Positions 1 to 64,000 of a DNA stretch of 64,000 nt are shown piece after piece. The stretch is from Minisyncoccota bacterium (GTDB lineage: Bacteria > Patescibacteriota > Minisyncoccia > Phycocordibacterales > UBA9973), in the NCBI GenBank assembly GCA_041674285.1, contig JBAYVZ010000001.1, forward strand, positions 10,167-74,166, read 5' to 3'. The notes below the pieces were generated by a model that saw nothing but the letters and a program-made list of their open reading frames with translations, had not been told where the DNA came from and did not search any database. Numbering within the stretch: the first letter of the stretch is position 1; the number at the start of each line of letters is the position of its first letter. The translations under genes were made by a program, and so were the position numbers.

Positions 1-1337
1 TATCTAATGGTAATATTGGTATCGGTACAGGATCTTCAAATCCTGGTCAGCCATTGGATATCTGGGGTTCATCTCCAAAAGTCAGATTGAACAACACTGC
101 GACTTCTCAGCCAAACGTATTCATGTTTGCTCGATCTGGTTCTACAAAAGCTACATGGGGTCTAGCTACTGCTTCTAATCAGATCATCACTGGATCTGTA
201 GTAGACGATTCTGTTATCTCTACTGTTGGCAGTATATATCTTGCAGCAGGTAATGTGACATCAGCGTCTCATCTATCTGTGAATACTTCAGGCTATGTAG
301 GTATCGGTACAAATTCTGCAAGTACAAAATTTGAAATAGGTACTTCTGATCTAGGTGATGGTGTCGCTGGTCCAGTTATTACACTAGGTAGGAATAGTAA
401 TGTTACAAATACAGGTGCTGGATCTATCAATTTCTTGAGCAAGGGTGGTACAGCAGGATATGTATGGCAAGACGCCGCAGGTAATCTACGCATTCATACA
501 TCATCACCAAGCAATGCAAATGATACAGCCGGTACAGTAGTCGGAGCACAGACTTCTACTCGTGAGACAAAGCAGGACATCGCAGATTACACAGATTATA
601 ATGCAGCATTGTCTATGATAGTAGATGCACCACTGCATACATTCAAGTACAAGAAGGAGGTTGCTGGTTACGGAGCAGATTCACCACTAGCCAAGACTCG
701 TATCGGATATATCGCAGACGAGGTAGATCCTGCATTCATGGTGGGTAATGTCATCGATCAAGTTTCAGTGAATGGTATTCTCATGGCTTCAGTAAAAGCT
801 ATGAACCTAAAAGTTCAAAACTTAGAAGCTCTAATATCTCAAAACAACAATAATGTTTCTTCTCTGATGTCTGATTTCTTTGGTGGTGTAGTCACAGATG
901 TATCCGGTACATTAGCGACAATCAAAGACCTAGCTGTGAGTACGTTAAAAGTAGGTAGTCCAGAAAAGAGAACAGGTATCACCATCTACGACGAAGCGAC
1001 AGGGGATCCATATTGTATAAAGGTTGTGAATGGTTCTATGCAGACAATCCCTGGTGAATGTGCGGTAGTATCTGCACCGACACCAGAGAGTCAGACTGCC
1101 GGAGCAGGGAACTCTACTCCAGAGCCTGCATCAGAAGTCACTCCGGAATCTACCCCAGAAGTAACACCTGAGGTGACACCAGAAGTAGTCCCAGAAGAGA
1201 TATCTCCTGAACCTACTCCAGAAATAGCTCCCGAGCCTACTCCCGAAGTAGTACCTGAACCTACCCCAAAAATAACCCCCGAGGTTACACCTGAGCCTAC
1301 TCCAGCCCCAGAATCTACTCCAGAAGCCACAATATAA
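1..1337 (+). CDS. Tail-fibre/endosialidase-like surface fibre protein (5'-truncated by window start) with C-terminal intramolecular chaperone (peptidase S74-like) domain and Pro/Glu/Thr-rich repeat tail
   Basis: Frame open from nt 3 with no upstream stop; the listed start at 54 is TTG. The S74-like block TSTRETKQDIADYTDY...HTFKYK...GYIADEVDPAFMV...VNGILMASVKAMNLKVQNLEALI matches tail-spike autoproteolytic chaperone domains. C-terminus is a TPEVTPEPTPE low-complexity repeat. Confidence 0.6.
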   Translation, partial: SNGNIGIGTGSSNPGQPLDIWGSSPKVRLNNTATSQPNVFMFARSGSTKATWGLATASNQIITGSVVDDSVISTVGSIYLAAGNVTSASHLSVNTSGYVGIGTNSASTKFEIGTSDLGDGVAGPVITLGRNSNVTNTGAGSINFLSKGGTAGYVWQDAAGNLRIHTSSPSNANDTAGTVVGAQTSTRETKQDIADYTDYNAALSMIVDAPLHTFKYKKEVAGYGADSPLAKTRIGYIADEVDPAFMVGNVIDQVSVNGILMASVKAMNLKVQNLEALISQNNNNVSSLMSDFFGGVVTDVSGTLATIKDLAVSTLKVGSPEKRTGITIYDEATGDPYCIKVVNGSMQTIPGECAVVSAPTPESQTAGAGNSTPEPASEVTPESTPEVTPEVTPEVVPEEISPEPTPEIAPEPTPEVVPEPTPKITPEVTPEPTPAPESTPEATI

Positions 1338-1340
1338 TAA

Positions 1341-1365
1341 ATCTTCCACAGGTCCGACCTGTGGA
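1341..1365. repeat. REP-like perfect palindrome cttccacaggtc-c-gacctgtggaag
   Basis: 12-bp arms that are exact reverse complements, GC-rich in an AT-rich context, immediately upstream of the RAYT gene. Confidence 0.8.
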
Positions 1366-1382
1366 AGACATGAAATTTATAT

Positions 1383-2087
1383 ATGTCAATAAGAAAAACA
1401 AATTTAGTATGCAATGAGTTTTATCATATATATAATCGTGGCAATGGTAAGAGTGCGATTTTTTTAGACGATGAAGATTACGATCGTTTTATTAAAATAT
1501 TATATATTTGTAATTCTGAGAATAATTTTAAATTCAGAGATTCAATTACTAGTCTTGGATTAGATGCTTTCGATTTTGAAAGGGGGAATACTCTTGTCGA
1601 TATTTTGGGTTGGGTTTTAATGCCGAATCATTTTCATCTAATTTTAATTTCCCACAGGTCCGACCGGTGGGAAAAAGATTATAATCCAATTACAGAATTT
1701 ATGCGAAAAGTCTCTACTTCATATGCTATGTATTTTAATAAAAAATATAAGCGCACAGGGTCTTTATTTGAAGGTAAATTTAAATCAAGTCACATTAATG
1801 AAGAGAATTATTTTAATTATATTTTTTCGTATGTACATTTAAATCCTATTAAATTAATACAAAAGGATTGGAAAGAAAATGGTATAAGAGATAAAAATAT
1901 AGCAATCAATTATTTAAAAACCTACAAATATTCTAGCTTCTTGGATTATTTTTCTGAGTACAGAAAACAAAGTAAGGTAATAAATAAAATTATATTACCG
2001 GAGCATCTAAAAATTAATCATACTAGAGAATTATTTGACTTTTTTAAGAATTATGTTCCCCACAGGTCGGACCTGTGGGGAAAGTAA
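1383..2087 (+). CDS. IS200/IS605-family Y1 (HUH) transposase of the REP-associated tyrosine transposase (RAYT) type
   Basis: YHIYNRGNGK N-terminal motif, HUH motif LMPNHFHLIL, C-terminal catalytic region KVSTSYAMYFNKKYKRTGSLFEGKFKSSHINEENYFNYIFSYVHLNPIK (RAYT-like GxLW...Y...NP layout). Flanked by REP-like palindromes. Confidence 0.7.
   Translation: MSIRKTNLVCNEFYHIYNRGNGKSAIFLDDEDYDRFIKILYICNSENNFKFRDSITSLGLDAFDFERGNTLVDILGWVLMPNHFHLILISHRSDRWEKDYNPITEFMRKVSTSYAMYFNKKYKRTGSLFEGKFKSSHINEENYFNYIFSYVHLNPIKLIQKDWKENGIRDKNIAINYLKTYKYSSFLDYFSEYRKQSKVINKIILPEHLKINHTRELFDFFKNYVPHRSDLWGK
1649..1675. repeat. REP-like palindrome (one-mismatch copy) inside the RAYT coding sequence
   Basis: ttcccacaggtccgaccggtgggaa has the same core as the flanking palindromes and encodes SHRSDRWEK in-frame between the HUH and Tyr regions. 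Confidence 0.7.
2056..2084. repeat. REP-like perfect palindrome ttccccacaggtc-g-gacctgtggggaa at the 3' end of the RAYT gene
   Basis: Exact 13-bp inverted arms; encodes the C-terminal PHRSDLWGK of the ORF. Confidence 0.8.
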
Positions 2088-2174
2088 GATATGTTTGATT
2101 GGTTGTTTTTGTTTTATTGTAATATAATTAAGATTATAAAATTGGAATAAATTAAAATATTGATTTAAAGATAA

Positions 2175-3509
2175 ATGAAATTTGGTAATAAAAATTTTTA
2201 TATTGGTTTTATAAAAAAAACATTTATAGTTTTCGCTATATTGTTTTTCAGTGTGTCTTTTGCTGATTTCTCAAGTTCTAGTTTCAATCTCGAGAATCCT
2301 CTGAGTGTCACAGAAGGTGGCCAGGCTACTTCCAGTAGTTTTAAGTACTTTGGGTCTACTGGGCAATTGATAGTGGGAGAGAGTAGTAGTACAAATTTCA
2401 AGCAAAATTCTGGATTCATGTATTTCCCATTTGCGACTTCGCCTGTACTGACAGCTACTGCAGGGGATACTACCGTATCGTTATCTTGGACTGCAGCTTC
2501 GGGGGTTTTTGCAAATGTCACTAGCTATGAATTGGGTAGTAGTACTTCTGCTGATTCTGGTTTTGTGTACGTGTCTGTCGGTACTAGTACTTCATCTACA
2601 AAGAGCTCACTTACAAACGGTACGACTTATTATTTCAAGGTTAGATCTTATGCTGCTGGGATACTAGTCAGTGAATCATCTGTAGTCTCATCTACTCCAG
2701 CATCTTCGGATAATGGTGGTTCTGGTGGGGGTGGCGGAGGAGGGGGTGGTGGAAGCAGTAGTGGTGGTACCTCGAATAATGTTAAATTCTCCGGCAGAGC
2801 TTATCCTCGCAGTACTGTGGTGCTACTCAAGGATGCCCAAGTTTTAACTTCGACCCTAGCAGGCAATGATGCCAACTTCACTATAAACATCAATAGCATG
2901 AATGCTGGTAATTATATTTTCTCTGTGTATTCCGAGGATGACAAGGGCAATAGATCTTCACTCCTTACTTTCCCAGTGTCTATTACTGCAGGTGCCAGTA
3001 CCGATATAGGAGGTATATTCATAGCACCGACTATCGCTACAGATAAATCAGAGGTAAAGCAGGGTGACAATATAACTTTCTTTGGTCAGTCTACCCCAAA
3101 TAGTGAGATCACGATTTCTATTCATTCAGAGCAGGAATTATTCGAAAAAACTAATTCAGACAAGGATGGTATATATCTCCGGATGGTAGATTCATCTCCT
3201 TTGGAGGTAGGTAGTCACTCTGCAAAATCAAAATCAGCGATAAATGGAGAGATTAGTTCCTATAGTAAGCCTATAGATTTTGCTGTCAGTGATAAAAATA
3301 TTGAAAATGATTTACTGAAGAAATGCCCTGCAAAAGGAGATCTGAATAATGACTGTAAGGTTAACTTGATTGATTTCTCTATAGCAGCTTTTTGGAATAA
3401 AAAAACACTAACTCAGAGTATTTCTGATAAAGAAAAATTAAAGTTGAACGGAGATGGAAAAATAAATCTGATCGACTTTAGTATCATGGCTTATTATTGG
3501 ACTGGATAA
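2175..3509 (+). CDS. Secreted FN3-domain protein with Gly-rich linker and C-terminal type-I dockerin
   Basis: N-terminal hydrophobic signal/anchor and FN3-like block (TVSLSWTAASG...TTYYFKVRSYAAG). GGSGGGGGGGGGGSSSGG linker. Two dockerin Ca-binding repeats GDLNNDCKVNLIDFSIAAFW and LNGDGKINLIDFSIMAYYW (DxNxDGxVNxxD pattern). Confidence 0.65.
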   Translation: MKFGNKNFYIGFIKKTFIVFAILFFSVSFADFSSSSFNLENPLSVTEGGQATSSSFKYFGSTGQLIVGESSSTNFKQNSGFMYFPFATSPVLTATAGDTTVSLSWTAASGVFANVTSYELGSSTSADSGFVYVSVGTSTSSTKSSLTNGTTYYFKVRSYAAGILVSESSVVSSTPASSDNGGSGGGGGGGGGGSSSGGTSNNVKFSGRAYPRSTVVLLKDAQVLTSTLAGNDANFTININSMNAGNYIFSVYSEDDKGNRSSLLTFPVSITAGASTDIGGIFIAPTIATDKSEVKQGDNITFFGQSTPNSEITISIHSEQELFEKTNSDKDGIYLRMVDSSPLEVGSHSAKSKSAINGEISSYSKPIDFAVSDKNIENDLLKKCPAKGDLNNDCKVNLIDFSIAAFWNKKTLTQSISDKEKLKLNGDGKINLIDFSIMAYYWTG

Positions 3510-3557
3510 TGTGTCGCGCTTTAAAGAATGATTGCGTGACGTGATTTCATTAAATCA

Positions 3558-4403
3558 ATGTATAAAAATTTTACAATTAAATTTATAATATTTTCTTTTT
3601 TACTATCTGTATTTACAAACAGTGTTTTTGCTGCAGATATAAGTATCAAATCTGACAGTAGTGATATAAAAATAGGTGATATCTATAAAGTGTCTATATT
3701 ACTCGATACAAAAAGTGAGTCTGTAAATACTATCGAAGGGGATGTGTCTTACGATAAAGATATGATGGATGTCGTATTCATAGATACATCAGCTTCTTTT
3801 GTAAATCTCTGGGTAGAAAAACCGTCCGTATCTGCTCCTGGGCGTATTCATTTTTCTGGCATGACTCCTGGGGGAGTCTCTGTGCCTGCTGGTGTTGTTT
3901 TTGATATGGTTTTCAAAGCAAAGAAGATAGGATCTTCTACTGTGTCTTTATCTAATATATCCTTGTATATAAACGATGGATTAGGGTCAAAAGCTCAGTC
4001 TAATTTTGATAATTTTACTGTTGTAGTGGGGGAGGGCGATTCTACTCGGGGTGTTTTTGATTTGTTCGATTCAGACAAGGTTTCCCCAGAGATTTTTACC
4101 ATAGAGAGAACTCGTGATGAATCTATCTTTGATGGAAAATATTTCATTGCTTTCAATGCGATAGACAAAGACTCTGGTATATCCAAGACCAGGTCCTGCG
4201 AATTCATGTCTTGTCGTGATGTGGTGAGTCCTACTCTCCTTTCAAATCAAACTCCATTTTATTTTATAAAAGTAATTGCTTTTGATATGAATGGCAATAC
4301 TACTTCTTCATTCTTAATCGCTGATATCGTTTATGTTGCCTTCTTTTCATTTATTATTTTTATTTTTGGTTTATTTTTATTCTATAAAAGTAAAAAGTTG
4401 TAG
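3558..4403 (+). CDS. Cohesin-like domain protein with signal peptide and C-terminal TM anchor
   Basis: Signal peptide, then a beta-sandwich-like region (IKIGDIYKVSILLD...IEGDVSYDKDMMDVVFID...FDMVFKAKKIGSSTVSLSN) resembling cohesin modules. C-terminal hydrophobic helix plus KSKKL stop-transfer. Confidence 0.45.
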   Translation: MYKNFTIKFIIFSFLLSVFTNSVFAADISIKSDSSDIKIGDIYKVSILLDTKSESVNTIEGDVSYDKDMMDVVFIDTSASFVNLWVEKPSVSAPGRIHFSGMTPGGVSVPAGVVFDMVFKAKKIGSSTVSLSNISLYINDGLGSKAQSNFDNFTVVVGEGDSTRGVFDLFDSDKVSPEIFTIERTRDESIFDGKYFIAFNAIDKDSGISKTRSCEFMSCRDVVSPTLLSNQTPFYFIKVIAFDMNGNTTSSFLIADIVYVAFFSFIIFIFGLFLFYKSKKL

Positions 4404-4435
4404 ATATTTATTTTTTAATAAGTTATAATAAATTT

Positions 4436-5950
4436 ATGTCTTTTAAAAATTTTTACAAAATAAATTTAAATAAAAAAATATTATTTTTATTTTTTATTTT
4501 TCTGTTTTCTTTTACTCAAAAAGTTTCTGCTGCAGAGTTAAACCTAATCCCATCTTTTTCTTCTTATGAAGTTGGGGATAATATTAAAGTCAGGGTTACA
4601 TTGTCTAGTTCGACTTCTGTGAATGCTGTGTCTGGAAATATAAAATTTTCTACAGACACTCTGACTATGACATCTGTTACCAAGGGGGGCTCAGTCGTTA
4701 GCTTGTGGGCAGTTGAACCTACATATTCAAATGCATCAGGTACTGTAAATTTTGAAGGTGTCATGCTCTCTGGATATACAGGTTCAGGTGGGACTGTATT
4801 GACTCTGAATTTCAAAGCTAAATCAGCGGGTACTGCATCAGCTAGCTTTTCTTCGTCTTCTGTTTTAGCTAGTGATGGAGAAGGTACAAATGTTTTGTCT
4901 AGATCCGGTAGTACGTCATTTAGGATTAATAAGCCGGCTGAAAAGAAAGTAGAAGAAAAACCAGCTGATAAAACTGATAAAAAAATAGAAACAAAGACTC
5001 TCTCTCCAAAAACTGAGACTACAGAGACTTCAAATACAAAAGTTGATTTAGTTTTGCCTACTATTCAAATACAAAAGATATCTGCAGATGATAGTATTGA
5101 TTCATTTGCTGTATTTAATGTGAACAGTGTGGGGAAGAAATTAAAATCACTATACAAGGTAGAAATCGATGGGGCACCTTATGCATGGGATAATCAGGAT
5201 GGTGGAGTATTTACTACACCTAAGTTGACAAAGGGGGATCACAGGTTGTCTATATCTATGGACACAGTTAACGGAGATATACTCTCAAGTAGTGTCGCTT
5301 TCTCTATCCTCAGTATCCCTGCACCTGTCATCACTGAATATTCTGAGAGTATAAATGAAAATAGTTATATAGTCATTAAAGGTAAGGCTGACCCGGATAC
5401 AGATGTTATATTGGTATTTGATTACAAATTATCAGACACTGGTGAATCTAAAAAATACGAAGCAGTAGCTCGATCAGATGAATATGGAAACTTCACTTAT
5501 TTGTCTGAAAAAGTTAAATCCGGATCTTATGATGTGTCAGCATATTACAAAGTAAAGAGTGGGTTTGATAGTGAAAAGAGTGCACCATTAAAATTGAATG
5601 TAAATTCAGAAAATAAAGTACTCCTATCAAAGGTTACAAATACTTTCTCTGTGGTTATATTGATTGTCGCACTCATTATATTGCTATTAATTGTTGCTAC
5701 TTGGGGGTGGTATAAGTTCCTAAATTACAAGGATAAGCACACAAAAAAGTTGTCCGACAGCAAGATAGTTATAGCAAAAAGTTTTGAGATTCTAGATAAT
5801 GATGTCGATAAACAGATCAAGATATTTAGAAAAATTAAATCTCTCGAGCCTTTGACCAAAGAAGAAAAAGCTTTCTTGAAAGAATTCAAGAGAGACATAC
5901 GGGCAGCAGAAAAAGTGATATCAGATGAAGTAAAGATTCCCAAGAAGTAA
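4436..5950 (+). CDS. Cohesin-like domain protein, membrane-anchored with charged cytoplasmic tail
   Basis: Signal peptide; cohesin-like pattern (NIKVRVTLSS...VSGNIKFSTDTLTMTS...GTVLTLNFKAKSAGTASASF). Second beta-rich domain, TM helix (VVILIVALIILLLIVATWGW), Lys/Glu-rich tail. Confidence 0.5.
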   Translation: MSFKNFYKINLNKKILFLFFIFLFSFTQKVSAAELNLIPSFSSYEVGDNIKVRVTLSSSTSVNAVSGNIKFSTDTLTMTSVTKGGSVVSLWAVEPTYSNASGTVNFEGVMLSGYTGSGGTVLTLNFKAKSAGTASASFSSSSVLASDGEGTNVLSRSGSTSFRINKPAEKKVEEKPADKTDKKIETKTLSPKTETTETSNTKVDLVLPTIQIQKISADDSIDSFAVFNVNSVGKKLKSLYKVEIDGAPYAWDNQDGGVFTTPKLTKGDHRLSISMDTVNGDILSSSVAFSILSIPAPVITEYSESINENSYIVIKGKADPDTDVILVFDYKLSDTGESKKYEAVARSDEYGNFTYLSEKVKSGSYDVSAYYKVKSGFDSEKSAPLKLNVNSENKVLLSKVTNTFSVVILIVALIILLLIVATWGWYKFLNYKDKHTKKLSDSKIVIAKSFEILDNDVDKQIKIFRKIKSLEPLTKEEKAFLKEFKRDIRAAEKVISDEVKIPKK

Positions 5951-6046
5951 AATATTTACAAGTTAAAATAAAAATGCCCTATTGGTTAAATAGGGTGTTT
6001 TTATTTGGTTTTTTTGTGTTTTTGCTGATATAATATGTACATATAG

Positions 6047-9000
6047 ATGAAAAATTTTGGACATAAAATAATTTCTTTGATTCTTTTGGTTGTACTACTG
6101 ATAACAAGTGGTTTTTTTGTTGATAATATAAAAAAAGCAAAAGCATCTAATTCAAAAACAGTTACAGTTACTTTTCGTACCACTCCAACTACTGCAACCG
6201 TTGCAAAAGCTCCACTGAAATATAATAAGGATTTTGCTTTTAGTTTTCAGATGGATGATGGTAGTGCGGACAACTACGAGAATGGTTTCAAATATATGTA
6301 TGGAGGTACTAGTTCATTATTAGAAGAAAGTTATGGTGGTAAATATTTTACAGATGGATCTGGACGATCTACTGCACTAGCTAGTAAGCCATTTCGTGGT
6401 GACTTTGTTTGGAATTCTCGAAACTATAGTTCAAGTTTTGTAGAGCTACACGCAGCCCTAAATACTCTTACTTGGACAAAACTCCTTGATGCGAATACTG
6501 CAGGATTTGACGTATTGAACCACAGTTGGTCTCATGCTGCTGTGACTACACTAGGGGATAATTATGTTTATGATTATCCTGCGCCACAAGGTGCTACTAC
6601 TCTGGAATCTGGTGGTTATGAATATGAACTTAGTCAAAACGAAGACGAGGTGGCTAGTCACGGGGTGACTATGGCACCACTTGCTATGGTTCCTCCGGCA
6701 GGAGATCATGGATATATAGATCCTGCTTTTTCTACTGGTTACAAGCTCGTAGCCAGTGAGAGTTCGTCTTTTACTTACTCAGGTGGGACGGTTGCTGTAG
6801 ATACGGGTGGTATGAATGTGACTTCGAGTGTAGATTTGGACCATCTTTTTGCTTATCGATATTTTTATGAAGATAGTAGATTTACCCCAAACACCGCTAC
6901 GGCTATCACTACACCCATAGACACACTTGCATCTCGTAGTCGTGGGTCAGATAAATACTGGGCTATTGGTTTTACTCATAGGACGAGTGTGGTCTCTGGT
7001 GGCCTATCAGAATCAAATTATGAATCATTGATGGACCATATTGCTAGTACTTATGGCCGTGATGGGGATGATTCTATCTGGATGGCTCCAGCCGAAGAGG
7101 TGTATGACTATTTATCCACAAAGCAAAATACAACAGTCTCTACAAACACAGTAGGGAATGTTATGACTATTACACTCGACACATCATCTGTACCAGCGTT
7201 GCGACGCGAGGCTCTATCTCTGGTTGTATCTTCTGATGCCGAGATTGAATCTATCGCATATGCTCCCGGAGAATTTACTGCTACTAGTTCAAATATAAAT
7301 ACTGGTCTGATTAATATGGATTGGGGTACTGTATATACAGCCAATGATTTTACCCGTGTAGAAACATTAGTATCCGCTGCTGAATCTAGTCGTGCGCAGT
7401 CTGACATCGATATCGCTACTACTTATGTCGCTATGTTGCCAGCAAGTGTTGAGAAAAATAATTTTACTAGTAGGTTAAATAATATTGTTGTTTTAGGTCA
7501 GCGATGGTTGATCAATCTGGGTATCAATAGTGCAGGCAAATTACAAGACACAGTAGTGGGTAGTGAGACAGAGAATCTTTGGTGGAATGAGATAAATTTA
7601 GTTTCCAATACTGGTTCAAATCAGACATCACCCATACTAGTAGACACTGCAAATGTAAATACTAGTCTTACTGTAGTTTTACCTCAATCTACTACTACAA
7701 ATTCTTGGGTAAAACCAGGAGCGGGTAGTGAGGGTCAGACTACTGTCACAGACGGTGATGGGGCTTATCCAAATGCTAAAATGCAAAAAGGTCTTTATAT
7801 CAGTAACGCAACAGAAACTTCACCTGTTGTTCAGATTCATAATCTTGACCCTGTAAAGAAATATAAGGTCACAATTTTTGGTTCTACAAAAAATTTAAAT
7901 AGCGGAAAAACTACGTCAAATATTGCAGTTCAGGGTGTATCTCAGGGTCCGTATCAGCATTATAATAATACAAGTAATACTTTAATATTTAGTTCCGTTT
8001 CTCCTACTGTTAGTGGGGTTATAGAGATTGTTATGACTCCTGTGAATCCAGCTTGGAGCGTGACTCCTATAAATGTCATCGATATCAGTGAGGTCACTCC
8101 TGCATTGCCAACTATAACTTTTAATTCTCAATCTCTACGCAGTCAGATTAGTGGGCTTGTTGATTACGGATATACTATTACTGATGACAATAGTGATCCT
8201 ATTTCCCTTATGAGCTATCAATACTCTGCCACCGGTGCATTTAATGGCGAGGAAGCGACTGCTACTCCAAAATCAAGCGACGGTCTTCATGATGGAATTT
8301 CTTCTTTGACTTCTTCTCCTGCGGGTGTTGCTCATGATTTCGTATGGGATGCTATTACTGATTTACTTGGACAAGAGGGAACTTTTTATCTAAGACTCCG
8401 ACCACAGAATCTATCCTCTGATGGGTCATATTCAATTGCTACTCCAGTCGCTCTCGATTTCAAGAACCCCGTACAGACTAGTATCGGCGCTACGACAACT
8501 TCATCTACTGCAAGTATCACTTGGACTACCCAAGAGATCGCGTATGGATTGGTGGAGTATGGTACTACGGATTCATATGGATCAAGTGTAGGATCCTTGT
8601 CATCTGGTACAGCGGTATTGAGTCATGATTTTGATTTGACTGGATTAGATGCTTGTACTACTTATCACTACCGTGTGTCTTCTCGAGATAGTGTGGGTAA
8701 CAATACCGTATCATCTGATCAGACGATGCATACAGCTGGATGCCCTGATCCTGTAGCTAGTCCTGTGGCTGGATTGTATAATGCGACTCAATCAGTGACA
8801 CTATCTGCTACTGGATCTTCTTCTATTCGCTATTCGACAACTAGTACCCCAGCTGATTGTTCTGCTGGTACTCTGTATAGTGGCGCGATATCTGTAGCAT
8901 CAGATACTACTATATATGTACGTGCTTGTGATATTTCAAACAATTCAACTACTGGTAGTTTCCTCTATACTATAGATTCCGAAGCCCCATCTACACCAGC

Positions 9001-10195
9001 TTCATCACCGTCGGATGGTACATACAACAGTACTCAGTCGGTCACACTATCAGCTGCAGGTTCTGATTCTATAAGATATTCTACATCGAGTACCCCAGCT
9101 GATTGTTCTGCTGGTACTCTATACAGTGGTGCTATCTCTGTGTCCTCTAATCAGACTATTTATGCTAGAGCATGTGATACCGCAGGTAATTCTTCTACGG
9201 CATCTTTTGCTTATGTTATAGATACTAGTGCCCCAGACACTGCGGTTGCTTCACCTAGTGCTGGTACATACAACAGCACTCAATCTGTGACCCTATCATC
9301 TTCTGGGTCAGATTCTATCCGCTATTCTACATCAGGCACACCATCTAACTGTTCTGCTGGTACTCTGTATAGTGGCGCGATATCTGTAGCATCAGATGCT
9401 ACTATATATGTACGTGCTTGTGACGGAGCAGGGAATGCCTCCACGACATCTTTTGCTTATGTGATAGACACTGAAGATCCTAGTATTCCCGTAGCGAGCC
9501 CCTCTGCTGGTACTCATGAGGGTACTCAATCAGTGACACTATCTGCTACTGGATCTTCTTCTATCCGCTATTCGACAACTAGTACTCCAGCTGATTGTTC
9601 TGCTGATACTCTATATGGTGGAGCGATAACTGTTGCTTCTGATACTACTTTATATGTGCTAGCTTGTGATGAGGCAGGGAATTCATCTACTGCATCTTTT
9701 GAATACGTAATAACAATAGATGATACTCCTCCAGCCCCTGTGAATGAATCCAGGAGATATGGTAGCTCATCTTCAAGCTCTTATTCATCTGCAAGTTCAA
9801 AAATATATTCACCTGTAATCGCTACCTCAAATGCTAGTGTTTTATCTGGGGTAGTTTCTAGCACGAATAGTCCAGATAATAAATATCCAATAGCTGTATC
9901 TATTAATACAGGTACTCCTAATGTTAAAAATAATATAGTTTTTTCTATTGAAAAATTACCAAATATTATTAAGATAAACAACTCAAATCCAAATATCAGA
10001 TCACTCCAAGAATTTTTAGTCGACTCATCGTCTGGACCCAAAGCTAAAGCTCTAGAGAAGCATGGTCTTACAAAGAATTTTGGATTACTCACAAAAGCCG
10101 CCCTTACTGAATGGCAAAAGGCGAATGGCCTAAAAGCTGATGGTATATTCGGACCAAAGACAAAAGCAAAAATAATTGAAATATTAAATAAATAA
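6047..10195 (+). CDS. Giant cell-surface protein with CE4/NodB-like polysaccharide deacetylase domain, FN3 domain, four tandem CHB_HEX_C-like Ig repeats and C-terminal PG_binding_1 domain
   Basis: Signal anchor; NodB-like motifs FQMDDGSAD and NHSWSHA. Four roughly 80-aa repeats (PVASPVAGLYNATQSVTLSATGSSSIRYSTTSTPADCSAGTLYSGAISVASDTTIYVRACD...). C-terminal LQEFLVDSSSGPKAKALEKHGLTKNFGLLTKAALTEWQKANGLKADGIFGPKTKAKI resembles the PG_binding_1 domain. Confidence 0.65.
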   Translation: MKNFGHKIISLILLVVLLITSGFFVDNIKKAKASNSKTVTVTFRTTPTTATVAKAPLKYNKDFAFSFQMDDGSADNYENGFKYMYGGTSSLLEESYGGKYFTDGSGRSTALASKPFRGDFVWNSRNYSSSFVELHAALNTLTWTKLLDANTAGFDVLNHSWSHAAVTTLGDNYVYDYPAPQGATTLESGGYEYELSQNEDEVASHGVTMAPLAMVPPAGDHGYIDPAFSTGYKLVASESSSFTYSGGTVAVDTGGMNVTSSVDLDHLFAYRYFYEDSRFTPNTATAITTPIDTLASRSRGSDKYWAIGFTHRTSVVSGGLSESNYESLMDHIASTYGRDGDDSIWMAPAEEVYDYLSTKQNTTVSTNTVGNVMTITLDTSSVPALRREALSLVVSSDAEIESIAYAPGEFTATSSNINTGLINMDWGTVYTANDFTRVETLVSAAESSRAQSDIDIATTYVAMLPASVEKNNFTSRLNNIVVLGQRWLINLGINSAGKLQDTVVGSETENLWWNEINLVSNTGSNQTSPILVDTANVNTSLTVVLPQSTTTNSWVKPGAGSEGQTTVTDGDGAYPNAKMQKGLYISNATETSPVVQIHNLDPVKKYKVTIFGSTKNLNSGKTTSNIAVQGVSQGPYQHYNNTSNTLIFSSVSPTVSGVIEIVMTPVNPAWSVTPINVIDISEVTPALPTITFNSQSLRSQISGLVDYGYTITDDNSDPISLMSYQYSATGAFNGEEATATPKSSDGLHDGISSLTSSPAGVAHDFVWDAITDLLGQEGTFYLRLRPQNLSSDGSYSIATPVALDFKNPVQTSIGATTTSSTASITWTTQEIAYGLVEYGTTDSYGSSVGSLSSGTAVLSHDFDLTGLDACTTYHYRVSSRDSVGNNTVSSDQTMHTAGCPDPVASPVAGLYNATQSVTLSATGSSSIRYSTTSTPADCSAGTLYSGAISVASDTTIYVRACDISNNSTTGSFLYTIDSEAPSTPASSPSDGTYNSTQSVTLSAAGSDSIRYSTSSTPADCSAGTLYSGAISVSSNQTIYARACDTAGNSSTASFAYVIDTSAPDTAVASPSAGTYNSTQSVTLSSSGSDSIRYSTSGTPSNCSAGTLYSGAISVASDATIYVRACDGAGNASTTSFAYVIDTEDPSIPVASPSAGTHEGTQSVTLSATGSSSIRYSTTSTPADCSADTLYGGAITVASDTTLYVLACDEAGNSSTASFEYVITIDDTPPAPVNESRRYGSSSSSSYSSASSKIYSPVIATSNASVLSGVVSSTNSPDNKYPIAVSINTGTPNVKNNIVFSIEKLPNIIKINNSNPNIRSLQEFLVDSSSGPKAKALEKHGLTKNFGLLTKAALTEWQKANGLKADGIFGPKTKAKIIEILNK
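8750..9700 (+). repeat. Four tandem roughly 240-bp intragenic repeats, near-identical at nucleotide level
   Basis: Blocks such as ctgtatagtggcgcgatatctgtagcatcagat(a/g)ctactatatatgtacgtgcttgtga recur at about 8870, 9110, 9360 and 9600. Confidence 0.7.
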
Positions 10196-10242
10196 AAAAT
10201 ACTACATCGTAGTATTTTTTATTACTATGATATAATATTTGA

Positions 10243-11862
10243 ATGAAAAAATATTTGGTGTCATTGTTTTCTTTTTTATTTTTAATTTTATTTGCATCAA
10301 ATGTGTATGCTTCAATCACTCCTATTATTACTTTGAGTGATACTAGCTTGGTGGCAGGCGAGACTGCTACTGTGACTTTTACTTTCACAGAAAATCCACT
10401 TTCTTTTACTGCTGATGATGTCACTGCTTCAAAGGGCATAATTTCTGATTTTACTGTCACGGGAGATCCTCTAGTTTATATTGCGACTTTTACCCCCACT
10501 TCTGAGATAATCGATGCATCAAATGTTATAACAATTGCATCAAAAGATACTATAAAAAAGTTTACAGGTCTACCTAGTTATTCTCGCACAGACCTTGCTT
10601 TTGATGGTACGAATATGTGGGTTACTTCTTATGTTGCAGAGAATAGTGTATCAAAGGTGGCTCCGGATGGTACTGTTACTACCTATACTGGTACAGGTAG
10701 TTGGCCAAAGGGGATTGAATTTGACGGTGTTAATATGTGGACTGCAAACTATCTTAGCCACAATGTATCCAAGATAACCCCAAGTGGTACCATCACAAAT
10801 TTTTCTGTAGCCGGTAATCCAGATGGTATAGCATTTGATGGCACAAATATGTGGACTGCAAACTATACTGGACATAGTGCTTCCAAGATTGAACCTAATG
10901 GCTCTGTTACTACTTATTCAGGTCAGGCAGGTAGTTACCCGTGGGATATTGCATTTGATGGTACAAATATGTGGACTGTAAACTATTATGGTGGCACCGT
11001 GACAAAATTCACACCCGAAGGTGTGGCTACTACATATAGTGGTATAGGTGACTGGGCTACTGGAATTGCATTTGACGGTACAAATATGTGGACTGTTAGT
11101 AATTATGAAAATCAAGTAGCAAAGATTGATCCCTCTGGTAATGTCACTACTTATTCTACTGGGGGTGGACTAGGTGCTGGTGGTTACGGATTGGTATTTG
11201 CAAATGATTATATCTGGGTTGCTGATAATGTTTCTAGTAGATTAATAAAGATGAATACTAGTGGTGTGATAGAGAAGACTTATTCTCTCGGTGTTTCTCC
11301 TTATAATGTCATCTCTGTAGATTCGGAGATCTGGATGACTTATAGTAGTGGTGGTATTGCTCGACTAGGTAGTAGTACTTCTGCTAATTCAGAAAATTAT
11401 GAAATAAATACAAGAACATACACATCATCATCTAGTTCTTCTTCTACCCACTACGGATGCAAGGATGAGTCAGCTATAAACTATGAATACTTTGCCGCGA
11501 GTGACCCGTCTCTGTGTAAATATGGAGAAAACCCCATTGTCGTAGCCACCAGCTCTCCTTCGGTATCTATGAATTCAAAAGAATTAATTTTGACTGTTAC
11601 TAGCGTATTTGAAAATAATATTTCTAAAATTAAAAATATTTTAAAATTTGGTTCGAATAATTCAGAAGTTGAGATGCTCCAGCAATTTTTAATTGATAAA
11701 AACATTGGTCCTGCGTCTGCATCTTTAAAAGATCACGGTACTACTTATGAATTTGGCCCTCTGACAAAATCTGCATTAGCTGAATGGCAAAAGGCGAGTG
11801 ATTTAAAGGCTGATGGTATTCTAGGTCCTCTGACAAAAGCTAAAATGCTGGGATCTCTATAA
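10243..11862 (+). CDS. Secreted Big-like plus 7-bladed beta-propeller (Vgb-lyase/NHL-like repeat) protein with C-terminal PG_binding_1 domain
   Basis: Signal peptide; seven repeats of the form FDGTNMWTANY...SKI.P.G.VTTY. C-terminal MLQQFLIDKNIGPASASLKDHGTTYEFGPLTKSALAEWQKASDLKADGILGPLTKAKM matches the PG_binding_1 domain of the preceding gene. Confidence 0.6.
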   Translation: MKKYLVSLFSFLFLILFASNVYASITPIITLSDTSLVAGETATVTFTFTENPLSFTADDVTASKGIISDFTVTGDPLVYIATFTPTSEIIDASNVITIASKDTIKKFTGLPSYSRTDLAFDGTNMWVTSYVAENSVSKVAPDGTVTTYTGTGSWPKGIEFDGVNMWTANYLSHNVSKITPSGTITNFSVAGNPDGIAFDGTNMWTANYTGHSASKIEPNGSVTTYSGQAGSYPWDIAFDGTNMWTVNYYGGTVTKFTPEGVATTYSGIGDWATGIAFDGTNMWTVSNYENQVAKIDPSGNVTTYSTGGGLGAGGYGLVFANDYIWVADNVSSRLIKMNTSGVIEKTYSLGVSPYNVISVDSEIWMTYSSGGIARLGSSTSANSENYEINTRTYTSSSSSSSTHYGCKDESAINYEYFAASDPSLCKYGENPIVVATSSPSVSMNSKELILTVTSVFENNISKIKNILKFGSNNSEVEMLQQFLIDKNIGPASASLKDHGTTYEFGPLTKSALAEWQKASDLKADGILGPLTKAKMLGSL

Positions 11863-11911
11863 AATGAAAATATTGTTGCATTTTTAATTATTTTGTGGTA
11901 TAATATACAGT

Positions 11912-13045
11912 ATGAAAATTGCTACAAATGTTACCCGAGAATATCTGGGTGGAATTACTCGTTCAAATATTAATTTTATGGATTCAATCCATGGAAAATA
12001 TGAAAATATTGTTGCTATTGAGTTAAATTCAAAAAGATATATTCAGGGTCCTAGGGTGTTCCATCACTTTTCTCCTGACTGGTTCCATCATCATATTGTG
12101 AATATACATGATATTCAATTGTTGAAATCTGTAAATTCTTCAAAAAATATAAAAGATTTAGAAAAAAAATATAGACCTGTAATAAATATAATAAAAGACA
12201 TTCTCAAAAAGGATAGACCTGATGTGATGTTTTTAAATGGCACATATTATATTCCTTGGCTGATGTCTATTGCTGCTCATGAATTAAAAATACCTATTGT
12301 TTTGAGATATGCGGGTGTGTACTCTCGTGAGACTGCAAATTTTAAACCCAAAGCTAGAAAAATATTTTCAGAAATTGAAAAATCTTTTCAAAAAAGAGCT
12401 AGTCATTTTATTTTTCCATCTCGAATTTGTCTGGATGTTGTAGAAAAAGAAGTAGCGAAAAAGGAAATTAAAAATACTTTTGTTATTCCGAATTCTTTTA
12501 GTATTCCAGATCAGAATTTTGTTTTCAATAGTGTCGAGAGGAGGATCGCTGCTGTTGGTAGATGGGATAAAATTAAAAACTTTGAGAAGTTTTTTGAAAT
12601 ACATAAATTGCTTAATAAACAAGGATGGAAACACGAATCTTCTTTTGTGACAGGTGATGCAAAGATTAAGTCGATGCCTAAAACAATAAATAGATTTGCC
12701 TCTATGACTCATGGCGAATTGCTTGAATTCTATTCCTCTCAGGGGCTGATTATTTGTCCTTCAATTTTTGAGACATTTGGTAATGTCGCCATGGAGGCTG
12801 TGTGCATGGGGGTTCCTGTATTGGTTAGTGATACTATGGGATGTTCTGAAATATTAAAAATTGCCGGATTGGATAGTATGGTTATCTCTTTTGATGACCC
12901 ACAAAAAGTAGCCGAGAGAGTCAAGAAATTGTGTGGACAGCAAATTCTGCCAAAGCAAATAAATAATCTAAGAAAAATTCTTAGTCCAAAGACTATAAAT
13001 GCTGAAATAATGTCCGTATTAAGAGATGCGGTGGTAAAGTATTAG
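11912..13045 (+). CDS. Glycosyltransferase, GT-B fold (family 4-like)
   Basis: C-terminal GT1 motif LIICPSIFETFGNVAMEAVCMGVPVLVSDTMGCSEIL. Preceded by an extended -10 promoter tggtataat. Confidence 0.7.
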   Translation: MKIATNVTREYLGGITRSNINFMDSIHGKYENIVAIELNSKRYIQGPRVFHHFSPDWFHHHIVNIHDIQLLKSVNSSKNIKDLEKKYRPVINIIKDILKKDRPDVMFLNGTYYIPWLMSIAAHELKIPIVLRYAGVYSRETANFKPKARKIFSEIEKSFQKRASHFIFPSRICLDVVEKEVAKKEIKNTFVIPNSFSIPDQNFVFNSVERRIAAVGRWDKIKNFEKFFEIHKLLNKQGWKHESSFVTGDAKIKSMPKTINRFASMTHGELLEFYSSQGLIICPSIFETFGNVAMEAVCMGVPVLVSDTMGCSEILKIAGLDSMVISFDDPQKVAERVKKLCGQQILPKQINNLRKILSPKTINAEIMSVLRDAVVKY

Positions 13046-13129
13046 TTCGTTTTACTAAATAAACCACACGAGATTGTCTCGTGTGGTTTATTATTTTGAA
13101 AATACCCTTATTTCTGATATATTATTGGG

Positions 13130-14239
13130 ATGTCACTATCCATAGGAATCGTAGGCCTACCAAACGTAGGAAAATCAACATTATTCAACGCTCTGACTAA
13201 AAAGAGTGTACCCGCAGAAAATTATCCATTCTGTACTATCGACCCATCTGTGGGTGTAGTTCCTGTGCCTGATGATCGTCTATATAAACTTGCAGATTTT
13301 TCAAAGACCAATCGTACGATTCCAGCAGTCGTAGAATTCGTAGATATCGCAGGTCTAGTAGAAGGTGCGAGTAAAGGTGAAGGGTTGGGTAATAAATTCC
13401 TAGCCAATATCCGCGAGACCGATGCCATACTACATATGGTGCGCCTGTTCCCATTATCTGGTGGGGACAAAGAGATAGCTCATGTCTATGGCAATGTAGA
13501 TCCAATGCGAGATATAGCAGTGATCAATCTCGAGCTGATCCTCGCTGATTTCGAGACTGTGACCAAGAGACTCAGTAATTTGCAAAAAGATGTAAAGAAA
13601 GGAGACAAAGAGGCTGTAATGGAAGATGATGTTCTTCGCCGTGTTGAAAAAGTATTAGAGGCGGGAAAACTCGCAAATAGCTTAGACTATACAGAAGAAG
13701 AATTTAAGAAAATCAAAAGTCTAAATCTACTGACTAGCAAGCCGATGATCTATGGATTAAATAAAAAAGCCGGAGTCAAAAATTTGGACGAAGAGAAACC
13801 TGAATATTTTAAAGAGATGACGGACGAGATTGTATCCGGTGGATCGCAGTGGATATTGATCGATGCCAAGATTGAAGATGAACTCAAGGATTTTGAAGGT
13901 GAGGAAAAAGAGACTTTTCGTCGTGAGCTCGGAGGTGAACATGATGGTATAAATGATCTGATTGGTGGATGCTACAAGCTATTAGGTTTGGATACATATT
14001 TTACGACAGGGGTAGAGGAGACTCGTGCATGGACTATCAAGACTGGTAGCACTGCACCAGTAGCGGGTATGGCCATACATACAGATTTCAAAGACAAATT
14101 CATCCGTGCTGAGGTAGTATTCTGGCGTGATTTACTAGACGCTGGCTCTATGGGTGAGGCTCGTGCAAAGGGTAAAGTCCGCACAGAAGGCAAGGAATAT
14201 ATAGTAAAAGATGGAGATGTAATGGAGTTTAAGGTATAG
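13130..14239 (+). CDS. ychF: Ribosome-binding ATPase YchF (Obg-family GTPase)
   Basis: IGIVGLPNVGKSTLFNALT P-loop, FCTIDP, VEFVDIAGLV, TGS-like C-terminus; length typical. Confidence 0.9.
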   Translation: MSLSIGIVGLPNVGKSTLFNALTKKSVPAENYPFCTIDPSVGVVPVPDDRLYKLADFSKTNRTIPAVVEFVDIAGLVEGASKGEGLGNKFLANIRETDAILHMVRLFPLSGGDKEIAHVYGNVDPMRDIAVINLELILADFETVTKRLSNLQKDVKKGDKEAVMEDDVLRRVEKVLEAGKLANSLDYTEEEFKKIKSLNLLTSKPMIYGLNKKAGVKNLDEEKPEYFKEMTDEIVSGGSQWILIDAKIEDELKDFEGEEKETFRRELGGEHDGINDLIGGCYKLLGLDTYFTTGVEETRAWTIKTGSTAPVAGMAIHTDFKDKFIRAEVVFWRDLLDAGSMGEARAKGKVRTEGKEYIVKDGDVMEFKV

Positions 14240-14358
14240 CTTATTTAAGAGATAATATATAGTATTACCACTTCTTGCCCCGTAGCAAATTTTATGCATT
14301 TGATAAAATTTTGCATTGGGGTAGTAAAAGATGGAGATGTAATGGAGTTCAAGGTATA
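14201..14358 (+). repeat. Direct duplication of the last 39 bp of ychF, bracketing an 80-bp hairpin-containing insert
   Basis: (a/g)tagtaaaagatggagatgtaatggagtt(t/c)aaggtatag at 14201-14239 and 14320-14358. Insert 14240-14319 contains attaccacttcttgccccgtagc and the stem cccc/gcaaatttt...aaaattttgc/gggg. Confidence 0.75.
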
Positions 14359-14825
14359 GTATTGCATTAATTTTTATTTTTGGTATATTAAAAAGATGAG
14401 ACAAAGTTTCAAAAACACAAACGTCATTTATATTAACCTGCTGAAATACCAGTTAGAGGGTTAATTTTTGTGTTTTTTTAAACTACTATAAAAGAACAAA
14501 AAAATGAGCTCTCTAACGATAGCTCATTTTTTTGTTCTTTTATTTTTGTACCTTTAAAATTTATCACAATGGAAACAAATCCATCCACACAAGAAGGAGA
14601 GACAACTCCTGTAGAAAAAAATGAAGTTGAATCTTCACAAAGAAAAGGCCCTTACGACTTAGGGAATTTGACTGTCGAAGAGAGCAACGATCTTCCTAAG
14701 ATTAAAAAGAATATGGAAGAACAAAAAAGAGGTTTTAACCATGATGGTGGTTGTTACTAATTTTTTGAAATTTAGAGATAAGACCCAGTATATATATGCT
14801 GGGTCTTTTATGTTATATTTAAAAT

Positions 14826-15161
14826 ATGCAAGATTTATTAAACCAAAAATGTGTGCCGTGCGAGGGCGGGGTAGATCCTATTAGCAGGTTTGATGCTGAG
14901 CTTATGCTCTCATACCACGTAAAAGACTGGGTGTTGAGCGAAGACTCAAAGAGTATATCCAAGAAATTTGAATTTAAAGATTTTAAACAAGCATTAGATT
15001 TTGTAAATAAAGTAGGGGACATAGCCGAGGGCGATGGACATCATCCAGATATCCATCTGACAGATTATAAATTCGTCACTATAAATCTCTCTACTCATGC
15101 TATAGGTGGTCTATCTCAGAATGATTTTATTGTCGCTGCAAAGGTTAATAACATAAAATAG
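14826..15161 (+). CDS. Pterin-4a-carbinolamine dehydratase (PCD/DCoH)
   Basis: Size about 110 aa and the signature EGDGHHPDI. Confidence 0.75.
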   Translation: MQDLLNQKCVPCEGGVDPISRFDAELMLSYHVKDWVLSEDSKSISKKFEFKDFKQALDFVNKVGDIAEGDGHHPDIHLTDYKFVTINLSTHAIGGLSQNDFIVAAKVNNIK

Positions 15162-15360
15162 CTTCCATAAAAGCTACAAGTAATATGAATGAATGAGTAA
15201 CAAAATAGTTCTTGAGAAAAGTCTTGCGCAGGAGATTAGAAAATAAATGAGTTTACGAATATTATTTTCTTGATCGACGAGCAGAGCAAATTCTCACTAG
15301 AGAATTATGTGTGCTTTTCGAGAGAAGCTATTTGTGAATCATTTAGTCATTAAGAATAAT

Positions 15361-15957
15361 ATGAACAAAGATTGGAAAAAAGTTGAAAAGGTTTTGATGG
15401 ATGGAGGAGTTGCTGTGATTCCTACTGATACTATTTACGGTATCGTGGCGCGAGCTTTCGATAAGAGGGCAGTAGAGCGTGTATATTCTGTGCGTGGGCG
15501 TGATGAGAAAAAGCCATGCATAATATTGATATCTGATTTCGACGATTTAAATAAACTAGGTATAAAGGTAAATGTTTTATGCGATGGCATAAAAGCTTTA
15601 CCTTTTTTAAGGAATAACTGGCCGGGTCAGGTGAGTGTGATACTACCTTGCAATTTAAAGAAATTTGAATATTTACATCGTGGTACAAATACACTAGCCG
15701 TGAGAATGATTGGAAGCAGGAATCAGCATCTTTTGAATCTAATTAAAAAAGTGGGGCCAATCATTGCCCCGTCTGCAAATCCCCAAGGTTTGCCACCGGC
15801 TCGCAATAGAAAGGAATCTCGAAAATATTTTGGTAATAGAGTAGATGCCTATGTATGCTATGGTACGAGAGAGGGTAGGCCCTCGACTCTCGTGGATCTA
15901 TCAAAATGTAAAATAGAAATTTTAAGACAAGGTAAAACAAAAATAAAACACCCGTAG
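15361..15957 (+). CDS. tsaC: L-threonylcarbamoyladenylate synthase TsaC/YrdC family (alternative upstream start at 15307)
   Basis: GGVAVIPTDTIYGIVARAFDKRAVERVYSVRGRDEKKPCIILI matches the YrdC/Sua5 core. The 15361 ATG gives a typical N-terminal spacing to the VIPTDT motif. Confidence 0.7.
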   Translation: MNKDWKKVEKVLMDGGVAVIPTDTIYGIVARAFDKRAVERVYSVRGRDEKKPCIILISDFDDLNKLGIKVNVLCDGIKALPFLRNNWPGQVSVILPCNLKKFEYLHRGTNTLAVRMIGSRNQHLLNLIKKVGPIIAPSANPQGLPPARNRKESRKYFGNRVDAYVCYGTREGRPSTLVDLSKCKIEILRQGKTKIKHP

Positions 15958-15962
15958 GTGTT

Positions 15963-16697
15963 TTATTTTTTCTTTTTATTCACTAGTTCTGCGTGTTGCT
16001 TTTTTAGGTCAGCAATCTCGGTAATTAAAAGTCCGAGAGTCTTTTCTATTTGGGTCAACATCTTGTCGTCATTTGTTTCTTCTTCTGTTTGTTCTTCCAT
16101 ATCTTCTGACATCTCATCCATATCTTTTTCAATTTCTCCGACATCTTCTTGGATTTCTTCGACGTCTTCTTGAATTTCATCTACATCTTTCTGGATTTCA
16201 TCCACATCTTTTTCAATTTCTCCGACATCCTCCTGAATCTCCTCAACATCCTCTTGAATCTCTTCAACATTTTCTTGAATTTCCTCGATATCTCGAGACA
16301 CTGCATGGAGCTTGCGAGCTTGTCTATTCACGCTCATCTGGATAAAGATAGAAAGATATATGGCCTCGAGGGATACTATGGTTGTGACTACTAGGAGTAT
16401 ATTGCTTAGGTCAAAACCTATAAAATAAAGCATAAAAGACATCATGAATAGTGCAGTGTGAACTAGAATAGAATTTGTAGAACCTATAGAATGAGTTGCT
16501 TTGATAGCAAAACGTTCAATTATATCAGCTTGTCGCTTTTTTAGTTCTCTTAGCATATGGTTTATTACGACGAGTGAGGAGCATGTGAACATGTACTCAT
16601 GTTCACAATGTCCGAGTCGAAGTCTTATTAAAGGGTTAATACATTCTTTATTATAAACCATATTTTTGCTATAATCTAGTGTATTATGGATAATCAA
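15963..16697 (-). CDS. Membrane protein (DUF1003/COG4420-like core) with C-terminal acidic heptad-repeat coiled coil
   Basis: Two TM helices followed by IFIQMSVNRQARK (SxNRQ motif), then about 9 tandem EEIQEDV/GEIEKDV heptads. Confidence 0.45.
   Translation of the reverse strand: MIIHNTLDYSKNMVYNKECINPLIRLRLGHCEHEYMFTCSSLVVINHMLRELKKRQADIIERFAIKATHSIGSTNSILVHTALFMMSFMLYFIGFDLSNILLVVTTIVSLEAIYLSIFIQMSVNRQARKLHAVSRDIEEIQENVEEIQEDVEEIQEDVGEIEKDVDEIQKDVDEIQEDVEEIQEDVGEIEKDMDEMSEDMEEQTEEETNDDKMLTQIEKTLGLLITEIADLKKQHAELVNKKKK
16080..16300. repeat. 21-bp tandem repeat array (about 9-10 units) encoding the EEIQEDV heptads
   Basis: Units such as ttcttggatttcttcgacgtc recur in tandem. Confidence 0.75.
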
Positions 16698-17243
16698 AAT
16701 AATCTACAACAAAGTAAGGATTCAAAGCCACACTCTTTTATCAAATTAGCTGTTATTGTCGCTATAGTCATCGTATCTAATTTGTTTTTTAACTACGCTG
16801 TATCTCTCATCTTCAATGAGCCTGTAAATGAAGCATACAAGACTGCTCCTCAAGTCGTAGAGCCAATTCTCACAAAAGAAAAGTGTCTATCTGTGGGTGG
16901 TCAGTGGACAGAGAGTGTCTATCCAAATGAAAAGGGTAGGACAGAGATTACTGGGTCTTGCTATGCAGAATATTCTAAACAAAAAGTCTACGATGCTGCG
17001 ATGAAGATTTTTAATCGTAATGTATTTATCACTCTCGTTGTCATAGGTGTACTCATGCTGGTGCTGGGTTCATTTATCGGGGTATCACTATTGTCTATTG
17101 CTTTTGCTTGGAGTGGGATACTTTCACTTATTATCGCATCTATGCGTTATTGGTCCGATGCTGACACCTGGGCAAAATTAATCATACTCGGACTTGCCTT
17201 GTGCCTACTGATTTGGATTACAATAAAAAGATTTAATAAATAG
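16686..17243 (+). CDS. Hypothetical membrane protein (N-terminal TM plus C-terminal 3-TM region)
   Basis: ORF with clear hydrophobic segments, divergent from the upstream gene; no recognisable family. Confidence 0.4.
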   Translation: MDNQNNLQQSKDSKPHSFIKLAVIVAIVIVSNLFFNYAVSLIFNEPVNEAYKTAPQVVEPILTKEKCLSVGGQWTESVYPNEKGRTEITGSCYAEYSKQKVYDAAMKIFNRNVFITLVVIGVLMLVLGSFIGVSLLSIAFAWSGILSLIIASMRYWSDADTWAKLIILGLALCLLIWITIKRFNK

Positions 17244-17249
17244 AAAAAA

Positions 17250-19724
17250 ATGAAAGAATACGATCACAATAAAATTGAAAAGAAATGGCAGAAAGAGTGG
17301 AGTGACGGTGATGTGTACAAGACTCTCGATTCAAAAAAAGCTAAAGCAAAAAAGTTAAAGCCTTTTTATGTTCTAGATATGTTCCCTTATCCATCAGGTG
17401 CAGGGCTCCATGTTGGTCATCCACGTGGGTATATCGGTAGCGATGTGTATTCTCGAGTAAAGCGTATGCAGGGGTACAATGTCCTACATCCTATGGGTTA
17501 TGATGCTTTTGGTCTACCTGCAGAGCAGTACGCTATCGAGCACAAGATACACCCAAGAAAAGCTGTAGATATCAATGTCAAAACATTTGAAAAACAACTC
17601 TCAATTATAGGTCTGTCATACGACTGGTCTCGCCGTGTAAATACTACAGACCCAGAATACTATCGATGGACTCAGTGGATATTCCTACAACTTTTTAATT
17701 CTTATTACGACACAAAGAAAAATAAAGCAGAAAATATAGATAGTTTAGTAAAAGTTTTTGAAAAAAGTGGCAATGCAAAAGTAAATGCGCACCATACATG
17801 TAAAATAATCTTCTCTGGCAAAGAGTGGAAAAATTTTGACGCACTAAAGAGGCAGGAGATTCTGATGAATTATAGATTGACGTATGAAGCCGAGAGTGAA
17901 GTGAACTGGTGTGAAGGTCTCGGTACAGTGCTTGCCAATGATGAGATTGTAGATGGCAAGGATGGCAAGCAAGTATCCGAGCGTGGAGGTTTCCCCGTAG
18001 AAAAAATGATTATCAAGCAATGGTCTATGCGTATCACTGCGTATGCAGATCGTTTGATCAAGGGTCTCGACACATTAGAATGGTCCAGTCACATAAAGGA
18101 AATTCAAAAGAACTGGATAGGTGAGAGTGTGGGGAGTGAGATTGAATTTAAAATAAAAGATAACGACGAAAAGATAAAAGTATTCACTACACGTGCCGAT
18201 ACTCTATTTGGTGTGACTTATGTAGTGCTGGCTCCAGAGAGTATTTTGATAGAAAAATTATCTGATCAAATAAAAAATAAAAAAGAAATAGAGAAATATA
18301 TAAGTGACGTAAAGAATAAGCCAGAAGAGGATAGAAAGAGTGCGGAGAAAGAAAAAACTGGCGTAGTCCTCGAAGGTATATATGCTATCAATCCTGCAAA
18401 CAATGAAGAGGTTCCTGTGTGGGTGGCTGACTATGTATTGTCTTCATACGGTACAGGTGCAGTGATGGCAGTGCCTATGTATGACGAGAGAGATAATCAG
18501 TTTGCTGTTAAATACAACCTTCCTATAATCGACAGGCCTCTTGTAGATATAAAAGAAATTACAGAAATGGTTGGAGGAAAAATAGTCACAAAATATAAGA
18601 TGCGTGATGCTATTTTTGCACGTCAGAGATACTGGGGTGAGCCGATTCCATTAAGGCGTGATAGAGATGGAATTATTTCGTCTGTAAAAAAGCTACCATT
18701 AGAACTTCCAAAAGTCACTTCATATGAACCAACAGGAAAAGCAGAGGGACCACTCGCAGGTGTGAAGGCATGGGTTAAAGATGGCTACGAGACAAATACT
18801 ATGCCAGGATGGGCAGGGTCTTCTTGGTACTTCCTACGATACATGGATCCAAAGAATGGTAAGAGTTTAGTGGGTGAAAATGAGATAAATTACTGGAAAA
18901 ATGTAGATGTGTATGTGGGTGGTGCAGAGCATGCTACAGGTCATCTACTATACTCTCGTTTCTGGCATAAATTCCTAAAGGATATAGGAGTTGCCAAGAC
19001 AGAGGAGCCATTCAAAAAAATGAAGAATCAGGGTATGATTCTGGCCTCAGATAATCGCAAGATGAGTAAAAGATGGGGTAATGTGATCAATCCAGATGAG
19101 ATAGTAAAGACTTATGGAGCAGACACTCTACGAGTATACGAGATGTTCATGGGACCATTTGACCAGAGTCTTCCTTGGAGTACAGAGAGTATCATAGGCT
19201 CACGCAGATTCATCGAGCGTGTGTGGCGCTTGTCAGCAAAAGTATCTAATAGTAAAACAAGTTCAGAATTAGAAAAAGTTCTACACAAGACAATCAAGAA
19301 AGTAAATGAAGATATCGAAAATTTTGCTTTCAATACAGCGATTTCGTCTATGATGATTTTTGTAAATGAAGCAGAAAAGAACGAGTGCATCTCTGTATCT
19401 GATTTCAAGATGTTCCTGCAGATTTTAGCACCATTTGCTCCGCATTTTACAGATGAATTGTGGCACGAGATGGGGGAGCAGAAGTCTATTCATATCTCTG
19501 GCTGGCCAAAATATAACCCAAAGAAAATAATTGAAGATAGTATGAAAATAGTTGTCCAAGTTAATGGCAAAGTTCGCTCCGAGCTCTCTATCTCAATAGA
19601 TGCCACAGACGATCAAATCAAGGAAATAGCCTTGAAAGACAAGGTTATAATATCTTGGGTGAACGGAGCTGATATAAAGCGAGTAATTTACGTAAAAGGT
19701 AGACTCGTGAATATAGTTGTCTAG
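17250..19724 (+). CDS. leuS: Leucyl-tRNA synthetase
   Basis: HIGH motif PYPSGAGLHVGHPRGY, KMSKS motif KMSKRWGNV, editing-domain insert, 824 aa. Confidence 0.92.
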   Translation: MKEYDHNKIEKKWQKEWSDGDVYKTLDSKKAKAKKLKPFYVLDMFPYPSGAGLHVGHPRGYIGSDVYSRVKRMQGYNVLHPMGYDAFGLPAEQYAIEHKIHPRKAVDINVKTFEKQLSIIGLSYDWSRRVNTTDPEYYRWTQWIFLQLFNSYYDTKKNKAENIDSLVKVFEKSGNAKVNAHHTCKIIFSGKEWKNFDALKRQEILMNYRLTYEAESEVNWCEGLGTVLANDEIVDGKDGKQVSERGGFPVEKMIIKQWSMRITAYADRLIKGLDTLEWSSHIKEIQKNWIGESVGSEIEFKIKDNDEKIKVFTTRADTLFGVTYVVLAPESILIEKLSDQIKNKKEIEKYISDVKNKPEEDRKSAEKEKTGVVLEGIYAINPANNEEVPVWVADYVLSSYGTGAVMAVPMYDERDNQFAVKYNLPIIDRPLVDIKEITEMVGGKIVTKYKMRDAIFARQRYWGEPIPLRRDRDGIISSVKKLPLELPKVTSYEPTGKAEGPLAGVKAWVKDGYETNTMPGWAGSSWYFLRYMDPKNGKSLVGENEINYWKNVDVYVGGAEHATGHLLYSRFWHKFLKDIGVAKTEEPFKKMKNQGMILASDNRKMSKRWGNVINPDEIVKTYGADTLRVYEMFMGPFDQSLPWSTESIIGSRRFIERVWRLSAKVSNSKTSSELEKVLHKTIKKVNEDIENFAFNTAISSMMIFVNEAEKNECISVSDFKMFLQILAPFAPHFTDELWHEMGEQKSIHISGWPKYNPKKIIEDSMKIVVQVNGKVRSELSISIDATDDQIKEIALKDKVIISWVNGADIKRVIYVKGRLVNIVV

Positions 19725-19797
19725 TATTGTATAGAAAATTAAGTTATAATATATAAATTGCCGACGCAATTATTATAATTATTATTTTATTTATACA

Positions 19798-22146
19798 ATG
19801 GAATCAAAAAACGTTAGTCTTATAAACAAGTTATCTTTCTTTTCTTTAGTAGGGTCTTTGTTATTGTCTGTATTCTTTTTTGTGCCGTATTCTTCTGTTA
19901 CAGCTGATGCTAGTAAGGGGTTTCTTATTTCTATAGGAGTTATTGCTTCTGTTTTTTTCTGGTTGATTGCTAGGCTGATGGATGGTAAATTTTTAATACC
20001 AAAAGATAAAATAATGTTATCTGTCTTGTCCTTGCCTGTAATGTTTTTTGTTGCGTCACTTTTTTCATCGTCATTACACACCTCTCTATTCTCTTCTGGA
20101 TTTGAGGTCGGTACTTTTGGTTTTATTTTGACGATGTCTCTCATTTTCTTTTTGTCTTCTATATATTTTCAAGGAGAAAAGGGTCTGTCTGTTTTCTTTA
20201 AATTTCTTTTCCTCGGTGGGGCCATCGCTGCGGGATTGCAATTGATCTATGTATTTTTAGGGAACATAAGTTTTGTAGCAAAATTCTTCTCTGCGATTTC
20301 TTCTGGTAATTTTGTAGGGTCTTGGAATGATTTTGTTCTATTCATGGGCCTGATGGTTATCTTGTCTATCTTCACTTTGGAATTCTTGAAATTGAGTAAA
20401 AAATATAAGATTTTCCTATATATATTAATGGCTGTAGGTTTGGTGTTTATGATGATTATAAATATCCCATTCGTGTGGTTGCTAGTAGGACTATTTTCTC
20501 TTGTTGTTTTTGTATATAGTATTTCTATTCAAAACGTAAAAAAGGGTGATGGTGAAAAAGAAAAGAAGTTACCAGTACCTTCATTGATCGTGATGATCGT
20601 CTCTGTTCTATTTTTGATAGGTGGTAGTTTGTTCGGTAGTTTGATATCTAGATATGTCAATTTATATAATCCAGATGTCCGACCATCTCTCTCTGCTACA
20701 TCTCAAATAGCATGGAAGGCTGTAAAACATAATCCATTCTTTGGTACAGGTCCAAATACTTTTGCTATCGACTGGGCGCTCTGGAAGCCTGAAGTTATAA
20801 AGGATACTGCTTATTGGAATTTGGATTTTGTTCAGGGTGTTGGTCTAGTTCCTACCTTCTTGGTTACTACTGGAGTCCTCGGTTTCCTCGCTATTCTTGT
20901 ATTTATGGGATTGTTTTTATGGAAAGGGGTCAAGTCTTTGAAATTTGCTTTTGGTGATGATCCATCTAACTATTTTATGATGTCATCATTTATCTTGGCC
21001 GTATACGGATGGGTGGCTATGCTAATATACACTCCAGGGATATTGATATGTGCACTTACTTTTGCTGCCAGTGGTGTATTTATAGGTGTTCTGGTGAATA
21101 AGAAGATCGTACCAGTTTATAATATTTCATTCTTGAATGATCCACGTAATAGTTTCTTTTCAATACTTACTATCGTGGTCTTGATGATTGTAGCTATCTC
21201 TGGTGTATATATGTATACACAAAAATTTGTTTCGATCGTGTACTTTTCTAAGGGGGTGAGTGCGACAGATAATTCTGTGGAATCTATGTCCAAGTCAGAG
21301 AGAATGCTTTTGAACGCAATAGCATTAGATCAAAATGATTTGTATTACAGAACTTTGTCACAGGTCTATGTAGCTCAGTTGAATTATATTTTGACAGACA
21401 AGACTTTATCTGAGGATATTGTAAAGTCTCGTGCTCAAAGTGTCGTAGCAAGTATACAGCAATCAGCAAGCGGTGCTGTGTCTGTCAGTCCAAAGAATTA
21501 CCAGAACTGGGTTAATCTGGGGAATGTCTATTCTTCATTGGTCACTATGGGAGTAGACAAAGCTTACGAGAACGCAGTGGACTCTTATAGTAAGGCATTG
21601 ACTTTCGCACCTTCAAATCCATCTATACTTCTCGCTCGTGCTCAACTTGAATTTTTGAAAAAAGATAATGAATCCGCTAAGAAATACATAGAAGAAGCTC
21701 TAAAGATGAAGAAAGATTATCTTGATGCTATATTCATGATGGCTCAGATACAAACTAGTGAGGGTAATCTGCCTGGTGCGATAAAACAAGCTGAGTACGC
21801 AGCTAGTCTATATCCAAATGATCCATCAGTATTCTTCCAGTTAGGTTTACTAAGATACAATAACAACGAGTTCACAAATGCGGTTAGTGCATTTGAGACA
21901 GCTGTTATATTGAATCCATCATATTTCAACGCTAGATATTTCTTAGGTATGTCTTATGCAAAGATAGGAAGGACTGCGGATGCAAAGATTCAATTTGAAA
22001 TATTAAATAAATACATACCAGACAACGCTGACGTAAAGAAAGAACTAGATAAATTAAACAATCCTAGCTCTGCTGATTCAAAAACAGTAAATAATAAAAA
22101 TACTGCAAATAAAAATATAAAATTACCTATCCCAGAAAAGAAATAA
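19798..22146 (+). CDS. Polytopic membrane protein with O-antigen-ligase-like (Wzy_C) core and C-terminal TPR repeats
   Basis: More than 10 TM helices in the N-terminal 500 aa; C-terminal approximately 250 aa has TPR-like repeats (YENAVDSYSKALTFAPSNP..., ARYFLGMSYAKIGRTADAKIQFE). This architecture is common in CPR genomes. Confidence 0.55.
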   Translation: MESKNVSLINKLSFFSLVGSLLLSVFFFVPYSSVTADASKGFLISIGVIASVFFWLIARLMDGKFLIPKDKIMLSVLSLPVMFFVASLFSSSLHTSLFSSGFEVGTFGFILTMSLIFFLSSIYFQGEKGLSVFFKFLFLGGAIAAGLQLIYVFLGNISFVAKFFSAISSGNFVGSWNDFVLFMGLMVILSIFTLEFLKLSKKYKIFLYILMAVGLVFMMIINIPFVWLLVGLFSLVVFVYSISIQNVKKGDGEKEKKLPVPSLIVMIVSVLFLIGGSLFGSLISRYVNLYNPDVRPSLSATSQIAWKAVKHNPFFGTGPNTFAIDWALWKPEVIKDTAYWNLDFVQGVGLVPTFLVTTGVLGFLAILVFMGLFLWKGVKSLKFAFGDDPSNYFMMSSFILAVYGWVAMLIYTPGILICALTFAASGVFIGVLVNKKIVPVYNISFLNDPRNSFFSILTIVVLMIVAISGVYMYTQKFVSIVYFSKGVSATDNSVESMSKSERMLLNAIALDQNDLYYRTLSQVYVAQLNYILTDKTLSEDIVKSRAQSVVASIQQSASGAVSVSPKNYQNWVNLGNVYSSLVTMGVDKAYENAVDSYSKALTFAPSNPSILLARAQLEFLKKDNESAKKYIEEALKMKKDYLDAIFMMAQIQTSEGNLPGAIKQAEYAASLYPNDPSVFFQLGLLRYNNNEFTNAVSAFETAVILNPSYFNARYFLGMSYAKIGRTADAKIQFEILNKYIPDNADVKKELDKLNNPSSADSKTVNNKNTANKNIKLPIPEKK

Positions 22147-22161
22147 TAATATTTTATTGAT

Positions 22162-23850
22162 ATGGTCAGTAAATTATTAAAATTATTGAATAAAGAATTT
22201 CATGGTGTAAACGAAGCCGCGCTACTGCTCGGCTTGTTTACGTTTGTGTCTCAGCTACTCGGTTTATATCGAGATAGGATGTTAGCTCATATGATAGGTC
22301 CAGGGCCGACTCTCGATGTGTATTATGCGGCATTTAGAATACCTGATTTTCTATATGTTTCTGTGGCGTCTCTCGCATCGATAACAGTACTCATGCCTTT
22401 TATGATGTCTCGCTTGAATTTCAAGAATGGGGAGGGGAAACTGATCGCACAGAGGTTTATAAATAATGTATTTAGTGCATATATGATTTTTATGGTTTTT
22501 ATTTGCGCTATTATATTCATATTGATGCCTTATATTGCACCACATATAGCACCAGGTTTTAATGGTGATCAAGTGAATATGCTGGTCACTACTAGTCGTC
22601 TCATGTTACTGTCTCCAGTACTAATCGGACTTTCAAATCTACTAGGTACTATTACTCAGATATTCAAGAATTTCTTTGTCTTTTCTCTGTCTCCTATATT
22701 TTATAATTTGGGAATTTTGGCTGGGATATTCTTCTTTTATCCTATTTTTGGGGTCTATGGTTTAGCATTGGGTGTGGCATTGGGTGCAATGTTGCATTTG
22801 CTAATACAGATTCCGGTTGTCATAAAACATGAATTTTTCCCATCCTTTACAAAGATAGATTGGGTAGAGATTTATAGTGTAGTAAAAGTATCATTACCCC
22901 GAACTTTGACTTTGTCTTTCGGTAGTATTGCATTTCTTTCTCTGGTTGCCATCGCTTCCACTATGAAATCTGGTTCTATCTCATTGTTTAATTTTGCTTT
23001 TAATCTACAGTCTGTACCAGTGGGAATCATCGGTATATCATATTCTGTTGCAGCTTTTCCTGTGCTAGTAAAATCATTCTCAAATAAAGATATGAATACT
23101 TTTATCAGTCATGTCGTCGGAGCTTCAAAACAGATTATTTTTTGGACGATGCCCGTCATCGCATTATTCATCGTATTGCGTGCCCAAATCGTCCGCGTAG
23201 CACTGGGAACCAATACTTTTTCTTGGTCAGATACACGTCTAACTGCAGCAGCGGGGGCTCTATTTATCGTATCGCTGGTGACACAGAGCTTAGTATTATT
23301 ATTTGTGAGGGGATACTACGCAACAGGTAACACTCGTAAGCCACTATTTGTAAATTTATTCTCTTCTGTATCTATTATTGTTTTTGCTTTATTTTTTATT
23401 TATATATTCAAGGTTTATCCGAATACTCTCGATGTATTTGAAAATCTTATGCGCGTCCACGATGTGCCAGGCACGATCATGTTCGCATTGCCTATTGCAT
23501 ACACCCTCGGTTCAATTTTGAATTTCTTTTTGATTTTTTATTTATTCAAAAAAGATTTTTTGAATAATATTGATTGCGGAATATTAAAGGTCTTTTTCCA
23601 GTCCTTACTCGCTTCTGTTTCTGTCGGATTTGTGTCTTATTTTATGTTGAATATTCTAGATGACTTATTGCCTCTCGATACTGGAATGGGTATATTCCTC
23701 CAAGGTTTCGTGTCTGGTGTGGCTGGTATTTGCGTTGGGGTTCTCGTTCTTTATCTATTTAAAAATCAAGAGTTATTTGATATATACAAGGCACTTCAAA
23801 AGAAATTCTGGCGTAGTGCTATGGTTGCCCCAGAGCAGGGAAAGCTATAG
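22162..23850 (+). CDS. murJ: Lipid II flippase MurJ (MviN family)
   Basis: 14-TM MOP-superfamily layout; N-terminal LLGLYRDRMLAHMIGPGPTLDVYYAAFRIPDFLY matches the MurJ signature. Confidence 0.75.
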   Translation: MVSKLLKLLNKEFHGVNEAALLLGLFTFVSQLLGLYRDRMLAHMIGPGPTLDVYYAAFRIPDFLYVSVASLASITVLMPFMMSRLNFKNGEGKLIAQRFINNVFSAYMIFMVFICAIIFILMPYIAPHIAPGFNGDQVNMLVTTSRLMLLSPVLIGLSNLLGTITQIFKNFFVFSLSPIFYNLGILAGIFFFYPIFGVYGLALGVALGAMLHLLIQIPVVIKHEFFPSFTKIDWVEIYSVVKVSLPRTLTLSFGSIAFLSLVAIASTMKSGSISLFNFAFNLQSVPVGIIGISYSVAAFPVLVKSFSNKDMNTFISHVVGASKQIIFWTMPVIALFIVLRAQIVRVALGTNTFSWSDTRLTAAAGALFIVSLVTQSLVLLFVRGYYATGNTRKPLFVNLFSSVSIIVFALFFIYIFKVYPNTLDVFENLMRVHDVPGTIMFALPIAYTLGSILNFFLIFYLFKKDFLNNIDCGILKVFFQSLLASVSVGFVSYFMLNILDDLLPLDTGMGIFLQGFVSGVAGICVGVLVLYLFKNQELFDIYKALQKKFWRSAMVAPEQGKL

Positions 23851-23910
23851 TAAAAATGTTTCTTTAAAAAATGCTTTTAAAACAAGCATTTTTTTGTTAT
23901 CATGTAGAAT

Positions 23911-25671
23911 ATGTCATTATTCTCAAGTATTTTAAAATATATTTGGCCACAGATGCGAAAATATAAATTCGCATTCTTTTTGATTTTGTTTATTTTTGCG
24001 CTTAGGACTGTTTTGGATGCAGTGGTTCGACCTTTTTTATTTAAAAAAATTATAGATTCAATATCTCTTTCTGGGGTGGATCGGATTTCCTTGACTGAGC
24101 CAATAACAAATCTAGTTATCATGATTATATCGGTCGGTTTCTCTCTGTTGATTATCGGGCGTCTTAGCAAGTATATGCATCTTTCTTTTGAAATAAATAT
24201 GATTAGTGATTTAAGAAATTTTGCATTCAAAAAAATTCAAGGCCACTCCCAGACTTTTTTCTCGAATACTTTTTCGGGGTCCCTGGTTACAAAATCTCGT
24301 AGATTCGTGGGTTCTTTTGAATCGATGTATGATATTTTTATATATGAATTCTGGAGTGTTTTTATCGCTCTGATTAGTATCTTTGTGGTTATGTATCATC
24401 AGTCGGTATTTCTGACATATATATTCCTAGTCTTCATAGTAGTTTTTGTCAGCTTAGTCTCTTTCTTTGTTGGGAAAAAAGTTAAATATGATTTAGAGGA
24501 GGCTCAAGCTGATTCAAAAATTGGGGGAAGATTGGCTGATATTTTTGGTAATATTTTAGCTGTAAAAATATTTTCTTCTGGTAAATCTGAAATTAAAGCA
24601 TTCGGGGAGATAGTAGAGAATGCCGCTCTCAAGAGTCGTAAGGCTTGGTTTTTTGGTAATAGAATAGACGCGCTACAGGGAACTCTAGTTTTCATCACTC
24701 AGAGTAGTATATTGTATTTTATGATTAAATTCTGGCTCGCAGGAGAGATCAGTACAGGAACAGTAGTCTTGATTCAGACTTACATGGTTATCATATTTGA
24801 TCGACTTTGGAATTTGGGTAATGCACTTACTAAATTCATGAAATATTCTGCTGACATGAAGGAGATGGTTGATATTTTTGAGGTAATTCAAGATGTAACA
24901 GATCCAGTAATTCCAGAAAAATTAAAAATGAAAAAAGGTCATCTTGTTTTTAATGATGTGAGTTTTAAATATAAAAATAATGAGGAGATTTTTAATAATT
25001 TTAATTTGGATATAAAACCCGGTGAGAGAATCGGTCTCGTAGGTCACTCTGGTGCCGGTAAATCTACTTTTGTAAATTTGATTCTAAGATTTTCTGATGT
25101 AAATAGTGGCAGTATCACTATAGACGGGCAGGACGTGCGCAATGTGACTCAGGATGATCTACGTAGTGCTATATCTTATGTGCCCCAGGAATCTGTATTA
25201 TTTCATCGAACAATACGTGAGAATATATCTTATGGAAAACAAGACGCCACAGACAAAGAAATTATTTCTGCAGCCAAGAAAGCCAGAGCTCATGGATTTG
25301 TAGAAAAGCTACCAAATAAATACGAGACATATGTAGGTGAGCGTGGAGTAAAGCTTTCTGGTGGTGAGCGTCAGCGTGTAGCTATCGCTCGGGCGATATT
25401 GAAAAATAGTCCGATATTTATCCTCGACGAAGCAACGAGCGCTCTGGATAGTATCTCAGAACAGTATATTCAGGATGCTTTTAATGAAATAATGAAAAAC
25501 AAGACTACTATCGTCATCGCTCACCGCCTGTCGACCATCCAAAAGATGGACCGAATAATAGTCCTGGAAGACGGTAAAATCGTCGAAGAGGGTACTCATG
25601 CTGAACTTCTAGAAAAAGGTGGCCAGTACTCCGATCTCTGGAATCACCAAGTCGGTGGTTTTATCGAATAA
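23911..25671 (+). CDS. ABC transporter permease/ATPase fusion (MsbA/exporter type)
   Basis: 6-TM N-terminal domain; Walker A GHSGAGKST, signature LSGGERQRVAIARA, Walker B ILDEATSALD. Confidence 0.85.
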   Translation: MSLFSSILKYIWPQMRKYKFAFFLILFIFALRTVLDAVVRPFLFKKIIDSISLSGVDRISLTEPITNLVIMIISVGFSLLIIGRLSKYMHLSFEINMISDLRNFAFKKIQGHSQTFFSNTFSGSLVTKSRRFVGSFESMYDIFIYEFWSVFIALISIFVVMYHQSVFLTYIFLVFIVVFVSLVSFFVGKKVKYDLEEAQADSKIGGRLADIFGNILAVKIFSSGKSEIKAFGEIVENAALKSRKAWFFGNRIDALQGTLVFITQSSILYFMIKFWLAGEISTGTVVLIQTYMVIIFDRLWNLGNALTKFMKYSADMKEMVDIFEVIQDVTDPVIPEKLKMKKGHLVFNDVSFKYKNNEEIFNNFNLDIKPGERIGLVGHSGAGKSTFVNLILRFSDVNSGSITIDGQDVRNVTQDDLRSAISYVPQESVLFHRTIRENISYGKQDATDKEIISAAKKARAHGFVEKLPNKYETYVGERGVKLSGGERQRVAIARAILKNSPIFILDEATSALDSISEQYIQDAFNEIMKNKTTIVIAHRLSTIQKMDRIIVLEDGKIVEEGTHAELLEKGGQYSDLWNHQVGGFIE

Positions 25672-25715
25672 TACTCCTTTTAATTTAAGTGTTTTTCTGG
25701 TAGGATAGGGGAATA

Positions 25716-27536
25716 ATGGACATAAAGCATATAAGAAATTTTAGTATCATCGCTCATATTGATCACGGTAAGAGTACCCTTGCAGACCGCATGTTAGAAG
25801 TGACGGGCACTATTGAGGCGCGTAAAATGAAGGATCAAGTTCTAGATTCTATGGAATTGGAGCGCGAGCGAGGTATTACGATCAAGATGCAGCCTGTACG
25901 TATGGAGCATAAAGTTGATGGTGAAAAATACATTTTAAACCTCATCGATACACCCGGGCACATCGACTTCTCATATGAGGTATCCCGTGCCCTGAAGGCC
26001 GTAGAAGGCTCTATATTGCTCGTAGACTCGACTCAGGGCGTACAGGCTCAGACACTCACTACTCTACAGATGGCTCGCGATTCTGGCCTTGTAATCATCC
26101 CTGTATTGTCCAAGATTGATTCACCACTATCTCGTGTAGATGAGGTAAAAATGGAAGTAGCAATACTTCTTGATATTGACCCAGATACTATCATGCTGGT
26201 CTCTGGCAAGACTGGTGACGGAGTTGCAGATCTTTTGAATGAGATTGTGAATCGTGTACCGCCTCCGACTTTTGAAGTAGCCACTGATAAGAATACAAAT
26301 AGTGCTCTTGTGTTTGACTTTAAATACGACAATCATCGTGGGGTCATCGTCTATGTCCGTGTATTTGGTGGATCATTTAAAAAAGGTGACTATCTAAAAT
26401 TCGCAGTATCAGATGAGCAGTTTATTGCTCTTGAGGTAGGGACATTTTCCCCCGAAGAGAATCCAAAAGATAGTCTAGTAAGTGGAGAGATTGGTTATAT
26501 CGTCACAGGTATTAAAAAGCCAGGTATAGCATCTGTCGGAGACACTGTCACAAATTCCAAGAACGGTGCGACAGCTCTGCATGGATATATGAATCCTCGT
26601 CCTGTAGTATGGGCGTCTGTATATCCTGAATCTGCAGATGATTTTACAAATCTAAAAGCTGCACTCGGCAAGCTGCGTCTTTCTGACTCTGCATTTTCAT
26701 ATGAAGAAGAGACATCTGGTACTCTCGGTCGTGGTTTTCGTTGCGGGTTCCTCGGCATGCTTCACCTTGAGATTATCACAGAGAGATTGTCTCGCGAATT
26801 TGACTTGCAGTTGATTGTGACGATGCCATCTATTACATACAAAGTATTATTGAGAAATGGAAAAGAAGAGACTATATATTCACCACACCTTTTCCCAGAC
26901 GATAGTAGTGTAGTAAAAGTTTTCGAGCCATGGATACACGTAAAGATTATCGCACCACTATCTTATGTAGGAGTGTTGATGCCATTTTTATTTGAACACG
27001 AGGCAGATATCAAGATGACTGAGAATTTTGGAGACAACAGAACCCAGGTCACAGTAGATATGCCTCTACGTGAATTGATGAGAAATTTCTTTGATGATCT
27101 TAAATCTCTGACTTCAGGATACGGATCTATCTCTTATGAGATGGATGAATACCGTGAGGCAGATGTAGTGCGTCTAGATATCATCGTAGCAGATGAGCCA
27201 GTGGTGGCATTCTGTCGTGTTGTGTCTCGTCGTCGTGCCGAAGATGAAGCAAGAGATCAGGTGGAGAGATTAAAGAAGGTAATCCCTCGTCATCAGTTTG
27301 CATTTAAAATCCAAGGCAAGGCCCTAGGCCGAATCATCGCATCTGAGTCTGTATCAGCCTACCGTAAAGATGTATTGATGCATGGTAGTAAGGTAGTAGG
27401 AGGTGGAGATATTAGTCGCAAAAAGAAACTATTGGAAAAACAAAAGAAGGGTAAGGCTCGCCAAGCTGAAAATGGAAAAGTGAACATAACCCAGGACGTA
27501 TTCCTAAAAATGATGCGCAGTGGTGGAGGTAAGTAA
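25716..27536 (+). CDS. lepA: Elongation factor 4 (LepA)
   Basis: IRNFSIIAHIDHGKSTLADR, DTPGHIDF, LepA C-terminal domain; 606 aa. Confidence 0.92.
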   Translation: MDIKHIRNFSIIAHIDHGKSTLADRMLEVTGTIEARKMKDQVLDSMELERERGITIKMQPVRMEHKVDGEKYILNLIDTPGHIDFSYEVSRALKAVEGSILLVDSTQGVQAQTLTTLQMARDSGLVIIPVLSKIDSPLSRVDEVKMEVAILLDIDPDTIMLVSGKTGDGVADLLNEIVNRVPPPTFEVATDKNTNSALVFDFKYDNHRGVIVYVRVFGGSFKKGDYLKFAVSDEQFIALEVGTFSPEENPKDSLVSGEIGYIVTGIKKPGIASVGDTVTNSKNGATALHGYMNPRPVVWASVYPESADDFTNLKAALGKLRLSDSAFSYEEETSGTLGRGFRCGFLGMLHLEIITERLSREFDLQLIVTMPSITYKVLLRNGKEETIYSPHLFPDDSSVVKVFEPWIHVKIIAPLSYVGVLMPFLFEHEADIKMTENFGDNRTQVTVDMPLRELMRNFFDDLKSLTSGYGSISYEMDEYREADVVRLDIIVADEPVVAFCRVVSRRRAEDEARDQVERLKKVIPRHQFAFKIQGKALGRIIASESVSAYRKDVLMHGSKVVGGGDISRKKKLLEKQKKGKARQAENGKVNITQDVFLKMMRSGGGK

Positions 27537-27566
27537 AAAGAGCCCAAATGGGCTCTTTTTACTTAT
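27537..27566 (+). terminator. Intrinsic terminator after lepA
   Basis: aaaagagcccaaatgggctctttttact: GC stem plus T-run. Confidence 0.7.
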
Positions 27567-27711
27567 ACAATAAAACGTTATTATAAATTGAATATTGGCA
27601 TGTAAAGCATTATCATACTTACTATAACTAGTATAGATATTATGGTAAATACCAATCTCATCCTCTTTTGGCTTTTTGCGCTGAAAATCATGTTATAATC
27701 ATATCAGAAAT

Positions 27712-28089
27712 ATGGAAGAATTCAAGAAGAAAAAAATGAATACCTTTTGGCACTCTCCATTATCGCTAATAGTGCTGTTTTTGATTTTTGTAATTTTTGC
27801 TTATAATATGGTGGGTTTATTTATAAAAGAAAGAGAAACTGCCAAGACCAAGGCTCTTGTTTTAGATAAAATGAATTCCCTCCAAGAGAGGGAGAAGTCT
27901 TTATCAGAATCAATCGAGCAATTAAAAACAGAAAAGGGGTCTGAAGTTTTAATAAGAGATAAATATCAAGTCGTAAGACCTGGCGAAAAAATGCTCGTGA
28001 TTGTAGACAAAGCAGAATTAGAGACTGAAGAAACTGAAAACACAAAAGAGCACGGTTTTTTAAATTGGTTTAAGAATTTGTTTAAATAA
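27712..28089 (+). CDS. FtsB/DivIC-like septum formation initiator (single TM plus coiled coil)
   Basis: N-terminal TM then coiled coil, ending ...LIRDKYQVVRPGEKMLVI, typical of FtsB/DivIC C-termini. The true start is possibly the internal Met at 27736. Confidence 0.4.
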   Translation: MEEFKKKKMNTFWHSPLSLIVLFLIFVIFAYNMVGLFIKERETAKTKALVLDKMNSLQEREKSLSESIEQLKTEKGSEVLIRDKYQVVRPGEKMLVIVDKAELETEETENTKEHGFLNWFKNLFK

Positions 28090-28112
28090 GAATTATTTAA
28101 AATAATAATCTG

Positions 28113-28183
28113 CGGGATTAGTTTAGTGGTAGGACGCGACCTTCCCAAGGTTGAGTCACGGGTTCGATTCCCGTATACCGCAC
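28113..28183 (+). tRNA. tRNA-Gly (anticodon CCC)
   Basis: Cloverleaf gcgggat-ta-gttt agtggt aggac-g-cgacc ttCCCaa ggttg-agtc-acggg ttcgatt cccgt-ataccgc-a. No encoded CCA. Confidence 0.8.
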
Positions 28184-28208
28184 TAGCTTTATAATTAATT
28201 TATTTTAT

Positions 28209-28592
28209 ATGAATTTACAAGAAGTAAAAAATGAAGATGGAAAGAGTGGTAGTCCGGTATTACCAGCAGGTACGAAGAATTATCTGATTGATATTGACGG
28301 AACTGTGTGTGAGGATATACCAAATGAAGAGCCAGAGAGATTCGCTACTGCATATGAGCTACCCGGTGCACGAGATTTTGTGAATAATCTATATGATGCG
28401 GGGCATATAGTGACATTCTTTACTTCACGCAAGGAGGATCATCGAGCGCCTACTGAAGAGTGGCTGGATGGTCATGGATTTAAATATCACGGTATAGTAT
28501 TTGGAAAACCACGAGGAGGGAACTATGTATGGATAGACAATGCAGACTTGGAGGCTATACAGTATAAGGGTGAATTTAAGGACTTGATTTAA
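28209..28592 (+). CDS. HAD-superfamily phosphatase-like small protein (deoxyribonucleotidase/PNK-phosphatase-like)
   Basis: Motif I LIDIDGTV and motif II VTFFTSR; 127 aa. Confidence 0.4.
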   Translation: MNLQEVKNEDGKSGSPVLPAGTKNYLIDIDGTVCEDIPNEEPERFATAYELPGARDFVNNLYDAGHIVTFFTSRKEDHRAPTEEWLDGHGFKYHGIVFGKPRGGNYVWIDNADLEAIQYKGEFKDLI

Positions 28593-28628
28593 GGGTCATT
28601 GTGTCAAGTGTTGCGCGAAAATTTTTTA

Positions 28629-28637
28629 TGATATAAT
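28629..28637 (+). promoter_or_regulatory. Extended -10 promoter element TGATATAAT upstream of the glutaredoxin-like gene
   Basis: tgatataat lies 60 nt upstream of the start. The same TGnTATAAT element recurs before many genes in this window (6024, 10226, 11895, 27686, 33540, 35146). Confidence 0.5.
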
Positions 28638-28698
28638 AAATTTCCAAACTTATTAATTAATTATGCCTAAACCCTAACGGGTCGGCCGAGAAAAATAT

Positions 28699-28938
28699 AT
28701 GAGTACAGTTACAGTATATAGCACACCGACATGTCATTTTTGCCACATGGCAAAAGATTACTTCAAGGAGAACAATGTAGCATTTGAAGATTTTAATGTT
28801 TCAGAGGATTTAGGCAAAAGACAAGAGATGATCCAAAAGAGTGGTCAGATGGGTGTACCAGTAATCATCATTGATGATAAATTAATCGTAGGATTCAATA
28901 AGCCTCAAATAGCAGAGTTGCTAGGAATCAAAGAATAG
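28699..28938 (+). CDS. Glutaredoxin/NrdH-like redoxin
   Basis: CxxC active site TPTCHFCH, thioredoxin-fold pattern GVPVIIID, 79 aa. Confidence 0.7.
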   Translation: MSTVTVYSTPTCHFCHMAKDYFKENNVAFEDFNVSEDLGKRQEMIQKSGQMGVPVIIIDDKLIVGFNKPQIAELLGIKE

Positions 28939-28990
28939 TAAAATTTTTTATTCTGTAGTATTATAAAAGCGCCTATATAGGCGCTTTTAT

Positions 28991-29062
28991 GCCCTCATAG
29001 TTCAATGGATATAACAGTTCCGTCCTAAGGAATAGATGTAGGTTCGATTCCCGCTGAGGGCA
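28991..29062 (+). tRNA. tRNA-Arg (anticodon CCU)
   Basis: Acceptor gccctca/tgagggc, anticodon arm gttcc-gtCCTaa-ggaat, T-loop ttcgatt. D-stem is 3 bp with one T-stem mismatch. Confidence 0.75.
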
Positions 29063-29070
29063 CAAATTAA

Positions 29071-29100
29071 AAAATCTCCATTTGGGAGATTTTTTAATTT
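29071..29100 (+). terminator. Perfect hairpin terminator downstream of tRNA-Arg
   Basis: aaaaaatctcc-atttg-ggagatttttt (11-bp stem with flanking A and T runs; potentially bidirectional). Confidence 0.7.
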
Positions 29101-29332
29101 GTGCCCGAAAGCAATCAAACTGCTTTGATTGCGTGCGGGAATCGAAGACCTTTTCCATATGAGCGTACTCGCGAATGGAAACGGTGTACTGATCCTGTAA
29201 GGATCGACATGCCCTAAAGGATTAGTATTTGTATATAATCGCTCTACTCTTATACAAATACTGAACGTACTCGCGGTCAGGGTGAGGGCACACTATCGTT
29301 TTTAATTTTATATTTGTTATAATTAAAAAATA

Positions 29333-29629
29333 ATGGAAGATCCACAAATTAAAAAATTATTAGAAGAAAATCTCGAGCTTGCAAAAGAGAATAATGAATT
29401 ATTGAAAAAAGTTCGCAATACTCAAAAGCTAGCTCAGATATATCGTATCGTTTACTGGGTAGTTATTATAGGTGCTTCATATGGGGCGTACTATTTTGTA
29501 CAGCCATATATAGGCGGTATCTTAGATGTATATAGTGGCGGAGGATTAGACTCCTTGAATTCAGGGGGGATGAATGGTGTCCCTGACCTAAATAGTCTAC
29601 AAGGGTTGCTCGAAAGTCTACAAAAATAA
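29333..29629 (+). CDS. Hypothetical small membrane protein
   Basis: Coiled-coil N-terminus, one TM (IVYWVVIIGASYGAYYFV), Gly-rich C-terminus; followed by the terminator aaacacccgtatgggtgtttta. Confidence 0.4.
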   Translation: MEDPQIKKLLEENLELAKENNELLKKVRNTQKLAQIYRIVYWVVIIGASYGAYYFVQPYIGGILDVYSGGGLDSLNSGGMNGVPDLNSLQGLLESLQK

Positions 29630-29717
29630 AACACCCGTATGGGTGTTTTATCTTATAAAATAGGGAATTGATAAATATTAAAAAATCTGGTAATATCAGA
29701 TTACGTCTTTTGAGGCA

Positions 29718-29913
29718 TGCCTGGATAGCTCAGTTGTAGCGTCCCCGCAAAGAGCATTGAAGTTGTTACGTTTAATATAAAGAAATACGCCTGGATAGCT
29801 GTTTTGGTGGATAACGCAAAATTGTTGTAAAGGTTTAAATAATGCCTGGATAGCTCAGTTGTAGCGTCCCCGCAAAGAGCATTGAAGTTGTTACGTTTAA
29901 TATAAAGAAATAC
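29718..29913 (+). repeat. Array of tRNA-Phe 5'-fragment repeats: two 70/71-nt units plus a degenerate 55-nt unit, each starting with the first 12-18 nt of tRNA-Phe
   Basis: Units at 29718-29787 and 29843-29913 are identical except for 1 nt; the degenerate unit at 29788-29842 begins gcctggatagctg. All start gcctggatagct(cagttg), which is the acceptor/D-arm 5' end of the downstream tRNA-Phe. Confidence 0.7.
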
Positions 29914-29986
29914 GCCTGGATAGCTCAGTTGGTAGAGCGCTCCCCTGAAGAGGGATAGGTCCCCAGTTCAAATCTGGGTCCAGGCA
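29914..29986 (+). tRNA. tRNA-Phe (anticodon GAA)
   Basis: gcctgga-ta-gctcagttggtagagc-g-ctccc ctGAAga gggat-aggtc-cccag ttcaaat ctggg-tccaggc-a; canonical Phe anticodon loop CTGAAGA. Confidence 0.85.
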
Positions 29987-30277
29987 CAACAACCCGACTT
30001 TTGTCGGAAGCAACAAAATTTTCACGGGCGGCGCATAGCGCCGACCAAGGATTTTCGCCTGATTTATATGAAATCCTTCAAAGGTTTTCTTAATTGTAAT
30101 TTTAGAACAAATTAATTATTGCCCTTGCGATTGTTTTTTGGATAATCTGTAGTATGGACATATTATTTTAATATAGTATAGTCTAACTAATATTTGTTTA
30201 TTTGAAAAAGTTTAAAGTGTAGTCACAGTAGAGGATTTACCCCCTTTTGTGACCACACTTTAAATAAAATAACTGTT

Positions 30278-30604
30278 ATGAAAACGACCAAAAGAATTGC
30301 CAATCCTGGTAGTAAAACACCTCAAGAAATTTTGGATAATATTCAAAAAGGCTTGAGCAGCCAAAAGATGATTATAAAATTTATAAATTTTGATTTTTTA
30401 TTGAAGAATCAATTCTTTATTAATTTTAGTTTTGAAACATCCACTGGTACAAAAGTAAAGGGCGCACTCGTTGTTTATCTTCAGAAAAGTCTGCTGGAAA
30501 TTTCAGTTGATTCAGAAGAAACTACAAGGGCTGAATTGATTTTTGGCATTGTAAAAAGTATTATCAGTAGGGCAATAAATGGAAACCCTATTGGAGTGAA
30601 TTAA
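30278..30604 (+). CDS. Hypothetical protein
   Basis: 108-aa ORF with no recognisable motifs; preceded by a 17-bp inverted repeat. Confidence 0.3.
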   Translation: MKTTKRIANPGSKTPQEILDNIQKGLSSQKMIIKFINFDFLLKNQFFINFSFETSTGTKVKGALVVYLQKSLLEISVDSEETTRAELIFGIVKSIISRAINGNPIGVN

Positions 30605-31252
30605 ATTAAAATCTGATTGCTCAGCGACACAAAAATTGTTCGTTGGGCAATTTTTGTATATTTTTTTGTTTCTATTGATCTAAAAAATAGAAACCTCAAC
30701 AGTTTTTAGTTGTCTGTTGAAAAAATAGACTACTTGTCATATTTTTACTTACTTAGTGCATGGTTATTAGTAAAAAATATGGTCATGTGTTCACATATAC
30801 ATTAATAACGGATGTTTAATAAGTACGATAAACCGCTAAAGTAGGAGCTTCCTATTTTGGCGGTTTCTATTTGCCAAGCTGGGCGCGGCTTGCATTAAAA
30901 TTTATATATGTTATATATAAAACATGTTCAGAAGTATCAACAAATCAGTCGTGGTGGTCAACCTTTCATTTGAAGGCTGATTTTTGCGTTGACATTCACT
31001 TAAACTAACTCAAAACAAACACCAGCCTTCAAATGAAGCTGGTGTTTGTTTTCGTATCAGTATTCCCAGGGTGTCATGAACCCCTGGGAATGGTGGTCCG
31101 AAAGGCCGCTAGAGCAAAAATGCTCTATTCATCTAGGCTATATGCCGAAGATGAACGGGAGTATGAATATACTCACCAAAACAATTCGTAATAAGGTGAC
31201 AAAGACACCTCTATGCTCTTTGACAAAAGAATAAAAATTTAAAAAATAGAAT

Positions 31253-32704
31253 ATGATTACGCAAACTACTGATATATTGCAAATGTTATTACTGAGTTAC
31301 TTTAATTCGAAATTTTCTCCAAACACTAAGAAATCCTATTTTTTAGGCGAGCTTGAGTTGGACAAGAAAATAGCAATGGCAAAAGGTACAAGGTATAGAT
31401 CTTGGGCAACGATAGCACCTAACTGGTATGCCAATACTGCCATATCAAGGCCTCACATGGAATTTGTAAACAAACCCAAGAAAACTTATCAAAAATTGGT
31501 GAAATTAATTTCTGCTACGACCCAGAAAAACTTGAGAGAAATAGATAAAATATATCGGGAAAAAATAACTAGTTGTGTTGAAATAATTAGAGATATATTC
31601 AATGAACCAGACGCTAACGTTATTTTTGAAAGTAATGGAACAATGGCTCTGGCCTTCATAAGGGCACTCTCTGGAGCTGAAGGACAAAAAGTTATTTCAA
31701 CGAGCGATATGGGCAGAATAGCAGGATTAGCATTACAAGGGCAAGATACCTCTATAGCTAAGGAAGATTTCAAACAACAGATCGGCTTGTTCTCACCGAG
31801 CGGAAAATTAGATAAAATAATACATTCTCAATACTTTGAGGTTGATTTATACAATGAAGACCGACCAAAAACAATTGATCAAATTTGTATTGAGTTATTT
31901 GAAACAGTAAAGCAGGAAAAACCCAAGCTGGTTATCGTTCCCCAAGTAAGCCGTACAGGAATAAAATTGCCGGTGGAAAAGATCGGAAGATTTATAAAAC
32001 AAATTAACAGGCAGCAAGGTTTAAGCATTTTTTTTGCAGTTGACGGAGCTCAAGCAATTGGCAGGTCAAATTCTGAAGATCTCAAAAAGCCTCTTAAATA
32101 TTGTGATGCATATTTTTTTGTAGGGCAAAAAGCACTCGGGTCAATGACACTAGCGGCGATCATGGTGAAGTCAGATTTTGTCAAAAATAATGCGAAAAGT
32201 TTAATAAATTCAAGTATTACTCCTCGGTTGTGCTGTTATAAATTTTTTGAACTGCCAACTGAAATAAAAAGTTTTATGCAAAAAAGAGGAGGAAATTTTG
32301 CGATATCTCTTCCCGAAATCGAATCGTTGGATCTATCTCTGAGGGCATTTTATCAAAGAGGTGAAGGGGGAACTTTCAAGGAAAGGAGAAAATACCAAAT
32401 CTCAAGAACTATAAAAATAAATTCCTTTATTGTCTCAGAATTAAGTAAAATAAGAGGAATTAAAGTTTTCACTACTACGGAAGACACTCCTTTAAGTCCA
32501 AGTATTATTATCTTTACTGTAATCGAAGGAAATGGAGTAGGTGCAGAAACATTAAGGCAGAAACTTCAAGAACTTCACTCTCCGATTACCTTTGCCCCGA
32601 TCTACCAGAGACCGATTTTAAGAATTGGCCTTAGTGAACTTCGTGAGCAGGATATAAATTATCTTATTACTTCAATCAAAAAAATTGTACATTGTAAAAA
32701 ATAA
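31253..32704 (+). CDS. PLP-dependent enzyme, aminotransferase class V fold (cysteine desulfurase/epimerase-like)
   Basis: FFAVDGAQAIGR (vDaaQs.G-like) and the candidate PLP-lysine region FFVGQKALGSMTLAAIMV; 483 aa. Confidence 0.45.
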   Translation: MITQTTDILQMLLLSYFNSKFSPNTKKSYFLGELELDKKIAMAKGTRYRSWATIAPNWYANTAISRPHMEFVNKPKKTYQKLVKLISATTQKNLREIDKIYREKITSCVEIIRDIFNEPDANVIFESNGTMALAFIRALSGAEGQKVISTSDMGRIAGLALQGQDTSIAKEDFKQQIGLFSPSGKLDKIIHSQYFEVDLYNEDRPKTIDQICIELFETVKQEKPKLVIVPQVSRTGIKLPVEKIGRFIKQINRQQGLSIFFAVDGAQAIGRSNSEDLKKPLKYCDAYFFVGQKALGSMTLAAIMVKSDFVKNNAKSLINSSITPRLCCYKFFELPTEIKSFMQKRGGNFAISLPEIESLDLSLRAFYQRGEGGTFKERRKYQISRTIKINSFIVSELSKIRGIKVFTTTEDTPLSPSIIIFTVIEGNGVGAETLRQKLQELHSPITFAPIYQRPILRIGLSELREQDINYLITSIKKIVHCKK

Positions 32705-32705
32705 A

Positions 32706-32745
32706 ACCAAAAGCCGAGGAATCTAAATACCTCGGCTTTTCTTGT
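32706..32745 (+). terminator. Intrinsic terminator
   Basis: aaaagccgagg-aatctaaata-cctcggctttt followed by a T-run. Confidence 0.7.
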
Positions 32746-33064
32746 TTTAGAGTAATCCAGTATTCGCTGTTTACAGTTTGAAGCGAAAATAAAATCTTGA
32801 ATTTATTGTTCAGAAAAAAATCAAAATCCTCCATATTTTGTTTGGGTTAATTTTTATTTACACAATGAGCACTTTTATCTTAAAGATACCTTTTTCTGTG
32901 GATTCAAAAGTGTAATCATTGAATTATCTAATAGAGCCTATCAATTTAATCCACATAAAAAAATTCATTTTGAATATCATCACCTGGTAACATCGAGGTT
33001 GACCTAAATTATTAAAAAGCTCTGGGGATCCAATTGTGTATTAAATCCCTCTCTTAAAAAATCA

Positions 33065-33418
33065 TTACAATATCCGTGTTCCATTTTCAACCGACTTGGC
33101 TAAATTGAGCAATACAGTTCCAGCTGTACTAGATACTGCCGCCAATACCAAGCATTCTGATTTAACACCAGCTATCTTTTTAGGTGGAAAATTTAAAACC
33201 GCAATAATTTGCTTACCGAGTAGGTTTTCAGGAGAATAGTTTTCGGTAATTTGAGCAGAACTCTTTTTTATACCATAAGCACCAAAATCAATTTCTAAAA
33301 CATAAGCAGGTTTAATTGCTTTCTCATTTAAGCTTACACTTAATATTGTTCCAACATACATACCTATTTTTAAAAAATCAGTAAATTCAATTTGCGAAAG
33401 ATTTTCCACTTTTATCAT
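33065..33418 (-). CDS. CsaA/YgjH-like tRNA-binding domain protein (EMAP/Trbp111 fold)
   Basis: FLKIGMYVGTILSV...PAYVLEIDFGAYG...GKQIIAVLNFPPKKIAGVKSECLVLAA matches the PF01588 tRNA_bind pattern. Confidence 0.7.
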   Translation of the reverse strand: MIKVENLSQIEFTDFLKIGMYVGTILSVSLNEKAIKPAYVLEIDFGAYGIKKSSAQITENYSPENLLGKQIIAVLNFPPKKIAGVKSECLVLAAVSSTAGTVLLNLAKSVENGTRIL

Positions 33419-33556
33419 AACATTATTATATCCCTAATTTAATGAAATTGAAATATCTCGATACCAAATTAAATTTAGCTCGTAATAGTTATCAAAGGCA
33501 TCTATAAATAATAAAAAAACCGATGTGAAAACCACATTTATGGTATAATTATATTT

Positions 33557-33985
33557 ATGAATGAAAATAAATTTCCTATACCTCATTTAAACCTTGACGA
33601 AAATAAAAAATTACTTGAAAAAGAAGGTGAAGAGAGGTGTGCAGATTGGTTGGCTCGTTTTCCAGAAAAAGTAGTGTCTACAGAAGAAAGACGAGATGCG
33701 GAGAAAGAGATTATGGAATTTGAAGGATTTATTATAAATTTTGAGAAAACACATTCTTTATCAGAATTAAATAAGATTATTGACCTTAATCCAGAAGATT
33801 CACCAAATCACCCCCTCAGAGAGCCTGCTCGATTAGCACTAATACCTATCGTTACACTGATCAGTACTTTAAAAAATGAAACAGATATATCTGAAGAAAA
33901 ACTCAAAGAGCTAAAATCTAAATACATGATATTATCTAGGGCTGTTGGAATGATTAATAAAAATAAAGTAGATCATAATAGGTAA
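33557..33985 (+). CDS. Hypothetical protein
   Basis: 142-aa acidic ORF; tggtataat promoter 9 nt upstream. Confidence 0.35.
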   Translation: MNENKFPIPHLNLDENKKLLEKEGEERCADWLARFPEKVVSTEERRDAEKEIMEFEGFIINFEKTHSLSELNKIIDLNPEDSPNHPLREPARLALIPIVTLISTLKNETDISEEKLKELKSKYMILSRAVGMINKNKVDHNR

Positions 33986-34089
33986 TTTGGAATGAATTAA
34001 ATTAAAACTGATTGTTCAGGACAAAAATTGTTCTGAGTAATTTTTGTTTATATTTTATAGTATTCTATTTTTATTTGTTATATAATTTG

Positions 34090-34617
34090 ATGGTGACAGA
34101 GATACAAATTACAAATCAAAATAGAAAAAGAGCCCTTATGGTTGTCGATGTTCAAGCAGGGTTTTTAAATGATCAAAATCGTTGGATTATTCCCAATATT
34201 CAGAAAGTAGTTCAGAACGGGAAATACAATTTAATTATTGAATCAATTTTTCATGCGGAAGCTGGGTCTTTGTGGGATAGGCAGACAAATTGGACATTTC
34301 CACTACAACCAACAGTTCCAGAAATCAAGAATCTTTTTAACCAAGATTCTGTTTTAATTACTAAAGAAACGAAATCAGTATTCAAGGGAGATAAAGATTT
34401 ATTTCAAATACTAAAAGATAAAAACATAGAAGAAGTACATATTGTTGGTCTTGATACTAATGACTGCGTATTTGCCACAGCACAAGAATCCTTTGACCTT
34501 GGCTTTTTTACTTATGTCATTGAAGAATGCACCGAATCAAGTCAGAGTTCTGAACTTCGTGACTGTGCATTGAAAATCTTAAGGGAATTAAATATGACTA
34601 CTAATTTAATTAAATAA
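34090..34617 (+). CDS. Isochorismatase-family (cysteine hydrolase) protein
   Basis: RALMVVDVQAGFLN and HIVGLDTNDCVFATAQESFDLGF match conserved isochorismatase hydrolase motifs. The annotated upstream start at 34012 is an alternative codon giving a poor N-terminus. Confidence 0.7.
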   Translation: MVTEIQITNQNRKRALMVVDVQAGFLNDQNRWIIPNIQKVVQNGKYNLIIESIFHAEAGSLWDRQTNWTFPLQPTVPEIKNLFNQDSVLITKETKSVFKGDKDLFQILKDKNIEEVHIVGLDTNDCVFATAQESFDLGFFTYVIEECTESSQSSELRDCALKILRELNMTTNLIK

Positions 34618-34633
34618 GGTGTAATTATTTTTT

Positions 34634-35155
34634 ATGAATTTTACAAATCAAAAAACTGAAGATACTTTAAAGAAAAAAACAATAAAAGCTTTAAATTGGA
34701 TTGTGAATATTTTGAACGAACACAAAATCGACTACGTTGTCAGTGGAGGATTTTCAGCAAAACTGTATAGTTCAAAGCGTGAATTACATGATATTGATAT
34801 AGATATTTTTGAAAACAAATTTGATGAATTATTATCAGAAATATCTAAATATATAACCTATGGCCCAGATAGATATAAGGATGGCAAATGGGATATGAAT
34901 CTGATTACTCTTAATTATGGAGGTCAGGAAATAGATATAGGTGATTTATCGGATGCGTATATAAGCAATAAAGAAAGAACGGCATGGATTAAATTAGAAA
35001 ATAAACTTGAGCCCGTTAAAATGACTGTGGGAGGAATAGAAGTAAATGTAATTAATCCTCAGGATTTAATAAATTACAAAAAAAATTTGGATGGTGATCA
35101 TCAATTGGAGGATATTAAGTCGGTGGAAGCATATATTAAAAATATAATGTTATAA
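34634..35155 (+). CDS. Lnu(A)/LinA-like nucleotidyltransferase (lincosamide/aminoglycoside nucleotidyltransferase family)
   Basis: IDYVVSGGFSAKLYSSKRELHDIDIDIF aligns with the Lnu(A) core (WLDGGWGVDVLTGKQQREHRDIDIDF from memory); 173 aa. Confidence 0.5.
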   Translation: MNFTNQKTEDTLKKKTIKALNWIVNILNEHKIDYVVSGGFSAKLYSSKRELHDIDIDIFENKFDELLSEISKYITYGPDRYKDGKWDMNLITLNYGGQEIDIGDLSDAYISNKERTAWIKLENKLEPVKMTVGGIEVNVINPQDLINYKKNLDGDHQLEDIKSVEAYIKNIML

Positions 35156-35162
35156 TTATATT

Positions 35163-35468
35163 ATGTTATATCCATATATTACATGGCTTACAATATTTGT
35201 TTTCATCCCCTCAATAATCCTCTGGGTTTTTAATTTTAAATATCTTAAAAAATACAGTAAGGTTATTTTATTTGTAGCCATTGGTGCATTTGTATGGGGA
35301 TTCTGTTTTGATATTGTTGGAAGTGTCTTTTGGCATACTTGGACATATCACAATACATTCGGACCATGGCTCCTAGGATTACCACTAGAGGAGTATTTGA
35401 TCTTACTCACTCTTCCTCAAGAACTGACAATCATAGTATTATTAATGAGAAAGAAAATATATGGATAA
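35163..35468 (+). CDS. Lycopene-cyclase-domain small membrane protein (CrtYc-like half)
   Basis: 3-TM 101-aa protein with the PLEEY motif (GLPLEEYLILLTLPQE). Confidence 0.4.
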   Translation: MLYPYITWLTIFVFIPSIILWVFNFKYLKKYSKVILFVAIGAFVWGFCFDIVGSVFWHTWTYHNTFGPWLLGLPLEEYLILLTLPQELTIIVLLMRKKIYG

Positions 35469-35781
35469 ATATACTTATTTTATTTTAAATACTTTATTTT
35501 TCTGTCCAATGATTCTCTTTTTATTACTTAGATATAAAGATATAATTTTTGCTCGAATAAAGTTTATTCTTCTCTCGGGTCTTCTTGGCGGCGTATTGTT
35601 TTTTATAATTGACTTACCAGCTACTCGCTGGGGTGCATGGTCTATGAATTATGAAAAAACTATCGGACCCATGTTCGGTGGTAGTGTGGTTGAGGAATTG
35701 ATCTGGGTTATCCTAGTTATGATAATTATTGCCTCTATGGTTGAGGTATTTTTAGCGAAAATTGACAAAAAATCTCTATAA
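35461..35781 (+). CDS. Lycopene-cyclase-domain small membrane protein (CrtYd-like half)
   Basis: 3-TM 106-aa protein overlapping the previous gene by 8 nt; motif GGSVVEELIWVIL. Confidence 0.4.
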   Translation: MDKYTYFILNTLFFCPMILFLLLRYKDIIFARIKFILLSGLLGGVLFFIIDLPATRWGAWSMNYEKTIGPMFGGSVVEELIWVILVMIIIASMVEVFLAKIDKKSL

Positions 35782-35816
35782 AGTATTATGAAGAAAAATC
35801 TTTAAATATACAGATT

Positions 35817-36272
35817 ATGAGAATAATAATTAAAAAATCAAAAGTTTCTGATTCAAATGAAATTAGGCTCCTTGAGACGAAAATTTGGGGTGAAGAAGTC
35901 ACTAATAAATATGATATGCCTATGATTATTCGTTTTGGTTATGTTTTTGTTGCTTGTGATGGTAAAAAAATCATAGGTAGTATTTCAAGCTATAGAACAA
36001 ATAAGAATGAAGTATATGTATGTGATATCGTTGTAGATGAGGAATACAGAGGCAATCGTATAGGTGAAAGACTGTACAACAGGCTTTTAAATGAAGTGTA
36101 CGGCACGAATGTTGTGTCTTTCTTGGATCCAGACAGGACAGCAACGCTAGAATTGCATAAAAAACTCGGAGCAAAAGTAATCAAAAAAATGAATAATGTT
36201 TATTCTTTAGATGGTGAAGATTCTAATTTAGAACAAGGCAAGAGGCTTTTTGTTAGGATTGAGAATAAGTAA
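35817..36272 (+). CDS. GNAT family N-acetyltransferase
   Basis: Motif A VDEEYRGNRIGERLYNRLLNE; 151 aa. Confidence 0.7.
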   Translation: MRIIIKKSKVSDSNEIRLLETKIWGEEVTNKYDMPMIIRFGYVFVACDGKKIIGSISSYRTNKNEVYVCDIVVDEEYRGNRIGERLYNRLLNEVYGTNVVSFLDPDRTATLELHKKLGAKVIKKMNNVYSLDGEDSNLEQGKRLFVRIENK

Positions 36273-36684
36273 AAATAATAAAACCCAGAATTTTAGTTTC
36301 TGAGCTTTGTTTTTTAGGTTTAATTTATATATTAAAACGGTTACCGACCCAGATGCCATATTAAGATATTGCTGTATGTATCATGAGATGATATAATATT
36401 CTAGAATAGCTGATGCTCAATAGGTTGTTCAAACTTGTCAAAGGCACCCTTTCTTGCTGGTTAGGGTGTCTTTTTTATTTGTACACGTTTTATTTTATGT
36501 AAAGAAGGCTATTTTGTAATAAAAAAAATCACCCTTTCGAGTGATTCTTTATTAATTTGGATTCTTCCTTCCTAGCAAAATTTTCAGTTCTGATAATAGA
36601 TTGAGTAATAAATTAACCTTGGGTTGACATGAGTATGTTTTAGGTGTAATCTAAAAAAGAATTCACCAAATAATACGTAACATT

Positions 36685-36936
36685 ATGGAAATCATTTTAG
36701 ATGAAAAAAGCATCAAAGCTTCTGGTCGTCCAGGCCAACCAGGAAACACTCCTGCAGCATTAGTTAAGCGCTTCAAGGCTAAACTTTTAAAAATGGGTAA
36801 TTTTATGGGTGCTGATAAAATTGAGCACCAAGAACGCCACAAAAAAGAGGTGTACATTATTACCAAAGGAGAAAATCGCCTAGTTATAACTGCACATGGT
36901 GGCGGTTCTGACGGAGGTTGGCTTGGGGTAGAGTAA
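36685..36936 (+). CDS. Hypothetical small basic protein
   Basis: 83-aa ORF followed by the hairpin terminator aaggtt...aacctt plus T-run. Confidence 0.3.
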   Translation: MEIILDEKSIKASGRPGQPGNTPAALVKRFKAKLLKMGNFMGADKIEHQERHKKEVYIITKGENRLVITAHGGGSDGGWLGVE

Positions 36937-37719
36937 AAAGAGAAGGTTGGATCATTTGGTCTAACCTTTTATTTTTTTTCAACGAGTTCATGTTCATTGT
37001 TTGACATGTAAGTTTTTTATGATAGGATGTAACTAATCTTATCTTTCAGTAATCAATAGGGTAAGCTTAAAACCAGAGCCTCGGTCATTTCGGTGATCGA
37101 GGTTTTTTTGTTTCTGATATGTAGGAGGTAAGAGAGCAACAATAATTGCTATTATTTCTATTGGAGTTATAGTTGGAATTGCTCAAATTTATGCTCAACT
37201 ATGTTTTTAAGCCACTCTATATATTATACTACAAAACAAGGTAAAATGCAAGTTGAATTGCCTTGCATTATAAGGGTGTTTTGAGATAATACCTGTATGA
37301 CAGATGGAATAACACCCAACAAAGAAACCCATATTATTGAGTCCTCAAATGAGCCTGTCGTATACTTTAACATAACATAATAATGAACATGAAAAAGAAA
37401 AATTATTTATACATTACATCAATTATATTTTTAATTGTGGGTCTCGTGCATTTTTTAAAAATATTAACTGTTTTTGAAATACAGATAGCAGGTCAAGAAT
37501 ATCCACTTTGGCTTAGTTGGATTGAAATGATTATTGCATTGTATTTATCTTTTCTTGGTTTTCATTTGAGTAAAAAATAATAGATTTAAAGGGAGTGTTC
37601 TCGCTATTTTAAGAATTTTTAATAAAATAGGTTCGAGCGAAGTCATATAACCACCCACGATAGTTTTTATAAAGTTGGAATCTTTCGACATCCTTAGTCT
37701 AGGCATCACGATATAAATA

Positions 37720-37750
37720 AAACCCCGCAATTGCGGGGTTTTATTTATAT
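37720..37750. terminator. Bidirectional intrinsic terminator
   Basis: aaaaccccgcaattgcggggtttt lies between convergent genes. Confidence 0.75.
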
Positions 37751-38239
37751 AGACTTCACTTTTAGATTTGTTTGTTTGTGCTTGTTTATCTTTGGGAGCT
37801 TGATCACGAGTAGGCCGTGCTTTTCTATTGCTTCAGCTTCTTCAGGGTCTACTTCTTCTGGTAGGCTAATTGTTCTTGAAAAGCTTCCCCAGTATAGCTC
37901 TCTGACATAGTAATCTCCCTCTTTTATTGATCTATTTTCTTCTCTTTTACCTTTGATAGTCAGAGTGTCTCTTGTGATCATAATAGATAGATTCTCTGGT
38001 AGTACACCGGCTATCATACTCTGCACTACGATCTCGCCATTTGTCTGATATAGGTCGATAGTGAGCTCTCCGTCTTGTTCTTCTTCGACTTCTTCTTTGA
38101 ATTCAACTTCGTGATTTTTCTTCATTAACTTCGGCTCTTCGTCTACGAGAAATTCACTCTCGTCATCGAATTTAATACCACCGGTTAATTTTTCAAAAAA
38201 AGATTTCTTTTTTAGCATAGTTTTATATTGTTTGCGCAA
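37745..38239 (-). CDS. Small heat-shock protein, Hsp20/alpha-crystallin family
   Basis: Alpha-crystallin domain (GELTIDLYQTNGEIVVQSMIAGVLPENLSIMITRDTLTIKG...FSRTISLPEEVDPEEAEAIEKHGLLVIKLPK). Confidence 0.85.
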   Translation of the reverse strand: MRKQYKTMLKKKSFFEKLTGGIKFDDESEFLVDEEPKLMKKNHEVEFKEEVEEEQDGELTIDLYQTNGEIVVQSMIAGVLPENLSIMITRDTLTIKGKREENRSIKEGDYYVRELYWGSFSRTISLPEEVDPEEAEAIEKHGLLVIKLPKINKHKQTNLKVKSI

Positions 38240-38936
38240 AGCGCGGACTCATTCTTCTTAGTTTTTCAAAAATAAGAATATTTATAATCGCGACTACCCA
38301 CAGGAAACCAAAGACAGACAGAAAGTTTTCACCGCTTCCTTTCATTATAAAGAAATTGAACAGGCTATGCAAGGTAATTGCGAGTAGTAATCCGATAATC
38401 GCATATCTTTTTTTAAATCTTTTTATGTAAAATGCCAATCCAAATGCGCTACCTATCATACTACTTGCGATAGCATGCAGTAGTGTCGATCCTAGGAATC
38501 GCAAGTTGCCAGTGAGTAGTCCGACAACTGTCCCGTCTACTTGGAGTGGGTTGATCAGAAAGAATACATTTTCAAGTGCAGCGAACCCCAGTGCGGCTGC
38601 GATAAAGTACATAGGGTAGTCTATCGGCTGGTCTATATGTCCACTACCAAATACTACTACTATAACTGCTAGCATCTTTAGAATCTCTTCTATCGCTGCA
38701 AATGCAATTATCTGCCATGTCTTGTCTAGTATCAATGTGGCAGAATATCTCTGTAGCCATATAGCTAGTAGTACCATCACCCCACCGAGCACAAAAGACA
38801 TGATTATCAATCCTGTTGGTTCTTTGTCGTCTCCGTCTTCTTGTCTTAGCCAAAACCATAGCCATAGTATGGCTGGTAGTGCTCCTCCTAGTACTGCATA
38901 TATTAGAGTTTTTGGGTCTGATATAAGATTATCCAT
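38223..38936 (-). CDS. PrsW-family intramembrane protease
   Basis: Motifs AAIEEILKML (EExxK), AALGFAALENVFF and HAIASSMIGSAFG; polytopic. Confidence 0.65.
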   Translation of the reverse strand: MDNLISDPKTLIYAVLGGALPAILWLWFWLRQEDGDDKEPTGLIIMSFVLGGVMVLLAIWLQRYSATLILDKTWQIIAFAAIEEILKMLAVIVVVFGSGHIDQPIDYPMYFIAAALGFAALENVFFLINPLQVDGTVVGLLTGNLRFLGSTLLHAIASSMIGSAFGLAFYIKRFKKRYAIIGLLLAITLHSLFNFFIMKGSGENFLSVFGFLWVVAIINILIFEKLRRMSPRFAQTI

Positions 38937-41139
38937 TATTTATTGTTGGCCACTTTTCTACCATCAATAGGCCTGTGTCTTTATGAATAATAGACCACAA
39001 TTCTTCTGTGACGAATGGCATGAATGGGTGGAGTACTGTTGTTATCTTCTCTAGAGTATTCAATAGGAATTGTGCACGAGCCATTTTCGCACTCTCATCA
39101 TCTCCGTTTAGTATTATTTTGCTTTCCTCAATTATCACATCTGCAAATCGTGTCCATGCATATGCATAGAGCTTTTCTCCGACTAGATAGAATTTGTATT
39201 CATCCATTTCTTTTGTGATCTCAGATATCAGATTGTCTCGCTCTTCGATCAAAGTTTTTTCACTATCTGTATATGCGTCAAACTTTGGATCACATGTGAT
39301 GCCTTCAGTGCTCGATAGGGTAAAGCGCGCGATGTTCCAGAGTTTATTTGCAAAGTGCTTGTATGCTTTTACTTTTTGCATATCAAATTTTGTATCATTA
39401 CCTGGGCCTACACCTACGACGAGTGCCATGCGTAATGCGTCTGTTCCGTATTCGTTTATCACATCTATTGGGTCTATTCCATTGTTTGCAGACTTGCTGA
39501 ATTTCTTACCTTTACTATCACGAACTATCCCATGGAAATAAACAGTATCGAATGGAACTTCATTTAATAGATATTGAGACATGAGGACCATACGAGCAAC
39601 CCAAAATGGCAGGATTTCATATCCCGGCATAACTATTGTAGTAGGATGGTAATTCTTTAAATCTGCAGAATTCATATCTGGCCATCCGAGAGTAGAGAAT
39701 GTCCATAGTCCTGAAGAGAACCAAGTGTCTAGACTATCAGAGTCTTGTTCCCAGCCTTCACCTTCGGGTGCTTCCATATCGCAATAAACTTCATCACCTC
39801 GGTACCATACAGGCACACGGTGTCCGTACCAGATCTGGCGAGATATACACCAGTCGCGAAGATTCGCAATCCAGTGTGAATATATTTTTTCAAATCTATC
39901 TGGTAATACTTTTATTTTGCCATCAACAACAGGTTCAAGCATCAGATCCTTTAAGGTCTTGCCAGTATGTCTTTCTATTGGTTTGTTTACATTTATGAAC
40001 CACTGTAGTTTTGGAATTGGTTCGATGATTGCACCTGTGCGTTCTGCTGTCGATACATTTTGATCAACTTCGACTTCAGATTCCATCAAATTATTATCGC
40101 GTAGCCACTGTGCTACTATCTCACGAGCTTCACCTGTCTTCTTTCCCAGAAGATTTTCACCACCTACTGTCATCTTGGCATATTCATTGATAACTGGTTT
40201 TACCTCCAAGTTATTCTTTTGAGCCATTTCCCAGTCTATCTGACTATCTGCCGGGGTCACTCCGAGGGCTCCAGTACCAAAATCTTTTTCTACATTGTGG
40301 TCTGCGATTATTTTGATTGATAGTGGTACTCCGCAAAAATCAGCCACTTCAAAAGTCTGACCGACATATTGAGTATATCTTTCATCTGCAGGGTTTACAG
40401 CTACTGCCATGTCTCCGACTTTTGTCTCTGGTCGAGTCGTAGATATAGAGATAGGGAAGTCTTTTGAATATTTAAATGTGTATAGTTTTGCTTTTCTTTC
40501 TTCGTAAACTACTTCGTCATCTGATATTACCGTCTGGCCTTTTGGGTCCCAGTTCACAATACGATACCCACGGTAGATCAGACCTTCGTCGTACATTTTC
40601 TTGAATGCAGTGCGTACAGCAAAGTTCCTCTTTTCGTCTAGGGTAAATGCTTCACGAGACCAGTCTATGGATGCACCCATCTTTTTAATCTGAGATACTA
40701 TAGTGTCGTGACTCTCTTGGGCGAATTTGTCTACGCGTTTTAGGAATTCTTCACGGCCTAGATCTGTCTTTCTTTTTCCTTCTTCTTTTTCTAGAATTTT
40801 TTCAACTTTTGATTGTGTGGCGATAGCTGCATGGTCTGTACCAGGGATCCAAAGAGTTTTCTTTCCCTTCATACGATTATACCGAACTAAGACATCTTGC
40901 ATTGTGTCTTCAAAAGCGTGACCTAGGTGTAGTGTACCTGTCACATTTGGAGGAGGTAGGACGATAGAGAAATGTGGAGCGTCGGGTTTTGTGACTCCTT
41001 TTTCTATACAAACATCCGGATTAAAAAATCCACTATCTTGCCATTGCTGGTAAATACGATCCTCAGTATCGGCTGGGTTGTATGGTTGTAATAGCTTTTT
41101 ATCAATATTTGGTTCTTTGTATTCAGGTTTGTCTTGCAT
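38929..41139 (-). CDS. valS: Valyl-tRNA synthetase (short form lacking the C-terminal coiled coil)
   Basis: PPPNVTGTLHLGHA HIGH region, KMSKS variant GKKFSKSANN, editing domain; 736 aa. Confidence 0.9.
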   Translation of the reverse strand: MQDKPEYKEPNIDKKLLQPYNPADTEDRIYQQWQDSGFFNPDVCIEKGVTKPDAPHFSIVLPPPNVTGTLHLGHAFEDTMQDVLVRYNRMKGKKTLWIPGTDHAAIATQSKVEKILEKEEGKRKTDLGREEFLKRVDKFAQESHDTIVSQIKKMGASIDWSREAFTLDEKRNFAVRTAFKKMYDEGLIYRGYRIVNWDPKGQTVISDDEVVYEERKAKLYTFKYSKDFPISISTTRPETKVGDMAVAVNPADERYTQYVGQTFEVADFCGVPLSIKIIADHNVEKDFGTGALGVTPADSQIDWEMAQKNNLEVKPVINEYAKMTVGGENLLGKKTGEAREIVAQWLRDNNLMESEVEVDQNVSTAERTGAIIEPIPKLQWFINVNKPIERHTGKTLKDLMLEPVVDGKIKVLPDRFEKIYSHWIANLRDWCISRQIWYGHRVPVWYRGDEVYCDMEAPEGEGWEQDSDSLDTWFSSGLWTFSTLGWPDMNSADLKNYHPTTIVMPGYEILPFWVARMVLMSQYLLNEVPFDTVYFHGIVRDSKGKKFSKSANNGIDPIDVINEYGTDALRMALVVGVGPGNDTKFDMQKVKAYKHFANKLWNIARFTLSSTEGITCDPKFDAYTDSEKTLIEERDNLISEITKEMDEYKFYLVGEKLYAYAWTRFADVIIEESKIILNGDDESAKMARAQFLLNTLEKITTVLHPFMPFVTEELWSIIHKDTGLLMVEKWPTINNG

Positions 41140-41188
41140 GTATAAAATATAGCATTTTTAAAGCCATCTTTCCAATTATTAAAAACTA

Positions 41189-41216
41189 TTTTGACTTAAT
41201 TTTAAAAAGTGGTAAT
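41189..41216 (+). promoter_or_regulatory. Promoter-like element ttgacttaattttaaaaagtggtaat (copy 1)
   Basis: TTGACT -35, 16-17 nt spacer, TGgTAAT extended -10; identical copy at 41910-41937. Confidence 0.55.
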
Positions 41217-41249
41217 CTGTGAAAAAAAGAAACTTTAAAACAAATAATT

Positions 41250-41840
41250 ATGGAAAATCAAAAACCTAAAATCAACGTCTCAAAGACATCTAATGATTCT
41301 GATTATTCTCTTGGTAGAGCTCTAAATTTTTGTTATGAATATGACAATTATACTAATTCTCTCCAAGCTAGAGTTGATCGCCTCAAGGCTAAAAAACAAG
41401 AAGAAGTTTTTACTGCTTTGATTAATGAAATTAAAAATAAGATGCCTGAAAAATTTAAGAAATTTTTTGAGTTGAATTTTTCTTTTGACTTGCAGTATAA
41501 CCCTAATGATCCAAAACATAATCTTTTCAAGATGATACGTGATCATATGTATGGATTTATCGGAATTACTTTGTACCGTATCGAGACTATCAGTATTAAA
41601 AATTCTGGATTTGTAAATTTAGAAGATTTTTTGAATTCATTGTCACTTTTAAATGATTCACTCGATGGTGTTTTTAAGGTTGGATGTCATCAATCAGATA
41701 TGTCGAAAGAAGAAATTAAAAGAATGCAAATGATTTCTTTGTCTTTTTGGCTCGATAAGCCAGATTATATTAGAGAAATGAATAGAAAATCTATGGATGA
41801 TTTATTTAATGCACAAGAAAAACTTAGTAAAAAAAGTTAG
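41250..41840 (+). CDS. Hypothetical protein (cassette cargo 1)
   Basis: 196-aa ORF between the shared promoter and terminator repeats; no recognisable domain. Confidence 0.4.
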   Translation: MENQKPKINVSKTSNDSDYSLGRALNFCYEYDNYTNSLQARVDRLKAKKQEEVFTALINEIKNKMPEKFKKFFELNFSFDLQYNPNDPKHNLFKMIRDHMYGFIGITLYRIETISIKNSGFVNLEDFLNSLSLLNDSLDGVFKVGCHQSDMSKEEIKRMQMISLSFWLDKPDYIREMNRKSMDDLFNAQEKLSKKS

Positions 41841-41845
41841 GTAAT

Positions 41846-41896
41846 TAAAACCCCAAATTCCCGTTTGCTTTCAGAGATGAAAGTGAACGGGTTTTT
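41846..41896 (+). terminator. Intrinsic terminator (cassette terminator copy 1)
   Basis: aaattcccgtttgctttcagagatgaaagtgaacgggtttttt: nested stem cccgtt/aacggg plus ctttc/gaaag and a T-run. Confidence 0.7.
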
Positions 41897-41909
41897 TATT
41901 TATATTATG

Positions 41910-41937
41910 CTTTGACTTAATTTTAAAAAGTGGTAAT
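41910..41937 (+). promoter_or_regulatory. Promoter-like element (copy 2 of ttgacttaattttaaaaagtggtaat)
   Basis: 27/27 identity with 41190-41216. Confidence 0.55.
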
Positions 41938-41963
41938 GTAAAAAGAAAAACTTAACAAAAGCC

Positions 41964-42788
41964 ATGGAAATAAAACAAAAGATTTTGAAAGAGCCTGTGC
42001 TTATCTCTGGTAAGGATTACTGGGGAAGGTCAGCATGGATTAAATTTTCTCCGTCCGTTCGTTCTGGGTGGTGGTGGAAAACCAAAGATGGGGTGATTCC
42101 TATTAATCACAAAATTGCAGAAAAAAGACGCGGGCAAATATCTCTTTGTTCGGGCTCAGAATCTATCGCAGTATGGGAGCATATAGGTGTTTTGAGATTT
42201 TTAGGATTTGATTGTGTTGAAGTAGAATCATCGCCTTGGGCTCCGTATGATGGATCCGCGCTTATTTACTACGAACACTTGGAGGGTAAATTTGCTGTTA
42301 GTGGCAGCAATATCCCCTGGGTCAGGATAACCGAAGATGTAAAGAGTGCGTATGATCCAAATAAGAGAGATGGTTATGTGAAGATCAGTCCTGTATTGTC
42401 TGATGGAAATGAAGTTGCTGATTTATGCTTGAGTGTTGAGGCAGGATGGTCTCCTCTCCCGAGCATAAATAGAACTGTGTTTGCTTCTGATCAGGATTAT
42501 CTATTAAGTATCTTGGGTGTAAAAGCCCAGGGCTATCCTCATTATCTTTATAATGTTGCAAAAGTTGCATCAAAACTTGGCTACCCTCATTTCAAGGAGC
42601 TAACATGGTTGGAAGATCATGGGCCAGAAAAAACCGCTGAACTATTTTTTAGCCATCGTGTTCTGGATTTGTTGGGATGCATGAGTTTGTGTCACCATGA
42701 ATACTTGCCTGTTGGTCATGTCGAGTCTCGTTTTGCTGGTCACGAAGTAGACCTCAGCGCAGTAAAAAAGTGTTTTGTATATTTATAA
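41964..42788 (+). CDS. LpxC-family (UDP-3-O-acyl-GlcNAc deacetylase-like) zinc deacetylase homologue
   Basis: VWEHIGVLRFLGFDCVEVESSPWAPYDGSALIY parallels the LpxC motif TVEHL.AL.G.GIDN..IE....E.PImDGSA. C-terminal HRVLDLLGCMSL parallels the LpxC HxxxD zinc motif (HKxLDxxGDL). Confidence 0.55.
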   Translation: MEIKQKILKEPVLISGKDYWGRSAWIKFSPSVRSGWWWKTKDGVIPINHKIAEKRRGQISLCSGSESIAVWEHIGVLRFLGFDCVEVESSPWAPYDGSALIYYEHLEGKFAVSGSNIPWVRITEDVKSAYDPNKRDGYVKISPVLSDGNEVADLCLSVEAGWSPLPSINRTVFASDQDYLLSILGVKAQGYPHYLYNVAKVASKLGYPHFKELTWLEDHGPEKTAELFFSHRVLDLLGCMSLCHHEYLPVGHVESRFAGHEVDLSAVKKCFVYL

Positions 42789-42794
42789 AGTCGT

Positions 42795-42852
42795 TTTAGA
42801 GCCCTAAATTCCCGTTTGCTTTCAGAGATGAAAGTGAGCGGGATTTTTTTAT
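42795..42852. terminator. Intrinsic terminator (cassette terminator copy 2; also terminates convergent tsaD)
   Basis: ctaaattcccgtttgctttcagagatgaaagtgagcgggattttttt: 2 mismatches versus copy 1. Confidence 0.7.
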
Positions 42853-44022
42853 TGGTTTTTTAAGATAATTAAAGTATCCTGCGATGGCTATCATCAGGCC
42901 GTTGTCAGTAGAAAGTTTTTTTGTAGGGAAGTATACTTTAATTTTTAATTTTTCATTTTTAATTTTTAAACCTACTTTCTCTCTCAATACTTTTTGTAAA
43001 TGCGTATTTGCAGATACTCCACCACCCACTATCAGCGTCTGGATTTTATATTTTTCTATGGCCTTGATTGTCTTGTATGTCAGGACTTCTACTATTGAAT
43101 CTTCTACTTCACAAGCTATTTCTTTTTTTTGTTCATCATTTATATCTCCAAGGTCGCGTATCAAATACAGCACTGCAGTCTTGAGTCCAGAGAATGAAAA
43201 ATCAAAATCTCCAGAGTGTATCATTGGGCGAGGTAATTTAATTTTATTCTCCTCTTGAGGAGTACCCGCCAATGCGGGGGAGGTGGATGTATTTGAATTC
43301 TTTCGATGCTCTGCTGCCAATTTAGAAATCTCTGGTCCGCCGGGGTACGGCAGGGATAGCATGCGGGCTACCTTATCAAAAGCTTCACCTGCTGCATCGT
43401 CACGAGTTTGACCGATGACTTTGTATTTGCCGAAATCTTTCATGAGGACTAGCTCTGTATGTCCACCAGATACGAGCAGAGAAAGAGCAGGGAACTGTAT
43501 CTCTGGAATTTTCCCCTCATCTGTCATCAATATAGATAATATATGCCCCTCCATGTGGTTCACAGGTAGTAGTGGGAGATCCCATGCGATAGACAGTGCT
43601 TTTGCAAAGCTGATACCTACCCATAGTGCTGGCTCGAGGCCTGGACCTACTGTCACAGCTATGGCATCTATCTTGGGCTTGGCTATCTTAGATATGGAAT
43701 TTATGAATGTTTCTGGTAAGTCATTTTCTCTTGAGAGTATCTCTTTTATTTTTACCTCATCAATTTTTAATTTTTCATTTTTAATTTTTAATTTAAATAG
43801 TCCTGCATCTTTGAGTGCTTTTTCAAAAACGGGTACGATATTCTTGCCGTGCTCGCGCTTTGCCATCATAGGGAATACGCCACCATAGTTCGTATGGATG
43901 GGTTGGGATTGTATTGCATTTGCCATCATGTGCAGACAGTGACTACTCTTTCCACGCTTCCGCGCGTCGAGTATCGCTATTCCTGTATCGTCGCAAGATG
44001 TTTCTATTGCTAGTATCTTCAT
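42796..44022 (-). CDS. tsaD: tRNA N6-adenosine threonylcarbamoyltransferase TsaD (Kae1/Gcp family) with Lys-rich insertions
   Basis: N-terminal MKILAIETSCDDTGIAILD, ...GGVFPMMAKREH..., ...LLVSGGHTELVLM..., C-terminal ...GGGVSANTHLQ...; 408 aa versus about 340 typical. Confidence 0.9.
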   Translation of the reverse strand: MKILAIETSCDDTGIAILDARKRGKSSHCLHMMANAIQSQPIHTNYGGVFPMMAKREHGKNIVPVFEKALKDAGLFKLKIKNEKLKIDEVKIKEILSRENDLPETFINSISKIAKPKIDAIAVTVGPGLEPALWVGISFAKALSIAWDLPLLPVNHMEGHILSILMTDEGKIPEIQFPALSLLVSGGHTELVLMKDFGKYKVIGQTRDDAAGEAFDKVARMLSLPYPGGPEISKLAAEHRKNSNTSTSPALAGTPQEENKIKLPRPMIHSGDFDFSFSGLKTAVLYLIRDLGDINDEQKKEIACEVEDSIVEVLTYKTIKAIEKYKIQTLIVGGGVSANTHLQKVLREKVGLKIKNEKLKIKVYFPTKKLSTDNGLMIAIAGYFNYLKKPIKKSRSLSSLKANGNLGL

Positions 44023-44128
44023 AATATTAATTATACTTTGAATTAAAATTTAAATTACCACTTCCCGCCCCGTAGGAAGTACTCTTTCCTTTGGGGTCGC
44101 AAGAGGTCTCTATCGCTAGAATCTTCAT
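43990..44128. repeat. 33-bp duplication of the tsaD start region, bracketing a 73-bp hairpin-containing insert
   Basis: gtcgcaagatgtttctattgctagtatcttcat (43990-44022) versus gtcgcaagaggtctctatcgctagaatcttcat (44096-44128). The 4 mismatches are all synonymous for MKILAIETSCD. The insert contains attaccacttcccgccccgtagg and the stem cccc/ggaa...ttcc/gggg. Confidence 0.75.
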
Positions 44129-44208
44129 TTTTAGAATATAGCAAATATAAGCCTTTTTGACTATACTTTATAAATATGTTATTTTAAATAAAAGAAAATT
44201 AATTTATC

Positions 44209-44790
44209 ATGAAAAAACATTTAATCACAATTGCGGGGAATAATGGAAGTGGTAAATCAACTACTTCAAAAAAAATAGCAAACACTCTAGGTTATACTCA
44301 TAAATCAACCGGAGATTTTATGCGATCTATAGCACTAGAAAAAGGTGTGACATTACAAGAATTGGGTAGTATTGCAGAAAAAGATCCAACTATAGACAAA
44401 ATGTTGGATGATTCAAATCTTGAAATTGGAAAGATGGACAATGTTGTTCTCGATTCACGTTTAGGGTTTTATTTTATACCGGATTCATTTAAAGTTTTTT
44501 TGAAGTGTGATTCAAAAATTGCGGCTACTCGATTTCTTAAATCAGCAGTAGAAAATCCAGACAGATTGAATGAAAATTTATCTAAGTCAGAAGATGTATC
44601 AGACATAGCTCGCTCATTTGATATCCGTTTGGAGAGTGAGAAAAAAAGATATGATGATTTGTATGGGATAAAAGATCATACAGATACATCAAATTTTGAT
44701 CTAGTTATTGATACGAGCCTTCCCGAGAACTCAAAAGAAAGAGTTCCACAAATTATTATTGAGGTCTACAATCAGTGGCTTAATAAGTAA
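44209..44790 (+). CDS. P-loop nucleoside monophosphate kinase-like protein (cytidylate-kinase-like)
   Basis: ITIAGNNGSGKSTTSKKIA Walker A at the N-terminus; 193 aa; family-level call only. Confidence 0.45.
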   Translation: MKKHLITIAGNNGSGKSTTSKKIANTLGYTHKSTGDFMRSIALEKGVTLQELGSIAEKDPTIDKMLDDSNLEIGKMDNVVLDSRLGFYFIPDSFKVFLKCDSKIAATRFLKSAVENPDRLNENLSKSEDVSDIARSFDIRLESEKKRYDDLYGIKDHTDTSNFDLVIDTSLPENSKERVPQIIIEVYNQWLNK

Positions 44791-44856
44791 TTTAAAGAAA
44801 AAAAGCTTCCTTTTAGGGGGCTTTTTTTTATTCCACAAAGGGTTTATAGTATATAT

Positions 44857-46272
44857 ATGAAGCTACTATCAAATATCATCAAGAACATAGAAGTCCTAGA
44901 AACACATGGCAATGTAGATGTATCTATTTCTGCTGTCTCGCTTTCAAATAAAGATATAGTAGAGAATTCACTCTTTGTGGCCATAAAAGGTCATATTACA
45001 GATGGGCACAATTTTATAGATGATGTGATATCAAAGGGTGCAAAGGTGATAGTGCACCAGGCGGATTTAGATCAATATAATCATGGAGTGGTTTATGTAA
45101 AAGTTCGCGACACAAAGGGGGCAGTCGGTATCATCGCGCACAATTTCTACAATCATCCATCTTTTAAATTAAAATTGGTTGGAGTCACTGGTACAAATGG
45201 CAAGACTACCGTAGCTACTCTTTCGCATAATCTATTTTCAAACTTGGGCTATAAGACTGGGCTCATCTCTACTGTCGCTGACAAGATTGGTGATCAAATC
45301 ATCGATTCCAAGAGAATCATACCTACTACTCCAGATGCGATCACTTTGAATAATATACTATCTACTATGGTGGATGCTGGTTGTGAATATTGTTTTATGG
45401 AAGTCTCATCCCATGCAGTAGCTGAAAAGAGAATCGCAGGTCTATCTTTTACTGGGGGTATATTTACAAACCTGACTCACGATCATCTCGATTATCATAA
45501 AGATTTTGAGAATTATCTGAATGCAAAAAAAGCTTTTTTCGACGGTCTGCATGATACTGCTTTTGCTCTTGCCAATATCGATGATGGAAGTGGAGAGGCA
45601 ATGCTCCTAGATACAAAAGCAAAAAAATATTTCTATGGTTTTAAAAAACCGGCATCTTTCGATTCAAAATTGGAATCCAGATTGATTGGCGATTTCAATA
45701 TGTATAATGTCCTCGCTGTGTATGGTGCGGCATCACTCCTAGGGATAGAGGACGACAGATTAATATCTGAGATAAAAAAGCTAGATCCAGTAGAAGGACG
45801 ATTTAATTATTTTAAATCAGACAGTGGTGTCACTGGCATCGTAGACTACGCACATACTCCGGATGCACTAGAGAATGCCTTGCAGACGACTCTGCGCCTT
45901 GCAGGAGATGAATCTACTGATAGTAGGGTCATCACTGTAGTCGGATGTGGTGGTGAGAGGGACAAGACAAAGCGCCCGATGATGGCTCAGATTGCATATG
46001 CGGATAGTGATGTTGTCATTCTGACTTCTGACAATCCACGCAGTGAAAAGATTGAGGATATACTCGCAGATATGCGCGCTGGACTACCCGAGGATGTAGA
46101 GGGTGTGTATGTCATATCCGATAGGCACGAGGCTATACAGAAAGCTTGCGAGATGTCTGTACCAGAGGACTATATATTGGTAGCTGGCAAGGGGCATGAA
46201 AAATATCAAGAGATAAATGGCGTGAAAAATCATTTTGACGATATGGAAGAATTAAAAAAATATTTAAAGTAA
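44857..46272 (+). CDS. murE: UDP-N-acetylmuramoyl-L-alanyl-D-glutamate--2,6-diaminopimelate ligase MurE
   Basis: VGVTGTNGKTT and the DNPR motif (LTSDNPRSE) diagnostic of meso-DAP-adding MurE; Mur ligase C-terminal domain. Confidence 0.88.
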   Translation: MKLLSNIIKNIEVLETHGNVDVSISAVSLSNKDIVENSLFVAIKGHITDGHNFIDDVISKGAKVIVHQADLDQYNHGVVYVKVRDTKGAVGIIAHNFYNHPSFKLKLVGVTGTNGKTTVATLSHNLFSNLGYKTGLISTVADKIGDQIIDSKRIIPTTPDAITLNNILSTMVDAGCEYCFMEVSSHAVAEKRIAGLSFTGGIFTNLTHDHLDYHKDFENYLNAKKAFFDGLHDTAFALANIDDGSGEAMLLDTKAKKYFYGFKKPASFDSKLESRLIGDFNMYNVLAVYGAASLLGIEDDRLISEIKKLDPVEGRFNYFKSDSGVTGIVDYAHTPDALENALQTTLRLAGDESTDSRVITVVGCGGERDKTKRPMMAQIAYADSDVVILTSDNPRSEKIEDILADMRAGLPEDVEGVYVISDRHEAIQKACEMSVPEDYILVAGKGHEKYQEINGVKNHFDDMEELKKYLK

Positions 46273-46275
46273 TAA

Positions 46276-46306
46276 AATAGCCGCAGGCGAAAGCCTGCGG
46301 TTTTTT
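46276..46306 (+). terminator. Intrinsic terminator after murE
   Basis: agccgcaggcgaaagcctgcggttttttttat. Confidence 0.75.
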
Positions 46307-46624
46307 TTATTGACATTTTGTTTTTTAAATGTGATGATTGTAAAAAATCCCAAACCTATGCCAAATAAAGAAACAGTTACTCCAGCTGAAAATGGAGATG
46401 CCAAGGTTCCTCATACAAAGATGGATGAGGGATATAATGAGAGAACTGAAAACATAGAAACTTGCACTCATCACAATGAAGAAGATGGGGTTCGCGGCGG
46501 AAAGTGTTCCGGTCAAGGTCGCCATGGTGGCCAATACCCAAGACAAGGAGATTAACCTCCTCTCAATTTTTTAAAAAAGAACAGCTCCCAGGGCTGTTTT
46601 CTTTTTGTTTAAAATACAGGGTTT

Positions 46625-47974
46625 TTGTGTTATAATGAGCTCTCAATGAAAAACTACAAGAATCTATTTAAGGACAAAAAAATAACGATTATGGGCTTAG
46701 GACTACTGGGGCGTGGACTCGGATATACCAAATTCCTAGCAGAGTGCGGTGCGGATTTGATAGTGACTGATCTAAAGAATTCTGATCAATTAGCAACTTC
46801 AGTAAAAGTCCTCTCGAAATTCCCAAATATAAAATTCGTATTAGGCGAGCATAGGCTCGAGGATTTTCGTGATAGGGATATGATAATAAAAAATCCAGGT
46901 ATTCCTATGGATTCTGTATATATTGCAGAGGCGAGGAAGAACAATATCCCGATAGAGATGGATGTATCACTCTTTGCAAAATGCGCACCCGGCGTAGAGA
47001 TCGTGGGAGTGACTGGTACTCGTGGTAAATCCATGACGACAAACTTGATATATGAGATATTGAAATCTCAAGAGAAATCTTTAAACAAGAGTGTATTCAT
47101 CGGTGGCAATGTACGCGGTGTAGCGACACTCCCACTCCTTTCAAAAGTAAAAGATGGCGATATTCTTGTAGCAGAGCTTGATTCATGGCAGCTCCAAGGT
47201 TTTGGTGATTCAAAATTATCTCCGCATATTTCTGTATTCACTAATTTTATGACTGACCATATGAATTACTATCGGGATAATATGGACCTATACTTTGCCG
47301 ACAAGGCCAATATTTTTAAATATCAAAAGGCGGGGGATACACTAGTGATCCGTCCGGGTATGAAGAAATTAATACCAAAGGATATAAAGAGTAAGCTCAT
47401 AGTGGTGAAGCCGAATACTGTAAAAGATTGGAAGTTTGCAGTACCCGGTGTACACCAGATGGAGAATATGGCCTGTGCTGTAGAAGTTGCGAAACTTTTT
47501 GGTATACCAGAGTCAAAAATCAAAAAAGCGGTAAAAGATTTTGGGGGTCTCGAAGGGCGACTTGAACTCGTAAAGAATGCTCGTGGTATCAAGATCTATA
47601 ATGACAACAATGCTACTACACCAGAGGCGACTATTTCTGGGCTGCAAGCTATCGGTGAAAAGAAAAATGTGATTTTGATTTGTGGTGGTAATGATAAGAA
47701 TATTCCAGTTATAGATTTTGTAAAAGCTATCAATAAATATTGTAAATTGGTAGTGACTATTCCGGGTACTGGCACTGATAAGTTATCAAGTGAAAAGTTG
47801 AAAGTTGAAAGTATAAAGACTGAAAATCTAAAGCAGGCATTTGATACTGCTACAAAATCCGCAAAAAGGGGAGACATCATTCTATTCTCTCCAGCCTTTT
47901 CTTCTTTTTCTCAATACAACAATGAATACGAGCGTAATGATGAATTTGTAAAATTAGTAAAGAAATTTAAATAA
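46625..47974 (+). CDS. murD: UDP-N-acetylmuramoylalanine--D-glutamate ligase MurD
   Basis: N-terminal Rossmann ITIMGLGLLGRGLGYTKFLAECGADLIVTD, GVTGTRGKS, Mur ligase layout. Confidence 0.85.
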   Translation: MCYNELSMKNYKNLFKDKKITIMGLGLLGRGLGYTKFLAECGADLIVTDLKNSDQLATSVKVLSKFPNIKFVLGEHRLEDFRDRDMIIKNPGIPMDSVYIAEARKNNIPIEMDVSLFAKCAPGVEIVGVTGTRGKSMTTNLIYEILKSQEKSLNKSVFIGGNVRGVATLPLLSKVKDGDILVAELDSWQLQGFGDSKLSPHISVFTNFMTDHMNYYRDNMDLYFADKANIFKYQKAGDTLVIRPGMKKLIPKDIKSKLIVVKPNTVKDWKFAVPGVHQMENMACAVEVAKLFGIPESKIKKAVKDFGGLEGRLELVKNARGIKIYNDNNATTPEATISGLQAIGEKKNVILICGGNDKNIPVIDFVKAINKYCKLVVTIPGTGTDKLSSEKLKVESIKTENLKQAFDTATKSAKRGDIILFSPAFSSFSQYNNEYERNDEFVKLVKKFK

Positions 47975-47975
47975 A

Positions 47976-48596
47976 ATGGATGAAGTCAATAAATACGCAA
48001 AGATAATATGGGATTATATGCTCATGCATCAAGATTTAAAACCGGTGGATGCTATTTTTGTCTTGGGTTCTACGGATTTACGTGTTGCTGAGAGGGCTGC
48101 ATATTTATATTTACAAGGTCATGCCCCGTTTATTATTTGTTCTGGTGGTTTTGGTAAAATTTCAAAATTTAATAGACCAGAAGCAGTTGAATTTTCGGAT
48201 GTTATTATAGAAATGGGGGTACCTGCTGATAAAATATTGATTGAAGATAAGGCTAGTAATACTGGAGAGAATATTTTATTTACTAAAAAAATATTAGAAG
48301 AAAAAAACATAAAATTAAACAGTATCATTGCAGTGCAAAAACCTTATATGGAAAGGAGAACTTTTGCTACGATTAAAAAACAGTGGCCAGAAATTGACTT
48401 GCTAGTAACATCACCGCTTGTATCATATGAAGAATGGGGTAATCAGGATTTTATTGAAGTGATGGTTGGTGACTTGGAGAGAATTAAAGAGTATCCTAAA
48501 TTGGGTTTCCAGATTGAACAGGATATTCCAGATGATGTGTGGCAAGCCCATGATGAACTTGTTAAATTAGGCTTTGATAAATATAAATTAAAATAA
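47976..48596 (+). CDS. YdcF/ElyC/SanA-like DUF218 protein
   Basis: DAIFVLGSTDLRVAERAAYLYLQGHAPFIICSGGFG matches the DUF218 core. Confidence 0.6.
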   Translation: MDEVNKYAKIIWDYMLMHQDLKPVDAIFVLGSTDLRVAERAAYLYLQGHAPFIICSGGFGKISKFNRPEAVEFSDVIIEMGVPADKILIEDKASNTGENILFTKKILEEKNIKLNSIIAVQKPYMERRTFATIKKQWPEIDLLVTSPLVSYEEWGNQDFIEVMVGDLERIKEYPKLGFQIEQDIPDDVWQAHDELVKLGFDKYKLK

Positions 48597-48597
48597 A

Positions 48598-49167
48598 ATG
48601 AAAACAGCAATAATAATACATGGGATGCCAAGTAAAGAAGAGTACTATGACGTAGATCGTCCGGCGTCTTCGAATTGTCATTGGCTACCTTGGATCCAAA
48701 AGCAATTTTTGCTAAAGGATATTGTCGCTCAGACACCAGAGATGCCTGTGCCGTATAATCCAGAATATTCTGCATGGAGTGGAATGCTAGAGCGGTTTCC
48801 ATTGGATCAGGATACTATTTTGATTGGTCACTCTTGCGGAGGTGGATTGATCTTGCGTTATCTTAGTGAAAATAATATAAAAGTAGGCAAGGTTGTCCTC
48901 GTCGCTCCATGGATCGATCCTGATAAATTTTTAGATACAGGAATTTTTGATTTTAATCTAGATGAAAATCTTGTAGACAAGACTGACGGTATAACTATTT
49001 TTTCTTCTACAAATGATATGAAAGAAGTACAGGACAGTATTGAAATAATAAAATCAAAAGTTAAAAATATAAAGATAGTCGAATTTAAAGACATGGGACA
49101 TTTCTGTTTTTCAGATATGGGCACAGATAAATTCCCTGAACTTTTAGCAGAATTAGATTTAAAATAA
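48598..49167 (+). CDS. Alpha/beta hydrolase (YdeN/RBBP9-like serine hydrolase)
   Basis: IIHGMPS...WLPWIQKQ...IGHSCGG (GxSxG) and overall PF06821-like layout. Confidence 0.55.
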   Translation: MKTAIIIHGMPSKEEYYDVDRPASSNCHWLPWIQKQFLLKDIVAQTPEMPVPYNPEYSAWSGMLERFPLDQDTILIGHSCGGGLILRYLSENNIKVGKVVLVAPWIDPDKFLDTGIFDFNLDENLVDKTDGITIFSSTNDMKEVQDSIEIIKSKVKNIKIVEFKDMGHFCFSDMGTDKFPELLAELDLK

Positions 49168-49853
49168 TGCAAAACGAAAAGCACATTGTAATATTTTCTC
49201 ATGGGTTCGGAGTCGCAAAAGATGACCGAGGGTTGCTCTCGGGCCCTATGGGTGTAGCTGAGATGCTACAGGAAAATGGCATTGAAACATTTTTATTTGA
49301 TTATAATAATGTTGACGTAGTGAACAATACTATTACTGCTACACCTCTGAGTATTCAGGCGCAAATGCTCTCAAAAAATATATCAGAAATTAGGGAGCAG
49401 AATCCTGACGCAATTATAGACATTATTGCTCATTCACAAGGTTGTCTAATACCAGCTATGGTTAAGCCTGCCAATATTCGTAAAATTATTTTTCTTGCAC
49501 CGTCTCTAGATGTTAACAATCAGAGAATGATAGATTTGTTTAAAAATCACCCAGATACAAAGATAAATACTGAAGGGGTTTCAGTTCTTGGTCGTCGAGA
49601 TGGCACGATAACCTTTGTTCCCAGCCTGTATTGGGGTGAAAGAGAAAAAACAGTACCGATCCCTCTTTACAATGCGCTTGCAGAAAATACAGAAATTACA
49701 ATTATTAAAGCTAGTGACGATAATGTATTGGGTGATTTGAAAATAGATGGCCTGTCAGATAAGATAAAATTTACAAGCTTGCCTGGAGATCATCAATTCA
49801 ATGGGGAAAGTCGTGCCGGCCTATTGGAAAAAATTAAAGAAATAATCTTATGA
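49167..49853 (+). CDS. Alpha/beta hydrolase (lipase/esterase-like)
   Basis: Nucleophile elbow IIAHSQGC; 228 aa. Confidence 0.5.
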   Translation: MQNEKHIVIFSHGFGVAKDDRGLLSGPMGVAEMLQENGIETFLFDYNNVDVVNNTITATPLSIQAQMLSKNISEIREQNPDAIIDIIAHSQGCLIPAMVKPANIRKIIFLAPSLDVNNQRMIDLFKNHPDTKINTEGVSVLGRRDGTITFVPSLYWGEREKTVPIPLYNALAENTEITIIKASDDNVLGDLKIDGLSDKIKFTSLPGDHQFNGESRAGLLEKIKEIIL

Positions 49854-50476
49854 AATTAATTTTAGCTTCAGATTTTAGTTTTCTTTTGAAATACGGTTAT
49901 GATGCCGTAGGTATTTCAAAGGATCAAATGAAAATCGGCTGGGTCACTACTGCGTCAAAGGGTGAAAAGGATAGTAGTTTTATTGCTTCAACAAGAAATA
50001 CTTTAGTAAATGAGAAATATAATTTTGAGGAATTTGATATAGAGGGCAAGACAAGTGAGGAGATTAGAAATTTTTTTAAAGATAAAAATGTAGTTCATAT
50101 AGAAAGTGGTAATACTTTTTATTTATTGAGAGTAATTCGAGAAACTGGTTTTGCGGACATTTTAAAGGAATTAATAAATGAGGGACGTGTGTATATTGGC
50201 AGTAGCGCAGGTGCATATATAATGTGTCCAAGTGTTGTAGTGTCTGACTGGAATGATTCGAGTGTGGATCGTTTTGGCGTTACTGATTTTACTGCTCTTG
50301 GTTATGTTCCTTTTGTTTTAAGAGTTCATTATAGGGAAAATAGAGAAGATTTTATTCGTGAAAGAATGAAGACTTTAGAGTATCCTTTTAGAATTTTGAG
50401 AGATGGACAAGGTATAATAGTCGAAGATGGTAAATATACTTTTATGGGTGATGGTGAAGAAGTAATTTTAAAATAA
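49850..50476 (+). CDS. Peptidase S51 family (dipeptidase E/cyanophycinase-like)
   Basis: VHIESGNTFYLLRVIRETGFADILKEL...YIGSSAGAYIMCP with catalytic Ser in GSSAG. Confidence 0.6.
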   Translation: MKLILASDFSFLLKYGYDAVGISKDQMKIGWVTTASKGEKDSSFIASTRNTLVNEKYNFEEFDIEGKTSEEIRNFFKDKNVVHIESGNTFYLLRVIRETGFADILKELINEGRVYIGSSAGAYIMCPSVVVSDWNDSSVDRFGVTDFTALGYVPFVLRVHYRENREDFIRERMKTLEYPFRILRDGQGIIVEDGKYTFMGDGEEVILK

Positions 50477-50547
50477 TACCTGTCCCGTAGTAAATTTTTG
50501 ATTACGGGATATAATGATAAAATTAACAGTTAAAATTTAGTATCGGG

Positions 50548-51855
50548 ATGAACATCGACTTATCAAAAATTAAACATGTGCACTTTATAGGAATAGGCGG
50601 GATTGGTATCTCGGCTATTGCTCGTATGATGGTATCTATGGGAAAGAAGGTTTCAGGTCAAGACGTGCACGAGTCAAATATAACAGCTGACTTATCTTCT
50701 CTCGGTGCGGATATTGTTCTAGGGCAATCTATGGAAAATATTCCCGCAGATGCAGATCTCGTAGTCTATACCATTGCTATCGAATACTACGATGAAAAGT
50801 TTTTCTCTGAATTAAAATTCCAAGATATTCCTATACGTTCATATCCGCAAATGCTAGGCGAGATATCAAGAGATCAGTACACGATAGCCGTCACTGGTAC
50901 TCATGGCAAGACCACGACTACGGGTATGACCGCCCAGATATTCAGAGACCTGGAGAGGGATCCGACAGTCGTCGTGGGTAGTCTACTGTCTGACGGGACA
51001 AATTTTGTATACGGCCACAGTGGGATATTTATCGCAGAGTCTTGCGAGTACCGTCGCTCGTTTTTGAATATGAGTCCAAAGATTTTGGTGATTACAAATG
51101 TAGATGAAGATCACCTAGACTACTACCGAGATATCGAAGATATAAAAAGTGCTTTCCATGAGTTGGCTATGAAGGTCCCCGAAGATGGATTTATAGTATG
51201 TGATCCAAACGACAACAATATCCCAGATATCATCGCTGATACAAAAGCTACTATTGTAAACTATCAAGATTTTTACGAAGCTGATTTAAAATTGAAAATC
51301 CCTGGTATACACAACAAGAAAAATGCAGCATGTGCGGTGGCCGTGGCTACATGCCTGGGTATAACAGAGGATGATGCTAGGGGTGCAGTGGTGAATTTCT
51401 CTGGTACATGGAGACGATTCCAATACAAAGGCAAGCTTGATAGTGGTGCTATCGTATACGATGACTACGCCCACCATCCTACAGAGATAAAGGCCAGTCT
51501 CCAAGGTTTTCGCGAATTGTATCCTGCAGAGGATGGATACCGTTTGACTATTGTATTCCAGCCACATCTATATAGCCGTACAAAATCATTGCTAGCAGAT
51601 TTTGCTACGAGTTTTGTATCTGCAGACAATGTGCTCTTCCTGCCTATATATGCAGCTCGTGAGGTAGATGATGGAACTGTATCTTCAAAAATTTTATCAG
51701 AAGAGGTAAATAAGCATAAAAATAATTCTGCATCATTCCCTGACTTTGATAGTGCATTCGAGACTCTCAGCATGATGGGGCTACACGACAAGGATATCAT
51801 CATCACACTAGGTGCAGGGGATGCATTACTGATTGGAGACCGTCTACTCGCGTGA
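50548..51855 (+). CDS. murC: UDP-N-acetylmuramate--L-alanine ligase MurC
   Basis: VHFIGIGGIGISAIARMM, AVTGTHGKTTTT, Mur ligase middle and C-terminal domains. Confidence 0.88.
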   Translation: MNIDLSKIKHVHFIGIGGIGISAIARMMVSMGKKVSGQDVHESNITADLSSLGADIVLGQSMENIPADADLVVYTIAIEYYDEKFFSELKFQDIPIRSYPQMLGEISRDQYTIAVTGTHGKTTTTGMTAQIFRDLERDPTVVVGSLLSDGTNFVYGHSGIFIAESCEYRRSFLNMSPKILVITNVDEDHLDYYRDIEDIKSAFHELAMKVPEDGFIVCDPNDNNIPDIIADTKATIVNYQDFYEADLKLKIPGIHNKKNAACAVAVATCLGITEDDARGAVVNFSGTWRRFQYKGKLDSGAIVYDDYAHHPTEIKASLQGFRELYPAEDGYRLTIVFQPHLYSRTKSLLADFATSFVSADNVLFLPIYAAREVDDGTVSSKILSEEVNKHKNNSASFPDFDSAFETLSMMGLHDKDIIITLGAGDALLIGDRLLA

Positions 51856-51868
51856 TACAATATAAACA

Positions 51869-52705
51869 ATGAAATATAAAATATTTATTTTAATTATTTT
51901 TACTTTTTTCTGTGGGCATGTATATGCCGCCGATGTGGCAAATACTGGATTCATTCCTGGGCAGATTTGGTATTCCGAGAATCCTCTCGTAGAGGGTCAG
52001 ACTGTAAAGATTTATACTGCAGTGTGGAATGGAGACAATTATCCTCTAGAGGCCAATGTAGAATTCTACGACAAGAATGTGATACTCGGCACTAGGACTA
52101 TATCTGTACCCAAAGATACCATCCAAAATGTATCTATTTCATGGAAGGTGACAGCTGGGGACCACGTCATCTCTGCAAAGATACTATCTTCCAAGATTAT
52201 CGAATCTGGTAAATCTTCCCCCGTAGTTCTAGAGAGGAATACTACAGAAGAGGATCGTAAATTTGTTTCTAAATTGATAGAGCAGATAGATGGTACTCCT
52301 GTATCGAGTACTGATGCATTGAAAAATAAACTCGACGAGACAAAAGCAAACCTGTCTGATATCCTACCAGAATCTTTTGCTACTCCAATATCAAATTCTC
52401 TGTCTTCTGTGGATACTTTTCGTGACGAGACTTATACAAAGATAACTGTATCAAAAGACGAGACCCAAAAAGAGATTGATTCTCTTGATAATAAAAACAC
52501 AGTAAAGGGGACGACTGTTTCTGATAATAAAAAAGCTGAAAAGAAGAGTCTGGGTGGCGCAGACAAGCCCATCGCCTATGTAAAATTATTTTTCTTGGCT
52601 ATTGCCTCATTTATCTTCGGCACACCTTTTGTATTTTATCTAGTTATCGCTTTTATTGTATTTTTGATAATTAGATCTATATACAGGAAGCTCAGTTTTA
52701 GCTAA
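51869..52705 (+). CDS. Hypothetical secreted protein with C-terminal TM anchor
   Basis: Signal peptide, beta-rich N-domain, C-terminal hydrophobic segment. Confidence 0.4.
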   Translation: MKYKIFILIIFTFFCGHVYAADVANTGFIPGQIWYSENPLVEGQTVKIYTAVWNGDNYPLEANVEFYDKNVILGTRTISVPKDTIQNVSISWKVTAGDHVISAKILSSKIIESGKSSPVVLERNTTEEDRKFVSKLIEQIDGTPVSSTDALKNKLDETKANLSDILPESFATPISNSLSSVDTFRDETYTKITVSKDETQKEIDSLDNKNTVKGTTVSDNKKAEKKSLGGADKPIAYVKLFFLAIASFIFGTPFVFYLVIAFIVFLIIRSIYRKLSFS

Positions 52706-52724
52706 TTTTGGTTAAAACCCCCTT

Positions 52725-53000
52725 GTGTCGTATAATATCAAAATGCAAAGAGTTGTATTTTCTCTGGTTTTGATTGTGTTATTTTTCCTACTACCTTGGT
52801 ACTTGGTGGCACTATTCACACTAGCGGGACTATTTTTATTTGATGATTATTATGAATTTTTTTTAATCAGTATACTGATATATAGTATCTACACACCTGT
52901 GTATTATTTTATAACACCATTCATATTTTCTATTTCGATTTTGATTATTTTCTTTGGTCTTAATTATTTAAAAAAATATATAATTTTATATCAAAAATGA
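52725..53000 (+). CDS. Hypothetical small membrane protein
   Basis: 3 predicted TM helices; 91 aa; overlaps the next gene by 4 nt. Confidence 0.3.
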   Translation: MSYNIKMQRVVFSLVLIVLFFLLPWYLVALFTLAGLFLFDDYYEFFLISILIYSIYTPVYYFITPFIFSISILIIFFGLNYLKKYIILYQK

Positions 53001-54694
53001 AATTTAGATTTTATCGCCATAAATACAGAGATATAGAGATCGCCCCAGACGAGATTTTTCTTGATTCAAAAAATTTACCGAATTTCAATACTCAGCAGTT
53101 CGAGGGGCGTATTGAAAAGCCAATAAGTAAAAACGTTGTGGTGTTGCTGGGGATATTTTTCCTGTTTTTTGGTGGCACTTTCGTATGGAAGCTAGGAGCA
53201 CTGCAGATTCATCAGGGTGAAGCCTATTTAAAAAGAAGTGAAAACAATACTCTGTCGAAACAACCAATATTCGCAGACAGAGGTCTGATCTATGACAGAA
53301 ATGGCAAGTTGCTGGCTTGGAATACCTGGGATATACAGGGCGGTAAATTTGAAGCTCCGACTCGGACTTATATATCTCTATCTGGATTCGCTCATGCGTT
53401 AGGTTATGTTAGTGCCCCAGCTAAAGATTCAAAAGGTACCTACTGGCAAGATCGTTTCATTGGTAAGGATGGAGTAGAGAAATTCTATGACATGCGACTC
53501 CAAGGTAAAAATGGTGTACGCATAACCGAGACAAATGTAAAAGGTGTAGTTCAATCTGAGAACATAGTCTCTCCTCCTTCGCCTGGGGATGCCCTCTATT
53601 TATCTGTGGATGCTGATATACAAAATAAATTATATTCTTATATAGCAGATATGGCCCATAGTGTAGGGTTCTCTGGTGGTGCTGGGGTTTTGATGGATAT
53701 TAATAGTGGAGAAGTAATAGCTCTGACTAGTTATCCAGAATATAATCCAGCGGTCCTGTCTCTAGGTAAAGACAAGCAAGTGATCAATGGATACCTTACA
53801 GATAATCGCAAGGTTTTTCTTAATCGAGCGGTAAATGGATTGTATACTCCGGGTTCAATAGTAAAACCTTTTGTCGGGTACGGTGCTCTCGTTGAAAATG
53901 TGATAAGTCCATTCAAAGTCATATTATCCAATGGTTCCATCGAGATACCTAATCCATATTTTCCAGAGAAAAAATCAGTATTTAAAGACCACGGAGTTTT
54001 CGGGTATGTGGACATGAAAAAGGCGATAGCCGTATCTTCTGACGTATATTTCTATGCTATCGGTGGCGGATTCAAAGATCAAAAGGGTCTCGGTATAGTA
54101 AAGATAGATGATTATACTCAAATGTTTGGAATAGCAAAAAAGACTGGCATAGATTTGTCTAATGAAAAAGAGGGGAGCATACCTACTCCAGAATGGAAGA
54201 TAAAAACATTCAAGGGTGATCCGTGGAGAGTGGGAGACACATACAATACCTCTATCGGTCAGTATGGATTCCAAGTCACACCTATTCAGATGGTGCGTGC
54301 TACTGCTTCGCTCGTGAATGGTGGTAATCTTGTCACTCCACATCTACTGCATAATGACAAAGATATGGAAAATAAAAAAAGCACCATAAAAATAGATGAA
54401 GAGAAGATGAAATATATTCGCGAGGGTATGCGTATGGCTGTGACAGAGGGAACTGCTATGTCATTGAATCTTGCAAATGTAAAAGTCGCTGCAAAATCTG
54501 GTACAGCCCAGGTCGGTCTAGGCAACACAAATACAAACTCGTGGATCATAGGATTTTTCCCTTATGAGAATCCAAAATACGCTTTTGTTGTGATGATGGA
54601 GCGTGGACCAAAAGCTGCCAGTGGCAATGCTACGCGTGTAGCTAGTCAGATGATCGACTATATGTCTGTTTACAAGCCCGAATATTTCAAATAA
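52997..54694 (+). CDS. Penicillin-binding protein 2 (class B transpeptidase, MrdA/FtsI type)
   Basis: N-terminal TM anchor, dimerisation domain, transpeptidase motifs SIVK (SxxK), SSD (SxN) and KSGTA (KTG). Confidence 0.85.
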   Translation: MKFRFYRHKYRDIEIAPDEIFLDSKNLPNFNTQQFEGRIEKPISKNVVVLLGIFFLFFGGTFVWKLGALQIHQGEAYLKRSENNTLSKQPIFADRGLIYDRNGKLLAWNTWDIQGGKFEAPTRTYISLSGFAHALGYVSAPAKDSKGTYWQDRFIGKDGVEKFYDMRLQGKNGVRITETNVKGVVQSENIVSPPSPGDALYLSVDADIQNKLYSYIADMAHSVGFSGGAGVLMDINSGEVIALTSYPEYNPAVLSLGKDKQVINGYLTDNRKVFLNRAVNGLYTPGSIVKPFVGYGALVENVISPFKVILSNGSIEIPNPYFPEKKSVFKDHGVFGYVDMKKAIAVSSDVYFYAIGGGFKDQKGLGIVKIDDYTQMFGIAKKTGIDLSNEKEGSIPTPEWKIKTFKGDPWRVGDTYNTSIGQYGFQVTPIQMVRATASLVNGGNLVTPHLLHNDKDMENKKSTIKIDEEKMKYIREGMRMAVTEGTAMSLNLANVKVAAKSGTAQVGLGNTNTNSWIIGFFPYENPKYAFVVMMERGPKAASGNATRVASQMIDYMSVYKPEYFK

Positions 54695-54720
54695 ATTATC
54701 TTTACTTATAACCTCTAAAA

Positions 54721-55203
54721 ATGTATAATGACCCAATCATGAATGAAACAAATTATATAACTGAAGACAAAAAAGACTTATTAATAGATGAACTTCACTA
54801 CCTGAAGACTGTTCGTCGCAAGGAGATATTAGAGGCCCTAGAAGCAGCAAAGGCACTAGGTGACCTATCTGAGAATGCAGAGTATCACCAGGCTCGTGAG
54901 GACCAAGGCAAGACTGAAGATCGTATTAATCAGATCGATCATATGCTGAATTCTGCTGTAGTCGTAAAAAAGCATCACAGCAATCAGGTAGAGATCGGCA
55001 CAACAGTACACGTCAAAAAAGATGGTTCAAAGGATGGAGTGAAATACAGTATCGTAGGAGCAGAAGAAGCTGATATGATGCACAATAAAATCTCAAACAA
55101 ATCACCACTTGGTGCTGCACTATTTGGCAAGAAAAAGGGTGATGTAGTCACTATCAATACACCAAAAGGAGCTTCCAAATATACTATACTTGATATAGAA
55201 TAG
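54721..55203 (+). CDS. greA: Transcription elongation factor GreA
   Basis: N-terminal coiled coil (LKTVRRKEILEALEAAKALGDLSENAEYHQARE) and C-terminal FKBP-like domain; 160 aa. Confidence 0.85.
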   Translation: MYNDPIMNETNYITEDKKDLLIDELHYLKTVRRKEILEALEAAKALGDLSENAEYHQAREDQGKTEDRINQIDHMLNSAVVVKKHHSNQVEIGTTVHVKKDGSKDGVKYSIVGAEEADMMHNKISNKSPLGAALFGKKKGDVVTINTPKGASKYTILDIE

Positions 55204-55207
55204 AATT

Positions 55208-56665
55208 ATGGCTTCAACAGAAGAATTGCGCGCTGCGCGCTTAGCAAAAATTGAATTATTAAAAAAAGCGAATATGGATCCGTTCACAGCGGAGTCTTTT
55301 CGTGATTATACAATCGGAGAGGTGATAGATGGTTTCCCTATGTTGTCTGAGAATGGCAAGACCGTCACTATAGGTGGGCGTGTGATGTCTCTACGTGGAC
55401 AGGGGGCTATTTTATTTTTTAATCTAAATGATGGATCTGGGGTATTTCAAGGTCTATTGAAAAAGGGAGCACTCGCAGACGAGATGTTCTCGCTATTTGT
55501 CGATACCGTCGACATGGCGGATTTCATCGAAGTATCTGGAACCCTGTTCACTACAAAGACTGGTCAGGCTACAGTAGAGGTGAATAGCTGGAGGATGCTG
55601 ACAAAAGCTCTAGCCCCACTACCAGACAAATGGGCAGGTCTTCAGGACGTAGAAGAGAGATTCAGAAAGAGATATCTAGATATCCTAACTACAGACGGAC
55701 TAGCAGATATGTTCTACAAGAAATCAAAATTCTGGGAAGTAACTCGCAACTTTATGAAAGATCATGGATTCCTAGAGGTAGAGACTCCGACTCTCGAGGT
55801 CACTACTGGTGGTGCTGAGGCAAACCCATTCAAGACTCATCACAAAGATTTTGATATTGATGTATTTATGCGTATCTCTGTAGGAGAGCTCTGGCAAAAG
55901 CGCCTGATGGCAGCTGGATTCCCAAAGACTTTCGAAATAGGTCGCGTGTATCGCAACGAGGGCACTAGTCCAGAGCATCTACAAGAATTCACAAATATGG
56001 AATTCTACTGGGGTTATGCAAACTACAAAGATGGTATGAAGCTCTCTCAGGAGCTATACCAAAAAATAGCTACTGAGGTTTTTGGAACTACAACATTTAG
56101 TACTCGTGGGCACTCTTTTGATCTTTCCGGTGATTGGCCAGTGATCGAATACAAGGATGAAGTATTGAAGCAAACAGGTATCGATATCATGTCTGCTAGC
56201 GAGTCTGATATGACGAAAAAGCTCGACGAGCTAGGTGTAAAATATGATGGAGAAAACAGGGAGAGATTGATGGATACGCTATGGAAATACTGTCGCAAGA
56301 ATATCGCAGGTCCCGTATTTCTGATTCACCACCCAAAACTCGTGTCGCCACTGGCAAAAGCTTGCCGTGACAATCCTGATCTGACCGAGCGTTTCCAGAT
56401 TATCATCGCTGGTTCTGAGGTAGGGAATGGATTCTCTGAACTCAATGATCCTATCGACCAGCGTGCAAGATTTGAACTACAGCAAAAATTGATAGAGAGA
56501 GGGGATGATGAGGCGATGATGCCAGAGTGGGAATTCGTAGACATGTTAGAACATGGTATGCCACCTACTTGTGGATTCGGTTTCGGAGAGAGATTGTTCT
56601 CATTTATGGTGGACAAGCCAATCCGCGAGACTCAACTATTCCCATTGATGAAGCCAAAAGAGTAA
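55208..56665 (+). CDS. lysS: Lysyl-tRNA synthetase, class II
   Basis: OB-fold N-domain and class II motifs (FLEVETPTL, FEIGRVYRNEG, GFGFGERL). Confidence 0.9.
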   Translation: MASTEELRAARLAKIELLKKANMDPFTAESFRDYTIGEVIDGFPMLSENGKTVTIGGRVMSLRGQGAILFFNLNDGSGVFQGLLKKGALADEMFSLFVDTVDMADFIEVSGTLFTTKTGQATVEVNSWRMLTKALAPLPDKWAGLQDVEERFRKRYLDILTTDGLADMFYKKSKFWEVTRNFMKDHGFLEVETPTLEVTTGGAEANPFKTHHKDFDIDVFMRISVGELWQKRLMAAGFPKTFEIGRVYRNEGTSPEHLQEFTNMEFYWGYANYKDGMKLSQELYQKIATEVFGTTTFSTRGHSFDLSGDWPVIEYKDEVLKQTGIDIMSASESDMTKKLDELGVKYDGENRERLMDTLWKYCRKNIAGPVFLIHHPKLVSPLAKACRDNPDLTERFQIIIAGSEVGNGFSELNDPIDQRARFELQQKLIERGDDEAMMPEWEFVDMLEHGMPPTCGFGFGERLFSFMVDKPIRETQLFPLMKPKE

Positions 56666-56719
56666 TATGCAAAAAAGGAGCCTGACAACGTCGGCTCCTT
56701 TTTAATTTTACCAGTCAAA

Positions 56720-56977
56720 TTACCAGTTAAACTCGTAACTCTGTTCTCTGTCCTTTGAGTACTGGAATACGCAAGATTTTACCCATGTTTTAATTGATCC
56801 AAATTCCTTAATAATTAGCTTTCTTAGGTCTCTGTTATTCTGAGTCTTCTTTGTTGCTTCGTTATAAAGAAATGAATAGAAATCTTTTAAATCATTTGGG
56901 ATTCTTCCTCTGCTTTCTGTGATTCGTGTTGCACCAGGTGTTAGCCAGTCAACTAATCGCGATACTTTTTTATGCAT
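56720..56977 (-). CDS. Hypothetical small basic protein with strong SD
   Basis: 85-aa ORF preceded by aaaaaggaggaataat-ATG, one of only two canonical SDs noticed in the window. Confidence 0.45.
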   Translation of the reverse strand: MHKKVSRLVDWLTPGATRITESRGRIPNDLKDFYSFLYNEATKKTQNNRDLRKLIIKEFGSIKTWVKSCVFQYSKDREQSYEFNW

Positions 56978-56995
56978 ATTATTCCTCCTTTTTAT

Positions 56996-57127
56996 TTATT
57001 CCCAAAAATTTTTTCGAGTTTTGGACATGTTGAACATCATCCAAAACCCATCCTTTTCGAGGGGTATAATAGTACGCCAAAACCACACTCTAATTAAACG
57101 AACAAATCTCGGTAGCTTGTTTTTCAT
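56996..57127 (-). CDS. Hypothetical 43-aa peptide with strong SD (not in the 60-aa ORF track)
   Basis: Minus-strand ATG at 57127 preceded by aaaaaggaggatat. The 5' leader duplicates that of the downstream 85-aa ORF (tcctcctttttattt repeat on the plus strand). Confidence 0.35.
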   Translation of the reverse strand: MKNKLPRFVRLIRVWFWRTIIPLEKDGFWMMFNMSKTRKNFWE

Positions 57128-57217
57128 ATATCCTCCTTTTTATTTTAATTAAATCAAATATGTGAATATTGTCAATAGTATTTGCAAAAAAGAGCTTTTA
57201 ATGTTAATATTTGACCC

Positions 57218-57847
57218 ATGAAAACATTAAACGCAACAAAGCGAAGTAAGGCTGAAAAGCTAGCAATCGTACGAAGTAACGGTATGGTTCCAGCTGTAGT
57301 CTATGGCGCGAAAGTGGATAATACATCTATTTCCGTACCAAGTATCGATTTTATAAAAGTTTGGAAAGCTGCAGGAGAGTCTAGTACTATCGTACTATCT
57401 CTCGAGGGCAAGAACATCGACGTTCTTATCCATGAAGTACAGGTAGATCCAATCAAAGGATTTCCAAAGCACGTAGATTTCCTTGCTGTGGATATGAACA
57501 AGCCAGTAGAAGTATCTGTACCTCTTGAATTCGTAGGTGTAGCACCTGCAGAAAAAACAGGTCTAGGTAGTCTAGTAAAAGTTATCCACGAAGTAGAGAT
57601 AAGTGCTCTTCCAAAGGACATCCCAGCACACATCACTGTAGATATATCTACTCTTGAGACTCTGGAGAATCAAATTCACGTATCAGATCTAGTTCTACCA
57701 GCAGGTGTGACTATGATCTCAGACGCAGAAGAGGTGGTAGCATTGGTTGCAGCAGCAAAAGAAGAAGTTGAATCTGCTCCAGTTGACCTATCTTCTATTG
57801 AAGTAGAGAAAAAAGGCAAGAAAGAAGAGGAAGCAGCAGCTGAATAA
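57218..57847 (+). CDS. rplY: Ribosomal protein L25 / general stress protein Ctc
   Basis: N-terminal L25 fold (LNATKRSKAEKLAIVRSNGMVPAVVYG) plus the Ctc C-terminal extension. Confidence 0.85.
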   Translation: MKTLNATKRSKAEKLAIVRSNGMVPAVVYGAKVDNTSISVPSIDFIKVWKAAGESSTIVLSLEGKNIDVLIHEVQVDPIKGFPKHVDFLAVDMNKPVEVSVPLEFVGVAPAEKTGLGSLVKVIHEVEISALPKDIPAHITVDISTLETLENQIHVSDLVLPAGVTMISDAEEVVALVAAAKEEVESAPVDLSSIEVEKKGKKEEEAAAE

Positions 57848-57907
57848 TAATCTTAATACTTAAATATATTAAGTTCAGACAAGAAAATATGCTATAATAA
57901 AAACTGT

Positions 57908-59254
57908 ATGAAGATACGGTTTTTATTATGCATAGTGCTCGTTTCTTTTTTTGTTTTTGGTCCTACTTTGGTAGTGGCTAGTGATCTTTCCAATGCACAG
58001 GCGGATCGTGCCAAATTAGAAGCAGAGCTCGCGAACCTTGAAAAGGATATAGCAGCAAAACAAAAGCAGCTCGACAAACAAAAGGGTAAATCCGCTACTT
58101 TGTCTGGTGATATCAAGCTCCTCACTTCTCAGATTGCAAAATCTAAAAAAGAAATTCAGGCAAAAAATTTAACAATTCAAAAATTAGGGGGTGAGATAGT
58201 TCAAAAGAATAAAAAAATTCAGACATTGACAGAGAAGATTGAATCTGAAAAGCAGACACTGGCTCAGCTTGTTCGCAAGAGCCGTGAGATAGATGATAAA
58301 TCTGTTGTTTCTTTTGTATTATCCGGAGAATCTATCTCTGATGTATATGGAGAATTTGATAAATTCATGGCTCTATCTGACTCTATTGGTGATTCAGTAG
58401 GTTTGATAAGGCATGCTAGGAATGAGACTGAGTCAGAAAAGAAAAATCTAGAAATTCAAAAAGATAAACAGCTCGATGTAAAAGTAGAGCTCGAGAATAC
58501 AAAAAAGAAAGTTGAACAGAATGAAAAAGACAAAAAACAACTTCTTTCTATTAGTAAAAACAAAGAAGCTGAATACCAAAAAGTCCTAGCAGAAAAAGCC
58601 AAGAGAAAGAATGAGATACTAACTGCACTCTTCGGTCTGCGTGATACTGGTGCTATCCCATTCTCAAAAGCTCTAGAATATGCCAATTTGGCATCAGAGA
58701 AGACCGGTGTGCGTGCTGCCTTTGTCCTAGGTATATTGACTCAGGAGAGTAATCTGGGTACTGATCAGGGGTCTTGCTACGTCACAGATATAAATACTGG
58801 TACCGGTGTGAGCTCTCGCAGTGGCAAGATTTTCAAGAATGTTATGAAGCCTACCCGTGATGTAAAACCATTCTTTGAGATCACTGCTAGTGTGGGCCGT
58901 GATCCTTACAAGACCCTTATATCTTGTCCTATCGGTGGATTTGGTTATGGTGGGGCTATGGGTCCTGCACAATTCATACCTTCTACTTGGATGATGTTAA
59001 AGTCTAGAATCGGTAAAGCTCTAGGAATACCAAATCCTGACCCATGGTTTGCTCGAGATGCATTTATGGCTTCTGCTATGTATTTGGCTGATCTAGGGGC
59101 AAACAAGGGTGGTTATACAGCAGAGAGGAATGCTGCCTGCAAATACTACTCTGGTAGATCCTGTGGCCTTGTGACTGGGAATACTAGTTATGGGAACAGT
59201 GTTATGACCAAAACTGCTAAAATCCAGTCAAATATCGATTTGTTGCAAAATTAA
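57908..59254 (+). CDS. Secreted coiled-coil protein with C-terminal lytic-transglycosylase-like (SLT/GH23-like) domain
   Basis: Signal peptide; 250-aa coiled coil (EnvC-like); C-terminal ...ILTQESNLG...GGAMGPAQFIPSTW... resembles the SLT catalytic E-S ... GLMQ.xP.T motif. Confidence 0.5.
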   Translation: MKIRFLLCIVLVSFFVFGPTLVVASDLSNAQADRAKLEAELANLEKDIAAKQKQLDKQKGKSATLSGDIKLLTSQIAKSKKEIQAKNLTIQKLGGEIVQKNKKIQTLTEKIESEKQTLAQLVRKSREIDDKSVVSFVLSGESISDVYGEFDKFMALSDSIGDSVGLIRHARNETESEKKNLEIQKDKQLDVKVELENTKKKVEQNEKDKKQLLSISKNKEAEYQKVLAEKAKRKNEILTALFGLRDTGAIPFSKALEYANLASEKTGVRAAFVLGILTQESNLGTDQGSCYVTDINTGTGVSSRSGKIFKNVMKPTRDVKPFFEITASVGRDPYKTLISCPIGGFGYGGAMGPAQFIPSTWMMLKSRIGKALGIPNPDPWFARDAFMASAMYLADLGANKGGYTAERNAACKYYSGRSCGLVTGNTSYGNSVMTKTAKIQSNIDLLQN

Positions 59255-59280
59255 TAAAGTCGTGCTAATATAACAAAACT

Positions 59281-59490
59281 ATGAAGAAAGATATTCACCC
59301 GAAATACGATAACAATACAAAGGTTACTTGTGCATGTGGAGCTACTTTTGCAGTAGGTTCAACAGCAAAAGAAATCAACGTTGAAATCTGCAGTCAGTGT
59401 CACCCATTCTATACTGGAAACGAAAAGGTTCTAGACACAGCAGGACGTGTGGACCGTTTCAAAAAGCGTGCAGCAGCAGTAAAAAAATAG
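59281..59490 (+). CDS. rpmE: Ribosomal protein L31
   Basis: MKKDIHPKY...CxC...[10 protein letters not shown] motifs; 69 aa. Confidence 0.85.
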
Positions 59491-59494
59491 CTTA

Positions 59495-59525
59495 TATAAA
59501 AGATCGCTCTTTTTGGGCGGTTTTT
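59495..59525 (+). terminator. Intrinsic terminator after rpmE
   Basis: aaaagatcgctctttttgggcggttttttg. Confidence 0.55.
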
Positions 59526-59658
59526 TGTTTGCCTTCTGTTATAATATAAGTATAAAATTTTGTAATTTAAAATTTTTAATTTTATAAAAAAATGTTTTAA
59601 AAAATTAATTCATTTAGATATTATTTAAAAATTACAAAATTAAAAATTCAAAAATTGT

Positions 59659-60627
59659 ATGTTAGACCTAACTGAATTAAAGAATAATCACAAGACTAGC
59701 TATCTCGCACATGAATACGAGCGTCTTTTATCTCTAGAAAAAAATGTAAATGATATGGTTGCCGAGGATGAGAGTATGAAAGACCTGGCCGAAGAAGAAC
59801 TTCAAAATATTAAATTCCAAAAGGACGGCATCGAGAGACAGGTAGAGGAAATAATGAAATCCGAAAAAGAGGAAGAAGAATTCCCGAATGAGATAATTCT
59901 CGAAGTCCGTGCTGGTGCCGGTGGGGACGAGGCGTCACTATTCGCATGGCAGCTAGCCCACATGTACGAGATGTATGCCGAGGATCTAGGCTGGGGCTGG
60001 AAGACAAACTACGAATCAGCAAATGATGTCGGTGGGTACAAAGAGGCTTCTTTTGAGGTAAGGGGCAAGGATTGCTACAAGATGCTCCGCTACGAGACAG
60101 GAGTCCATCGTGTACAGCGCATACCTGCGACTGAAAAGAATGGCCGAATACACACATCTACAGCATCGGTAGCTGTGCTACCTATTCGTAAAAAGGCAAA
60201 GTTTGAAATCAATCCAGCAGACCTAGATATGGAGTACTCTCGATCTGGTGGTGCAGGAGGACAGAATGTGAACAAGGTGGAGACTGCAGTTCGATTGATT
60301 CACAAGCCTACAGGTATCGATGTGCGCTGTACCTCAGAGCGTACACAGCTAGGGAACAGGGAGAAGGCCATGTCTATCCTAACTGCAAAACTCGAAGCTA
60401 TGAAGGAAGAAGAAGAAGCAAAGAAATATTCTGCAGATAGAAAGAATCAGATCGGGACAGGGGACAGAAGTGAGAAAATCCGTACATACAACTTCCCTCA
60501 GGATCGTGTGACTGATCACCGCATCCGCCAATCATGGAGTAATATCCCAGGTATAATGGAAGGTAAAATAGAAAAGATTATCGACGCACTAGCATCTGGT
60601 GAGACAGGCGACGCTACAGATGAATAG
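59659..60627 (+). CDS. prfA: Peptide chain release factor 1
   Basis: GGQ motif [18 protein letters not shown] and RF1-type PxT tripeptide (RIPATE); 322 aa. Confidence 0.8.
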
Positions 60628-60850
60628 TAAAATACCCGAGAAATCGGGTATTTTACTATTTGCTATGTTTTTATATCTCTGTTATACTTGCCTCCAGTAG
60701 TTTGCGTTATGTTTTGGTGAGTTGCATTCTTCGTTGTGGTAAACATTGAGGTATGTAAATGAAATCAGGCTTTTGCGATTACATTTATAAATTAGTTTTA
60801 TTCAAAGATTAATATTGCAAAGTATTATTCCGAGAATCACATTGTCATAT

Positions 60851-61111
60851 ATGGCAAAGAAATTATATGTTGGTGGTCTTCCTTACAAGACTACTAACGA
60901 CGAGCTAAAAGCTCACTTTGAAGGTGCTGGTGCAGTATCTTCAGCAACAATTATCATGGATAAGATGACAGGCCGATCAAAAGGTTTTGGATTCGTAGAA
61001 ATGGAAAACGATGCTGATGCTGACAAAGCAATCTCAATGTTTAATGGTCAAGATTTCGATGGTCGAAATCTAACTGTTAATGAGGCTCGCCCAATGGCAC
61101 CACGCGCATAA
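60851..61111 (+). CDS. RRM-domain RNA-binding protein
   Basis: RNP2 KLYVGGL and RNP1 KGFGFVEM; start taken at ATG 60851 rather than the upstream TTG. Confidence 0.75.
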   Translation: MAKKLYVGGLPYKTTNDELKAHFEGAGAVSSATIIMDKMTGRSKGFGFVEMENDADADKAISMFNGQDFDGRNLTVNEARPMAPRA

Positions 61112-61127
61112 TATCTATATTATGATG

Positions 61128-61165
61128 CAAACAAAAATCCCCGCTCCGGCGGGGATTTTTGTTTG
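61128..61165 (+). terminator. Intrinsic terminator
   Basis: caaacaaaaatccccgctccggcggggatttttgtttg. Confidence 0.75.
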
Positions 61166-61195
61166 ACATTTTATAATTTCTGGTGTATTATTTTG
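61166..61195 (+). promoter_or_regulatory. Sigma-70-like promoter ttgacattttataatttctggtgtattat
   Basis: TTGACA, 17-nt spacer, tattat; a near-identical element at 61916-61947 precedes the next gene. Confidence 0.6.
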
Positions 61196-61215
61196 AAAAC
61201 CCAATTTTTGTAATC

Positions 61216-61863
61216 ATGAATAAACCACAAAATGGATTTGAAAGAAAAATCCAAATGGCTTCAGACAAGCCTACAATGTCTAAAAACTTTTTAACTCAAT
61301 TCCAGTATTTGGATATCATGAGTCATTCAAGTTTGGAAACAGATCGCCGTTTTAATCGTGAGGATTACTACTACGATACCTCAAGTTTTTCACTACTGAA
61401 AGATCAGCTTTCTTTTAGAGTTAGAAAGACTGAAATGGGTGTATCGTTGAAATTTATGGATCACCGTGATTATGTAGAGCATCCGTTTAGTGATGAGGAG
61501 GTAATCGAATGGGAAAAAAGTAAAAAGACAAAGATCCCGACCTCTGTATTCATCAGTGCACCACTATTGGGTAGAACCAAAAAAATGGATTTGACCTTAG
61601 TTGGTATGATTTACTCAATCAGAGCATTGGCATTAGACGGATCTATGGTTTTAGACCACAATTGCTTTAATGGTAGTGAATATGTTAGCTATGAAGTTCG
61701 CCTAAAAGAATGCGAGCAAAGTGTTGTAGGTGAATTTGATAAAATCATGAAGACATACGTAGGTACTACTATGACAAACATCATCGAATCAAAATACCAA
61801 CGCTTGGCTAATGTAATCAGACTTCAAAACCAAAAGAAAGTTGCCCCGGCTGCAGCGAATTAA
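61216..61863 (+). CDS. CYTH-domain protein (triphosphate tunnel metalloenzyme family)
   Basis: FERKIQM (ExExK-like), REDYYYDT, LSFRVRK motifs; start set at ATG 61216 because the listed GTG overlaps the -10 element. Confidence 0.5.
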   Translation: MNKPQNGFERKIQMASDKPTMSKNFLTQFQYLDIMSHSSLETDRRFNREDYYYDTSSFSLLKDQLSFRVRKTEMGVSLKFMDHRDYVEHPFSDEEVIEWEKSKKTKIPTSVFISAPLLGRTKKMDLTLVGMIYSIRALALDGSMVLDHNCFNGSEYVSYEVRLKECEQSVVGEFDKIMKTYVGTTMTNIIESKYQRLANVIRLQNQKKVAPAAAN

Positions 61864-61977
61864 AAAGAGCCTAAAAAACGATCAGACCTGCGTACTTTGT
61901 ACCAGGTCTTTTCTTTTGACATTTATAAAATTATGGTGTAATATTTTGAAAAAACATTTTTTAAATTTTGTAATTAT

Positions 61978-62403
61978 ATGAGCAACCAACAAACGCGCGG
62001 CAACACCGTGGAACCTCGTTACCCATCAGATGCGGTAAGTGCAATGAATTCTGGTAAAAAATCAGGTACTTCAGCAATCCAACATCCTTCAACTTTTAAA
62101 ACTGAAGGACTAAAACCAGATTTTACGAGAAAAATCAACCCAGAACAGCATATGAAGCTGATTCAGCATTTTTCCGAATCGACACGGAATGCCATTCCTC
62201 AAGTTTCTGAAGCAAATGGTGTAAAAGTTAAACACATCAGGGTAAATGTTGAGTACGGTGTAATTCATATTAGTACCTATAAAAATGGGGATAATATAGA
62301 TTATGAAATTTCAATGTTTGTTGTTGGGGACTTACTTTCGTCCGAAAAATGGTTCTTTAAGATCCTGGACATCAACGGAGTAATGATCCGTTTCGCTAGT
62401 TAA
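61978..62403 (+). CDS. Hypothetical protein
   Basis: 141-aa ORF behind the duplicated promoter element; no motif recognised. Confidence 0.35.
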   Translation: MSNQQTRGNTVEPRYPSDAVSAMNSGKKSGTSAIQHPSTFKTEGLKPDFTRKINPEQHMKLIQHFSESTRNAIPQVSEANGVKVKHIRVNVEYGVIHISTYKNGDNIDYEISMFVVGDLLSSEKWFFKILDINGVMIRFAS

Positions 62404-62531
62404 CACTAAATGGCCTGTCGTATTTTACGGCAGGCCGTTTGTTTGCTTTAAAGTCAATTTTTTGCTATATTTGGTTTGCCTACTATTTGTAGGTTTTGTT
62501 TAGTTTTGAATGTTTTTTTATTTTTATATAT

Positions 62532-62606
62532 GAGTGTGTAGTTCAGTGGTAGAACGCTGTCCTGATAAGACAGAGGTCGATGGTCCGATTCCATCCACAC
62601 TCACCA
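62532..62606 (+). tRNA. tRNA-Ile (anticodon GAU) with genomically encoded CCA
   Basis: gagtgtg-ta-gttcagtggtagaac-g-ctgtc ctGATaa gacag-aggtc-gatgg tccgatt ccatc-cacactc-a-cca. Confidence 0.85.
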
Positions 62607-62654
62607 TCCTTCTTTAAATAGAGGGGTATCTGGGGCAATAAGCCTTTTCTTTTT

Positions 62655-62915
62655 ATGGAAAATAATACACAAAAAAAATGGTGGGTAGATGGATTGGGTA
62701 TAGCTATGAAGATTTCTTCTTGGATTGCTGTTCCTATCATCGTATCACTAGTATTGGGTAAGTTTTTAGATAAAAAATACAATACAGAACCAATAATCTT
62801 TATTTCACTTACAATACTCGCTTTTATGATTACGATTTACGGCATTGTGAGATTTTCCATGAGTTATATTAAAGACATAGAAAAAGAAGATACTAAAAAT
62901 GACAAAAGAAACTAA
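62655..62915 (+). CDS. AtpI/AtpZ-like small membrane protein preceding atpB
   Basis: 86-aa 2-TM protein immediately upstream of F0 subunit a, overlapping it by 17 nt. Confidence 0.4.
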   Translation: MENNTQKKWWVDGLGIAMKISSWIAVPIIVSLVLGKFLDKKYNTEPIIFISLTILAFMITIYGIVRFSMSYIKDIEKEDTKNDKRN

Positions 62916-63831
62916 TCACAATGAAATAGATTTAAATACAAACACTTCAGAGGTTGTTGCCGTAGAAGAATCACATGGTGTAACTCACGAGGCTACTTTA
63001 TATGCCGAGCATATAGGTGATATTGGCCCAATGCCTGTCACGAATGCATTATTCACTAGCTGGATCGTGGTGGGTGTTATAGTAATTTTTGCATTAGTTC
63101 TAAAATTTAAAATCAAGCAGGTTCCTCGAGGTATTCAAAATTTCTTTGAGTTCGTTATCGATGGGGCTATGTCTCTGGCTGATCAGGTGACTGGAGACAG
63201 GAAGATATCTGAAAAGGCTTTTCCTATGGTTTTCCCTGTATTCATATTTATACTACTTAGTAACTGGATGGGTATATTGCCACTGGGTGGTTTTGGCCTA
63301 CTGGAACAGACTGATCACGGACAAGCTTTTATCCCCCTTATCCGTAGTGGTACAGCAGATATCAATGGAAACTTGGCTCTAGCTCTCATCTCTATACTGG
63401 GTGCGAATATTTTTGGAATCATCTCAATAGGTCTGTGGAAAACAATCAATAAATATGTTAATCTTAATGCTCTTGGTAGTATATTTACCAAGATAAAGAA
63501 GGATCCTATAATCATTCTCACTGCACCTATCATGTTTGCAATTGGATTCTTGGAATTGATCGGTGAGTTTGCAAAAATCGCATCACTGTCATTCCGTCTT
63601 TTTGGTAACGTATTCGCAGGGGAGGTGTTGCTAGCATCTATGGCAGCAGTTCTCGCATACGCTGTACCTATCCCATTCTTGATTCTTGAAGTTTTTGTTG
63701 GAGTTATTCAGGCATTTATCTTTGCCATCCTGACTTTGGTGTACTACACCATCGCATCACAGGATCACGAAGATCACGATGAACATGAAGATCACAGCAA
63801 GACAGTTCAGGATGGCGCAGTAGCGCATTAA
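62899..63831 (+). CDS. atpB: ATP synthase F0 subunit a
   Basis: Conserved SLSFRLFGNVFAGEVLL (essential Arg) and 5-6 TM helices. Confidence 0.88.
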   Translation: MTKETNHNEIDLNTNTSEVVAVEESHGVTHEATLYAEHIGDIGPMPVTNALFTSWIVVGVIVIFALVLKFKIKQVPRGIQNFFEFVIDGAMSLADQVTGDRKISEKAFPMVFPVFIFILLSNWMGILPLGGFGLLEQTDHGQAFIPLIRSGTADINGNLALALISILGANIFGIISIGLWKTINKYVNLNALGSIFTKIKKDPIIILTAPIMFAIGFLELIGEFAKIASLSFRLFGNVFAGEVLLASMAAVLAYAVPIPFLILEVFVGVIQAFIFAILTLVYYTIASQDHEDHDEHEDHSKTVQDGAVAH

Positions 63832-63854
63832 AATTTGAGGTCAAATATTATTAG

Positions 63855-64000
<146 letters not shown>

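Follow-up and report, generated by a model that had tools for sequence, protein, structure and literature searches.

A gene-less hairpin insert that splits tsaD and apparently supplies its 5' end belongs to a family of insertions in conserved genes of Patescibacteria

The essential gene tsaD (minus strand, 42796-44022; a 408-aa ORF that matches Pfam TsaD at E 1.7e-80) is split at its 5' end by an insert of about 106 bases (73 nt plus a 33-nt copy of the gene start), one of two copies of the same element in the window, that is, the whole 64-kb stretch of DNA that was analysed. The inserted unit comprises an arm of 60-64 nt, a 22-mer that is conserved and a hairpin with a GTAG tag and a GCCCC/GGGG clamp. 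It is placed exactly where the arm begins in the gene, which now consists of its body and an imported end, and the resident end remains as an orphan beside the hairpin (GGGG|T), joined to its native flank. The arm looks like a foreign gene-end copy that spans everything between the insertion point and the start or stop codon, this codon included, together with an AT-rich flank. The wider reading, in which gene-less insertions move among Patescibacteria, splitting conserved gene ends, repairing them with their own copy of the end and being mobilised in trans, has in our judgement about an even chance of being right.

The working tsaD start reads gtcgcaagatgtttctattgctagtatcttcat on the plus strand (43990-44022; the reverse complement of ATGAAGATACTAGCAATAGAAACATCTTGCGAC), and a second copy of the 5' end, gtcgcaagaggtctctatcgctagaatcttcat, lies at 44096-44128, separated by 73 nt. 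The copies differ at four positions (ATA/ATT, GCA/GCG, GAA/GAG and ACA/ACC), all in third codon positions and all silent, and both encode MKILAIETSCD; the sequence and the ORF translations thus bear out the original prediction of a 33-nt duplication with four silent differences and a 73-nt gap. A chimeric contig join, which had been named as a possible source of the second copy, was checked against a separately assembled contig from another sample (L035, SRR6484325), which begins within the hairpin at window position 44075 and is 100% identical over 4716 nt, orphan copy included. An assembly artefact is ruled out by this independent assembly. A sensitive search for diverged local duplications, run across the window, detected only three cases at gene ends (ychF, tsaD and tRNA-Phe). 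The tRNA-Phe duplication (29717-29936) has an arm of about 37 nt and lacks half of the hairpin, and for these reasons it was left outside the family after being considered as a degenerate relative.

The coding part of the 63-nt arm at tsaD is the patch, i.e., the present gene start (ATG and codons 2-11; 43990..44022, minus strand), which departs from relatives with an empty site at ATA, GCA and GAA, where the orphan agrees with these relatives. The remainder of the arm is an AT-rich spacer (44023..44053, minus strand) that is missing in the relatives, whose upstream region abuts the ATG. This spacer contains a TATAAT (44035..44030, minus strand) 7 nt ahead of the new ATG, a putative promoter from which tsaD would be transcribed as a leaderless mRNA. 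The conserved 22-mer ATTACCACTTCCCGCCCCGTAG (44054..44075, plus strand) comes next; its final 9 nt double as the 5' hairpin arm, invariant GTAG included, and an extended -10 box (TGnTAAT), GAAGTGGTAAT, is present in its reverse complement. The hairpin (GCCCCG TA GGAAGT actct TTTCC TTT GGGGT; 44067..44097, plus strand) is GTAG-tagged and REP-like, with the GCCCC/GGGG clamp at its base, folds with an MFE of -15.6 kcal/mol (z -4.9) and is nearly identical to the hairpin of the element in an Exo_endo_phos (xthA-like) gene on contig L017. The element ends at GGGG|T, and G 44096 is common to the clamp and the orphan copy. Beyond it lies what looks like the displaced resident 5' end (ATG and 10 codons; 44097..44128, minus strand), which follows the native upstream region and its promoter-like site (TAGTCA, 17 nt, TATATT, with TG; 44135..44163, minus strand), kept in the relatives and now preceding the orphan. 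The sole ORF of the insert is a read-through from the orphan start through the hairpin and the 22-mer (33 codons, MKILAIETSCDPKGKSTSYGAGSGNLNFNSKYN; 44027..44128, minus strand), and its stop TAA (44029-44027) ends 4 nt before the new tsaD ATG.

The second element of the window lies at the 3' end of ychF. Its 62-nt arm (14202..14263, plus strand) comprises the working ychF 3' end (14202-14239, stop codon included) and a 24-nt spacer, and is followed by the 22-mer and a hairpin with a long AT stem and the loop ATGCATTTGAT, which ends in GGGG (14264..14321, plus strand), and by the orphan 3' end (14322..14359, plus strand), after which the native downstream region follows directly. A motif common to the tsaD and ychF inserts had been predicted and is present, although the two occurrences are not identical (ATTACCACTTCCCGCCCCGTAGG at 44054-44076 and ATTACCACTTCTTGCCCCGTAGC at 14264-14286, with mismatches at 3 of 23 positions); none of 100 shuffles gave any match. 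The hairpins also have the arms described in that prediction (GGAAG...CTTTCC at tsaD, CAAATTTT...AAAATTTTG at ychF), both clamped by GCCCC...GGGG, and the assignment of the two inserts to one family stands.

The exact 22-mer ATTACCACTTCYYGCCCCGTAG was found in 33 public Patescibacteria contigs (8 from genomes and 25 from metagenomes), whose hosts include Paceibacterota, Saccharibacteria, Zambryskiibacteriota and other Patescibacteria; the collection searches demanded this exact 22-mer, so the sample is biased to intact, compact copies. About 25 distinct copies share a single layout, namely working gene end, AT-rich spacer, 22-mer, GTAG hairpin (GCCCC...GGGG) and orphan gene end. The insertions are gene-less (no copy has an ORF within the element), about 105-165 bp long, and invade at least twelve housekeeping genes. 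TsaD, UvrB, ClpP, GatB, YebC, a translational GTPase, Exo_endo_phos, NusB, transketolase and an EF-G-like protein are targets confirmed by Pfam, and the ABC-F and YchF labels rest on the names given by the sequence sources. In about 25 elements, 60-64 nt lie between the insertion point and the 22-mer, and this distance is constant though the coding share of the arm ranges from 14 to 58 nt and the spacer from 49 to 6 nt (L022 and L024 were read by eye); every unit of a tandem insertion at fusA (L001) has a 64-nt arm. The similarity of the arm to the orphan region stops at the start or stop codon, and in the sequences read by eye nothing but N|T is conserved at the left element boundary. The motif strand has no consistent direction with respect to the strand of most genes (9 versus 18 loci), and no bias towards one replication strand was found. 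The GC skew of the window is uniformly positive.

Compact copies of this type might be scars of large islands or prophages that were integrated at a gene end by a tyrosine integrase, restored the gene in the manner of islands at tRNA genes or dusA and lost their cargo, so that attL and attR now adjoin. A split gene with a restored end and a displaced fragment does follow the logic of genomic islands (PMC4383910), but this origin is very improbable: all of the approximately 25 copies are compact (spacers of 6-49 nt) and devoid of cargo, independent deletions would not give a constant 63-nt arm, twelve att sequences that are unrelated share a single module, the core that is identical at both junctions (9-10 nt at tsaD) goes down to 2-5 nt in L005, L006, L007 and L022, and the exact 22-mer has no match among 2.9 million viral contigs. 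Phage records and plasmid records gave no relevant match.

The direction of the import was deduced from empty sites. Relatives with 85-96% protein identity have empty tsaD sites (an intergenic region of 79 nt, compared with 186 nt here), and what lies upstream of their tsaD is the sequence found ahead of the orphan in the window. The tsaD orphan occupies the native start position, immediately after the native upstream region, and equals the relatives at three of the four variable sites, the fourth pointing the opposite way. In the ABC-F gene of L022, the orphan MSAQESHG(D) resembles the N-terminus MSTQELHGE of the empty, syntenic, 96%-identical locus L040, and the working N-terminus MSKNQRNNNTESVSAGE is the allelic type native to the empty loci L041 and L042; arm and orphan are different allelic types, with about 5 nt in common at the junction. 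Because the orphan matches the empty-site relatives in both genes, it looks to be the displaced resident end, and the working end an import that came in with the insert. This reverses the original prediction, in which the extra upstream copy of tsaD was the imported one. Five relatives at 97-98% identity have empty ychF sites, without the 120-nt insert and without the spacer, and their downstream sequence is the one found after the orphan in the window; arm and orphan differ here at 1 of 38 nt, synonymously (TTC vs TTT), and the call of native versus imported end has this single informative site, on which the relatives are split.

Over 20 element/orphan pairs, 62 codon differences are synonymous and 28 non-synonymous, 77 of 112 nucleotide differences fall in third positions, and the orphans are free of frameshifts and stops. 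The pattern of substitutions thus supports the view that the copies of a pair are ends of orthologous genes, which diverged in separate lineages while under coding constraint. Divergence of this coding type rules out slippage followed by drift, in agreement with the original prediction, which had denied slippage in situ. A host regulatory structure (an attenuator, an antisense RNA or an insulator) born from such local duplication or slippage, or else an assembly artefact, is a reading that is largely refuted and barely credible. The hairpin does lie between two promoters and a short upstream ORF, whose stop is near enough to the tsaD ATG to make translational coupling conceivable; nevertheless, the insert is missing in relatives at 96-98% identity, the module occurs in twelve unrelated genes of several phylum-level lineages, the spacer does not come from local sequence, no terminator-like site was found, and the coding-type divergence and the independent assembly speak against slippage and artefact, respectively.

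Two other geometries were also rejected. A CAST-like insertion at a fixed distance (60-66 bp) beside a native gene end is contradicted by the spacer, which is not native flank at tsaD or ychF, and a 63-bp target-site duplication in the present genome by the arm spacer, which is unlike the orphan flank, and by L022, whose copies are different allelic types. In the homing of CRISPR-associated transposons and with TnpB guide RNAs, the guide copy is part of the element and matches a native target that lies at a set distance from the insertion; here, the copy adjoining the hairpin is the native one and the 63-nt segment is imported, not native flank. Type V-K CRISPR transposons have a 60-66-bp spacing that resembles the arm length, although this analogy does not apply because the spacer is imported.

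The blocks could also have spread passively, without a dedicated enzyme: once a rare founding event had taken place, arm, hairpin and orphan would have moved together between lineages through DNA uptake and recombination by the host. The gene body would then be one homology arm and the orphan, because it is conserved coding sequence, a portable second arm where the intergenic DNA is too diverged, and the hairpin and 22-mer would be kept as a promoter or a REP-like signal. This would fit with the targets, all highly conserved genes with junctions in conserved codons, with the tsaD orphan, in which the junction-proximal base (ACC) is foreign and the distal sites and flank are native, as expected of a crossover inside the orphan, with the single difference in 38 nt at ychF, and with the fact that no enzyme was found. 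However, it is unlikely, since the right-hand joint of L022 needed no real homology (about 5 nt in common), and passive spread leaves unexplained why one hairpin module is found in different genes (as in tsaD of the window and Exo_endo_phos of L017), why a 60-64-nt arm is common to twelve gene families and why the 22-mer is invariant across phylum-level hosts. Co-conversion is not seen either: no tract is visible in the tsaD body, and identity is flat, or the lineages equidistant, along the tsaD and ABC-F bodies, so that these comparisons carry little information.

The hairpins were analysed by folding each of 27 distinct copies and by aligning copies of the same class for covariation. The claim that the element is structured is strengthened by the clamp, present in 27 of 27 distinct hairpins, and by the long-stem class, in which 10 of 17 pairs show compensatory double changes. 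GTAG is invariant in 32 of 32 occurrences, unpaired ones included. The motif strand folds more stably than its complement in 26 of 27 elements, and contains 47 G.U pairs versus 3 in the complement (about 20 versus 3 without the added terminal G.T pair). This asymmetry would also be expected of an RNA read from the motif strand, and an RNA-guided 'cleave and rescue' system can be envisaged, in which the transcript carries the 22-mer and hairpin as scaffold and the orphan after it as guide, and a nuclease acting in trans cuts uninterrupted alleles that match the orphan, to which the synonymously recoded patch is immune, rescuing the gene. The order of scaffold (5') and guide (3') is the geometry of TnpB/Cas12-type RNAs, every copy is a scaffold followed by a target copy, the working copy is indeed recoded synonymously, and the element was re-inserted in tandem at fusA. 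Even so, such a system is quite improbable: 5'-end insertions have no conserved promoter for the motif strand, and their arm is variable and antisense to the gene; TnpB, IscB and Cas genes were not seen in the selected window ORFs or beside any copy; the scaffold is short (43-64 nt); and there is no Rfam family match (only tRNAs reach the gathering score in the window, and nothing better than E 6 falls in 43900-44250).

The 22-mer and the spacer could have a role in expression. Of the 62 window ORFs, 32 have a -10 box whose end lies 5-10 nt ahead of the start codon and 3 have a Shine-Dalgarno-like motif, so the genome appears, from these motif counts, to be largely leaderless. The reverse complement of the 22-mer reads, by consensus, as an extended -10 promoter: AAGTGGTAAT is also found in promoter-like sites upstream of ORFs (41190-41216 and 41911-41937), and TGGTAAT within promoter-like sites upstream of two ORFs and tRNA-Phe of the window. 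In 5'-end insertions, the element would bring a promoter for a leaderless mRNA, with its -10 box in the spacer; where the spacer is only 6-14 nt long, the TGGTAAT(AT) of the 22-mer itself may act as promoter, and the native promoter would now yield only the short orphan ORF. At 3' ends, a promoter in the 22-mer would face into the gene in the antisense direction, and promoter activity cannot, therefore, be the only role of the 22-mer.

For the mobilisation, a trans-acting enzyme specific for a single-strand hairpin (REP/RAYT-like or attC-like), together with break repair, is favoured. Such an enzyme, for which REP-associated tyrosine (HUH) transposases and attC-type tyrosine recombinases are candidates, would recognise the hairpin that the motif strand forms when single-stranded and cut after GGGG, which is the weakest step of the proposal. 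Insertion in the orthologous gene of the new host would be finished by break repair or strand transfer, joining would use a few conserved junction bases and not long homology, and the constant 63-nt arm would imply a measuring step. The window contains a RAYT-like ORF (1383-2087), which matches NCBIfam NF047646 (REP_Tyr_transpos) at E 1.2e-12 with 47.9 bits, against a cut-off of 80, and Pfam Y1_Tnp at E 0.0026, below the gathering score. It is flanked by another palindrome, CCACAGGTCSGACCTGTGG (at 1346 and 2060, with one copy inside at 1652), which is found nowhere else in the window, and the element hairpin is not at this gene. No RAYT homologue was found in the other fetched loci, no enzyme was found linked to the element, and no circular or excised form was seen. 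It is possible, if rather doubtful, that a programmable insertion system that has not been described before stands behind the hairpin module, its visible part, and that the trans enzyme of this system measures a 63-nt copy of a conserved gene end and places arm and module precisely in the orthologues of other genomes; this enzyme would be single-strand-specific or RNA-guided, and the displaced orphan could serve as guide or homology.

Essential conserved genes (tsaD, uvrB, clpP, gatB, fusA and others) can thus be repeatedly and harmlessly invaded by an element of about 100 bp with its own patch and putative promoter; to our knowledge, no other bacterial element without ORFs carries its own gene-end patch. 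Many Patescibacteria housekeeping genes may have obtained their first or last 5-19 codons by horizontal transfer, which matters for phylogeny, strain typing and gene calling, as gene callers can choose the wrong start. Contigs break at the element repeat (L010, L025, L027 and L035). With its arm always 60-64 nt long and its precise junction, the element suggests a mechanism that measures and finds its site with almost no need of homology, and if an enzyme is behind the insertion, it would be a candidate tool for programmable insertion. Should the programmable system be real, nature would have its own counterpart of the engineered 'cleave and rescue' or knock-in cassettes, one that acts on essential genes throughout a bacterial superphylum. 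In addition, the element offers a way to study how promoters are replaced where most genes appear to be leaderless, as well as the gene flow among uncultured bacteria with reduced genomes.

Several known systems share features with this element, although the literature search found no account of a split gene with an arm-hairpin-orphan architecture. A diversity-generating retroelement, whose repeats would differ only at adenines of the template copy, was rejected: the four tsaD differences are all at A in the working copy, but other pairs, such as those of L001 and L003, vary at all bases, and no reverse transcriptase was seen. Elements of the IS200/IS605 group and their ORF-less derivatives carry a subterminal hairpin at either end, and their insertion takes place 3' of a tetra- or pentanucleotide that is fixed. 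The element is similar to them, and to TnpB guide RNAs, in its strand-specific single-stranded hairpin end, in the order of scaffold and flanking DNA and in the lack of a classical short target duplication, but it has one hairpin at one end, and its left end is variable gene sequence, with no conserved left-flank motif. The attC sites of integrons are hairpins recognised by their shape (a conserved basal stem, a bulge, a second stem and a variable loop) and are recombined at G|TT by the integron integrase beside attI and Pc. Hairpin shape, a G|T crossover (A|C on the other strand), a fixed insertion orientation and the tandem array of L001, whose newest unit adjoins the fixed site, are reminiscent of attC cassettes, whereas the integron integrase, attI and the Pc promoter were not found in the window, the cassette here is a fixed 63-nt gene fragment and not a gene, and one T, instead of TT, is conserved after the cut.

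REP and REPIN sequences, which are associated with RAYT (TnpA-REP) tyrosine transposases, are short imperfect palindromes with a 5' GTAG (or GTGG) foot, frequent G.T stem pairs and a location at gene ends (PMC3733652), and GTAG-tagged REP features are also described in PMC3479197 and PMC3333891. REPs are described as high-copy and mostly extragenic and have not been reported with copies of gene ends; the terms 'duplication' and 'target site' do not occur in PMC3733652. The GTAG foot, the stem-loop and the G.T pairs are shared with the element, and a RAYT-like ORF is present in the same window; in contrast, there are two element copies per 64 kb, nearly every copy has a 60-64-nt arm and an orphan, nothing in REPs corresponds to the outer GCCCC/GGGG clamp, the 22-mer or the 63-nt arm, and, unlike in a REPtron, the RAYT-like gene is flanked by a palindrome other than the element hairpin.

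The islands that integrate at tRNA and tmRNA genes split their target, restore it with element sequence and leave the displaced fragment at their far end (PMC4383910). Comparison of empty and filled sites reveals the same split target, restored end and displaced fragment at the element, but islands span kilobases, encode their own integrase and have one att specificity, whereas here integrase and cargo are absent, and one module is found in twelve genes with almost no common core. Integrase-mediated islands also target dusA. The mORFs of Allomyces (atp6) and Glomus (atp6, atp9, cox2 and nad3) are mobile inserts that create 'hybrid genes': they carry a foreign in-frame gene end, diverged in nucleotides and conserved in protein, and the native end, which matches close relatives, is displaced beside it (PMC3630166). 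They encode a homing endonuclease, measure hundreds to thousands of bp and occupy 3' ends, whereas the Patescibacteria element is ORF-less, about 106-165 bp long and found also at 5' ends, with a putative promoter, a 63-nt arm and a hairpin that recur across many genes; a foreign in-frame terminus and a displaced native terminus that matches relatives are common to both. This ORF-less form is apparently undescribed in the literature searched, and the gene-end-patching element can be regarded as a variety of gene-splitting, gene-restoring mobile DNA.

The tsaD gene (42796-44022, minus strand) codes for a protein of 408 aa that matches the Pfam family TsaD (E 1.7e-80). In plus-strand layout, its present start (43990-44022; reverse complement ATGAAGATACTAGCAATAGAAACATCTTGCGAC) is followed by a 73-nt insert (44023-44095) and by a second 33-nt copy of the gene end, the orphan (44096-44128); as originally observed, the four differences between both copies are synonymous, all at third codon positions. 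The insert is composed of 31 AT-rich nt, a box (ATTACCACTTCCCGCCCCGTAG) and a hairpin, GCCCCG-TA-GGAAGT-actct-TTTCC-TTT-GGGG. This structure is not a chimeric join, because an independently assembled contig from another sample, which starts within the hairpin, is identical across 4716 nt; contig breaks are probably caused by the repeat. A sensitive scan of the 64 kb detected diverged gene-end duplications only at ychF, tsaD and tRNA-Phe.

The extra upstream copy had been proposed to be imported, and comparison with relatives led to the reverse conclusion. Relatives whose TsaD is 85-96% identical have an intergenic region of 79 nt, versus 186 nt in the window, a difference (~106 nt) that equals the 73-nt insert plus one 33-nt copy, and their sequence upstream of tsaD (...TATATTTGCTATATTCTA) is the one that precedes the orphan in the window. 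The native-versus-imported assignment at this locus is based on four variable sites, which read ATT, GCG (GCA in one), GAG and ACA in the relatives, ATT, GCG, GAG and ACC in the orphan, and ATA, GCA, GAA and ACA in the working copy. The three sites distal to the hairpin indicate that the orphan is native; the hairpin-proximal site points the opposite way, as would be seen if the junction lay slightly within the repeat, by a few bases, or if a single mutation came later. The clearest locus for the direction of import is an ABC-F gene (L022), whose orphan encodes MSAQESHG(D) and whose upstream sequence and neighbouring gene are the same as in L040, an empty (uninterrupted) site where a 96%-identical protein begins MSTQELHGE. 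The N-terminus in use in L022 (MSKNQRNNNTESVSAGE) belongs to a different allelic type, native at the empty sites L041 and L042. From these alignments we conclude that the orphan is the displaced resident end, the working end having come with the insert.

A sister element lies at the 3' end of ychF (14264-14321), with a hairpin of different sequence and the same GCCCC...GGGG clamp. The box thought to be common to both loci is present there in a related form, with 3 mismatches in 23 positions, and is not identical. The insert is flanked by a duplicated gene end of 38 nt with one silent difference. Five relatives (97-98% identity) lack the 120-nt insert, and their ychF stop codon directly precedes the sequence found after the orphan in the window; the single variable site is split, the two closest lineages having the orphan's TTC and a third having TTT. 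Downstream of ychF, a non-coding stretch (14360-14475) conserved in the five relatives includes a promoter-like site of its own (TTGCAT...TGGTATATT) as well as a terminator-like sequence, ACACAAA...TTTGTGTTTTTTT; it has no Rfam match at gathering score and may be a small RNA gene.

The exact 22-mer ATTACCACTTCYYGCCCCGTAG was found on 8 contigs (Paceibacterota, Saccharibacteria, Zambryskiibacteriota, Parcubacteria-group and otherwise unplaced assemblies) in a genome collection covering 185,579 species and on 25 metagenome contigs, with no match in viral contigs. Because the collection searches demanded this exact 22-mer, diverged, decayed or cargo-bearing relatives would be missed; the sequence base was 64 kb of this genome plus short flanks of the other loci. 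In motif orientation, nearly all copies share the order working gene end, AT-rich spacer, 22-mer, hairpin ending in GGGG, and T plus orphan. Genes on the strand opposite to the motif have a duplicated 5' end (tsaD, uvrB, clpP, gatB, yebC, an exonuclease III-like gene, a translational GTPase, an ABC-F ATPase, nusB and transketolase), and those on the motif strand a duplicated 3' end (ychF and an EF-G-like gene); Pfam confirms ten of these identities, the ABC-F and YchF labels being names from the sequence sources. Close relatives of genomes with the element have the gene uninterrupted, and a local regulatory invention or an artefact is refuted by the element's distribution and these empty sites. 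At tRNA-Phe, the first 12-18 nt occur four times (29717-29936) ahead of the complete gene (29914-29987). These copies belong to a 125-nt tandem duplication, and between them is a 52-nt insert (TAGCGTCCCCGCAAAGAGCATTGAAGTTGTTACG...) loosely like a truncated reverse complement of the element; this duplication was left out of the family because its arm is ~37 nt.

Over 20 element/orphan pairs, 62 codon differences are synonymous versus 28 non-synonymous, the latter count being inflated by a mis-set reading frame in some pairs; by codon position, 77 differences fall at the third, 20 at the first and 15 at the second, and the orphans contain no frameshift or premature stop. In fusA (the EF-G-like gene of L001), codon differences are silent in 9/9 and 6/6 cases. 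This bias bears out the original argument against in-situ slippage: drift after duplication in place would strike all positions of an unselected copy, so both copies, judging by their substitutions, must each have belonged to a functional gene, in separate lineages, while they diverged.

The distance from the working-copy base aligned with the orphan's first base to the 22-mer (the arm) is 60-64 nt in every distinct copy (63 nt each in loci L022 and L024, measured by hand), while the coding part of the arm can be as short as 14 nt (nusB) or as long as 58 nt (transketolase), the spacer shrinking from 49 to 6 nt. L001 (= L019, 1330-1590) contains two elements in tandem at the gene 3' end, with three successive gene-end copies, all still coding-like, and a 64-nt arm per unit, the first orphan and its spacer again measuring 64 nt. 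The spacer is not native flank at the tsaD or ychF window loci, the arm being therefore one contiguous imported piece, and the predicted mobile unit is arm, 22-mer and hairpin. The fixed arm length speaks for a step in which length is measured, either during capture or when the founding insertion took place. It is not expected if the element were the scar of an integrase island, and no copy has visible cargo, which also speaks against this reading.

The GCCCC/GGGG clamp is part of the fold in each of the 27 distinct hairpins (z-scores -1.6 to -8.3), and compensatory double changes occur in 10 of 17 pairs among ten long-stem hairpins, in agreement with the covariation originally proposed for a structured element. 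In 26/27 hairpins the motif strand folds more stably than the complementary one, and it has 47 G.U pairs versus 3 (~20 versus 3 without a manually added terminal G.T pair), a bias that points to a working single-stranded form of this strand, DNA or RNA. The G.U bias, together with the geometry, also fits RNA-guided cleave-and-rescue, with the hairpin region as scaffold and the orphan as guide; against this, the motif strand has no conserved promoter in 5'-end insertions, and no nuclease was found among the window ORFs examined or in the flanks of the copies. GTAG is invariant even in the unpaired state, and a stem-loop directly preceded by this tetranucleotide characterises GTAG-tagged REP elements (PMC3733652). 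A single base separates the window tsaD hairpin from that of an Exo_endo_phos (xthA-like) gene element (L017), and elements of five genes have the loop ATGCATTCGAT in common; the module has therefore moved between gene contexts. In L026 (motif orientation, ~6850-6885), the loop ATGCA|TTCGAT of an Exo_endo_phos (xthA-like) gene element contains a further mini-hairpin of the GTAG/clamp type (GTCCCGCAGTGAAC...GTTCTACTGCTGGGA), and the hairpin alone may be able to insert. In L011 (motif orientation, ~6100-6300; cf. L013), where the orphan of the GTPase gene would be expected behind the hairpin of its element, another gene (start MLNK...) has its arm, module and orphan; both hairpins are identical, which suggests that inter-element recombination may have rearranged the chromosome.

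Insertion is precise and orientation-specific, foreign arm and module entering at N|T within a conserved gene and ending GGGG|T. Passive spread, driven by DNA uptake together with host recombination and using the orphan as a portable arm of homology, fits the mosaic tsaD orphan, but neither L022 nor the module shared between genes: the L022 arm and orphan have only ~5 nt in common at the junction, so long patch-target homology would not be needed, and the presence of one module in twelve genes speaks for independent mobility. We favour a trans-acting enzyme that would recognise the folded single strand of the element and move it. The window contains a RAYT-like ORF (1383-2087, 234 aa; NCBIfam REP_Tyr_transpos, E 1.2e-12, below cut-off), bracketed by a different palindrome, CCACAGGTCSGACCTGTGG, at 1346 and 2060; no tie of its protein to the element was found, with no RAYT homologue in the other loci examined. 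A third CCACAGGTCSGACCTGTGG copy lies in frame inside this gene at 1652, just past an HUH-like motif, HFHLIL.

The element also supplies a predicted promoter, via the 22-mer or a spacer box; all promoter statements are consensus-based. The reverse complement of the 22-mer contains GAAGTGGTAAT; two ORFs are preceded by promoter-like sites (TTGACT, 16 nt, TAAT; 41190-41216 and 41911-41937) whose extended -10 is AAGTGGTAAT, and TGGTAATAT is found upstream of tRNA-Phe. A TANNNT box ends 5-10 nt before the start codon in 32 of 62 window ORFs, many of these -10-like boxes being perfect TATAAT with upstream TG, and only 3 ORFs have a Shine-Dalgarno-like motif; the genome appears, from such motifs, largely leaderless. 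In elements with 6-14-nt spacers, the TAAT(AT) of the 22-mer lies ~6 nt before the ATG, and in the window tsaD element a spacer TATAAT is found 7 nt ahead of the ATG. With the insert in place, the native tsaD promoter-like site (44163..44135) is directed at the orphan, leaving a 33-codon ORF that stops 4 nt short of the new ATG. For 3'-end insertions the promoter would be antisense, so the 22-mer box must have a further role.

Other rearrangements were observed around tsaD. Its 3' end (53 nt, with a hairpin) is duplicated 951 bp away (41845-41897 and 42796-42848), flanking an LpxC-like ORF of 274 aa (41964-42788) with its own predicted promoter; this ORF is absent from the relative L036. The orphan 3' end encodes ...KTRSLSSLKANGNLGF, the C-terminus of the relatives P0003 and P0004. 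This would be the same patch-and-orphan logic with a gene as cargo and without the 22-mer hairpin. A 27-nt predicted promoter, TTTGACTTAATTTTAAAAAGTGGTAAT, is repeated at 41190 and 41911. Within tsaD, an exact 30-nt repeat (42940-42969 and 43762-43791) encodes LKIKNEKLKI twice, and orthologues vary in the presence of this repeat and of other short in-frame inserts, e.g. NSNTSTSPALAGTPQEENK and PLLRGGSKRRGG. Between murE and tsaD (44180-44802) lies a 193-aa kinase gene (AAA_18 / cytidylate-kinase-like), where relatives L036-L039 have a non-homologous guanylate-kinase-family gene of 191-196 aa with flanks 90-95% identical, which looks like a putative non-orthologous gene replacement.

The literature search found no description of this architecture, and a new mobilising mechanism is a serious possibility, though less likely than not. 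The hairpin is similar to GTAG REPs and, as regards its shape and the G|T junction, to attC sites of integrons. In fungal mitochondrial mobile ORFs a conserved gene is split, a foreign end restores it and the native end is displaced (PMC3630166), and the same logic is described for integrase-driven islands (PMC4383910); both encode their own enzyme, whereas the element is gene-less. None of the compared systems unites a gene-less unit of ~100 bp with a promoter, a gene-end arm fixed at 63 nt and a large number of targets.
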